Under the pieces are notes generated by a model, which searched no databases, was not told where the DNA came from, and saw nothing but the letters and a program-made list of their open reading frames with translations. Source: Paragordius varius (lineage: Eukaryota > Animalia > Nematomorpha). From it: a stretch of DNA of 64,000 nt. Where the stretch lies: contig OZ176052.1 in NCBI GenBank assembly GCA_964247055.1, forward strand, positions 11,346,001-11,410,000, given 5' to 3'. This document shows, piece by piece, positions 1 through 64,000 of the stretch; the stretch's first letter is position 1; each line of letters starts with the position of its first letter. A program made the position numbers and the translations under genes.

Positions 1-51
1 CAAACTTTCCTAAAAAAACATAAAGTAATATAAACATAGAAAATTTCTTAC

Positions 52-3000
52 CCAGTAAAAATTTATCCTGTCTGTCTTAAGTATTACAGGCAAGCTAAAC
101 GTTTAAAAGCTTGTTAAACCTGTTGGATCCAATATTATTAGCCTGATCACCAAACCTTGCCAGATAGGATAAACATTGAAATACTGTCCTAATTTACACA
201 TAAAAAAATATCTTACGTTTGTAAAGTGATAGGAACTCTTTCAGTAGATAATAGGATAGTGTTTAGGCATGATATCCATTTATCATAAAGATTTTCCCCA
301 ACATTATATGGGGAGGGATTTTTCAAGTAACACAATAACAAAATGGTGGTATCCCATATTTTGGAAATGACCTTAGTCATATTTGTATGAAAAGTTTTCA
401 AATAGTTTGTAGGATTGGTAGAAATCGTAGCCAAAAATATCTATAAATAGCAAAAATAATTGATTATTTTTTGTTCAAGGATTTAAATATTGTTTTTTAC
501 GTTTTTAAGCCTACTAGGTCACAATTAACTAATATATAAAACTGAAAATAATTTATAATTTTGCAAAAATTAAATTTTACAATTATTTTATATTAATTTT
601 TTTAAGCAAACGCTCTAAATTTGATTCAGATACAATGTTAGCCACAAAAAGAGTATACGATTTATGGTAAATTTAGATAAAACCGTTATAAAAGAGGTAA
701 TAATATACCTTTTTCAAGTATTGTAGGCCTGTCTCGTGTGAGCCAATCATTTGATAGATGTGGATTGGTAAAGAAATCTTTCTTACATCCTTTACAAAGA
801 GGGATTCTTGACAAACAATATAAAATTCAATAATATAAACGAAATGAAATTTAATTTTTTGAGCTAATATATCTTTTGTATTATGGGTGAAATAATTAGA
901 TGATTATATACAAGTTTGATAGCTTAATTTTTATAAATAATTTAATAACCAGTTTGATTTTTGCCATGTATTATTGGATAGATTATTTTGTTGCACATCC
1001 AATAATTATTTGAAACATTGTTGTTTTTGTTATTTAGTACATTATTGAGATTAATTATGGGCAAATTATTTTTGTGATGGGACCAAACTTCGTATTCTAA
1101 CAGAGATTGTATGCGACGTTGTTCAATTTTTTCAACAAAGCATTCCGATAAATTTGACTAGATGTAGAAATATCATCTAAATTATACTTTTGACTTAAGT
1201 TAATGAATTAATTAATTAATTTGACTTTTAATCATTTTTGGGTCAAACAATAAAACTTCTACGCTTTCTTAAAATTATGTTAGATTTAGTTACCATAAAT
1301 AAAGTTTTTACTTGAAAATTAATGACACTGTGTTACAAAATGGTTTTTTTGGGTCAAAATACGGATTAAAACATTTATTTACTTTAAATGGACTATTAAA
1401 AATATTACATTCTGCAATCGAAAACGCCAATCAACTTGCCAAGCCATAATTCTTATTATATTTGAAACAATAATATTCTAAATTGACTTTTACGGTTAGA
1501 TTGTGGCTCATTTAATTTTAGAGGTGAGTGAGACCCTTTAAAAATTATAAAACCAATAGGACTCCAACGCCATAAACGAAAATCGCGATTACTTATAATG
1601 TGCATTTAAGTCTGTCGTAGAAGTCAAATTCGACCATATTTTACTTATCAAAAATTTATACGTGATGATTTACTTTATAAAAATGTTTAAAATTTAATTT
1701 AATTCACTGAAATATAATTAATAATAATCAAAAAACATGTCTAAAATTTACATCGTGCCAAACATCCATTAAAGATGGAAGAAGATTCGAATTATCATCA
1801 CGTTCTATATCTTGTTGAATGGTAATAAATATTTTCTCCTTACTTAACATTGTGATTATTAAATTGTATAATTGTTTATCTTGAAGACACCAATCTGGAA
1901 ATTTGTAATTTTTATTACATGGATATCTAACTTGCCATTGCTTGTTAAACGTGGTGAATATCTCTGAGAGCTGTACATCCTATGATTTTATAAAAAAATT
2001 AATGGCAATGTTTAAAAGACCAAAATTAATATTAAATAAATATAATTACGTCAACTATTATTGTAAGCATCGCTTGTGCGGCAAGATAACAAGCTTCAAA
2101 GACAAATTTTTTCTCATTTTCAGTTTCTTGAAACCATTTTTCTTGAGAGAAACGATTCTCACTTAACAAAATTTCCGTATTCAACAAATCAAAAAACCAG
2201 GAAAAATCAAAATTTACTTTGTTGACTGCAATGTTTTCACCATTTTGTATTATACAATTGCATAAACCAGCCACATACTTTAACGTATAATATTGAATCT
2301 CCTATATTACATAAATTGGTTTCATTATTAATATTAAAACATCAATATATGAATATGGCCGAAACATTGATTAAATAAGTAATTGTTAAATAAAATTAAA
2401 TTTGATAAAAACTAACTTTACACCCATATTTTAAAACTGTACAATAAACATCTCTGGCTAAATTTTGTGGGGATTGGGGGTCGCAATCTGGGCGTCTTTG
2501 AAACGTAAACCAAAGAGACGATATAATCAATTTGGAAAAATTAATATTGTTGAATTGAATGATTTGATTATATCTAAATTTAATAAATTTGATATTTATC
2601 AGTATAAATTAAAAATTTTACAATTAAATATTTAAAAACTATTTCTTCTAAAAACAAATTAATATATATATATATATATATATATAAACTTTTGTAATAT
2701 TTCACACAGGAAATGATTATATTGTTCAAAAGATGGGTCTATTTCGTTTCTGTGCGTTAATAAATTTCCAATAATCAAAAATTGGGCTTGTATTTTGTTA
2801 AAAGTATTATCTTTTACTTTGTAAGTGCCATAATTAGGATGAGACCCATTGTTGCCCAGAATCTAATGCGAAATTATCATAAATTTTAATTATTTTTTGC
2901 GAAATATTTGAAAAAAAAAATCAGTTATAAACCTCATCCAATAACTCGGAAAAGGGTGTTAAATGACTAATAATATTTGCATAAAACCGGTATCGGAAAT

Positions 3001-6000
3001 TATCGAATATCAAGTTACTATTACTATTATTATTATTATTATTATGATAGGATGGTTTATCCGGTGACAAATGAGTAGTATGGGGCAAAAGAGACAAATA
3101 TCTTGTTCTGGATATAGATTTTACCATATTTGAATGGACAAAATTTTGAAGACTAAACCGTTTAGGTTTACCTTTTTTGCTTTCTGTAATTGTTACTGGA
3201 ATATCTTTGGTAAAAACGGATTTGCTATCATTAATTTTTGTGTTGAGTTTTGTTTCAAACAGGTTAAAAACATGGAATAACCGCTGAAAACAATCCATGC
3301 ACCAAAGTAATTGTTTATCATCAAATATATGTATTTCATCGTGATGTTTAAGTAACATAAGCTTAAGTAAGTTATCTAACGATCTAGTATTAATATTTAT
3401 TTATGATAATTTTTATCATCTTATGAAAAAAATCGTTATTTTCTTTCTGGCCATATAAACTGCAGTTACTAAAATTAAAAAGGCTTCGGTTAATTAATCA
3501 CGTCGCCCTTCCCTCAGAATAAGACTTTCTTTCATTTATTAGTTCATTCCAATTATCATGCACTTTTGAGATTTAAGTAAGGTTTTATGTTCATTTACTT
3601 TAATAACTAGTTTGTGTTTTTCATCATACAAAAACCATTAAGATAATATATTTTTGTACACTTATTTCTAAAAATGGACAAAAACTAAATATAAATTAAA
3701 TTAAATTTTTTTCGATTAGTGAGCCCTTGCCCAAAATAAAGGTCATTATGAGGAGTGTGTAATATGCCATTCTCAAATATTATTCCAATTTTCATTTGAA
3801 ACTGAGAGCCAATTTTTTGATATATCTTAAAATTATTATTTAACTCAGGCATATTATTGGAAATTTTGTGAATTTTCAGCAAAGATTATAAACATTTTTG
3901 TATACGCGATTATAGAGTTTTCTATTGGAGGTAAAGGTAGCGTCGTAATAACTGACAATATGCTTTGCAAATAATTTATGTTGTATTCAATGTCAGCTAA
4001 TCGAGATGACATTTGATTCAAGTTAAGATTTCCATTATGAGGTTTAGTCATCGAGTTATTAATTACATCTATATTATTACCCTGTTGTGATTCATTATTA
4101 TTTGCTTTCTTAGCGAGAAAAGATTTATTTCTGTTGAGTTGGGTAATTTTGGATAATAAATTTGTTAAAGATTTTCTTCGATATTTTGTCATTTTAGGGT
4201 TATTGTTTTTTAGGGCTGATTTTTGGTCATCTAAACTATTCATATTAGAAGGACAATGATTGGCTATATATTTCGTTTCAATGTGTAGAAAATGTTTCGA
4301 TTCAAAGCTATGGACATGATTGATATATTTAATGGGCTTTCGACACTTAAACAATAAATTCTGTGCTAAAATTGTTGTCCAAGCTGTAAAATATGGAACA
4401 TTCTGGATATCAATATCATCATTATTGGTTAAGTTACCCGTTAAATAATGTATATTGTTTTGGAGATAAGAGTAAGCCAAGAAAACAATCGCACTATAAA
4501 AATGCAATATATGAATATTAGAAAAATTTTATCATTAATTTCGGTTAATACAGCTATAAATTTATATGTGGTTATATTAACATAAACATACTTATCATTT
4601 TCTTTAGGGGTATTTAATATCGAGATAGATGCTTGAATATAAGGATCAGCGCATTGATAGCCATAAAAATACGTGACCTATATAGATTAAACTTATTTAT
4701 GTCATTCTAAAATGCTTTTTGTTAATATTGACTTTGCAAAATTTTATGAGTAATTGAAAATGCGTACCATATTACATAATTCACCAAGTAAATAGAGACA
4801 TTTATAGGGAACTTGATGGGACCATTTAGGGTTGAATGTTATATGTTTGCTGTTATCATAATTCTCTGCCTTATCAAATATATTAGATGTGTCTTCGCCA
4901 ATGGTTTTATAATTTAGGATTGCATGCGACAATTTGGTCAAAATATGGTATTTCTCAATGAAAATGCGTAAAATAAATTTTTGAGTATCCATGTATTGAT
5001 TACTAAACATTGGTTTAAAATAATGAAGTGAATCCAAATTAAAAATTTTGATCGATTGTCAAACAAGAGCTAATCAATTTATATGAGTTAACCACCTGTT
5101 ACTTAATTAGGTTGTCTTTTTTTATTTAGTGCCAATTTTTAAGTGGATACATTCAAGAAAATCACATCTTTAAAATCTTAAAATCGGTTATAATTTCAAT
5201 ATAGCCATTAAATATAATTATTATCATTCAGCATATGTAAAATGCGGAGATCGTCATTAAAAACCTTTGTAATTTTAAAAGTATAATAGCGCTTATATAT
5301 ATATAATAAAAAACAAACAAATTAGTTAACCCTGATAGAAAAATGATAGGAGATGTAAAAAACGTTATATAAATTTAATTATAAAGACACCGGCGATATT
5401 TAATAAAATATAAAGTCCTAAATACATATATAAAATGTTGATAAATATCTAAGCCAAATGACTGAGAGAAGCCCATTTACTTTCAATTTATACAACTCCA
5501 CTATAATATGATTAAGATCGCCAACTGGTATTTTAGTTCCCATAAAAATGTGATTCTGGTTAATAAAAACATTTTCCAAAAAAATTGAAAGAGACACGTT
5601 TTGACAAGGAAAATTATTTTAAACCTTTAATTAATGGGCTAGAAAATAAAAAAATACCTAGACGATTTATAAAAGTTTAGCAATTCTTCTGCCACGAACC
5701 CAGTTGAAAGTTTCCAATCTTCAAGTGTATGTGAGGCACTTTTTTCTAAAAAAATATATCCATTTATTATGTAGGGTTCATTAATTTAATTAAAAAAATT
5801 ATAAATGTCATAAAGCTTTAATTGACAAATACAATTTTAGTAAAAAGAATAATTAAACTATCAGCATCTTAATGTAAAAATATGTTAAAAATGGTGAAAC
5901 ATTACCTTTCCATTCAATGATATGTTCAACACTCTCAAATGATTCTACTATGGTCGGAAAGGGTATGTGAAATAATTTAGCTAGCAGATCCAATATAAAT

Positions 6001-9000
6001 ATCTAAAATAAATATAAAATTTTTGCATAACTGAAACGTTCTTAATTTTACAGACTTACTTATTTTCCTAGACTTAGAGTTTATTAATTTCTTATATGAT
6101 AATCAATATTAATTTATATCTTATCGTTGCATAGAGAAAATGTATTTAAAACAATATTAATTTTTATATTGTATCTTAGAAAAAAAGTCTATATTATTAT
6201 TCCATAGAATACATTATCACGAATATTTAGGGATATAAACTGGTAATCTTTTAGGCAAGCGAGGAGTAAATCACAGAAGATTAAAACAAAATAAAAATTG
6301 CGACACCTTGTTATAAAACAAATACCACTTAACTATTATTTTAAACTTTCCAGCTTGTACCCTGTGCAACCTATTAAACATATTTTTTAACCTTAAGTGT
6401 CCTTGTAGATATTTTAGATAATTGGGTAAAATGCATTTACCGTATAATTATTGTAAATATCTTTAACCTAGCACACTTAAATAACCTTGCTTTTGACAAC
6501 AATAAATATTGCTATATTTATTAAAGATTCAGTTATATGCTTTTACCATATTTTATTTGGTACGGTTGAACGGATATTTTATTATCATATAATCTTTAGG
6601 CAATGAATAATGAATAATTGGATCTAGTCCATGCCAAATATTAGGGAAGGTTTCTTTTTTGTTAAAAGAAATTGGTTTGTTACCATGGTTTTTTTTACTT
6701 TAAGTAAAAATGGATAAAATAATTTTTTAAGTAGAAAATTTAGGGTTCATCATCGGAAATAAATAAATCTATCGGATACTATTAAGATCATTCGCGTGTG
6801 TTTAACCCCTAACGGGCAAAACGAACCTCTGATCATTTTTGGGTTATTTGAATTTTCATTCTTGGTTCTTATCTTCTCTAACCACAATTGTTGCCGATAT
6901 TCATCCGAAATCAATAGAAAGTCGCTAAGATGGATTAAAAAACATCAATCGACTTTAATATATTGTACTACCCTGAGACCGAAAATTTAGCCGATTCACT
7001 ATTGAGATTATTAATAAGTCAATAGAGGATTTTGATCAGAATGAGAAAACACAAAAGATTCGATAACTATGGTGTGAGAATTCAAACCTAAACAAGGATA
7101 GCGTACTATAGGAAACAAATCACCACGAAAAACCAATGATTGGACTCCCTATACGGTACAGCCTTATAAACCATTGACTTAGGTGACACTCTTTATAGTT
7201 TGGCAATAAATATGGGCTGATATTCTTGCTTACTTTCAAAAGGGTCCTGGCATTTAATTCATGAAAGCATTAGGTAAAACTGAGATTTTTTGAAAATTCA
7301 ACCTTTAATAGAGAAATGGGTGCAAGGGTGGTCAAGTTGTCAATAGTCACGGTTAAACAAAGCCGTGAGCCCGACTTAATGGAATTCGAACACCACACAT
7401 TAGCTTGCATCCCGATGTAGCGACCCGTAGATAACTTCTATTAGGTCATACTAGATGTGGCGCAACTTAAAACGGTAAACTCGGCCAGTATCTAGAAAGT
7501 TCTAAAATTTGGGTATGCATGGTATCTGACCTTAGAGATTATGTAGCTGATATGCGTCTAAATTTACTGATGATTTTAAAAAAAATATTAAGTACCACTA
7601 ATATTAAAATGTACCGTCTGCGCCACACACCCTCGAACAAATGGTATAGTGGAAGGGTTAATCAAACCTTGAAAAAACACTATGACGTGTGCAATTCTGC
7701 AATAGCAGACCCAGCGGTTAAACAGGTAATGTGAGCTTACAGGTCAGCACTCACAATGTTATAAATAGGCGGCAAGAATATTCTTAAAATTTAACGACAC
7801 AGTTCTCCTGGATGACAGAGGAACCAAAGAATTACAATTATAGCAGTTCAGATAGTATAAGTGAATATCTGGCGAGAAAGAGCTCATAAATAATGAGTTA
7901 GAAGCTAGTTGGGGAGAAGAGAAAGTAGTAGACTAAACTGGGTTATCAAACACAACGATGATATAGGTAAGATTTTACGGAAGCACACGGATCAGTAAGG
8001 AGCTAGAAAAGAAGGTCCAAATTGAGTGTACTAAAAAAATTTGAACAGAAAACGTATAAATATTATAATGTTAATATCCCCTTTCATGGTCCGATAACTA
8101 AATTCCCAATCAAAAAAAGTTTTTCCAATCATTCGAAACATTTTTCCAGCCAATCGAAACGCTTTTCCAGTCAATTGAAACATTTCCCCAGTCAATAAAA
8201 ATTTTCCTAATCAATAAAAGCGGTTTTATTTTTGATGATAAATATAAAAATAAGATATAAAAATAACTTTTAATCATTAAGAGCACACTAAAACACAATT
8301 TGAATGAATTTTTTTTATTATATGCCAAGACTCAAACATTACTTATTAGCTATTAACTGGATGAATATATTAGGGTTTTTGAGATATTTATATTTAATTT
8401 AATAATTGAGATCGATGGATCACATAAATATTCTGGGCTAACCTATGAATATATCTATAGTTTCGAAGAAAAAATTTAAAAAATATACCATTAGACAAGT
8501 TGGTCATTTAAAACTATAACTTGGTTTTTTAACATTTCAAATTCCTTGATAAAAATACTTTTGGAAAAACAACATATCTAACAAAAAAATATTTTTAGAT
8601 GAAAAATGCTGATTTTGAATGAAACAATATTTAATAAAATATTTAGCTAAAAGATCAATACATTGTATAAATTTTGGTAAGCAAGTTAATAGTAAAGAAC
8701 AAATGTTTAAAATCAATTTGAAATGTTAAATGACCAACTTGGGATTCAAATAAATTTTTTAATTTTTCATCCAAAACTATAGATATTTATAGGTTAACCC
8801 CGAATATTAATGCGAATAATTGATCTAAGCTTTTTAGAATATTTTTCATATATAAACCATAAAATACACATCCAGTTACTAAAATATAACTTTTAAAGAA
8901 TAAGTTATTAAAGATAATATATTAGCAAAAAATATAAAAAATTTTATTCAATGATTGAGATGGTCTAAAAATATATCCTTATTAGTGTGCTCCTAATGAT

Positions 9001-12000
9001 TAAAAGTTATTAATATATCTTGTGATTTTTATCATCAAAAATAAAACCGTTTTTATTGACTGGGAAAATGATTCGATGACTGGGACAACGTTTCGATTGA
9101 CTAGGAAACGTTTTATTTGAGTGAGATATGTTACACTAATGATCGGATATCAAACAATAACTCAACAATTATCCATAAATCCTCCATTTGAGGTACCACT
9201 CAAAGAATAGAAGCTATCCCCCATCAGAATCAGAAAAGGCCTGACAGATGATCCAACTCACTTTTGAACAATTTTAAGGTGGCTTTTGTTAAAATAGTTA
9301 TCTCCTCATATATAAAATGGTGAACATTTTATGAGCTACAAAGATCATCAAGATATAAAAATTTTAGTAAAAAGGGATGATTTATATTAATTATGTATAT
9401 TAAATCATCATCTAATTCGATTCTATCTTGTGTGTATTTGCCATACTATATTTTTATTGTTTATGATCACAAGTTAAATAATAATAATATATATATAATA
9501 CCGATGTCAAAGGCAAGTCTGATGATAGAACTAACGTTTCTATTAAACTTTCAAACGAAGTGGGGATCCCTCTATGTTTAGAGTCATTCAAAAGACATAA
9601 AATACCTAAAAATTGAGATATATAAATAAATAGATAAAAGTAATTTTTACCTGGCCAGTGATTTAAACATAAGTATATGGATCGAATACAGTTACGACCT
9701 TGAAGCATCAGCATATTAATTCTATTTTTTTAAAAATAATCTGTAAAAGAATAATCATATATATTATATTTCTATATAAAAAATATAATGTTATGTTGAA
9801 TCATATAAGCTAATTTTTTAAAAACTCAATCCTAACTATCAATATATTTAACTTTTATATAAAACATTAGTAAAGGGTTTACTTATTTATGTGAGATGTA
9901 TATACAAGGCCGTAATCCTTTTCAGTTATCATTTTGGTCATTTTTATTTTTGTTATGCGACAGATAATATCGTATTGGGAGTCTAAGTGTCCATTTGTAA
10001 AAACCGCCAATATAGGCTAAAAATGTTATAAAATGACATGAAAATTAGCTCATGGTTAAAAACATTTTAGGAATAATAAAAAATTAGTTTTGATTTTATA
10101 CCTGAAATAATGAGTTATAATGGGCCTCTATGGAAGACATCGCACTACAGTTCTCCAAACCTTTAAGAACGGAAAGTACAATTGAATCAATTATAAAATG
10201 ACATTTTTCGGGCTCAACTTTAGCCGAGTGCATAAACATGATAGATTCCACCAGCAAAAATGGTAAAAGAGGTATTAATTTTCGGATGTTATTGAGGTAT
10301 TTAACAACTAATTTCATAAAATTTTTAAAATATACCTATTATGCAAAATATTCCGATAATTGTTGGATAACATTTAAGAGCACCCGATTTTAGGGCTTGG
10401 CCATCTCTTATATTGTCCGTTATAAATACGAATTGTTTGAACATAAAAACCAAACTATTAACAAGTTTATTTTGCTCTAAATTTTGTAAAATCCAAATCT
10501 TGACACATCGTATAAAGATTGGATTTTCAGACATATTTTGGCCAATTAAATCTCTGTGTATGATAAAAGAATAGATCATACTTTAACAAATAAAAATCTA
10601 AACAGGCTAACGTTTTTCCTTCATCCAAAATATTTAGTATAAGTGTGTAAAAATTATCTTTATCTTCTAAGTATTGTTTATAAACATATTTCTCATGACT
10701 TTTGTAATCGAGATTGCTCATCAAATTTAGGATTGCACCCCTTTTCAGTTTTTAATATAATTAGAGGGTCCAGAATATTGTCGGATAACACCGCAGATGT
10801 TTGTAAGTTTTATATTGGCAATAATATATCTAAGGATGAAATAAAATTTATTAAATATTACAGCTTTTATAAAAAATACCCTCTAGTAATATACAAATAA
10901 AGCTAATTCTGTAAACAGATTGGATGATATTGTAGAGCTTATATGTTATTTCAATTTTTTATTCTTTACCCAAATAGTTTTAAAAAATCTCAGGGTCTAA
11001 AAATTTCCAATTCAAAATACCACGCAGAAAGTCTATTGATTTGTGAACTTTTTAATTAATTAGGAAATCGACAATATATTGTATTTTTTACATGGAGACG
11101 ACGATACAAATGAATTGTTAAAAAAGAGTTTGAAATTATTAAAGTAACATAAAATGCTTTGACGTTTAATCCTATATATATAATAAGAATTTATATAAAA
11201 GAGAGTATTTGGTAACTCTTGTGAAAAGGCGTATTTATTCTAAACAAACATTATAAGCAGTTACACGGAAATAAAGCTTGACCAAGGCCCTCAAAAACCA
11301 ATATGAAAATTAAGATAATAAACTTGTCATATTTAATAAATGTTTGCATAATAGATTATTTGACTTATTTTTAAAGCTATGAAGTTCTATCCGTATCCCT
11401 TAAAAAATAAGCTAAATAATTAAATTTTTACCCAATGATCGGCACTAAAATTTAAATTTTCATATGTAAACTTGGTGTAACACATTTCATATGTTAAAAA
11501 ATTAATTGTCCTAAATTATCATAAAATGTTTATTTAAAATCATGTTTTGATGCAGTTATATCCCAAAGTAGAATTGAGCCTATTTTAAAATATGCTTTTT
11601 TAGACTTTTTGGGCACATGACACAGAAAGAGCTTTTTTAAAAGTAAAATGTAAAAAAATCCCCATTTCAAATTTTTCCCCGCCATATTATCCAACACGTA
11701 AATAACTGTATATTATGGTTTAAAATACAAATAATTAACTTTGGAAAATTTTTAAATTGCAGCTCAGAATTTTTATATTTTTGATTGTTTTAATATTGTT
11801 TTGGTATCTGCATTTGAGACTCCAGAAGTTAAATAAATATAATAAAATATATATGCAAAAGAAGAGAATTTGTTAATTAAATTTTATAATCAGAACGACT
11901 TTCCAAACAGGGGTTTGTTTCCTTTAAACTCTGGAGTCCAAAGCCCTAAAATGTCATGAAGGACAATTAAAATGTAATGAAGTGTTGAAACTATGAATAG

Positions 12001-13050
12001 AGCACTATTGGTTTATAATTTAAAGTATTTTTTTGTTAAACATTGTAAAGCAAATTAAAAAATAATGATATAAAGCTGCAGATTAAACTTGGGAATTATG
12101 AGTGCCCTACAGGTTGTTATTTTACAAACATTAGTGTTGTTTAAATTTTATCTAAAATAATATTATTTAGTTTTCTTAAACATTTTATATTTTAACATAC
12201 CATTTTTTTGCAACGATAATAAAAAATTGAAAAATAAGCGGCAAAAATTTAGGATGATTAGAGTATTTTGGGCTGCGTTTTATCTTATTAAACCTTTTTG
12301 AACATTCTTTATAGAAAATTTTTGCTAATTCTGATTTTGGTTTTGGCCCTTACAAGTAATATAGAAAGTTAATTATTTTTTGAATAACTGCTGTATATAA
12401 AAAAATGACTAAATTTTAAATTTTTTAAAGAAATTTTTTGGTGAAAGCGAAAATATCATTATCTGAAATTACAAACTAAATTTTTTTTAAAAAAACTAAT
12501 TTTTAAAAGCGCTCCAAAATCTTAAAGAGTATCGTTTCCGTCATGGCTGAAAATAGTTTAAGTCTCATCAAAATTTTGCTAAAAATTATTGAAAATGATA
12601 TGCATTTTTTTAAATAATATTTTTTTAAATAAAAATTATTTTTACCGCCTAATCCCGGCATTTTTGCGTTTATTTTAAGAGAACAACCCTTTTAGAAAAG
12701 CGAAAAATTTAGAGGTTTCGGAGCTCACGTCTAAACCTAAATCTCTTTAAAAGTATTGTGTTGCTTTTTTTACGCAGTCTATGATATATTTTGGTGTTTT
12801 TGGAATAAAGCCATTAGTTTTCACCAAAACACATTTATTGAAAAGGTGGGCAAATATTGCCAAATTCTGATCAGGAGCATTACCAAAAAGTGTAAATAAC
12901 TTTGTTAAACCTCTCGTGAGGGCCAAAGCCAGAAGCACATGATAATTCTAGTATAATCTTAGTACATCCTATCAAAATATATAGATTCAGCCAACTTTTT
13001 TGGACACTGTGAGAAATATGATCAACATAATAATTACTCATTGCATTTAA
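52..13050 (-). CDS. NUP205: Large multi-exon helical-solenoid protein, tentatively nucleoporin Nup205-like; 3' end runs off the window and the 5' end is unresolved
   Basis: Many exon-like minus-strand segments (ORFs at 10527, 10325, 10096, 9454, 4744, 3854, 2921, 2032, 213, plus small exons) are bounded by GT/AG, including a 25-nt intron at 95-119. Blocks resemble remembered Nup205 motifs in collinear order: LILNILDEG (~LSLLEEG), CIRSIYLCLNHWP..ISQFLG (~LNLLITSLECNPPNLALYLLG), RGIPTSFESLIETL (~GCPRTCLHAILNIL), HTLEDWK near 5700 (~HALESWR), LSHAIL (~LSQAVL). Similarity is weak and the full exon chain was not resolved. Confidence 0.5.
7190..7760 (+). mobile_element. Degenerate LTR-retrotransposon (Ty3/gypsy-type) integrase relic in a host intron
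   Basis: 7628-7678 reads HPRTNGIVE/RVNQTLKK with a 1-nt deletion (integrase H-P-x-T-N-G-x-V-E-R-x-N-x-T-L-K motif). Upstream are GNKYGLIF (7202) and MVSD (7519), in DDE order. The tract is richer in GC than its flanks. Confidence 0.7.
8105..9125. repeat. ~1-kb degenerate inverted repeat (foldback/MITE-like) with 20-nt tandem subrepeats at the outer ends
   Basis: The arm at ~8130-8545 is the reverse complement of ~8715-9120. Matching pairs: ataaaagcggttttatttttgatgata / atcatcaaaaataaaaccgtttttattg; taactggatg / catccagtta; caagttggtcattta / aaatgaccaacttg. Spacer ~170 nt. The outer ends carry TTTTCCAGTCAATCGAAAC-like repeats. Confidence 0.8.
11530..11990 (-). mobile_element. Diverged copy of the TTAA-CACTTCAT MITE family (family A); further fragments at ~12090-12730
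   Basis: Ends in aatgtaatgaagtgttg like other family A termini. Contains the tatcccaaag...aaaaaatccccatttcaaatttttccccgccat block seen at 27600-27850, 53850-54269 and 55331-55849. Confidence 0.5.
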
Positions 13051-14405
13051 AAGCATTTTAGGAATCTAATTTTGACAGCATTTGAATCCAATTGAAAATC
13101 AGCTACTGATATTAATATTATGACTATCAAATTGCTGCCAAAACAAAAGCATTTAAATCCAATTGTTATTTATTATTAACATAAGTTTTAGTTTAACATT
13201 ATTTTAGCAATCATAATCCAAACAAAATTAGTGGAAGTTTGAGATGATGAATTTTTCCAATTTTTTATGTGAAAAATATTTTGTGAATAGTGCGCCTAAA
13301 AGGCCATAGAATGCATATGTTTAAATTCTAGATATTTTTAAGATGTTTATATAGCGCTTTTGTTTATTAACACAAAAGGTAAAGTATTAAGCATGTAGAA
13401 TTTTAATTTAGCCCATAAACGGTATAAAATAATGAAATATATCATTGATTTTACAAAAACCATACAGATAAATATGAGATGCGTTATATTTTACCGAAAA
13501 GTACCTAGATTACATACCATGCCTAATAATATAATTGTGCCTAACCCATCAGATTTCAAAGTAATTACTTTGAAAGAATTTAAAGAAATTAATGGTTCTC
13601 TATAAAATCTCGCACAATCGCATGTATGTCGGTTTTATTTGTTTTGTTACAGATTGCTATAATTATGCATAAAAATTGAGATCTAATCCAACTCAATATA
13701 TATATTTTTCAATCATTGAAAATATAAACCGTATGCAAAAAAAATGCGCGTTTCATCTTTAACTCTAAAGGCAAAAGACTTGAATACAAAAATTGAACAC
13801 AAAAACGAATGTTCCACGCATTTACATTTACATTCATTTGCTTAAATAATATAATCGATGTTTGAAACTGTTAATAAAGGACGTTATGTAAAAAATGTTA
13901 GTTTGATGTATTGACAAAATATTTTTATCAATTGTCAAAAAAAGTTGTTATCGGCAAATTGCTGTGGAGTGACACACTTTTTAGAGTTCCATTATTGAAA
14001 AATGGTGATTTAAAGTAGGCAAAATTAAAAAAACAAAACTTAACGAAACGATTGTTTTTATGAACGTCGCTATTTGCAACCTTGATTTCTCTAGACCCTA
14101 TGGTTTTGGGTTACAAAATAGAGAACAGAGATATAAAATAGTAATATACTTATTTATTTATTACACATTTAAATCATACATATAATATATATAGGCTTTA
14201 TTTGGAGAAAATCAAAATCGAAAAATAAATTTTTTTATCAGGATTTTACCAGTAAACCTAACATAATAATTATACATTAATTAATTGAAATACAATTAGA
14301 ATATATTATTGTAGATTATAGAGTCTATCTAAAAATAATTTACTTTACATGGAAAATAGGAGATTACAGAACTAGTAGATAATTGGAAAATGTTTATAAA
14401 TTATA

Positions 14406-15745
14406 TCATTTTTTAGGACTAGTGTATGTTCCCATAAAAAGTATGCTTTGAGACGGTTCATGAAACAACAAATACATGAAGGGTCGATTGGCCCTAAAAT
14501 CAAAGTAAATGGGCATTGACATAGCCATTATGACACCGGCACTAGCTGCAGCGGCTTCGGTCCCTTTCTCATCGACTTCGATGAAAGTTTTGTGGAAAAT
14601 TTCGCTGACATAAAGTTTTTCGGCCAAATTCTTAAACATTCCGGTTAAGTCAGCATTTGAACTATAAAAAAGAAAATATTATATAAGGAAAGGCGATAAT
14701 AAGTGAAAAAATAATTTACGCACTCAAAAATATCAGTCAATCCCATAAGCTTAAAGATTTCTTTCATTTGAACATCGTATTCTATTTTAAATTTTGGGAA
14801 TTGAACATTGACGTTTTGTTCCCACCGTTCGAAAGTTGTAAAGTTTTGTAATAAATTTTTATCTAATTTTTGGACCAGCATCATAAGTTTTTTTTGCGGA
14901 GGTAGGATAGCGATTAAAGAAAAATTTTTGTTTTCATATGGAAGTTTCAAAACTTTTATTGGGTCTTCATCCGTAGATAAACCCGGCAGTGAGATTTGTT
15001 TATATAGAAATTTTTTCGATAACTCCATCATGTCGGTGTCCACATACTCGCCGTTATCTTTGATAAATGGAATACTTCGAGCCCTATAAAAATAAAAGAT
15101 TTATATTTACATATTACTATTATTATAATTAATATTAAAATCAAAATGGGATATTACATACTTTTCAAACGGTTTGGCCCAATTAGCTTTAAAGTACATG
15201 GCCGTTGTTAAAACTAAACGTGTCATGGCATTAAGCGTGCCTGCGGGTATAAGGTCTTTAATTTTATTTCTCGTCGCTTTAGCTACATCATTATTTATTT
15301 GTTGTTCGGCATGGGCGGCCATTCGTATGTAATCGAATTCAGTTAATTTTGTGTTAGGTAACTGTCCTATAAAGCTTTGGAAATCGGTATTGAGAGATAA
15401 CCCCTTTTCTGGATATATTCCATTGGCCGTGTCTATTGTGATGTTTGGCTCACTACTTAAATCCGAAATAGTATTAAATTTTTTCGCCACAGTATTCGAT
15501 AAGGATGTGAGATTATTAACATTAAAGTTATTGTCTTTGATCAAATTTTGCAAGGTAAGAACAGTAATTAATTGCTTTAAACTTTGATTCCTTGTTCCCG
15601 GGAGAATTAACATAAGCAAGCTAGCCAGGTTAAGCGGAGAAATTAAGACATTATTAGGGGAATTTCCATTTGCATTGCTATGAACCAAATTGTTTTGTGC
15701 CACCACAGTTTTAAATAAACCGGCGCTAAATTCAAAGTTTTCCAT
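14406..15745 (-). CDS. Serpin, inhibitory-type hinge, predicted P1-P1' Met-Ser; 3 coding exons (15745-15162, 15083-14724, 14661-14406)
   Basis: Motifs NVLISPLNL, LVLTTAMYFKANW, FPKFKIE, hinge EKGTEAAAASAGVIMAM-SMP and FRANRPF. Introns are 15161-15084 and 14723-14662 (GTGCGT donor). No signal peptide. Confidence 0.93.
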
Positions 15746-16114
15746 TGCTTTAAGGGAAAAGATAAAATTCTATATAAAAATTAAATAAAAATGTAAGTAG
15801 TAATATTGATATGTCGAACGATGATTATGAATATAAAGGATGTGTCATTTTAATCCAAACATTCTTTTTTTTGTAATGATACACACAATTGGATTATCTC
15901 CAAATATGTATGTATGCATCATTAAATAAAACGTAGTTATATTTTTTCGCAACGATAAATGGTGGTTAAAATAATTGTTTATTTACACACATGGCTTAAT
16001 TTAAGTATTTTTTTTATTTACAAACATTATATAAAATTGATTGATAAATATAATTTTAGTATACGTAACACGCAAAAAACCACTTGATCTCGTATTCAAA
16101 CTTTTAGCTATAAC

Positions 16115-17765
16115 ATGAACAATCCCTTAAACACAAAAAATGGGAATGCAGTTGACACCCAACTTTGTCAAAATCTTAATTCATTCAACTTTGAATTATT
16201 TTACGTGATTTCTCACATGTTGATCTCCAAAACCTCAAAGAAAAACCTAATAATTTCGCCATTCAATGTGGCTCAAGTTATTTCAATGATACTTGCAGGC
16301 GCCCAAGATGAAACATACGATGAGATTGTAAAAGTATTACAATACCATTCCTTATTGACTGGTAACAATAATAAAAGTGGTGATGATACTATCTATAAGA
16401 GTTGGAATGTCTTACTCACGGATTTGTTGGCCAAAAATGATATCAATAAAAATGGAAACAATCAAGCAATCGAAAATGCTAATGGAATTTATTTGGCCCA
16501 AGAATATAATTTGGTGCCTGATTATGCAAAACGCATTGACCATTATTTCCATGCACGTGTGCAAAAATTAGATTTTAATGATGTAACCGGCTCTGAAAAT
16601 AAAATTAATTCTGATATATCGGATCAAACTCATGGAAAAATTTCTCAAATATTACCAGCCAACATACTTACCCCAATGACAAAAATGGTTTTGACGAGCG
16701 CCCTTTACTTTAAGGGTGAATGGGAACATAAATTTGATTCAAAGTTAGTTGTTTTTGTGTGCATATAATATAAATTAGATCCTTTTTTACTTTTAATTTA
16801 TAAACATTAAATTTATATCCAAATAGCATGACAAAATTGTTGGATTTTCATGTTGCATCGGATGAAACTATTAAAGTAAACATGATGCAAGGTCTGCATA
16901 AAGGCCTAATAGGCGATTGGAAAGATCATCAGGCATTACTTTTGTCTTATAAAATGCCCGATTATTCGATGCTCTTAATATTACCCAAATCTGGTCAAAT
17001 GCAAAATCTTTTGAGCGATTTAAAGGAATTGCATTCAACCGTTGGAGACGGTAATTGTGGGATTAGACAAATTGTTGATGAATTGCACAGTATTGAAAAA
17101 ATTAAAATATCCATCCCAAAATTCAAAGTAAGTTATGAAACGGAATTGAAAGAAGCCTTAACGAAGCTCGGAATTCTTAAAATGTTTAGGTAAATTATGT
17201 TATTTTGTTTTGTGCCCTTTAATTTTAATATAATCGCTTAAGTGACTTTTTTTTACAAAATATCGCATTTATCAATTAAATGATTATACCGTATATTGAT
17301 ATATTTTTTTCTGATTGAACTCAAAAAAAAGCAAAGTATAATCTACTTTCCTTTTTTAAAACACTATAAAAATGGTTTAGCCGAAACTTAATCCATACTT
17401 TATACATTCTAATACCTTGACCAATAGCTATTTATTCGTTTATATAGAACCATTAAATATATATTTGGTGCTTATAATATTAATTCTTTATAAAACTCAA
17501 TTGAAAATTATTTTTTAGTCATCATGCAAATCTACAAGGTATGATTCAAGACGCTGAAACCGCATATGTTAGTAAAGTTTTCCACAAAGCTACCCTGGAA
17601 GTCAATGAGGAAGGGAGCGAAGCAAGTGCGGCCACTGCAGGAATCATCAAAGTCAGGGCTTTGCCTATCCCACACGAGTTTAATGCTAATCGACCTTTTA
17701 TCGCCTTCATTTTATTCAAGGGAACAATTCTATTTTCTGCTTTAATCACCAACCCAAACAATTAA
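16115..17765 (+). CDS. Serpin, inhibitory-type hinge, predicted P1-P1' Arg-Ala; 3 exons (16115-16743, 16827-17189, 17519-17765)
   Basis: Motifs NLIISPFNV, MVLTSALYFKGEW, IPKFKVS, hinge EEGSEASAATAGIIKVR-AL and FNANRPF. GT-AG introns are 16744-16826 and 17190-17518. No signal peptide. Confidence 0.93.
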
Positions 17766-17936
17766 AATTTACAATTACTCTGATTTAATATGATTTCTGA
17801 ATTTATTTATTTATTTACATTATTATAATGTATTATATGAGTATCCAATCGTGTTATGATTGTGAGTCCATCATTTTGTGAACTTAGCCTTAGTTATAAA
17901 ATTTAAATAATATATGGTACTATATTATATTTTATT

Positions 17937-19836
17937 CTACATACAAGCCATTATTTTAGCATTAGGGAAAATGTAAAAGTTAATTGAATAAGGAGGTAAA
18001 TAAAGGGAAATGCTTTGGTGAGAATCTATGTGATATATCAATGGCCTAAGCTTTGGAAATGTTTGATATAAATTTGTTTCGGTATCAGAAAATTTTAAAA
18101 TTTCACCATTAAGATATACGCTGCTGGTTAATAAATCTTCAATTTTAGTAGGTACATTCTTGAAATGTTCATCTATTTCGTTAATTGATAATCCACTCAT
18201 GTTATTAGGTGTTGCTGTTAAGTGATACGCTTCTACCAAACTCCCTAAGTTTTCCTTTATGGGGTTATATTGTGCCGACAATTGTATAATCGCTGTGTTA
18301 GGGTCACTTTTTAAATTCATACCATAAATTATTATAGGTGACGTTTCCTTATTATCGTTTAGATATCCATTGTTTATAATACGGTTTTGTAGGGGTGTTT
18401 TGGCACAATGGCTGTACAGTCTAAGGAAACCAGAATCCAGGCCAAAAGCAGTTTCAACATTCAATAATCCAAGGACACGAGTCCCCACAAAACGTTTAAA
18501 AAGTGCAGCTACCCAATATGTGGGATTGGGTTTAACCTTAACATAATCTATGAGCCCGTAATTGCCCATAATTAGACTTTGGCGAAAAATAGCGCTAACT
18601 CCTCCAACGGCTGATAGACCCAATTTATCTACAAGCATAAAAACCGAAATAAATCTTGATTATACGTGAGTACGAAAGTGCCGTATATAGGACACAAAAT
18701 TATTTTATACAAAAGGGTACGCCAAATATTTACCTATCTGTCATGTTTTTAGTTCCGCCCCCAAAAGCCGACCCGGTTTCACTCAACCACTTAATGGGAC
18801 CATATGAAGATGTTGAATTAAGTGTATTGGCATATCCCAATTTTAGAATTTTATGTAGAATAAATATATCATTACCAAACGTATCTAGAATCATTGGATC
18901 AACGAAATCTTTCATTGTAGCAAATCGTCCATTGATGTAATAATGGTGCCATGAGACAATATCTGGAAGGCTTGTGTTATCGTATTGATAGTATTTCTTC
19001 AACTCGTCCAAAAAATTGGTTAAATAGTGTGCCGCTGAAGTCTGTCGTATTTTTTTAGAGGGTTTGAAATTATCTTCACTAGCGCTGTCTCTATCTATGA
19101 TAACACTTCGGCTTAATTTAGTGACTTCTGGTCCAACTAATTTAGTGTCCTTATACATTGGATATTTTGGTAAAACAAATTTTTTCATCTGATAATAATA
19201 TTTGGCTAACAAATTAGGTGTCAAATAATCAATAAACAATTTTTTAGGTATATTATTGGCTTCATTGGAGAGTTGAAATGCTGCTATATTATAGGCACGT
19301 CGCTGCGAATACGTCAAAAAATCATGTATGTTTTGAATGTCCCAAGCAATATTTTGGCTCGAAAGCGTTGGATTAAAATCGTTCAAGACATTAAGAGTGA
19401 AAACAAGTTTCCAGCCTAAACCCTTAGCAAACCGGACAATTTGATCCCACACAATAGGCGTCAACATTATATCCTTTACGTTCCAGCAATCAACTTCATT
19501 GTTTTCGATACATTTGTACACTGGTTCCGTTTCATTCCAATAAAACTTGACGATGTTTGAATAAGAGCCGCCGAATCTGAAATAGGATTCGGAACCCAAA
19601 TGTCGGCATAAGCGGATAAAGGATGCATCATCCAATATAGTTTCTCCATTGGGAATATAAGTACGTTTTGTAATAAAACTCGAATCTAGCGTGAAACTTA
19701 AAAATTCAGGTTCCACTATGTGTTTAACTTCATGGCCTAAGGTAAAAACGTTTTGTTTCGCTAATCCGACCGAAAACTTTGAATGTGTTATTATTGCCAG
19801 ATAAACGAGGATCCACCGAAATTTTTGAGAAAACAT
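17937..19836 (-). CDS. HPSE: Heparanase-like endo-beta-glucuronidase (GH79); 2 exons, intron 18655-18733
   Basis: FLSFTLD and RFGGS motifs; acid/base LSNEAN (cf. GNEPN); nucleophile WLSETGSAFGGG (cf. WLGETSSAYGGG); WHHYY; DKLGLSA...RQSL..GNYGL...PNPTYW. The 79-nt intron joins the two ORFs in frame (TDR/FISVFMLVDKLG). Hydrophobic N-terminus from the ATG at 19836. Confidence 0.9.
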
Positions 19837-21221
19837 TTCCAAATCTTTATTCAAATAATTCCAAAATAACGACAATTAATAAAATAATTGTATTGTTTGA
19901 AAAAATTAATGAATATACATCTAACATCTATTTGAGTGGAGGATATTTATTTGTTTAATACTTCCCTATTTATACTACATTCGTACGCTTTATCACGACA
20001 ACGATAAAATGAATTTTAGACAATATGGTAACAGGATGTGTACATTTTTATTACTTTTTTTGCATTACTGTACTTACTAAAATTATGTAAAAAGGAAAAT
20101 CGATAAAACTTTCCTTGATCATAAATTATTACGTTTGTTTTTAAAAAAATTTGCCTTATTATTATTGGGTTAAATTAAAAGTATTTACTCTATTATTTTA
20201 AATTGTTAAACAAACAAAACCTAATATAGGTTAAATTTATTATTATCGTATATGACTCAACTTTAAAAATTGGTTTTTATGTAAAAACAATTAGTCATTC
20301 CTACCAATTTTACGAAAATATCAATTAAGTTTAGCAAAAAATTCTCTCAATTATTTCAGTAAAATCAACCCTTAAACATACTTTAAAAGCCAAACATGGA
20401 TACCAAACCACTATTTAACGAAATCCAGTAGTTTTTTACTGTAGAACAACCGCCCTTTAAGAAAATTAAATTTTTCGTTATTTACCTTATTTTTACAATG
20501 CATTTATTTAATTTGAATAATAAAATATATATTTCATTTTTTCAAAAAAGCAGTATACAATAAATTTTTTGTGGCTTATTTGCTTATATTGGTGTTTCTA
20601 TTGATAGATATTGTACTGTAAATGTAAAAATTAAGCGTGTTAAACCATTTAAACAATGTTAAAATTTACTACGTAGCATTAGAAAGAATTTTATTGCATT
20701 TTTTAAAAAAGACACTCATATTTTTTGAATATTAAATCTGTGGCTAAATAAAGAATAGAGATGTAAATTGGTAACGCAAAGCTTTGTCTTTATAATTTTA
20801 ATTTTATGAACACTAAGAGATAAAAATAACCGAAACTGGTTAAAACATCCCGTTTATCTTGAAAATGTGTACAAGAACCAGAACCGATTTAACCCTTTGT
20901 GAAACCGAAACCATGAACTCTTCGAGAATATATTTTTTTTATAATTTTTTTAACAATGCTAATTTAAGATTTTAATGTAATATTTCAGAAATAATTAGAA
21001 CAGACAAAATAAAGTTTTGATTTTTATGTGTTGATAATTTTTACTATTTATTCAAATCAACGCAATAAGGGTGTCTGTAATTTTAAAAAACGAATTAATC
21101 ATATATTTAACCAAAAGACACAGGGAGCAGAAATACCTTTTTTCGTGAAGAAACTCTTGGTGAAATTATTGGACCCGACCGTTTTTTAATAAAGGGATGG
21201 ATTCAGTTTTAACAGTGCATA

Positions 21222-22822
21222 CCACCTGTAGCCATAGGTTTCCAAGTTTTTGGTAAAAACACAAGTAATTTTGATAGAAAAAATTTATTATATGTAAAAT
21301 ATTGTCCATCGGCTTCTGCACATTTCTTACGTAATATAAAATTTCGTGCCAGAAAAACTATTGTCTTTTGCGGAAACCATTCATTAAGCCATTTCCAACG
21401 CCTTTGAAATTATTGAAGTGTTGCTGTGCAAGGGTGTGCCCCATTGATGCAAAGTTGTATTAGTCAGACGGCCAGGTCAGGAGAGTTCAGGGAGGTCGAA
21501 GAATTCATCGAAGCTAATTTACGGTGTCTTTTATTAGTATTTCCGTGGACGGAGCATGGTCATGTAGCAAAATCACTTGGTATGTCTGGCCTATTCCGGT
21601 TGTTTAACAATTAATGCATGATTGGCGAAATAGTGTTGCTTGACAACAGTTTTACAGGGTTTCAGAAGGTCATAATACACATTTTTGCTGTCACACAGAC
21701 ACTGAGTATAGTTGTTTTTAGAACGTTTGGCATTGGTGTTGATGGACCGGCTTAGGAAGGTGTCTTCGGCTTTACAGGCCCAATTCGAATAAAAATGATT
21801 TCTTTTGGTGCTGTTAGAAAACATTTTTCGATTTTCGATTCGGGGCTCATTCAAATTGTGTGTGGGGTGCATTTATCTATTATGGTCTATTCTATTGCTC
21901 GTAGGCATCTTTTGATTGTTATTTGTGATACATGTACAACCTCTGCCAATTATTATTGATAAGATGGGCCATCATTCAATAACTCTTGTACATTAGCGAC
22001 ATCACAGCTGTTTGGTCTACGAGGGCGCCTACATTCTTTCACATCACAATTAATATTTAAAAACCATGTTTTTCATGTGTTAATCTATTGAGCAGGTTCA
22101 CATATTTTACTAACAGCAAACGAAAAATCTCAACAGTAATTTTCTTCTGATAAAATAAAAGCGATACGTGCCGCAATGGTCTTTTTCAGTGACAATCACA
22201 TTACTGAATGAAAGAAAACGCTAGTTTTGGATAACTCAACTTGAAAAAAATGGTGTCTATATCGAATTAAAAGCCTACTTTTCATGTTAACATCCATTAC
22301 CTTTTTATTTTTTGGATGACATATTGGGGTAATTTTATAAAATTCAATCTTGTAAATAAACTACTGTTTTGAGCAATATTAGTTGAAATTTAATTATGCA
22401 ATATTTTTCTCCTGTATTAGAGCTTATATTTTTTACAGATTTGTAACTTTTAGAGTCTAAAACTGGGTCAGCTCCGACACACAGCTGATTGAAAAAGAAT
22501 TAAATATCAAGTTTTTCTGATAAAATGCAACCGGGAAGCTTACTAAAGTTATTTACATTTTTTAACCATATATAATTATTTGCCTATTATATTAGCAATT
22601 TAATCAAATTGAAAGAAAAAAGCAGCGGCAAAAAAATTTTGGGAGAGGATTTTTTACAATTTTTTATTTTTTTTAAATTTTTTGTGCATTATGCTTAAAG
22701 GCTAAAGTTAAAATTCTGCCGAATACCATAATACTTTGGATGTTGTACAAATCGCACTGGAAAATAAAACAAACTCCAAAAGGTCATGAAGTGTTCCGGT
22801 AATAACATGTGACTATACCTGA
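21222..22822 (-). mobile_element. Decayed Mos1-like mariner transposon, interrupted by a MITE
   Basis: Frameshifted transposase: VYYDLLKP, LLHDHAPS, SPDLA(P)SD, FASMGHTLAQQHF (Mos1 FASMGHALAEQRF), KCAEADGQYF. Degenerate TIRs at 21222 (TA-CCACCTGTAGCCATAGGTTT) and ~22796-22822. Confidence 0.85.
22287..22795 (+). mobile_element. Family A TTAA MITE nested in the mariner 5' region
   Basis: Starts TTAACATCCATTACCTTTT and ends GGTCATGAAGTGTT. Internal blocks are shared with 29861, 49862, 53850 and 55331. Confidence 0.75.
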
Positions 22823-23035
22823 TTAATGTGAAGATCGACTGGAAAACCTTGTGCTAATATCCTACCTTCTTTAATTGAACCTAACTTTATAAATTAATAA
22901 ATAGAACTAAAATTGATTATAAATCTGAAGTTATTTTTATACCAAAACATCAATAAATGCATAAGCAAACTAAAATTCTAGTCATTGATGATCAAATTTA
23001 TTGTGTAAGCTATAAACTTATATATATTAAAATTA

Positions 23036-24073
23036 CTAGCGTAAATCTCGTGCTGCTACGCAGCCCGAGGAAGTCCTTCGGACTTCTGGGGGGGGGGGGG
23101 GCTATTGGAAAAACGGAACAATAAAATGAGCCACTTCGAAACATTATTTAATAGATATGATTTTATAGGAATTTTAAAACGGAGCATTCATACTAATATA
23201 TTGTTTAATTGGGGGATGTGGACTTTTTAAAAATGCCATTTTACGGGGGGAGCGGGTAAAAATAGGGACTAAATCAAAAAAGCGAGACGACTATGTTCGG
23301 CGCAATCGAAAATAAGTAAACAAAAATCATATTTAAAATTGAATGGACCAACACGTTCTCCAGAAAATTGTCTCAAAGACACGATTTTTGTGGACTTATG
23401 TTTTGAAAAAAACCGTTTTTCACACGGGGTGGGCCCAAACTGGGGGCCTATTTTAAAAAACGGGCGAAGCTATTGTCGGGGAATTCAATAATGATTATAT
23501 TTTTTAGATATTTGGATTTGATTGGGTTCACCAGTTTTCCGGTAACAGATCACAAAGTTACATGAGGAATCAGTTTTTAACGGGTAGCTCCTTACCCAGC
23601 AGCTATCATCAAAGAAACGCTTGACTAAAATTTTTGCCTTTTAACAGGGAATACGTGGAATCCATAGGTCTCATACCTAGGGCGAAAAATAGATTTAAAA
23701 AATTATTTTTGTGGACTTTGTTTTTTGAAAAAAATGGCATTTTACGGGGGGAGCGGGTAAAAAGAGGGCCTAAATCAAAAAAGAGACTCGACTATGTTCG
23801 GCGCAATCGAAAATAAGTAAACAAAAATCATATTTGAAATAGAATGGACCAACACGTTCTCCAGAAAATTGTCTCAAAGACACGATTTTTGTGGACTTAT
23901 GTTTTCAAAAAAAAACCGTTTTTCACACGGGCCTATTTCAAAAAACGGGCGAAGCTATTGTCGGGGCATTCATTAATGATTATATTTTTTCGAAGTTTGG
24001 ATTTGAATGGATCTACCGGTTTTCCTGTACCAGATCACAAAGCCAGCATTTTCCATTTTTATAAATATATAGA
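23036..24073 (-). mobile_element. Non-autonomous Helitron with an internal tandem duplication
   Basis: The minus strand reads A|TCTATATATTTATAAA...CTCGGGCTGCGTAGCAGCACGAG-ATTTACG-CTAG|T. This gives a 5' TC, a 3' CTAG, a GC-rich hairpin (23047-23069) 11 nt from the end, and insertion between A and T. Direct repeats at 23218-23557 and 23711-24042. Confidence 0.85.
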
Positions 24074-24552
24074 TATCTAATATGTAGTTTTGCAATTAAA
24101 AATGCACCACTGGCTTATTTTAAATTAAAATAGTGCAATAGAAATTAATTTACTGAATAAAAGGAATCGATTCCTTATTTAATAAATATAAGGATCAGTG
24201 TAAAGTATATTTGTCTAATCATTTCAAGTTTAATTTTAATTGACAAATTATTTAAATTTTAGAAATTAAAATAACGAAAAATTAATTTTTCGTATGAAAG
24301 AAGAATCTACAATAAAAACTTATCAACATTTTGAACTTGGTATCTATTATTATATGCATTAGTATAAGTTCATTTTCTGATAAGCTTACACCTATATGCA
24401 TTCAGCTACAATAGATTTTAATCTTATTATTCTAGTTTTATAATGAAAATCTAATTTTAGGTCAAAATATAAAACTGTGATTAACTTTTACAGTAATGTT
24501 TTAAATTAAACGATATCTCATTCACATAAATAGTATCTAAATATTTTTGTCG

Positions 24553-26716
24553 ATGCATATTTCACATAAGTATATATCATATATTATTTTAAACTTTTTA
24601 TGTTGGCAATTTCATGGTGCCATAAATTATGAATCCAATATCATACCTAAATATGGACAGCCCTTGTTAAATGTCTCAAAAACATCAAAACTTGCCAAAA
24701 TGTTGGCCAGTGAAAAAAGAGTTCGGTTAAAAATAGATTATTCAGACAACACTTATGATCCAAGTTCCGATAATTCTCTTTCAACTGCTTCCCATCATTA
24801 TTCCAGGGTGCATTTTGCCTGTGATGGACGCAGTAACGGCGACCGTGACACGGTGAAAAAATGTAAATTACCAGCATGCAAATGTCAGGATGCTAAAATC
24901 CCCAATAACCTCCCGGTTGCACGAATACCCCAATTCGTTATGCTTACGTTTGATGATGCCATAAATTCAGAGAACTTTGATCTCTATCTAAATCTATCAC
25001 GGGCCCGTATAAATCCTAACGCTTGTCCAGCCCAATTCACATTTTTTGTCAGTCATGAATGGACAAACTATCAAATGGTAGCTTACTTGTATGATATGGG
25101 ACATGAGATCGCTTCGCATTCTATAACGCACAGAACACCTCAAACATGGTGGAAAGATGCAAGTGCTGCGGATTGGAAAGACGAAATAGCTGGACAGAGG
25201 AAGATAATTAGCGAATTGGCCAATATACCTTTGCAAGATATCAAGGGGATGAGAGCACCCTTTCTACAAATCGGGGGTAACCGTCAATTCAGCACGCTCC
25301 AGAACGAAGGATTCGAATGGGACTCTTCGCTCCCAACGCGTAAAAATGAGCCACCACTTTGGCCTTTTACATTGCATGAACCACCCTATGATTGCCAAAT
25401 ACCACCATGTCCGACTATGCCATTTGGTAATATTTTTTTACATTTTTAAACAAAAAAAATATAATAATTGTAAGGAGCCCTGATATGAAAGAGTTAATCT
25501 ATTTTGTTACCCTTATTGATTATTATTATTATGCGGACTAAAAAAACCTAAAAATACGATAAAAATGAAACAAACTCTCGGGCATAGTGTCCATAGGACA
25601 AATGATAATCTTTTTGAGAAATTAAAAAAATGTTTTTATGGATCAGATACTTTCTAATTTATAAAATATCAATGATATTTAGATATATGGGAAGTTCCAA
25701 TGGTGGATTACCTGGATAGCTATGAAAGTTTATGTGCTATGGTAGATCAATGTTCTCTCACCTCTGATAATGCCGAAGTTATTTTCGAATTTATGGGCGA
25801 AAACTTTTTGAGACACTACGCTAGTAACAAGGCTCCATTTCCCATTTTCATGCACTCAGCATGGTTGACCAACAATGAGGAACGGAAACGTGGTTTCTTT
25901 AAATTCCTTGACACGATAGCCAAATTAGAAGATGTTTACCTCGTGAGTATATCACAAGTTTTATCGTGGATAAAAAATCCGAAAACGATTGACGAAATGA
26001 AGGCCGTTGGTGAATCTCCTATTCACGATAACTTGGAAACAAAAGTTAGGGATTATTCATCGGATGCAAGGGGGCACCATAATAGAAAAGCGTCAATTAA
26101 ATCGGTCGTATATCCTTTGCCTTACAATGATATTCAAACCTTTGCACATAACAAAGTAAATTCTCACCAAACAGATTTAGGCGCTCTAAAATCAACTACG
26201 AATTATAACGATAAGATGGACAATACTACCATTTTTATATTACCGAAAACGAATAAAAAAATTAATCGAAGCAAAAGAGGAACAGAAATGATCCCAGCCG
26301 CCGATGATTATGACATAGGAAACATTGATGATCGGGATTTCATAACACTTTATCCGTACTGTGGCATAGGTGTGCGAAAACCCCTATCAGTTACGCAATG
26401 TAAGGTCAAGAAATATACCGAATGCTTTTATCAAGGCAAATCGTTGTCAGTTAGTGGAACTGATAACAATGCAAATGATTCTGATCTTCTAACAGGATCT
26501 CAATCAACTTCTCATTACCTACAATCATGTGCCAAAGAATGTCCACTAATATATCCCTGGTTGTCACAACAGCCGAATGAAAACAATATAGTTGATGCCG
26601 ATGGAGAAACAAATAAAGACAACCACGGTGATAACGATTATTTGGATTATAGGAAAAGAAAATATTTTGAGGTAATTTATAATTTTATCGTTCATCTTGA
26701 TAATATTGAAAATTAG
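24553..26716 (+). CDS. Chitin deacetylase-like CE4/NodB unit 1 with intact catalytic motifs and a signal-peptide-like N-terminus; intron 25427-25682; stops at 26716 or splices on at 26671
   Basis: MLTFDDAIN (motif 1), EIASHSITH (motif 2), GMRAPFL, NPNACPAQFTFFVSHEWTNY, PLWPFTL, IWEVPM, APFPIFMH and C-terminal CPLIYPW. Confidence 0.9.
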
Positions 26717-27067
26717 CGTTAAGGCTTTTGGTCAATATTCCGTTGTGTCTTAATAATTTTTTTCCAATTGAGAAAGTATGGGTTAAAAATAAAGGTGTAT
26801 TTTAACAAATTTATCAATAAATACCAACTTCCAAAAAATTGGAGTTAGGCTGCATTTGAAGCAAAAACTAGATTTTCTTAAAACAATTTATTAAAAAATT
26901 AGCTAGAAAATGCTTTGCAAAAATGGTAATTTAGTTGAAAAAAAAACATTATACATATATTCTTCTATTTATTTGAGCAATGTTGAGCATCTAATAATAA
27001 TTGTTTTAATTAATAAAATATAATTCCCAATAATTGTATAAATGCGATCAAATATAGATTAAAGCAT

Positions 27068-28502
27068 TTAGTTATCTATCGACCTATTATAAATTTTTAG
27101 CATATTTTCTTTGATACCAGGTGGTAGTTTATCTATAATATCGTGAAAATTAGTATCTTCTAATTTTTCATTAAAATAAGATTGTAAGATAGACTCCAAA
27201 ATTTGATGCCAAGAAATAACATTACTGCTTTTTTCCAATTCGTCTAACATTGCAGGAGGTAGCAGATCTCTATTTTTTTTGTCAAAATATTCAGCCATTT
27301 GCTTCGTTATTTGCACTGGTTTAAGGTCTTCTGGTTCTTGTTTTATATCTATAAAAATTAAGCATGTGCCTTAAATTATATGATAAATATAGTTAAAATG
27401 ATTATGATCCATAATCTAGAAATTTGTCAAATGTTTTCCCTAACATAATGCGCATGGTATTTATAGATTATGATTCATAAAATAAAGTATATAAAAAAAT
27501 ATTACTTAAATAAAATGATTAATTTAGTATTGAAGCTACTATCTATATCTATGGCTACTGTCACCATCTTTTTTGACATTTAGCAAAATTAGAATAGTCT
27601 ATTCCCTTATGGGGGTAGTTTTATATCCCAGAGTTGAAATTATCTTTAAAAGTATTTGTTTTAAGCTGAATTAAAAAACATGCTTTCTTTAGCATTTTTG
27701 GCGCTTATATATATTTTTTTAAAAATGTAAAAAAATCTTCATCTCAAACTTTTTTGCTGCCATTTATAAAATTTTTAAATCACTAATGCAACAGGCAAAT
27801 AAATGTATATAAGGTTAGAGAATGTAAAAAATTAATTATGAAAAGCGTTTAGCCTATATTTTACCAACAAATACTAATTTATTTTGCTTTTATTAAGGGT
27901 AATATAAGAATAGATTTTAAACCTTATAGCTAATTAGTAAAATATGTCTATTTATTACCATATTAAACTAATTAAACATTTAGTCTCAAATTTATAGACA
28001 CGATTTAAAAATGTTGCGACTGAATTATTTGTATCATATATTCAGGCAAATTTATTAATTTTAAATAAAAGAACATACCATTCAAAGACAATTCTGAATA
28101 ATTTGATAATGTTTTATGATTTAATCTATAAATATAATATGAAAAACTTTGTCGGTTCAATTTTTGCGTCACTGTCTTCTATAATAAATATAATTTACCA
28201 TCTTCTTCTTTAAAAATTGTGTTTGCTAGTTGAATATATTGATTAAATTTGGGTTTAAGAGAATATAAGTCAAGATTCTTCAATATAATTTTGAAAAAAT
28301 GTGTTCGCATGGATTGTGCGCTATGTGGTGTTATTTTAAGTTGGCTCATTGTCTCCCAAAGTTCATTACCATGGCAATTAAATATCTCCTTGTTTCGTAA
28401 AATATAAACAATAATAGCCATATCTTCATTTTTATTGTAATGTTTTCGTTTTTTTCTTTTTGGACTTATTCGGTTCTTCATGTATAACGAGAGCGATTTC
28501 AT
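27068..28502 (-). CDS. Rap1/TERF2IP-type Myb-domain protein, ~194 aa; exons 28502-28199 and 27348-27068
   Basis: RKHYNKNEDMAIIVYILRN...GNELWETMSQLKITPHSAQSMRTHFFKII matches the Rap1 Myb pattern (human ..DDVAILTYVKEN...GNALWKAMEKSSLTQHSWQSLKDRYLKHL). The 850-nt GT-AG intron joins in frame (585 nt total). Confidence 0.7.
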
Positions 28503-28850
28503 ATGTTAATATTTCAACTCAACACTTCGATATAAAAGTGTAATTAACCCTATGTTTATTTTGATTATTATTATTATATACAAAACTTTTGTGGTAGTTT
28601 TCTGTCCCATCGCGATTTAGTTCGATAATAATAAACAGAATATTTTTTAAAACTTATTCAACGATAAAATTTATATTATATTTTTTGATTTCTAAAAAGC
28701 TATAGAATGCCAGCAACTAGAAAAATTTTCATCCATTCAAATTAGACAGGGGTTAAATTGGTGAATTGTAAACCAATTCCCCAAATTCACTGAAGTTTAT
28801 TTTTTACAAAAACATAAAATATGTTTTTATTATTATATATGTAAATAAGG

Positions 28851-29425
28851 TTAACACTTGGATACAACACACTTATTTTAGTCCTTGGATTCAAATTGGG
28901 GTAGTTAAATACCCTAGGCCTGTTTTAAGTGAACTACTTTAAAAAGTATGAAAGGAATCAAAACCATGGCAAAATTTTGCACTTATATAACATTAATAAA
29001 CCGAAATATATAAAAAAATTTATTTAAAAATACTTGATATAAATTATTTTTAGGTAAAACCCAAAGGTAAAAATTTAGTCAACCTGACATGAGTGCATTG
29101 GTTAAATTGAAAAATAATACAAAATAAAGCGCTTTTTCTATCTCTATCAGTGTTAGATGTAATTTAAATAAAAAATTAGCTTTAATTTTACCCTTAAAAT
29201 TAAATGAAGACGATATCCTGCAAAATTTGTAAATGGCGTCCCAGTAGTTTCACATGGAACTTTTTTTTCAAAACAAAATTTTATTTAGATATTTTGGCAT
29301 ATTTATATATTTTATTTGGAAAGCATAAAATTTAAATTGGGTTTCCTTCAGTAGTTTTTTAAAAATCGTAATTCAAATTTTTAGTCTGGGGTATTTAGAT
29401 ACCCCAATTTGAATCGAAGTGTTAA
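28851..29425 (+). mobile_element. piggyBac-type MITE (family B), TTAA-flanked
   Basis: TTAA|CACTTGGAT...AAGTG|TTAA. An inner inverted repeat (GATTCAAATTGGGGTA...TACCCCAATTTGAATC) is spaced asymmetrically at the two ends. A second copy lies reversed at 53287-53822. Confidence 0.8.
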
Positions 29426-29860
29426 TGTGCTGAATCTACGCACCCTATTAATGCCAATGACAGGGTAATTTTAAAATAGATTATAATCTAAAAAAATTTT
29501 TAATTTTAAATATGATTAAAATCGATATGGGACTGGGACCTTGCTAATACCGAAGATGTCATAAATGTATGAAGTAATTAATAATTGCTTTTGGCCGAAA
29601 TGCTAAAAATGTAAATATTTATAATCAGTCAAATTTAATCCCAATGTTAACCCAGATCGAACTCCTTTAAAATTTTTAATAATAATGTGTAAAATTATAA
29701 ACAGTTATCAAAATTTACTCATATGCAAAATGTAGTTAACGGCGTGGTTCATCCCATTTCCAGCCAAAACTGCATAAAACCGCACCATGCCCCCGGCCTT
29801 TTAATCTGTAAGGCATATATTATCCAACAAAAGACCTTTGGAGTAGTTTTATACCGTAAT

Positions 29861-30300
29861 TTAACACTTCATTGCCTTTTCACTTTTGTATCCTAGTTTA
29901 GCTTATGGGGTAGTTTTGTATCCCAGAGCTCAATTTTGTAAAAGAATTAGTATTTTGAAAGTTATTTTTGTTAAAATTTAATTCACAAACCTTGTTCTCA
30001 TGTAAATATAAAAGCTTATATTTTTTACATTTTTGTGACTAAAATTGAGACAGTTCCAAAATACGATTGAAGCAAACAGCTGATAATTTAATCAAAACAC
30101 AACAATTTTGCTGGTAAAATCAAGCTTGAAAGTTTCTTTAAGTTAATTATTCTCACATAATATATATTTATTGGCATTTTTTTAAAAAAAATTATATAAT
30201 GCGCCTAAAACAAAGTATGTTTTTAAATTCGGCAAACCTTAAATACTTTATAATATATTTAAATATAAATTTCTTTTGCATATAAAACCCGGAGTGTTAA
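29861..30300 (+). mobile_element. Family A TTAA MITE copy; a related fragment follows at ~30330-30490
   Basis: Starts TTAACACTTCATTGCC and contains cccagagctcaatttt and aattgagacagttccaaaatacgattgaa; GAGTGTTAA at 30292-30300. Confidence 0.65.
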
Positions 30301-32014
30301 TAACTTATATAATATTTATTAGGTAAATTCGAAAATATGCTATCTTTAGCCTTTTTGCGCATGATATAATTTTAAAATGGCGTAAAATTGTAAAATAATC
30401 CTTATCCAAACTTATTCGCCGCTATTTTTTTTAATATTAAATCGAGAATACAACAGTCAAATAAATGTATATTATGGTTAAAAATGCAAAAAATAACTTT
30501 AATCTTATTCAAAACTCTAGATTTTGGAGTTTTAATTTTTTAACATGCACAAATCCTCCTAAAAGTCAACACAGACAAAGAGGATAAAATGGGATGAAGT
30601 TTTAATTAGGATTTTGAACATAAATTATTTAAAAAACCATAATTTATTCAATTAGATTTCGGAAATCTAATTAACCGCAGAAATTAGAAAATCGTATATT
30701 TTTTAATTATTTATATTTGGCATAAACAAATTATTACTTAAAGTCCAGAAAATGATTTTTTGCATGCTTTTACTAATTACAGATTTATTGCTTTTTACCA
30801 TTTTTAAATAAGCTCAAAAACTTTACACGGATTACAATGTCATAGAAATTGTATGGAGTCGTCTTTTGTTAACGGTGTGATTCGGGGTCAAATCGTTTTG
30901 ACAATACCCATTTTTCGGAAATCAACTATTAATATAATTAAAAACTTAACAATTAACAATCACAATAACGGCAGAATAAATGGGAAAAATTAACTATAAA
31001 ATATTTATAAAAAATTACAATCAGAAACAAGAAAATATGGGTATGCAAATGAATTACGGTGTTTACTTGATTGACGCTATAGATCAAACCCGACCCCTAT
31101 CATTATAAAATTCCCGAATTGCACAACAAAAAATTACCCTTTTTATATTTTTCATTATCGCGGTTCGATCGGCGCATAGATTGTATAAATAGCGTCGAGC
31201 ATCAGTAAAATTACAAGCGCCAAAGTGTAACCATACAAAACCAAGACGCGCCATAGCGGATCAACACTATAACATACTTAAATGGCCATTTTTTAAATGG
31301 AGCACGATATTAGGGCTTAAAACTGGAGCCAAAGAAACATAACCATTTTCAGAATTTTTTGGTAATTTCTATACTTTCGTTCGTGAGCGTAACAAGGGGC
31401 TCCTTTTAAAATGCATATGTACCAATTCGGCTTCTGGCTCCATGTTCGCTTTTTTAAAATTGAAGTCGTTAGTGGTTATAATGCAACCTCAAATTTATAG
31501 AATTTGAGACATTTCTGAAAAATTATCATTCATTATTATAAAATGTCTCTCAAAGTGATAATAAGTATATTTTTCAAAAAATTATAGTGTTAAATAATTA
31601 AATGGTATTTTTGATCCAATGAAAGCACTTATCCAATAAAACACGGTTACTAAATAATAGTTTGATGTTAGCGAATTGCTATTTTAAATACAAATAGCCT
31701 CTATAATGAGCATTGTATGGCAGAATGATTTTCGCCTCTCAAATTTTAATAGCCATAATATATTCTTGATAAGGCATTCAAAATCATCATTTTGCAAAAA
31801 CTTTTATGTTTATAGATTATAATTATATTTAAAAATAAGGGTCGTTTAAAAATATAAATTCAATGATATTAATATTAAATAATTAATTTTTTTAAAATAT
31901 AAAACAAATGATGTTTATTGATATAACATAGCCACAGAAAATCCATTATTTTTGAACTATATTATTAAGTTCCTTCATAGTTGAATAAAATGCTATATAT
32001 CTGTTTTCAAACAG

Positions 32015-34256
32015 GGAAAAAAACAATCAACCTATGATTTGCTTTCTAAAATATTTAAAACTCGTAATTCCATCAAACAAAAAGAACAACCTATTGAACA
32101 ACCTTACCATAAAAAACGAGGTGCCGAAAAAGCCACTTACCTGCTACCAGAAAGATTACAAAAGAAATATGTCAGTCGGGATGCTTATGAATATCCACAC
32201 GAAGAGCATGACGAAATTTTACCGAAACCCCGTAAAAACTTAGAACCATCAAGGTATCAATCAAGGTTGATTCCCGATAAAAAGGAAGAGAATGGCGATT
32301 ATTCAGAAACTAAAATTGCTAAAAATCGATTCGTAAAGCATTCAAAACCTTCATTTTTTTCGAATCCAATAGGGAACAAAAGAGAGGAAAATTATGATAA
32401 ACATGTAGATAGAGAGAACAAACAAAGCAGATATGAGGATGATGATCTTTATAACGATAAAACTAATAACAATGATAATGATGATTCATATCTCTATGAA
32501 CCGAATAGGAGGCGAATGAGCTGCAAAACATCCAATTGTTATCTTCCATATTGTAACTGTGTCTCAGCTAAAATACCCTTTAAAATGCGAAAAAAAGATA
32601 TTCCCCAATTAATTTTACTTTCTTTTGCGGGTGCCATTAACGAATTAAACTATCCGACTTATCTTAAAATTTTAGGGAACATATCGAATTCGAAATCTCA
32701 CACTAATCGAAAAAAGAGGTCCAAAAATGAAGGCTCAAGGCTGAGACTTAATCCCAATGGTTGTCCAATTGCTGCTACGTTTTTTGTATCTCATGAATGG
32801 ACAAATTATCAAATGGTTCATGATCTTTTCAATAGGGGACATGAAATAGCGTTAAACTCAATCAGGTTGTAATTTATAAAAATTAATAAATATACTGTGA
32901 TATATAATGTGCTTTTCAAATAATGTATCTAGTTATCCGGAACCAAAATGGTGGGAAACTGCAAGCTACGATGATTGGGCCCAAGAAATCGGAGATCAGA
33001 AGAAACTTGTTGCTAATTTCGCAAACATAACGGAAGATGAAATAGTCGGTTTACGGGTCCCCTATTTGATGACAGGCGGTGACAAACAATTCAGGTTTTA
33101 AACAGGAACACGATTTATGAAAATAAAATTTTTAAAAATGAAGTATATAAAATTTGTTTAACCCAGAATGCTTAAAGATTATGGATTCGAATATGATGCC
33201 ACTATTGCGACGGAAAGCATAAATCCGCCAATTTGGCCTTATACTCTCGATTATCCGTCTTCACTGGATGAATGTTCTGCCATAGATTGTCCAACAGATG
33301 GGTATCCAGGAATCTGGGAAATACCGATTATAAAGTACGTAGATGGTTTAGGTAAACTATGTACAACCCTACCAAATTGTCAAATTGAACAGGACGAACC
33401 AAGTAACGAAAAAGATGACAGATACATGAATTATGGGAGTAGGGGGGACGTAGTGAAGGAAAAACGAGATAGAAAAAATATTAAACGTGTGTTTGATTTA
33501 CTTAGCAGTAACTTCCAAGCTCATTATGAAACGAATAAAGCTCCATTTCACCTAGCAATTTATTGGGAATGGTTAATGCCTCATAATGATGGTCACGCCC
33601 CTGAAGAGGATACGGATGAAAGCAGCAAAAATGTCGAGGAGAAAAAACGAAAAAAGCGAGATAATGGAAAGTATGGAGATGATGCACCCAAATACTATGA
33701 TGCAGTTGAAGCGAACAACAATGGTGATGATGGTTATGGACAAGATGGTTCATCTAAAAAATCCAATACGCACAACTCTCACCATAGAGACAAAGACACA
33801 CCTGAGTCTGATTACAACGATCATGGATCAAGCCATTCAAAAAATGTCAATCTCGAAGCTTTGCTCCAATTTCTCGATCTAATAAGTACGATGGATGATG
33901 TCTACATTGTGACACATAAAGATGCTATTACCTGGATGAAAAACCCACTTGATATTGAGAATTTAGCTAACCCTACATCTTTTTTGAGGAAGCAACAAGG
34001 ACTTAGGAAACAATATAATGGTTACCATCATCAAAATAAAAAGTTACTTGACGATGCCATTGAAAATAGCGGTCCTTGGATGTGTAAAAGAGCCCTGAAT
34101 TATGGGAGAAACGATTTTCACGATAATAATGTTCATTGCACCGTGAAAGAATATACGAATTGCGCTTATGATACGGAACGCGGATTAAAATACTTTTTCC
34201 CGTGCGGTGAATGCCCAGCCAATTATCCATGGACAAAAAATCCACTGGGTCTTTAA
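32015..34256 (+). CDS. Chitin deacetylase-like CE4 unit 2 with degenerate active site; exons 32015-32865, 32933-33094, 33167-34256; no own start codon found
   Basis: LNPNGCPIAATFFVSHEWTNY, GLRVPYL, PIWPYTL, GIWEIP, APFHLAIY and CPANYPW are present. Motif 1 is LLSFAGAIN and motif 2 is EIALNSISY. Introns of 67 and 72 nt restore the frame. Confidence 0.88.
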
Positions 34257-34392
34257 CGAGGAAAACATTTTTACTCAAAATAAAAATAGCAATTATATAC
34301 AAAAGCATTTGATTATTATGTAACATTTATTTAAATTGTAAATTTATTTTATAATAAATATTTAATTTGCTATATCAAGTATATTAATTATA

Positions 34393-37300
34393 TTAATGCA
34401 CATTTTTTAGAGCCGCATGGCCAGTACTTTTGATATGATCAAATAATTTGTTTCTGGATTGAAAAGTTTCAGAACAAATTTTGCAACATAATTCTTTTGA
34501 TTTTGATTTTACTTTTGTTTTTTGTTTTAGATTGGTATTAATTTTTGTTTTGTTGTTGGTTGACATTGGTTTATCAACATGGCCAATAATGGGAGTATCA
34601 TTTATATGTCCGTTTGTGACTAGACGTTTTTCACTATGTAAAAATAAATTTAAAAGTCACAAAATACTGTCCACAAAGATAATTAAATATAAAATTCCAA
34701 ACTTACAAATCTTGAGCCATATTAGTATGATGATTAATTTTCGGAATTGTTTCCGATAAATTTTCCGCTTCTCCACTAAAGGTTTTATCGTGTTGTTGTG
34801 TGGCTGTTTTATCATAACTTATCTCAAACTGATTCGAAAACATTGTTTTTTTGGCAGCATCTTTGTTATCAATTGACTCATGTAGCAATGAATTTTCATT
34901 TTCAGTAATAACGTTTTCATTGATCAAAAATTTCCTACGCTCTCGATGTTTACGGCTATTTTCGTGATTTTTGAAGGAAGACACAGTTTTGAACAACTTA
35001 TTGCATGCCAGACAATATAGGGTAGCTTTTGCGTCTAGAAATTGATATTTTTAACAAATCGGATTTTTATTGTGACATATATTGATAAAACTATTATAAT
35101 AGAAGAAACCCAAATTTGTAAAATAACTTCAATTGGTATTATTGTCATTGTATTATATATTAAGCATAATCCTTGGCATAAAACACAATAAAATGTATTC
35201 TTATAATTTTTCACCATGCATAAAAGCAATTACAATTGGACAAGAGGTTTTATTACAAACTTTTCATATTGTACAGAAAAATAATTATTAATGGCACTTG
35301 GCACCGGTTCATTTTATATTGAAATATGACAAAAGTAAATTAACAAAACAATAATGATTACCACGAAAAAAAGGAGGACCTAAATGGGCTAAACTTTAAG
35401 AGTCGAATAAAATCAACATCTTTTTACCCTAGTTATACATATATATACAGTTTATAGTCTCTTTTTTCCTTTTTTATTAAAGGGTAAGGACTTAAATTTG
35501 TATCCGGACATGTGAAGGCTTTAACACTCGCCTGCCCAGGGCTGGCAGTGATGATGGAAAAAATGCGTAGTTTCGGGGTTCGAACTCTGGAACGCAGAGT
35601 TTGAGTCCGGCGCCCTACCTATTATACCATCACGCCTAACACAGTGTAAAATACCTGTAAACACATAATTTTTTATATAATGGGTTAGATAAAATGTCAA
35701 TCTTTTATTTTTATGTTTTGTGAAATGTTAATAGACAAAAACTGGCCTCAACTCTGTAAGTATTAGCTAACACAATTTATATAGGTGAACTTATTCAAAA
35801 ATTTTGGGTTTCGGAAAACTTATGATAACTTTATGATAAAATGACCAGCAAAAATAAATCAAAACACAAGTTTTTTTAATAATAAAAATGTTTTACCCAA
35901 TATATCAGATTGATTTTCATCATCATTATCTTTGTTTTTAGCTTTGGAACGGCAATTTAGTGTCAAGTTGTTGATAGTTGAATCAACTTTTTGTATCATG
36001 GATGATAAATCTTCCATCTCAAATTGTGAATCATCAGATGATTGGTCTTCTCCATCTCCAAACATGGCAGTGACGTCACCTTCTAACTGCGCCATCTCTT
36101 GTTCCAACATATGATTGTCAATAAAGGGGGAGGCTGTGTGTTTAACATCATAATACTCTCGCAAGTGTTTTCGTTTTTGTTCCAACAGCTGAGCTTGTTG
36201 CAAAGCTTTTTGTTCAAGTGCCAATTTTTCTAGATATTTCTAAAAATAAAAAAATCAAATTGTACAAAGAATATCAATAGAAGGGATTAACTAGAACCGT
36301 GTTTGTGAAACCGATAGAGTGTATGCATCTAGAAGCCGTACTGATAAAAAGATTTTTTGGTATATCGAATTTACAATAATATAATTTTTAGAAAAGCATA
36401 TTTTTTGCCTGTTTAATAATCAATTTTCCAGTTGACTTTAACAATACCAAATGATAATTGTAAAAAACCAAAAGAAAAAAACAATAAATCGAAACCAATT
36501 TCCAGAAGCTTAACAAAAAATGGTTCTAGATCCAATCCCTGATAATTATAATTTTAGATTGATAAGTTAATTTTTGGACTCAAACGTTCAAACTTTTCAA
36601 ATTTACTATTCCATAAACAATTTTACAATAAAATCGATAAAAATCATGTATAAACCTTTCTTTCAGCAACTCGTAAATCCAGTTTTTTGACAAAAGCCAC
36701 CAATTCTCTTACTTCTTCATTTCTCTTTTTGCGCGCATTTTTGCAAATCTTTTCATGTTCTTTCTCGATTAGACGTGCTATTCGCCGAGATGGTGCTTGT
36801 TTAATCTCTTCTATATTGGTGAGCCATGTATAAGTTTTTTTGGTACAATAGCCTTCCCAATAACTGTAAAAAGGATCAACCACCTATAATAAAGAAATAT
36901 TAAAAAATAATCAAAAAACTTCTTCAAAAGGGCTTGTGGAGTTTCCAAAGAGGGGTATTTGTGTCTCATCAGATTTATCGCAAAATGGTTTATCTTCGGT
37001 AGCAATTTGAATAAAAACATTTTGATAAACTTGATAAAAATTCTAGTATATATATACAGGCAACACAAACCTGTGGTACATTGTCTTCATAGCCTTTGAA
37101 ACATTTCAAGTTAAAATATTTGTACACATTCAAAGAGTTTTTTTCGCAAACATTTGAACCTCATAATTATTATGCAATAATGTACCATAAATAATTGATT
37201 CACGGTGTTTGTCATAAAATGCTCTTTCGTGCTGATCAATCAAAATTTCATAGGCCAATTGAACTTCTTTAAATATATGCAAAGCTTGATCAACATTGGA

Positions 37301-37441
37301 CATGTTTTTATCTAAAATAATTTAAAAAAAAATACCAGGATGCCACTTTAAGGCCATTTTTCTATAAGCTTGTTTTATATCATCGTTTGTTGCCTCTCTT
37401 TTAACTCCCAATACTTCATAATGACACCTTACAGCGCTCAT
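34393..37441 (-). CDS. DNAJC21: DnaJ homolog subfamily C member 21 (Jjj1-like), 8 exons, ~527 aa
   Basis: [13 protein letters not shown]...KWHP/DKN (HPD split by intron), PFYSYWEGY, and two C2H2 fingers ([10 protein letters not shown]...HENSRKH; [23 protein letters not shown]). Exons: 37441-37336, 37311-37186, 37159-37071, 37042-36920, 36883-36656, 36239-35897, 35034-34707, 34633-34393 (1584 nt). Confidence 0.95.
35565..35636 (-). pseudogene. tRNA-like Pol III element (tRNA pseudogene or SINE head) in a DNAJC21 intron
   Basis: 72 nt: GGCGTGATGGTATAATAGGT...CCGGA-CTCAAAC-TCTGC...GAGTTCGAACC...CTACGC, followed by A-T6. It has A-box-like and B-box-like motifs and a CAA anticodon-like loop, but the acceptor and T stems are imperfect. 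Confidence 0.5.
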
Positions 37442-37492
37442 CTAAATACTGCTTAAGTTATTTTAGAGCCAAATCCTTAAAGGTTGATTTAC

Positions 37493-40400
37493 ATGGTAAA
37501 TTTTTTAGGACACATGTTTGAAGACGAGATAAAAGTTTTCGATTCGCAATCGCAGATCTTAAATAAAAGAGACATCACCCAAGTTTTTGATAAAATAATT
37601 TAGTAGGGTTTTGTCTCAAAGTATGGAATGGATTTGATCAGAATGCTGAAATTATCAGAAGCCATGGATAACAAATTGGAATTGGTATTTATGCAATATA
37701 TTGATAGATATCAAAATCAATATCCAACATTATTCTGAAAAAAAGCTCCGTATTTTTATCTGAACTTGAAAGGGTTGAGATTTTGCGTGGAGAACTTAAT
37801 CAAATAGCGCTCTCATTAAAAGAAATTAATACGTTTAATATATTATCTAAATTAGCTTATTACATACTTACTGTAAAGTTTTGGGTCATATATTTCGATG
37901 TATTAAGTCGTGTCAATATATACAACGAAAAAGATGTCTAACTCGTTATATGAATGATATAAGGAGCATAGTATAAATTTTATATTTAATTATTAGTACA
38001 AATCAGAAAATGATATGAAACTCCGATTGCAGCAGAAAAATTTTTGTGAAGCTATAAAGATTTGTTTAAATATTCGTGAACAATCTCAACTTTTAACGAA
38101 ATTTCTCTGTGTTCGGTAGTTTCATTTTTTGTTAAATTTATATGTATTTAATTTTAATCAAATTAATTTTGGAATACTATACATTAGTTATGTCCACACA
38201 ATTTTTCATTCTAAATATTTTACAGTCAATTATCCTCCAAACTTAGCGATTCTTTGGATTATATTGAAGAGTCGATGGACCAAACCTTAGGGACTACAAC
38301 ATATACATGTGATATGTCAGTTTGGGATACCGGTGGTATTTTCCAAGACATTATACAAGCTAATGTTTTATTACGTAAGATTTTTATTTTTTTACCATAA
38401 TAATTTATTGAATATGCACATGACAGTCTAACCGTATTTGATAAAAGGCACAAGACAGCATAAATTATTTTATCATATTTTTTAATTGAAAGATATTACT
38501 AACTACATTAAAAAGCATTAAAATGATTTTTTATTCAATCCAAAATTTAAGGAAAATGGCCATTGACACCAGAAAACACTATCTTTGAAAAAAATTACTA
38601 TATTTTTTAGAGGTTTTAGAATATGCTATTTGGTATATAAATAATGCAATTGATATCATTATTATACATCAAATTTACAATTTAAATTATAATGTAAGGT
38701 GTTTTAAAAATTTTAGAGGACAGTAATTGTTTTAAGATTCCAAAGTAACACTCATCTGCCCTAGGCCCATGGTAATAGCTAGAAGTTTTGTTATATGCTT
38801 TAAGCTTATTTTTTTACCTTATAAAAAGTATCGGACAAAAAAAATTCGAAAAATTCTTTTTTTTTCAAAAGAGCAAAAAGGGTCGATTCGCATAAATTAT
38901 CTCACAAAAATGGTTTAATGTATTGATATTTAACAATATAAATTATAGGATAATATATGATGCAAACATCAGCAAATTCATACATTTTCATTAGGAACTT
39001 CTAACTTATCAAATTAAATAAAAATAAAATAAAAAATACTATAAATATTTTATAAAGATAAGGTATTCATTTATAAATGTTATCATTAATTTGTTGAAAA
39101 TTACTGCTTCAGCCTAATGCATAATGCAAAAATTATTTATTCGAAATATAAATTTTTATATAACCATTTAAAATTTTTCATATTTTTATCTATAGAAAAA
39201 AATCACATAGCTCTTGATCAATTACTTATGCATTACACGTCGAGTGTGCATCAAAATGCATACGAAGCCTTATACAAATTCTATAATCCCACTGATGTTA
39301 CACCTCATAATTCTTTTACAGAAAAATTGGGTTATTCTGATGACACAACACTTTTACATTCCTCCGATTCTTCCCATCACACTCAATTTATCCAATTTGG
39401 TGATTTAATACAGGTTCAATTTTTTTACATAAATAAATGCCTTTTTATAATTTATGTTTTATATTTTTTGCTTTTTTTCTTTTACTTGAATTTACTTGAT
39501 TTAGTTTTCGTTAAATGATTTTCTTTCCTGTATAAAAATTTGGTCTTTTTTTTGTTTTCATTCATAAAAAAAAAATTTGAAATGTGTATTGCTGTTTAAA
39601 AACTGCGATAAATTTTATTAACAAACACATATAAAGTTATGATAAATTATTTATCATCTTTATAGCCAAGGATATACAATACATTTGTTTAAACCTTTTT
39701 TAGGGAATTAACTGTGATCACTTAATCCCATGCTTAATTGAAATGCTCAATCGATTCCTAATCATTATTGTCTGTTATGGAAAAACAATAAATTGGTACA
39801 TTTCTCACCATTTTGACCCGTTAAAAGATGATAAAAAAATAGACTTCTCACCTTCTAACAAAGGCCCCTTAAACCATTTAGATATGCCTATGATCAATGA
39901 AAACGAATTAGATTACACAAATTATAAAATTTATACTTTCCATAAATTGAATCATGGCATAAAACGAATATCACAAGATATGTTTACCAAATTACTTATT
40001 TTCCCTCTCAAGGCAAAGGGTGCTGCGGAAGAATTGCCCTACACGCAATATGTGCAATATATGGCGCTCTTTTTAAAGTAAGCAAAAATGTTTATTTGCT
40101 TTATAAATGTGTATTTTTGGTTACCATAACATTTTTAAATATATTTTGTTTTCAACAATTCAATTATTTGGAAATAAATATACATTTTTTGATTGATAAA
40201 ATGTTTAAACACATAATATATATTTTTTCAGGTTTTTTTTAAATAAATTTTTTGGTTTTGTTTAAAAATTACTGAAATATATATTTTTACATTTGTTTAG
40301 ATATTAACTTAATAGTTTTTTAAATTTTTAATTCAATATTGGGTCATTTGAATAAAACTAAATATCTATAACATAATTAGCATTTACTTCGTTTTATTCA

Positions 40401-43400
40401 ACCGCCCCTATATATTTTGACTTAATTATAGATTTATAGGATTTATCAATACTGTATTCAATGTTCCAATCCCCTTCGATATACACAATGGCATAAAACA
40501 ACACATAATAGATTATCTTTATCATTATCACAAGTTAATAAATTTTATCGTTTTCATAAATTTTGATCGATTTTTTAAAAAAATACTCTTTAAAAGTAAG
40601 TATTTTGCAAAAAATTTTTTTTATCCATTTTTGTTTTCAGGTCTCAAATAGATGAGCTAAAAATGCATTTAGAAAACGAAGGTTGGAACGAATGTCCAGT
40701 TAACACTGATTTCGATTGGGCAACTTTGTCTGAATATGCATTTTTAAATCAGAATATTTCTTTTCCACCAGATACATATGCGGATAATATTAACACTCAA
40801 AGGCCACAAACCTCAACGGTTACAAACAGTAATTCAGGTATATGTTAAAATTATATATTATATAATTTTTAATTTTACAAAAATAACTTATATAATTACC
40901 CTGTGTTGGTTTGGGAAATGATTTTTTTATTATGTGTAATGGTTAAAAAATACTTGCAACCCGGGTATTTTGTAGAGATGTTTACAAATTTTTTACGGTT
41001 ATATCTTGAAAAGTAGGATTTATTTTCTAATATGCAGATCAGCATAGTTTATTGGTCTAATGAAAATGGTTCCTAAAATCTTTATTGTTTTTATGGTATT
41101 TCTTTTATTATTACAGACAACAATATGCAAAATAAAGGTGATGATCACCACAAAAACTTAAACGAGACCAGTGCTAGCAATACAAACACACAAACAAATA
41201 CAACAATAACTTATTTAACTAATGTTAGTCAAAAATTATGTAACATAACACAGCAAAATCAATACAATAATCAATTAAGTATTAGTATAGATGCATTAGA
41301 TCCACAAATGATCGCTTCAAAATCTTTTATATTACAAAAGGGCTCAGTGACAAATTCAGTTCCAAAGACAACTACATCCAGTACAATAGTAGGCAATGAA
41401 ACACCAAATATCATTGTAGTTAATTCTACACTTAACGTTTTACGGATTGCGGGTAAAAAAAGTTTTATTCTTAAGTATAAAAAAAATCATTGCTAAACTT
41501 TTTTTTAAATACATTCTTATTGATAGCCAAATATTTGCGGATTTTATGGTTATATCCCAAAGCTATTGAGTGTGAAATTAAACAAGGCATTAAACAACTC
41601 TATCAACTCTATTTTTTTACCGTATATCAATGCATCATTGGAAAATATCATGTAAGATAACTGATAATTTAACTTTTTTATATGTTTTTTAATCTCTACA
41701 ATATTTAATAAATATTTAGTTTAATATTTTATCTCACTTTGGTCTTAAAAAAGGTTTTGGCTTATAAAAAGACTCATTTTTATAAAATGTAAAATGCATT
41801 GGTACTATGCTTTAAGTTTTGCGGTTTATTACATTTAATTATATATTTTCACAAAGTAACATATTTGAGCGAAAATAAATTAATTCAATTATTTTAATTT
41901 ATTTTAATGACAAAATTTATAGTTTTTCAGCATTTGGATAAAACTATTTAATATGTAATACAAGTTAGATATGGTTGAACACGTACTTCAACCAGAATTC
42001 GTGGAATATATCAATGCAATAAAAAGAAACGTTTTTGCCAATAAAACCTTAAGTGGTGAACATTTACCGAATAGTGAAAATGCACAAATCAATATGAATT
42101 TTCAGCAAAATGGAATCGAGGATATTATAACGGATACATTTCCATCAGTTAATATTTCTAATTAAAAAAAATTTTATCTATACTTTTTATTTGGATAATT
42201 TAAGGCATCAAAATTTAAGGGTACATATTTTAAATAACAATTATAAATTATTATATTTGAAACCCTAGTCATTACATACTTGATACTTGAATAATATTTT
42301 TCCTGAAAATTATTTCGATATATCGATATACGATTGGTCGTTTGTTAGATGATAAGATATCCATAATATAGTTTACCTAATCATTGGTTGTAAATAATGC
42401 AAAATAAACTGGTTACATAATCGGATGTTTTAATTTTTGTAAACCTATTTTTACCAAAAGTATATTGAATTCGAAGAGAATATCGCGATTAGTAACCATT
42501 GTACGTTTTTGACTTTTTGACATTTTCATTACTATTTATACCTTGTCTATATTATATAGGGTTAGGGTTAAATTATAGTAAAAAGCGGCTTTTCATAATA
42601 GTAGCAAATTGCTGGATTAGACCTTCACTTCTTTTAAACTCAAATATTTATATATTTTAGACTTACAAAATCCCGGTAAAATTAAGCGATGTGAATAAAT
42701 ACGAACTTACAAAGTGGGATAATTTACAACATTTAGTTCAGCACATAGCTATTCAAACTGAGTCTCTTCTCTATCTCGCTAAATGTTTTGCTCAAATGGA
42801 CCATATAATATTAGAATATGGTAAAACTTTGAAGTTTGATTCAACCCCAACTCAAGATAATGTTATAAATTCTGCAGAATCATCAACAATAGCCACAATC
42901 ATTGTAATTTTTCATTTTTTTTGTTTTTTAGCATAGAATCAATAATGTTAATATCTAATTTTGGTTTTATCATTTTTGAAGACGAACGATGATATATCAA
43001 TGTGTGAGTTATTACAAAAGTTTGGAGCCTACATAATTGCTCTTTACTTCTTTAATTACTCAGTTATAATGCAACAAATAACGACACAAGTTGATTGGGA
43101 TTTAAGGGAATTGGCATCACGACACAATCCATACATTGATGCAATTTGTCAAGTAATGATTTTTAAACAATATTTTTTTATTAACTACTTTTTATAAAGT
43201 TAGAGACTAAAAGGCAAAAATTATGGTTTATTTGATGAAAATATAAATCTATTATGAATTTATTTTAATGATTTTTATTTATTAAAAAGCTGAGCTTAAA
43301 AACAAAGAAAATTATAATAAGTTTCGAAATGTTTTGGTGACCCGGTTATCAAATGATTGGGTACCAAATTAATTAACAAAAATTGAGATAAATTCCGGTT

Positions 43401-44900
43401 ATTTGTTATAATAAAACCTCCTGGAATATATTAACATAACGTCTTGCCGTTTTTCCTTATTTTATTATATATTTTTTACATTATATATAGAGGTTTAACG
43501 CTTTACTTACGGTTTTAAAACAATTCGATAACCCTAAACAACCACTCATAACAGCCTTGTTTAAAAATGATATCGTAACAAACTGTATTAGTGTGGTACT
43601 TCGAACTATGGTTGATGGGTAAAAAATTAATTAAAACTTACTTTTATTTAATATTATAATTGATACAATATATTTAATTTGGGTTGTTATTAGAAATGAT
43701 TTAACATTTTTTAATAAATTTTCCTCGGTAGATAACAATAAAATTATATTTTTACATAACAAAAGGTTTTCCATGATTAAAAAGTGCAGTAATGAGGGTA
43801 GAGCTCTCATGCAACTTGATTTTCAACATTTGCTCCTAAGCATACAAGATATGACTAATCTCAGGTATTCTTACTAAAATTACATTTAACAGGGGTGTCG
43901 AGTTCATAAATAATTTTAGATTTTAAACATAAGATTGCAAAATACAACGCAATATAACGATTTTTTTTATTTCTTGTTAATTGGATAAACTTATTTCGGA
44001 AAATTGATTTAGAAATATCAAATCTATTTAAAATTTGTGAACATATCAAATTATGAATTTCTAAATTTTCGCGGGCCTCACATAAAGCTTATTGGGCCTG
44101 GTGTTTTACACCCCTGGCATATATATATATGCACCTTTTTAAATATTTTATATTAAAAATTTTATTTATCATTACATTTGAAAGGGAAATACCTGATCGT
44201 GAATTTTTGGACAATTATATTAAGGCCTATTACCTAGGCGAAACAGACATTGAACAATGGTGTACACAACATACGGTTAATTTCATTAAATTTTTTTCTG
44301 CAAGCAAACTTATATTCCCTTTATGACAAAATATATGTGATTATTTTATACCATAGTATTTAACCATTTTAAAATTTGATGTTACAAATAAAAAATATGA
44401 TGGACATGCTATAATTATCAAGAGATATATTTATTAAATAAAATTTAGTCTCCTTTAGATTTAAAAAACTTTAGGATCTTTATATATTTTAAATCTACCA
44501 AATATTTTTTGTCTTTTCATAATGATATGGGGTGACTTTGTAAAAATATCTTTTTATATTTCACTTTTTTGTGCACTTTATTTCAAGTTTTACGGTAAAA
44601 TATATCATTTTGAGCACCTTTGGCCCTACACCCAAATATCTTGTTATAGCTTATTATTGACTCTATTCATATTTTAATTTTCATGTAATGCAGGAATATT
44701 CGAATAAACATCTCACTGCCTTATTAATGCACATGGGTCACCTTACAAAGAAAACGAGAAATAAAATTATTCAATTAATTACCACTGGTCAATTGTCAAA
44801 TAAAAATGACCATAATCTCTGTAATCACATGACTAATGACAACACAAACATAGTAAATTCCAATAATAATTCTTCCAACATTGAAACGCAAAATGAATAA
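37493..44900 (+). CDS. VPS50: Syndetin / VPS50 (CCDC132), EARP complex subunit, multi-exon
   Basis: ISKSISNIILKK...ELERV, QRKR, LSSKLSDSLDYIEE, IALDQLLMHY, VVNSTLNVLRIAGKY, WDLRELASRHNPYID, and C-terminal IPDREFLDNYIKAYYL..DIEQW..H-EYSNKHL...KKTRNKII match syndetin. The start may be 37493 or the in-frame ATG at 37514. Confidence 0.9.
43888..44116. mobile_element. hAT-type MITE in a VPS50 intron
   Basis: Termini CAGGGGTGTC...TACACCCCTG with subterminal GGGCC motifs; no clear 8-bp TSD. Confidence 0.65.
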
Positions 44901-45470
44901 TAAAATTGTTGAATCACTTATAAATATTTTTGGCACAAATATATTTTGGCATTTTAATATTGACACACACACACACATATATATATTGATTGATATTGGT
45001 ATATTTTTAACATTCTATTTTTATATTTTTACCCACATAATTTATGATTTTTGATGTATTTTATTAGAAAATTGAATAAAATATTAACCCTTGTATGACA
45101 TTATTTTAAGGTATTTATAATATGGAATCACACAAATACAAGCTAAGTTTTAGTAATATTGACTTTAATAGGCCGTACGAAATTGAGTATTCTAAAATTA
45201 TTTAAAATCCAGTCTTTATTCTGCATATATTGCTAATAGAGCTCAATTTAGAATGAAGATAATATTACGCTAAAACATATTTAATTAATTTATTACAATT
45301 TTATATAAATTAAATTTTTGGCTATACAGGTTCGTATTTGTGTGCGTACATATAAATATATTAATTTATTTAATATATATAAAACATGGACTAAACATAA
45401 CAAAAGATTGACATAATATAATTGTTATAATATAATTTTAGACTTAAAAATTGCTTTGGAATGGTTTCTT

Positions 45471-48400
45471 TCATATTTCATCTACTGTAGGTGAAAATTG
45501 GTTGAGTAGCTCTAAAAACCTAAATGTGGTAATAATACATTTTAATTTAAATAATTTAGCAACGATTATATTTATGAGGAAAATTCAATTTAATTTTGAA
45601 TGTATTATTATAAAGTAATAGGCGCATTCCTTAGATAAATTTGAAACTTAGGAGGTCCTGTTTATTAGATATGTAAAATGTTTAAATGGTAAATTCATTG
45701 ATTATAAATTAAAATTAAGTTATTTGCAATCAATTTTACTCCAATTAAATAAGAAATGCCAATAGATATAAACTCTTTGATATAAAAATTATATCTAAAT
45801 GCTAAATCTTACATTTGACTATTTATAACATTGGTACCTCCAAGCACCACTTGGCAACTATTGGGTAAGCTTGTATCATTGGCTTTGTTAAATAAATAAG
45901 TGTTTAAGATTTCTTCATAGGTTATGCCACCAATGATAAATACAACAATTTCTTTTGGTCTAACATAGCCATAAAATATATTAAGAATTTTAATATGGAA
46001 CAATCCAAATATAAAAACTTTGTCTAACCTTAATGGAGTAAAATAACCATAAATTATATTACATATAGTTTTTGGCTATAAATACCTTTCATTTCGCATC
46101 GACCCAAAATAAGGGTAGGCGTTTTCTTTTAGCCGTGATTTGGAGATGTCATCTAAGATTGTGTTTAGCAATGGTTTATGTTGAGTGTATATATTATCTA
46201 TTCCCTGTATGCAGCAAAAATACATGTTGTTATTTCAGTAATATATGATTTTAAAATATTTTGGCCATGTATTTTTACTTTAATTCCTTTCAAAACTTTT
46301 TTGGTGGTTTGAGAAAATGGGTCGGTTCCATGACCAAACAAATCGCTGTTTCTTACGTGTAAACCCCCAAATTCTAGGATAGTTTTTATCATTTTGAGGT
46401 AGAGTTCGCTTAAGCCACGTTTTTTGAGACATTTACCAAGATATGGGACTTCTTGAGTTGAGATTACAGAGGAATGACTTAATAGATAGATAGTGATAAA
46501 TCTTAAGGAAAAATCCATTGAATTAAAAATAATGTCATACTAATTGTTAGTTCCCATGTTATGGTTATCATAGGATGCATTGTAACTGTTTAATGGACCA
46601 CCCGTGTATGATTCGTAACACAGTTCATATAGTAACACTAACTTTAAAGCATCAATATCACGAATTTTTTCATCTAGCACGGCGCTTTTCACACTCTATA
46701 TAGACAGACATTTTAAAATCTTATTTTAAGCTAATAAGTTAATGTTTTTTCAATTCTAAAGTAAAATACTTGAAAATCTTTGGAATGTTCTGTTGAGCCT
46801 GAGGCGAGGGTTTGTTCAATTTCTGAAACGTGTAGTAATTTGTAAATGGAAACGAGTCTCGAAAGTTCAGCCAACAATGTTATGTGTTTACTCAACTTAC
46901 CAGATAGTTTTTTGAATTGTGGGTAATGTTCAACAAATTCCTATAAAGGCATATATTATATTATCGTATGTTTCGCTAAAAATAATGTAAAATTATAATT
47001 TATCAACACATTTAGTCTTGCTAATAATGCAAAAAGACAATATTTTTATCTTACAGTCAAAATATTGTACGGTGTGGTTGTATTTATATTTTGATTTCAA
47101 TAAAAAAACGAGTGATTGTGCCTTGTAATGTCTAAAAACATCCAATAATTATGCAAGTAATTTTGAAAATTTAGCAAATATTACAGACAGAAAATATAAG
47201 GGCTCATTTTTTAACAGACTAATTATGCCATAAAAATTAAGTCAAAAAAATGGATATATACTTTCATATCCGATATGGATTCAAGTTTTTGTTGAGTTTT
47301 GCTTCGAACCTGATATTCATCCATTAATACTTTGATGTTTTGGCTTAATTCACCATAATTTAAATATTGATTCTAAAGGTAATCATAATGATAAATTATA
47401 TACTTAATTAATTAAGGTGATGAAACATTTTTAACATGATTTTAAAGCTATTATTGGAAATACATTAGAAAAAAATTATATATTGGTGCATCAGCAAAAT
47501 ACCATTTCCACTACTTTTAAATCAACTTCAACAAAATTTTGATCGACCTCAAAACATTTTTTTAATTATCTTAAGGTTTATAAAAAACTGTTTAAATCAT
47601 AATTTTATGATAAACGCCAAAAAAACCGTATATTGTCGACTTTTATATTAACGAATATGTAATTATTAAATCGGTATAAAAATTTCGAATTTTTAAAATT
47701 TCAAGCCTACCATGAAAATCTTTTTTTTCCATAGTAAACATATTATTACAACTAAAATCATCAATAAAAAGAGTATTTCAATTTTATATTTTAAAAAATA
47801 ATAACAATTAATAACATTATAAAAAAAAATTATATCATTATTTTACAAAAAATGAGTCAATTGACATAATGGTTGAGTGTTTGTAACAATGTATATAAAA
47901 CAACTCCCAATATTTGTCATGTTATAATAAATTTTTGGTAATTTAATTACAAAATAATTTTTTACGATGCCTCAAAAAAGTCATTGTCAATTTTATTACC
48001 TGAAAATAAAAGTCATCGTGTTCAGGTGAGAGTACAATTTCTCGGTTTTCTTTATTAACACCCGGGGCTGTTAGCAAACTCACGCGGTTATTATTTATAC
48101 CAATTAGATCATGAACCATAGCTTGATATGTCCACTATACATAATTGTAAAAAAGAAAAGGTATGCAGTAGGAAATAAGACTTAAAATATGTAAAGTAAA
48201 GAATCAAAGTTTTTTTTATAAAAAACTGCAACACATAAAAACATGTCATAAATGCCTCTTCTATGAGAAATCAATTCAATTCGAATTTTATATGAGGAAT
48301 TAAAAGAGGAACCCCATATTTAACAATCTTGATCTTAATTGATACAAAAGGAATAATATGGTTTTTTATAGCTTTTTGGTTTTTCTATGGCGGCTCTTTG

Positions 48401-49691
48401 TAACTAGCCTTTGAATTTTATCATAGTAAATTAGGAATTGTCAAAAAATTTGATTATTTTATGATAAACCTAAGAATTATAAACATACTTGATGTAATAA
48501 AGGAGTAACTACATCTTCTCTTCTATCCATAATCAATAAGAGAGGTCTTTCACTGCTCTGTCGAAAGCTAAAAAGATCATTATCTCGGCTTAGGTTTTTC
48601 TAAAATTTATTTATAAATTTTTTACAAAACCACATTATTTTGGCAAAAGAAAATATATTGGTGTACATATTGACTTTAAAAACTTTGATAAAATAGTTTG
48701 AAAGTTTAAAAGTTACATTAAATTAAATTAATTTACATGAATAGATTCTGTCAGACGTAATGCCATTTCTGAATTACCTTGGTACCGAAGAACAGGGATC
48801 CGTTTAAGTGAAAGGAAAACACTTAAAATTCCGTCTATGCATCTCTCCAAACTTTGATAATACCAAGTATTTTTCTATAAAATCAAATTTTACCTAGAGT
48901 ATTCTATAATATAAATAATCTAATAGTGTATACCCATTAATTGTTTATTACTTAGCATTTTTATATTTACTTTCAAGAACACAAAGAAAATTTTTGCTAG
49001 GCAAGTAAAAAAGGGACATTAGGATTTATGTAATAGGTTACATTTAAAAATATATATCGATTTTGAATTTAAGGAAGATGACAGTTAGAAATAATAGAAA
49101 TTATCTTAAAATCTAAAAAAAATATTTTTCATAACATTTTGAATAATTTAAAAATAAATGAAATGGGTCCTATAAATAAATAATTACCTGATATATATGT
49201 TTTAAATTTAGACTGAAAGAAAACGAGCTGATTGCAATATAATCGGCATAATATTCCTTATAATATATTTTTTTATACTTTAATTTCTTTGACAACTTCG
49301 TATTCATCAGATTCAGCTATCATCTTAATATCGTTACGCATAATTATATTAGAAAAAACTAAATATATCAATAATTTACATAAAAAATATGACCCGTATT
49401 TAGGATCTTTAAGTTCATATGAGATTAAATTTATATTATTTTTGGTTGGACGTAGAAATGCAATACATTTTAAATATTTCAGTGGTTCCCGGGCGGTGTT
49501 AGTTATGTTTTCAAATAAATAAACTTCTTTTTGAAATATTTCGGATTGAGCATATACCATACTGATAATGGATGTCTTTAAATTAAAATTGAACTTACAG
49601 TTTCAGAATCCATTAATAGTATTTTTATTCCAGGTCCGACGTCCTCGATCATTTTCTCTATGTAATTTTTTGTAGCTAAAATCAAATTCAT
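45471..49691 (-). CDS. VPS45: Vacuolar protein sorting 45 (Sec1/Munc18 family), multi-exon
   Basis: [126 protein letters not shown] and VVLGGT; last exon 45519-45471. Confidence 0.95.
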
Positions 49692-49861
49692 GTGTTTAAT
49701 ATTTAAAAAACGTATGTTTATTTACATATCATTTATCAGGTGTGATTTCTGTACTTACATAGCGCGCAAAATCGGTGGTATAAAATGTCAAATTATATAT
49801 ATATTGTGATAGAAAAAAGTAATCATATAATGTTGCTTTTGGTTTTGAGCAATACGAAGGA

Positions 49862-50378
49862 TTAAACACTTCATACCTTTTTACTTTATGTCCTAATTCA
49901 CATATTAGGATAATTTTATATTTTTGTATACAAACTGCGGTTTTTAAGGTTATTTTAGGTAAAATTTATTTTCAAACTTTGTTCCCATGTATTAGATGAA
50001 AAGCTGATATTTTTTACAGTTTTTTAGAATCTGAAATTGAGACGGCTCCGAAACACGATTGAAACGAACAGTTTATAATTAAGTTTATAAATGTCTAAAA
50101 TTTGGTGGTAAATGGCGATTAAAAAGGTTTTCAAAGTTTAACAATCGTATTTTTTTACCATAAAAGCCATACCTTTGCTTATTGCAAGTAATTTAAATTA
50201 TAGAATAAAAATGGTGGCAAAACAATTGGAGATGAGAATTTTTTGCTATTTTCAATTTAAATTTTTTATAAAGCGTCTAAAAGACTAAAATCATATTTTA
50301 AGTTCAGCTTAATAACATAATTACTATATTCAAGTTTCAAAACGTTCTGGGTTATAAAACTAGAAAATAAGGTGTTAA
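49862..50378 (+). mobile_element. Family A TTAA MITE copy just upstream of VPS45
   Basis: Starts (T)TAAACACTTCATACC, contains aattgagacggctccgaaacacgattg, and ends TATAAAACTAGAAAATAAGGTGTTAA. Confidence 0.7.
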
Positions 50379-50394
50379 TATGAACATTTTAAAC

Positions 50395-52990
50395 AATCAA
50401 TCATCGCTTTCCAACCAAATTATATTACCTTATAAGGATATTTTCAAAACAATCATACATGCTTTTTAACATCAACCAGTACATTTCAACAATTAACCAT
50501 AATTAACAATCAACAATACTTTTCAACAATTAACCATTATTTTTCAACAATATTTTTCAACAATCAACCATACTTTTAACAATCAGCCAAGATTCTCTAA
50601 CAACCCTTTATACTACCCAGGCTGATATCTATATACTAAAATGGATATGGGTATTTTCCCACAATCAACCATTAATTTCTAATCAGCACAACAATCAATC
50701 ATTAATTTCAACAATCAACCAATTTTCCAACAATCTTATTGTATTACTAGGCTAATTTTAACCATTGCTTAAATATAAACCATTACTACCCAACAACTGC
50801 CATTACATTCCAACAATCAACTATTACCTTCCTACAATCAAGCTACCTTCCAAGTATCAACCATTACTTTCCAACAATCAAGCATACCTTCCACAATCAA
50901 GCATACCTTCCACAATCAAGCATACTTTAAAGCAATCAACCATTACTTTCCAACAATCAGACTATTTTTTTAAACAATCGAGAATTCCTTCCAAAATTAA
51001 CCATTACTTTCTAACAATCAACCATTACTTTACACATAACCATTTATTTCCAATCAAGCATTCTTTCCAACAATCAGTCATTTTTTAAAACAATCAAGCA
51101 TACCTTCCAACAAAAACCATTACTTTCTAACAATCAACCATTGCATTACAATTAACCGGTATTATCCTACAATCAACCATTACCTTTCAACAATCAAACG
51201 GATTTTCCAACAATCACCCATTTTTGCAAACAATCAAGCATACTTTCCAGCAGTCACCCATTTTTTTCAAACAATCTACCATACTTTCCAATAATGACCC
51301 ATTTCTTTAAAACAATTAAGCATACTTTCCAACATTTAACCATTGCTTTCAAACAATCACTCATTTTCAAAAATCAGGTATACCTTCCAACAAGCAAGCA
51401 TACCTTCCAATAATCGCCCATTGCTTTCAACAATCTATACCTTCTAACAATAAACCATTACTGTCCAACAATTGAGCATACCTCAACACTCAACCATTAC
51501 CTTCCAATAATCAAGCATGGCTTCCAACAATCAAGCATACTTTCCAACAATCAACTATTACCTTCCTACAATCAAGCTTACTTTCCATCAATCAACCATT
51601 ACTTTCCATGCATACTTTACAAAAATTAACCATTATTTTCTAAAAATCAGACTATTTTTTCAACAATCAACCATTACTTTCTAACTATCAAGCATAATTT
51701 CCAACAATCCCCCATTTCTTTACAACAACTACACATTTCTTATAAACAATTAAACATTATTTTTAACAATCAATTATTGCTTTCCAACAACCCATTTTTT
51801 TCAAACAATCAAGCATATCTTCCAAAAGTTACCATTACTTTCCAACAATCACCCATTTCTTTCAAACAATCAACCATATTTTCCCCAATAATCCATTTCT
51901 CTTAAACAATTAAGCATACTTTCCAACAATCAACCATTGCTTTCCAACAAGCACCCATTTTTTTCAAACAATGCATACTTTCTAACAATCAGCCACTTCT
52001 TGCTAACAAAGCATACTTTACAACAATCAAACATCACTTTATACAGCAATCAGCCTATTCTTTGGAGCAATCAATCTTACTTTCTAACAATCAACGCTTT
52101 CCAACAATTAATCATTACTTTCCAACAATCAGCCATTTTCCAACAATCAAGCATACCTTCCAACAATCTATCATTACTGTTTAAAAATCGACCATTGATT
52201 TGCAACAATTAAACATAACTTTCCATCAACTACCATTACCTTCCGATAATCTTCCCTTTCTTTCCAAATATTAAGCATGCCTTCGAACAATCATGCATAC
52301 TTTCCAACAATCAACCATTACTTTCAAACAATCAGGCATTTCTTTCCAACAATCAAGCATTTCCAAAAATCAATTATGCCATCCATCAAACAAGCATACT
52401 TTACAACCAACCATTAATTTCCAACAATCACCCATTTCTTTTAAATAGGCATACTTTCCAAGAATCAAACATTGCTTTCCAACAATCATTCATTTTTTCA
52501 AACAATCAAGTATACCTTCCAGCATCACCCATTAACAATCAAGCATTGCTAACAATTAACCATTTATTTCCAACAATCAAGCAAACCTTCCAACAATCAC
52601 CCATTTTTTCTAACAATCAAGCATACCTTCAAACAATCAACCATTTCTTTACTATTAACCATTAATATCCAACAATCGACCATTTCTTTCTAACAATTAA
52701 CCATTACTTTCCAACAATCAACCAATTCTTTTTAACACTCAAGACATTACAACAATTAGCCAATACTCAACGATCAACCATTTCTCTCCAATAATCAAGC
52801 ATGAATTCCAACAATAAACCACTACTTTCCAACAATCAACCCTACAATCAAACATACCTTTTTAACAATCCATTACTTTCCAACAATCAATCACACCTTC
52901 CAACAATCATTACTTTCCATAAATCAACCATATTCAAAAATTTATACTTTCCAATAATTCGTTATCGTTTTTAGCAATCAACTATACTTT
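50395..52990. repeat. ~2.6-kb degenerate minisatellite/satellite with 20-21-nt units
   Basis: Near-invariant core TTCCAACAATCA alternates with variable linkers (ACCATTACT, AGCATACC, CCCATTTCT). The + strand is C/A-rich and almost G-free. Confidence 0.95.
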
Positions 52991-53286
52991 AAATCGTTCA
53001 TCTCTATTTTGAGGCATATGCCTTAAGTTCAAAATTTAATATATATATATATTAATTTTCCATACAAATGTGGTATATACTATTTTTCAAGATATTGTTT
53101 TTTGAATAACAATCTAGGTTTCCCTATAAAAAATAAATTTAGTTTAATGATGTAAATTTTATAAAATACTTGCAAGGTATTTAACCAAAAGTATATAATT
53201 TTACAATTATCTAACAGATTATTTGAAAGAGCGTTTATATTTCCGAATTGAACCGTATAAGCAAAAAACTACCTTTACTTCTTATA

Positions 53287-53822
53287 TTAACACTTCGATT
53301 CAAATTGGGGTATCTAAATACCCCAGGCTATATTTAAGTTGAAATTTTTATAAAACTACTGAAAGAAACATTCCCAATTTAAATTTATGCTTTCCTATAT
53401 AAATTATATAAATAAGCCGAAATATCTAAATAAATTTGGTTTTGAAAAAAAAGTACCATATCAAACAACTTCTATCGTGTTTATTTGATTTTGAAGCTAA
53501 AATGAAAGCTAATTTTTTATTTACTTCTTACATTGATAGAAACAGGAAAAGTGGTATTTTGTATTGTTTTTAAATTTAGTTAATGCACACATGTCATCTC
53601 GACTAAATTTTTACCTTGAGGTTTTACTTAAAAATAAGTAACAACTAGTATTTTTGAATGAAATTTTTTATATATTCGGTTCATTAATGTTGTAAATGTG
53701 CAAATTTTTGCAATGGTTTTAATTAATTCTATATTTTTTGAATTATTTAATTTTAAACAGGCCTAGGGTATTTAACTACCCCATGAATCGAAGGACTAAA
53801 ATGGATGTGTTATGTTGGCCTA
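53287..53822 (-). mobile_element. piggyBac-type MITE family B, second copy
   Basis: TTAACACTTCGATTCAAATTGGGGTATCTAAATACCCCAGG; reverse complement of 28851-29425 along its length; the distal end is degraded. Confidence 0.8.
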
Positions 53823-53849
53823 ATATGGAACAATTTAATACTCTATTAC

Positions 53850-54269
53850 CTATTGAGGTATTTTTATAGAGAGCGATTTTAAATTTGAATATCTTTAAAA
53901 CTATAAAATTTTATGCTTTCTTAAGCTTTTTAGGATTGTATAAAAAAACTTTCTACAAAATGTAATAAGTGTAAAAAAATTCTCATCTCAAACTTTTTTG
54001 CCGCCATTTTTATAAATTAATGCAACAAATGGTATATTATGGCTACAAAATGTACATATTTCAGGCTTAATTTTATCAAAACCTAATAATCTTCATTTTA
54101 ATATCAGCTGTTCGTACAATCGCATTTTGGAGCTCTCCCGATTTCAGACTCTAGATGACACAAAACTGTAAAAAGTGTTAGCTTTATCTATTAAACTGTA
54201 TATTACAAAATTCTCGGATACATGCAAAAGGCAAACTAGGATAAAAGTAAATAGGTAATGAAGTGTTAA
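53850..54269 (-). mobile_element. Family A TTAA MITE copy
   Basis: Contains ctcatctcaaacttttttgccgccat and ends GGTAATGAAGTGTTAA. Confidence 0.7.
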
Positions 54270-54641
54270 TTGAGCAAAATACTATTCCAAATTAAAAGCA
54301 TTCTTAAGCGCTCAAAATTATTTGTGGAACTTCAAAAATTTGTTTTTTTTTAAATTGTAAGACCCTCCCTTGGCCAAATTCTTTTTGGTATAATAAATTT
54401 TGTCATAATATCCCTTGTACTTGTTAATTGGATTGGGAGGCTAAGTTAATGTCTCATTTATTACAAAACTGTAAAATAAAAGATATTTTATTACCAAAAT
54501 ATCTATCAAAATATATTATAAGTTTTAATATCTAAACCAAAAATACCCCAAAATATTTCTAAAATGATTGTAAGATTAATAAATTTTTATATATCGTGAG
54601 ATTTCAAACATTAAAAAATCACTTTTTAGTCTAAGTACGGC

Positions 54642-56642
54642 ATGGATGATGAGGCGGAGACATACAAATTATGGAGAATTCGAAAAACTATAATGCAAGT
54701 AAAATATTTAATCTATTGTAGATGTGTCATGACAGAGGCTACTTAGTGACTCAAGAAGAGTTAGATCAAAATTTGGACCAGTTTAAGGCACAATTTGGAG
54801 ATAAACCAAGGTTTTGTTTTAAATTTATTACATTTTAGTGAAAGAAGACCATCTCGTAGTGATTTAGTTGTTTTAGTAGCTCATAATGATGATCCTACAG
54901 GTATAAATTTTATAAAGCCACTAGATCAAATGTTTGTATTTTTTCCAGAAGATGATAAAATTGGGATAAAAATTATTAAAGCTTATTGTCAAAAAATGCA
55001 GGAAGAAAATATTACCAAAGCTATAATTGTTGTCAAGGGGGGAATGACACCCATTGCAAAACAAGTATACACATTTAAATTTTAATATTTTATTCGATGT
55101 TAATTTAATTTTATATTAGGCTTTAGCCGATATGGCTCCAAAATATATTTTACAAACATTTTTGGAATCAGAATTACTGATTAACATAACTGAGCATGAG
55201 GTAATATTTTTTTATAAATGTTATCCATTTATAATTTTTTATTTACAGAAATTATACGTTATTATATAAATGATTATCAGCAAATAAAATGTAGTCTTTT
55301 TGCAACAAAAATATTTTTTAAATATCGACATACCCTTATTGGGTAGTTTTATATACGGAACAATTTGAAATTTGTAGTTTTATAAATATTTAAGGAATTA
55401 AGTGGAATTTAAAAATGCTTTATTCCTGTGCATTGTACAAAAAAATTCTAAATAATGAAAAATTTACAAAAAATCTTTATCTCAAACTTTTTGGCCACCA
55501 TTTTTTTATATTTTTTTCAATCGCTTCAGGCAAATAAATGGTTTAAAAATATGAAAAATTAAGATAATAAGCCTTTCAAATTCCTATTCCATCAAATTTT
55601 AGATATTTATAGATTTAAATATCTGCTGTTTGCTTCAATTGTGTTATTGGAGCTATCCGAATTCAGGACTATAAAAGTTAAAAAATTGTAAAAAATATAA
55701 GCTTTTTTATCTAATACATGAGAACAATATTTGATTGATTTTAACTAAAATAACTTTCAAAACAGTTATTTATTTACAAAATTGAGCTCTGGGTTATAAA
55801 ATCTAATATGTCAACTAGGACAAAATGTAAAAAGGTTATGAAGTGTTAATTTGCATTAAATTGCAAAAATACGACAAAATAATTTTCGGCTAACATAATA
55901 TTTTGTCTTAACATCTCCTGGTTAAAATATATTTAAACATCGGTATTTTTTGAATGTTCATAATTTAAGACAAATAATATACCATTTACAGTTCCAATTC
56001 ACCCTTGAATAATTCAAATTAACCCTAAAAAACATACATCCATGAATTTCCTTAAATTTATTTGCTTTATCCAGACATATTACCCTTTTACTTACACTGT
56101 TATCATTTTTCATACTAAATTGTTTTATATAAAGTTTTTTAATATACTACTGTAAAAACATTATGACTTCCCCTTGATATTAAAAAGTTTTTTAAAACTT
56201 ATTAACCATTTTACAAGTTTGTTTATGCAATTAATTCATATATATATTTTACAATGTTAATTCTTGGAATATCACTTTTGCAAAATGTATAGCTCGTTCC
56301 AGAACACATAGTCATGACACAGCAAGAAAAGGATGAGTTATTGGCAAGATAGTAATTTTCATTTATAAATTTAATACATAAAATGATACTTAGAGGAATA
56401 TTTAACAATTTATAATGCTATAAAATGAAATGGATTTTCTAGTTTTTTTTCTATTACCCAAATGTCCATAATTATTACATTTACCAGTAAAAATAAAAAT
56501 TAAAAATTTAATTATAAAATACTAAAATTTTTTTATTGTTATCACTTTGGGTTGCGAAATAAAGAATATTTTTTATTTTTGAAGATTCTGTGAAAAAAAT
56601 ATAAATGGTTTTTAATAAAATCATTTTTTTGTTCAATTTTAG

Positions 56643-56699
<57 letters not shown>

Positions 56700-57139
56700 T
56701 AAACTTCGAGAAAGTCAATTACCACGAATTCAACAAGGAGATCCTATTGCTCGATATTTAGGCCTAAAACGCGGTCAGGTAAAATTTTACTATATTAAAT
56801 TTATGGATATATTACGCACTGCAAATTTATTTATTTTCTTTATCTGTAAAGATGTGTAGTACACTAAATAAAATAAAATTATTGTAAATATATTATAAAA
56901 AAGGGTAACGCATATATATTTATATGTATTGATATATTGCTTAAATAATGCTTATCTTCTTCATAAAAAGTTTAAATATGTTTTAGAATATGAGATAAAA
57001 TGTGTAAAAGATTTTTTTTCCATAAATAAGATGTAAATACAATTTAAATTTAACTATTATTTGATGATTACAGGTTGTTAAGATTATAAGACCAAGTGAG
57101 ACAGCCGGGAAATACATTACATATCGACTAGTTTGCTAG
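54642..57139 (+). CDS. POLR2E: RNA polymerase I/II/III shared subunit RPB5 (RPABC1), 8 exons, 210 aa
   Basis: [28 protein letters not shown]...[15 protein letters not shown]...[41 protein letters not shown]. Exons: 54642-54698, 54722-54810, 54839-54900, 54925-55064, 55120-55200, 56293-56351, 56700-56778, 57074-57139 (633 nt). Confidence 0.97.
55331..55849 (-). mobile_element. Family A TTAA MITE in RPB5 intron 5
   Basis: Begins acccttattgggtagtttt and ends attgagctctgggttataaa...GGTTATGAAGTGTTAA, the reverse complement of the 29861 start. Confidence 0.75.
56644..56697. repeat. (TA)27 microsatellite between two candidate RPB5 splice acceptors
   Basis: Perfect TA run of 54 nt, directly visible. 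Confidence 0.95.
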
Positions 57140-57416
57140 CTAAAAATGGGATAATGTGGATGCAAAAAATATTTTGGATTTTGTTATAAAATCCGACTCA
57201 TTGTGTTGGAAATGTTATAATAAATATATTATCATCTGTACAAATGTAAATATTGAAATAAATATGCATTTGATTTGAGTTAATAGGAAATTTTATAAAA
57301 TTAAGATTGATTGTATCCAAAATCAAATCCTGCCTCAATTCAGCCACCTACCTTGAATTTTGAAGAACGGCGTTGACGGAAATAATGATTGTGTAAAAAA
57401 TAGCTCGGATTTTTTT

Positions 57417-60400
57417 TTATAAATCATCTTTGGATTTTTTATCATGCGGTTTTTTGTCACCAGAGTTATTTTTAGCGGATTCTCGGACAAAATTGACTTT
57501 TTTGAGAAATTCCTACAAAATATATAACATAGAGTTTTGAATAATAAAAATATGTAATTTCTTTCAATATTTTACCAATAGATTGAGAGGTGTACTATAC
57601 ACTTTAATATTGTTATCATCCAATCCATTTGTCGTAACTGATAAGCGTAAGTCTTCACAAACGCAATAAAGTATTGTATTGACTGTCGTCTAATATAAAA
57701 AACATAAAACATTAAAAACGCTCTTATATCAAATATGTTTGATATTTTGTTGCAAAAGAAAATTATTTACATAAAAAAGAGGATGGCCATCTTTTACCAT
57801 ACCCTATCTAAATATTAATGTGTATTTTACACACATATTGAGCATTAAATCTTAAATTTATTTTAATGTTCCTTACGATTCGGCAAAAATTTGTAAAATA
57901 TATACCTTGTGTATTCATAAGTTTTTACCGGTTTTTTAGTAAAATCAGAGTAAATTTAAAAGGAAGTCAATTAATTATTTTATTCATAATATTATCCATT
58001 TCACACATTTTACCCATCCCTCAGGTAGTATATGATTGCCGTGCCTATAAAGATTGTCGTTTTAGAAAACCGTTCTTCAAGCCATTTTCCAACATCCTTG
58101 ATTTTATTGAAGTGCTCTGCGAGGGTGTGCTCCATTTGGGAAAATATATTAGTCAGATGGCGTTCAGCAAAGTTCATCGGATGCGGGTAAATATTGTATC
58201 GAAGCGATTTTAAGGTGTCCTTACCCTGATTTTGGGGTGTGAGACGAAACATTGTCATGTAATAAAGTCACTTTGCCATATTTTCTTGCTCATTTCGGTT
58301 GTTTTTCGATCACGGTTTAATTTAGCTATTTATTAACCATAGTGTTGTGTTATTAAAAATTTCATGGGACCTCAAAAGTTAACAGTCCCACTAGGCACAG
58401 ATGGTTTTTTTCCCCAAAGAATTTGCCTTGATTGTGGATGAAACGGCTTGACAAGATTAAAGTCACGATTTTTCCGCTTTAAATTTACAAAATAAAGCCA
58501 CTTCCCATCACCCGGATGCAAAAATGTTTCTTGGCCATAAAGCAGGAACTAATCACTGCGAAATATTCAATTTTACGTTGATTCGAATTGTGTAGAACCC
58601 ATTTACCGAGTTTACCGTCTAATCATCTGTTGATTGTTATTTGTGATACCTGTATTTAGCCAATTGACGTTATCAGTTGGGTCATCATCCGATAACTCTT
58701 GAATTTGATCGTCTTTGAAGTTTTATAGTCTACCAGGCCTACATTGGTTAAACCCTTAATATTCAATACCATGCTTCACGTATGATAATAAGAGTATCAC
58801 CATATGTTTCAGCCAGAAAACGATATCTTTAAACTGCCTTTTTCTTCTAATGGCAATGCATGCCACAAATGTTTTTGTAGACACAAAATTGCTTAATGAA
58901 TGATAAAATTAAGACACTAGTTTAGTTTAATGGTAGATGAACAAAACGGGGTCTGTATCAAATCAATGAATAGCGTACTTTTCGCTGACGTCTCTTAGTT
59001 AAACCGGCTAAAACTTATGAAAACACCTTGCATAATATTAAATAATACAATTTTTTATGTAATGTTTTATCATAATTTTCATAAATTTTTCTTTATAATA
59101 AATATGTTGGAACTTTAGTATTTCATATATATTTTTATTATAATAATAAAATAAAAAATGTTGGAACTAAGCGCATCCTATATATATAGTAAAGTAATAA
59201 CCTCAATGGATAATAATACTGAGTTTGCAGCAAATCGAACTAGGCCAAAACAACAAATAAATGCAGTTGCACCGAACAATCGAGATTCGGGGTGTAACTA
59301 ATAAAATAGGTAAAAATATTGGTTAAAAAGACACATATTTGAATATTTAATTACTTTGTATCAAATAAAATTATCTGAGTTGGTTAAAACAAAAATCTTA
59401 TCACAATATAAAAAATAAATATAACCAATAACTAATGGAAATTATAAATATAAAACGTACAAACAAAAAAACTAATATTTTTTAGAACAAAAAATATTTT
59501 TTATACCCTGACATATTTATGATCTATCGTTTTAAGCTGCGAAATAAGGAAAGATATGTAAATTGGTGACACGCTTAATTATATATTTCACAATGCAATT
59601 AGATTATATAATATCAAAGATCAAAAAAAATGTTTTTAAGTTTTGCCATTGTAAATTAAACATAAGCAATGTGAAATCTTTTATATTTATTTATATTAGT
59701 TTATTTATTTACATGATAGGAGATTAGTGATAAAATTCCAGCCAAACTAACCATACCTATACGAATGAACCAAAAAACGACAGTAACTGTCCTTGATATG
59801 CCTTCAACCGGTAGCGGGCTAGATAAATATGTTGCTAAACTATTTTTTACGGCTTTGAAGTATCCACACTTTTGATGAGCTAAAAATAAAACTCTTATAA
59901 AATTATTCATAAAATTCAATATCATAAACATTATATAATATTTTCAGGCATAAATAAAGTAGGTTTTTTCAATTAATTATTAAGGTTATTATCATTTATA
60001 ACTGCAAATATTTTATGTAACTAAATGAAAGAAACAATATTAATCAATCTGTTTATGTAAAAGCAAAAATATAAAAAACTTCTCTAGGATTTTCAATATC
60101 AAATTTTAGTTTTAATTTTATTATATTTTAAATGATTTACAGCCAGTTAAAACCAAACCCTAACTGTAATTAACTATTATATAAAAATCCTGAACATTTT
60201 GATAGAAAACATACCACCAACCTATTGAAATAAGAGGCGTCCTCAAAGGATAAATTAAGAAATATCGGATATACATTTTCACAAATATGTTTTTAATCAT
60301 TATTGATTCATCGTTTTTTGCCATAACGTTGTTGGATCCATCATCATTTTTTATATTATGCATAATGATTGGATCAGCAGTTTTTTCCTGTCTTCTATTA

Positions 60401-63400
60401 CGTTTAGAACTGTCAGAGTCATTGTAATAAATAGATTTTGTGAGATTCGAAAAATCGTCAATGACACTGTTTAAACGAAAGAAATTAATTGCAGGTTGGT
60501 TTTGAATTGCATTGATAAAGAGAGATCGAGTGTCTTCGAGATAACTAAGTAACAATTGATTTACTAAAATGCGCTCAATGTAGAAAATTGAAGAATATAA
60601 ATTTTAAATAAAAGCCTATAAAAATGAAAAAAATGATAAAAATACTAAAACTAAGATTAATATAAACTTTTTATGGATTAATAATGACTGAGTATATTAA
60701 GGACATTTATGTTGCAATTATCGGATTTTAAATTTGTTTTATCAGCTTCTAGGCAGAGTCACTGTTTTAATTATTAAACAATTGCAACTTAATATAAAAA
60801 AAATTAGATATTAACCCATATTTTACAAAAAAATAGTGAATTATAACTTTCTAGTAAAAAATGCCACAGTCAATCTGGGTAACCAAAACACAGCTTGAAT
60901 TATTGTTAATACAATTAGGCTTCCCAAATGCCGAACATTTCTCAAGGATATCATAAAGAGTGAAGGTAGTGATATTTGTTTCTGTACTAATTTCCTATAA
61001 CAAGGTAAAAACTTTATAAATATTTTAGATATAAAACACTACACTACAAAAATATAATTTGTAAGTACCTACCTATCAAAATAGAATTGGGAAACGCATT
61101 GGCTATAGACTAAGGCTTGCATATTTAAATTAATTGCCGGTAAAATAATCAATATCATAAGGTAACAATACATGGTGGATAAGATATAAAGTATGCGATA
61201 AGCAAAGTGGAATGTTATAAAACCCGTAGATGAACTAATCGATGGAATGTCTATCATAAATATAGTTTGATGCTTAAAATAAGGTAAAAAATGGTAAAAT
61301 TAAAAATTATATTAGATAATATTTATATTTTTTTATATAAACAATATATAATGAAGATTTTCATTCAAAAAAGTAATATTTTCTCTAATAGATAAGAGCT
61401 TTTTTTTCATTTATATTTCAAATCTCATTTCAATTATTTTTTAAAAAAATTTAAACATTTTAACCAAATACAATGAGATATTATAGTCAAATTTTTATTT
61501 GCAAGATTCATAAGCGATTGTATAAAAAATCCAAAATACAAAAAGTTTTATTTAATTTTTAAGTAATTTTAAATTCTTTAGCTTTTTTAACGCTTAAACG
61601 ATGAAAACATAATGCAATTTAGAGTCCTAAAAAATAAAATTTAGATAAAATAATTGGAAAAACTCTCTACCTGACGTTAATAAATTAGCAGGGACCAATA
61701 TAAGTAAGACATAATAGCATAGCATTTGAAGGATAAACATAGCACTAGAGAATACCCAAACATAGCTTAAAGCACCAAGATATATTTTACAAGCGCCAAT
61801 CAACATAAAAGCTTCACGGAATTGAGGGAACATTTGAACAAAGCTTATTGTAACAAACAACTAAAAATTGTAGTAAAAACTAATTATTTATCATAGATTA
61901 ATGATTTATACTAAAATTAGTCCAAAATATTTAAACAAAATAAGATAATAAGCATGATTCAACACTTGGCAAATATGATAATTAACGTATATATGGCAAA
62001 ATTTAGATTCGAAAGAAATTATTTTACAGATGAATATTTTTTACATAAAAATTAAGCGTTATATCTACATTGGCTACAAAACCAGCATTTATAAAACATA
62101 AAAACTTTAACTATCTATTTATAATTAAAATTTATATATATATATATATATATATGCATACCGATGTAGCTAAAACCAACATAACCAGGAAACATAAAAT
62201 GTAAAAATTGATTTTATCCTGATGAGTTGCCAGGCCAAGTGTAATACTTTTAAGTATGAGTGCATGTTGACAAGCTAATGTCCATATAGAGTACACCCCA
62301 AAAACTAAAATATATAACACGTTAATAAAAGTTGATACTTCAAAATAAATTTTATTTAAAATTAGACTATACTGTATATGACAGGCAATGCAAAAGCTGT
62401 CATAAACCATAAAAGGCATTCATGATTGGGACCTGTGCGTTTCAAAAGACCCAAAAAAACGTGAAGCAGTACTATTTATAAGCAATATATAAAATTTTTA
62501 AAAAATGTAATCATTTACTGATTAATATTCACTAATCTTAAAAATACATTAAATAAACAATTTGGAGTAGAACCAATAACCCTACTGTTAAACATTTGTG
62601 TGATTTAACCCAAACAAATTCACACAATCATCAAAAAAGTCAACAAAGTTTACCAAAAACTAAGCAAGGTATTATTAACAAAGCCCATTTATTATGCAAT
62701 AAGTCGACGGTCAGCCATTTGAGTTGGATCAAAAAGTTTGGAGTTTTTGGAGTTGGGTTAAAAACTTCATTCATAATAGGATTATTATTAATATTATTAT
62801 CCATATCAATATTATCGACATATCTATTATGTAATTCATTTTCCATAGAATTAACGTGTAATTGGGTTACCCTGGTAAAATTGTTAACGTATGGAATGCA
62901 GTATCGCCCATATGCTATGCTAAATTTAACATATTTTATATGTGATATTTATAAAAATATAAAATACCATAAACAAAAATTTGACAAATAGATATAGGCA
63001 AAATTAGTTTATTTGCATAAAAAAAAGTCTTTTCTTTAATTATGTTAGATTGAAAATTTTATTAAAGAACAGAGTATATTTAATATATTATATATAAAAA
63101 CTAAGCCAATTTGAAAGTTTTATCTAGGCTCTGTTGCAACAAATAAATATCCGAAAATATAAAATTATTTTTTTATATAAAACATGAAATTGGGATTTCA
63201 GAAATTATCTATTATTATAACGCTATAATTTAAAATTTATTTTATTTGTTTGTATTGAACAAAAAAGTCTGTTCCATCTTAACCTTTCAAAATTTTAGTT
63301 TACCATAAAGTCTTTGGATTTACATACGAATTCAGTGAAAATAAATTTGTTTCAAAATTATTAAAAAAATTTGATGAATAAATTCCCGTAAATCATTATA

Positions 63401-64000
63401 AAATAAATTTTCTTGTTTTAACATATTAATAAAATTAAAACATACGTGGCAAACACGGGTAGGCTAGGACAAGGGCCAACACTTGTGAAAAAATATTTTT
63501 GTTCTGAACTTTTGTAAAATGGGATGGTATAATCAAAATTCATTTTCAGGATATAATTGTTTTCCTAATATACATTGTTCCAAAAAATCAAATTTATAGA
63601 AAGTGCAGCCATTAATTAAATAAAAAATACAAGGGTTTTGGTAAAAAATGTAGTTCATACCATCACAATAGGATCACATAATTGTGAATGCTTTATTTTT
63701 ATCCATTTAAATATTTCTGTGGCAGAATTGAGATTGATATTCGGGCATTGTTGAACGCAAATGGTTCGACTATAAAAAGGCAAAAACCCCATTGTGAATA
63801 AATATCTGCGTAAAATTGAAATATCATATACCTTTTGTCAAGAGCTGATTTCGCATCATATATAATACTTTGTTTTTTGGAACCGCATATAACGCCTAAA
63901 CTATCCACCGGGTTTATAATGCGCTCCTTGGTACCGGTTAAGAAACTATGAATACATATGTAAAACTATTTATTAATATGTATAAAACTAATGCGCTAAG
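57417..64000 (-). CDS. Choline transporter-like protein (SLC44/CTL family), multi-exon; 5' end beyond the window
   Basis: Collinear CTL hallmarks: RIINPVDSLGVICG (cf. YPTDSRGxFCG), DLLHNKWALL, ANLLTSG (cf. LYLATSG), CVSQFYFDR, AHQKCGYFKAVKNS (cf. AIYGKNFCTSARNA), TVNTILYCVCED (cf. VDTLFLCFLED). Multiple transmembrane stretches; stop at 57417-57419. Confidence 0.75.
57905..59030 (-). mobile_element. Decayed Mos1-like mariner inside the SLC44 intron 57690-59201
   Basis: TIRs GTGTATTCATAAGTTTTTACCGGTTT and GTGTTTTCATAAGTTTTAGCCGGTTT (reverse complement). Relics include GKLGKWVLH, GDGKWLYFVNLKRK (Mos1 GDEKWIFFVNPKRK), GKKTI, ILLHDNVSSH, DTLKSL and FSQMEHTLAEHF. Homologous to 21222-22822. Confidence 0.88.

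What the first reader, a model, noticed from the sequence alone, without database searches (positions are those of the whole stretch)
24553..34256. Possible single ~1320-aa tandem deacetylase: active CE4 domain fused to a dead CE4 domain
Unit 1 has a good donor just before its stop (GAG|GTAATT at 26671/26672, phase 0). Unit 2 opens at a good acceptor (TTTTCAAACAG|G at 32014/32015, phase 0, in frame). There is no in-frame ATG between the upstream stop (31982-31984) and that acceptor, and no signal peptide for unit 2. Joining gives 1863+2103 nt = 1321 aa: signal peptide, intact NodB domain, long charged linker, degenerate NodB domain. There is no CBM14 or LDLa domain as in arthropod Serpentine/Vermiform. 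The second domain could act as a built-in polysaccharide-binding or regulatory module. I do not know this architecture from characterised animal CDAs. The 5.3-kb intron would host an antisense gene and several MITEs.
Basis: partly seen in the sequence, partly recalled or inferred. Interest (0 to 1): 0.75.

Follow-up and report, generated by a model that had tools for sequence, protein, structure and literature searches.

The report
Two-domain chitin deacetylase, second domain dead
Two neighbouring chitin-deacetylase-like units in this very AT-rich worm genome are most likely one gene for a secreted ~1321-residue protein, with a working enzyme domain followed by a catalytically dead copy; the same layout occurs, uncharacterised, in another horsehair worm and probably arose separately in molluscs.

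Summary
Unit 1 (24553-26671) has a signal-peptide-like start and all six CE4 catalytic/metal residues checked (D,D,H,H,R,H). Unit 2 (32015-34256) has lost five of the six (A,G,N,Y,R,Y). Its frame is open for 177 codons with no ATG and starts at the only acceptor there.

The fusion is supported, but not by RNA from this species. The best hit among 1.84 billion representatives is a 1384-aa gene model from the horsehair worm Gordionus (CAK9302638.1). It is collinear with unit 1 plus unit 2. Its sequence runs across exactly the proposed junction (...RKRKYYE|AQKRPTHYDLLSKI against ...RKRKYFE|GKKQSTYDLLSKI), and it has the same dead residues. The junction flanks are the best-conserved part of the linker. 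No separate signal-peptide exon was found in the 5.3-kb intron, which holds a nested antisense Rap1-Myb gene and MITE copies.

The architecture is not unique. 49 of 363 fetched relatives have two or more CE4 domains, and most are active first, dead second (molluscs; some on mRNA-sized contigs). A tree suggests the nematomorph duplication is independent of the molluscan one (AU p = 0.04, marginal).

I found no paper describing such proteins.

The parts
24553..25426 (+). Exon 1: start codon, signal-peptide-like N-terminus (MHISHKYISYIILNFLCWQFHGA), Cys motif CKLPACKC, and CE4 motifs 1-3 of the active domain (TFDDA, HSITH, RAPF)
   Evidence: PF01522, 34.6 bits against cutoff 23.1; 71% identity to P0106 residues 156-372; BmCDA8 5Z34, E 7e-55
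25427..25682 (+). Intron 1 (256 nt, GT..AG, phase 1)
   Evidence: The reading frame and the P0106 alignment resume at 25685.
25683..26671 (+). Exon 2: rest of the active domain with the catalytic-acid His (FMHSAW), a disordered linker with a conserved RSKR, the canonical C-terminal Cys motif (CAKECPLIYPW), and a 36-residue tail ending in the conserved DYLDYRKRKYFE
26672..32014 (+). Inferred intron 2 (5343 nt, GTAATT...AACAG, phase 0). The first 45 nt would give a 14-residue unconserved read-through tail and a stop (TAG 26714-26716) if left unspliced.
   Evidence: The Gordionus model continues across the homologous junction.
27068..28502 (-). Nested antisense gene: probably two exons (about 28502-28200 and about 27330-27068), with a Rap1-type Myb domain; essentially single copy
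   Evidence: (PF08914, E 1.6e-10)
28884..29419 (.). MITE-like element with 34-nt terminal inverted repeats (GGGGTAGTT...ATACCC). Related ends lie at about 27612, about 28590 and about 29907.
   Evidence: 3503 first-look candidates genome-wide; scored copies 86-87% identical
32015..32865 (+). Exon 3: 170-residue charged Met-less linker (conserved YDLLSKI and TYLLPER), Cys motif CYLPYCNC, dead motif 1 (SFAGA), an inserted loop with conserved RKKR, and the start of dead motif 2 (NSI)
32866..32932 (+). Intron 3 (67 nt, phase 2)
   Evidence: The P0106 alignment is continuous (ALNSISYP).
32933..33094 (+). Exon 4: rest of dead motif 2 (S-Y in place of T-H), and motif 3 retained (RVPY)
33095..33166 (+). 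Intron 4 (72 nt, phase 2)
33167..34256 (+). Exon 5: second half of the dead domain (catalytic-acid His replaced by Tyr, AIYWEW), a charged insert, the canonical C-terminal motif CGECPANYPWTKNPLGL, and stop TAA at 34254-34256
   Evidence: (47% identity to P0106 residues 961-1383)

Best explanation
Units 1 and 2 are one five-exon gene (24553-34256, + strand). It encodes a secreted protein of about 1321 residues.

Layout of the protein, from the N-terminus:
- a signal peptide;
- a catalytically competent CE4/NodB chitin-deacetylase domain of the 'CDA-domain-only' type (no CBM14, no LDLa);
- its normal Cys-rich C-terminal motif;
- a charged, disordered linker of about 200 residues that is encoded across a 5.3-kb intron;
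- a complete second CE4 domain. This domain keeps the core sequence of the family and the motif-3 arginine. It has lost the catalytic base, all three metal ligands and the catalytic acid.

The pair arose by tandem duplication and fusion before this worm and Gordionus diverged, and both halves have been kept under selection since.

Shown:
- the sequence features;
- orthology and collinearity with a single Gordionus gene model;
- conservation of the dead residues;
- the conserved junction flanks.

Inferred:
- The splice itself is inferred.
- The single signal peptide is inferred to carry both domains into the secretory pathway.
- The dead domain is inferred to work as a non-catalytic chitin/chitosan-binding or positioning module for the active domain. 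That would stand in for the chitin-binding domain this subfamily lacks.
- Conserved polybasic motifs (RSKR, RKRK at the junction, RKKR) leave open that the precursor is cut by a proprotein convertase into separate pieces.
For: (1) The top hit of an exhaustive HMMER search is P0106: 1384 aa, two CE4 stretches, 524 bits. It is CAK9302638.1 from Gordionus sp. m RMFG-2023.

(2) tblastn of P0106 on the window is collinear:
- residues 156-372 map to 24790-25437;
- residues 371-652 map to 25685-26671;
- residues 651-963 map to 32006-32863;
- residues 961-1383 map to 32922-34250.
No P0106 residues are left unaccounted for at the junction.

(3) Junction flanks:
- DYLD[YF]RKRKY[FY]E lies immediately before the junction.
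- YDLLSKI lies 6-7 residues after it.
- These are the best-conserved islands in an otherwise poorly conserved linker.
- The 14 read-through codons after the donor have no counterpart in P0106.

(4) Unit 2's frame is open for 177 codons before the first Met (P about 2e-6). It begins at the only AG acceptor in range, phase 0. That matches the only good phase-0 donor in unit 1's tail.

(5) No signal-peptide first exon was found in 26717-32014. The best candidate, at 28552-28593, sits in a MITE end.

(6) The dead signature is conserved: A,G,N,Y,R,Y here and S,G,N,Y,R,Y in Gordionus. Core blocks such as TFF[VI]SHEWTNYQMV are intact.

(7) The Gordionus annotation used RNA-seq hints: BRAKER1 and BRAKER2 combined with TSEBRA.

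(8) Multi-CE4 proteins occur on mRNA-sized Logan contigs elsewhere. Examples are P0183 (1098 aa on 3839 bp) and P0257 (1402 aa on 4874 bp). Such transcripts therefore exist in animals.
Against:
- The Gordionus protein is itself a gene prediction, and its DNA could not be inspected. I did not verify intron position and support there.
- A 5.3-kb intron with a nested gene is long next to the 67-256-nt introns of the same gene.
- Unit 1 ends with a complete canonical family C-terminus, and an AATAAA lies about 100 nt after its read-through stop. A short unit-1-only isoform is therefore possible.
- The binding and processing roles are inference only.
Confidence: 0.8

Rival explanations
1. Two separate tandem paralogous genes. 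Unit 1 ends at the TAG at 26716. Unit 2 has its own small first exon (start codon plus signal peptide) somewhere in 28.6-32.0 kb that I failed to recognise. On this reading the Gordionus model is a gene-finder fusion of neighbours.
For: - Unit 1 has a complete canonical C-terminal motif (homologue ends).
- A convergent antisense gene and a repeat-rich stretch that could hold a promoter lie between the units.
- Gene finders do fuse tandem paralogues. The Carabus and Spodoptera multi-domain models may be examples.
Against: - The scan of every ATG-to-GT phase-0 mini-exon in 26717-32014 gave no credible signal peptide with a decent donor.
- The conserved motif runs right up to the donor and resumes right after the acceptor.
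- The read-through tail is not conserved.
- Unit 1's 36-residue post-YPW tail is open and ends in a conserved motif.
Confidence: 0.1
2. Both forms are made. A short isoform (unit 1 only) comes from intron retention or intronic polyadenylation. The long fused isoform also exists. The ratio of free active enzyme to enzyme tethered to the dead domain would then be regulated.
For: - The in-frame stop lies only 14 codons into the intron.
- An AATAAA lies at about 26817.
- The intron is long.
Against: - AATAAA is expected by chance about every 400 nt at this base composition.
- The read-through tail is not conserved with Gordionus.
- There are no RNA data.
Confidence: 0.06
3. Unit 2 is expressed on its own without a signal peptide, from the Met at 32516 or after trans-splicing at 32014/32015. 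Alternatively it is a decaying pseudogene.
For: - The acceptor at 32014 is followed 19 nt later by an ATG (32034).
- The catalytic residues are lost.
Against: - The ATG at 32034 is out of frame and its ORF stops after 69 codons.
- The 170 Met-less codons are conserved at protein level with Gordionus.
- 700 codons are intact, with 47-61% identity to the Gordionus second domain.
- The Cys-rich motifs argue for a secreted protein.
- A remembered rotifer spliced-leader pattern was absent (weak test).
Confidence: 0.04

Closest known systems
Gordionus sp. m RMFG-2023 (G. montsenyensis) protein CAK9302638.1, 'unnamed protein product', 1384 aa
   Same: It is a one-to-one collinear orthologue. The shared features are the signal-peptide-like start, the active CE4 domain, the linker with RSKR, the YPW motif, the junction motif RKRKY-E / YDLLSKI, the loop with RKKR, the dead CE4 domain and the NPLG end.
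   Different: - Identity is 71% in domain 1, about 47-61% in domain 2 and about 40% in the linkers.
- The N-terminal region is longer and the linker lengths differ.
- It is a prediction with no name or function attached.
Insect chitin deacetylases with solved structures: Bombyx mori BmCDA8 (PDB 5Z34) and BmCDA1 (5ZNS/5ZNT); arthropod group V 'CDA-domain-only' enzymes
   Same: - Domain 1 matches at E 7e-55 and 1e-50.
- It has the same CE4 motifs, D,D,H,H,R,H.
- It has no CBM14 or LDLa, like group V.
- The Cys-rich N- and C-terminal motifs are shared with about 390-aa single-domain animal CDAs.
   Different: - Those are single-domain proteins of about 370-400 aa.
- Here a second, inactive copy is attached by a long linker.
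- Serpentine and Vermiform (group I) carry CBM14 and LDLa, which are absent here.
Molluscan 'uncharacterized protein' two-CE4 proteins (Octopus sinensis LOC118766574, Dreissena polymorpha LOC127880081, Mytilus, Pecten, Haliotis, Saccostrea, Mercenaria)
   Same: - The layout is the same: signal peptide, active domain (DDHHRH), a long low-complexity linker (150-1350 aa), then a dead domain.
- In the dead domain the metal-binding Asp is Gly and the His residues are lost.
   Different: - They form a separate clade. Their first and second domains are each other's sisters (99*/100*/96*), so the duplication was probably independent (AU p = 0.0425).
- Their second domain lacks the C-terminal Cys motif.
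- Their linkers are Q/E/R- or T-rich.
Stand-alone inactive NodB proteins: Bacillus anthracis Ba0150 (4M1B) and Encephalitozoon cuniculi EcCDA (2VYO)
   Same: Each keeps the NodB fold but has lost metal or catalytic residues (PMC10967932, read).
   Different: - They are single-domain microbial proteins.
- They are not fused to an active paralogue.
- They are not close in sequence.

Membership tests
CE4 / NodB polysaccharide deacetylase (Pfam PF01522): unit 1 | Significant match to the family profile | tested here: met
   PF01522 at 34.6 bits against cutoff 23.1. PDB chitin deacetylases at E 7e-55.
CE4 / NodB polysaccharide deacetylase: unit 1 | Catalytic and metal residues: MT1 D-D, MT2 H..H, MT3 R, MT5 H | tested here: met
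   D,D,H,H,R from exon 1 and H from exon 2, by alignment to a profile of 39 single-domain CDAs. 248 single-domain relatives share DDHHRH. Enzyme activity itself was not tested.
CE4 / NodB polysaccharide deacetylase: unit 2 | Homology to the family over the whole domain | tested here: met
   - No Pfam hit for the separate exons at E <= 0.01.
- BLASTP to unit 1 gives E 6e-28.
- tblastn covers all parts.
- The Gordionus second domain spans profile positions 20-376.
CE4 / NodB polysaccharide deacetylase: unit 2 | Catalytic and metal residues present | tested here: not met
   A,G,N,Y,R,Y in place of D,D,H,H,R,H (plus direct reading of the exon junction and of exon 4). Gordionus has S,G,N,Y,R,Y. Unit 2 is a family member by descent and not a metal-dependent deacetylase.
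Arthropod group I/II CDAs (Serpentine/Vermiform type) | CBM14 chitin-binding domain and LDLa domain N-terminal to the CE4 domain | tested here: not met
   No PF01607 or LDLa hit in any exon. The precomputed Pfam result for the Gordionus orthologue is PF01522 only.
Tandem active-plus-dead CE4 proteins (uncharacterised, mainly molluscan) | Common descent of the dead second domain | tested here: inconclusive
   - The free tree places the nematomorph second domain with nematomorph first domains, away from the molluscan clade.
- Forcing one clade costs 39.2 lnL, AU p = 0.0425.
- This is a marginal result from a quick tree with a simple model.
Single transcription unit (fusion gene) | A transcript joining 26671 to 32015 | not testable with these tools
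Support comes only from the orthologous gene model and conservation.
Secreted protein | N-terminal signal peptide | tested here: inconclusive
   No predictor was available. By eye there is a basic n-region (MHISHK), a 14-residue hydrophobic core and HGA before the likely cut. Homologues have clear signal peptides at the same place.

The most novel reading that the evidence does not exclude
Pairing an active CE4 chitin deacetylase with a dead copy of itself on one polypeptide has arisen independently in at least two animal lineages, possibly three: nematomorphs, the mollusc-type clade and the P0111 clade. That would imply a general, undescribed working principle. The pseudo-deacetylase would act as a dedicated chitin/chitosan-recognition or patterning partner. 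In nematomorphs the two might be released from a common precursor at conserved polybasic sites.
Probability: 0.3. Interest if true: 0.65.

Novelty: new variant of a known kind. Interest (0 to 1): 0.5.

Why it matters
- Animal chitin deacetylases are studied almost only as single catalytic domains, with or without CBM14/LDLa. How they find and pattern chitin is poorly understood.
- A conserved, recurrent fusion of an active domain to a catalytically dead paralogue offers a natural system for asking what a pseudo-deacetylase does. Candidate roles are binding, processivity, product protection and regulation.
- For this genome, the finding corrects what could be annotated as two genes, one of them headless, into one. 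It also adds a chitin-modifying protein to a phylum whose cuticle and larval biology are little known.
- It matters less than it might. The orthologue is already in GenBank as an unnamed model, similar layouts are common among predicted molluscan proteins, and nothing about function is shown.

Tried and rejected
- Own first exon for unit 2: I listed every ATG-initiated, stop-free, phase-0 GT-terminated mini-exon in 26717-32014 and ranked them by hydrophobicity and donor match. The only hydrophobic candidate (28552-28593) lies in a MITE terminal repeat and has a weak donor, so I rejected it.
- Out-of-frame ATG at 32034 as a start after trans-splicing or an assembly frameshift: its ORF is 69 codons and poorly hydrophobic. 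The main frame is conserved with Gordionus from the acceptor onward. Rejected.
I had guessed a rotifer from genome size and GC. The Gordionus hit, and other agents' notes calling this a horsehair worm, replaced that guess.
- Word searches with unit 1 exon 1 and unit 2 exon 1 found only single-domain relatives at 55% identity or less. The length window excluded long relatives. Only the exhaustive search revealed them.
- Junction-spanning transcript fragments: none found.
- Literature searches for two-domain animal CDAs or CE4 pseudoenzymes fused to active domains found nothing specific.
- All searches were exon by exon, or used the natural Gordionus protein. That protein, at 1384 aa, exceeds the 1200-aa limit for structure prediction, so no fold was computed.
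Full report
**What is in the sequence**

The window is about 26% GC. It lies at C3:11,346,001-11,410,000 of a 110.6-Mb assembly.

Two CE4-like units lie 5.3 kb apart on the + strand.

Unit 1 starts at the ATG at 24553 with a signal-peptide-like N-terminus. It has one 256-nt intron (25427-25682) and runs to a GAG|GTAATT donor at 26671/26672. If that donor is not used, the frame stops 14 codons later (TAG 26714-26716).

Unit 2's frame opens after a TGA at 31982-31984 and reaches a CTGTTTTCAAACAG|G acceptor at 32014/32015. It has two short introns (32866-32932 and 33095-33166) and ends at TAA 34254-34256.

Both junction sites are phase 0.

The first in-frame Met of unit 2 is codon 177 of its open frame. 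At the window's own stop-codon frequency, an open run that long has a probability of about 2e-6. The Met-less stretch is therefore coding and needs an upstream exon.

In unit 1's last 50 codons, the GT at 26672 is the only phase-0 GT with a donor-like context. In the first 70 nt of unit 2's frame, the AG at 32013-32014 is the only AG.

**Active and dead domains**

Unit 1 exon 1 passes the Pfam PF01522 threshold. It matches the two solved insect chitin deacetylases, BmCDA8 5Z34 and BmCDA1 5ZNS, at E 7e-55 and 1e-50.

I aligned the exons to a profile of 39 single-domain animal CDAs:
- Unit 1 carries D,D,H,H,R,H at the catalytic base, the three metal ligands, the motif-3 arginine and the catalytic acid.
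- Unit 2 carries A,G,N,Y,R,Y. The second-His position at an exon junction and the arginine in exon 4 were read directly from the sequence.

The units are 46% identical over the first half of the domain, and unit 2 keeps long family blocks intact.

Each unit also contains the family's N-terminal C-x-LP-x-C-x-C motif and its C-terminal C..CP..YPW motif. In single-domain relatives the latter lies 8-20 residues from the stop. No CBM14 or LDLa domain is present.

**Is it one gene?**

The word-index search could not see long relatives and returned only single-domain proteins of about 390 aa at 55% identity or less.

The exhaustive search of 1.84 billion representatives gave a different picture. Its top hit, P0106, is 1384 aa and has two CE4 stretches. 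It is CAK9302638.1, an unnamed protein of the horsehair worm Gordionus sp. m RMFG-2023.

tblastn of P0106 on the window is collinear through all five exons, with no P0106 residues missing at the junction:
- P0106 reads ...DYLDFRKRKYYE AQKRPTHYDLLSKILK...
- The window reads ...DYLDYRKRKYFE | GKKQSTYDLLSKIFK...

The flanks of the junction are the best-conserved islands of an otherwise poorly conserved linker. The window's read-through tail has no counterpart in P0106.

The Gordionus annotation combined RNA-seq-guided and protein-guided BRAKER runs with TSEBRA. This makes the model better than purely ab initio. It does not prove this particular intron.

A systematic scan of the 5.3-kb interval found no credible separate signal-peptide exon. 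The one hydrophobic candidate lies in a repeat end.

Taken together, I put about 0.8 on a single fused gene.

What is missing is RNA:
- No junction-spanning fragments were in the protein collections.

**The intron**

It holds a minus-strand, probably two-exon gene with a Rap1-type Myb domain (27068-28502). That gene is essentially single copy.

It also holds a ~570-bp inverted-repeat element (28884-29419), with thousands of candidate copies at about 86-87% identity. Further repeat ends of the same kind are present.

Repeat insertion plausibly explains its length.

**How common is the layout?**

Among the 363 relatives fetched, 49 have two or more CE4 domains. In most of the two-domain proteins the first domain is DDHHRH. 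The second has Gly in place of the metal-binding Asp and lacks the histidines.

Named examples are 'uncharacterized proteins' of Octopus, Dreissena, Mytilus, Pecten, Haliotis, Saccostrea, Mercenaria and Gigantopelta.

Some sit on contigs barely longer than their coding sequence, so they are mRNA-like:
- 1098 aa on 3839 bp;
- 1402 aa with four domains on 4874 bp.

This shows that such multi-domain transcripts exist.

In a quick maximum-likelihood tree of 96 domains, the mollusc-type first and second domains are sister clades (starred supports). The nematomorph first and second domains sit together with another Gordionus CDA elsewhere in the tree, with weak support.

Forcing the nematomorph dead domain into the molluscan dead-domain clade costs 39 log-likelihood units, AU p = 0.0425. 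Independent origin is therefore favoured, but only marginally.

Searches of the paper library found no description of two-domain animal CDAs. Stand-alone inactive NodB proteins are known in microbes.

**Mechanism**

The following points are shown:
- one signal peptide, at the start of unit 1 only;
- a catalytically complete first domain;
- a second domain with five of six key residues replaced, and the replacements conserved between two genera;
- a conserved linker motif at the splice junction.

The following points are inferred:
- The protein enters the secretory pathway as one chain.
- The dead domain keeps the fold and serves as a chitin/chitosan-binding, positioning or regulatory partner of the active domain.

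Two canonical R-x-K/R-R motifs are conserved with Gordionus: RSKR in unit 1's linker and RKKR in a loop of unit 2. An RKRK at the junction is conserved too. Cleavage by a proprotein convertase into separate pieces is therefore possible. This is speculation.

**Context in the genome**

Besides this pair, the assembly has one CE4 locus on C2 and a near-duplicate pair on C1.

Earlier notes of this scan describe the C1 pair as a duplicated gene tail. They describe another CDA, which I take to be the C2 locus, as a CDA fused to a long basic tail. The latter resembles the 1266-aa Gordionus paralogue P0113.

The active-plus-dead pair is the only one of its kind in this genome.

**Verdict**

The feature is a new variant of a known enzyme family rather than a new kind of system. 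Its orthologue is already deposited but unnamed, and its function is untested.

Noticed in passing
window 50800-52930: A ~2.1-kb degenerate satellite of 20-21-nt units (consensus near TTCCAACAATCAACCATT). It is strongly C-over-G on the + strand (GC skew -0.58 to -0.41) and contains no long ORF.
   Followed up: partly
window 28884-29419 (related ends near 27612, 28590, 29907): A ~570-bp MITE-like element with 34-nt terminal inverted repeats. The genome search gave 3503 first-look candidates, and the scored copies are 86-87% identical. This is a very abundant family of middling age.
   Followed up: partly
window 27068-28502, minus strand: A small nested gene with a Rap1-type Myb domain (PF08914, E 1.6e-10), apparently two exons. 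It is single copy apart from a distant relative at C4:92974-93232.
   Followed up: partly
G000:C1:10761487-10763404 and 10768833-10770748 (L014, L015): Two near-identical CDA copies 7.3 kb apart on the minus strand.
   Followed up: no
G000:C2:9223290-9224139 (L016); Gordionus P0113: A third CDA paralogue. The 1266-aa Gordionus paralogue P0113 is a complete single-domain CDA followed by about 840 residues of N/K-rich low-complexity tail.
   Followed up: no
P0107 / P0253 (ENA, unnamed): Predicted proteins with four and five nearly identical, fully active CE4 domains in tandem (2316 and 2669 aa). They are either real poly-CDAs or tandem genes fused by gene prediction.
   Followed up: no
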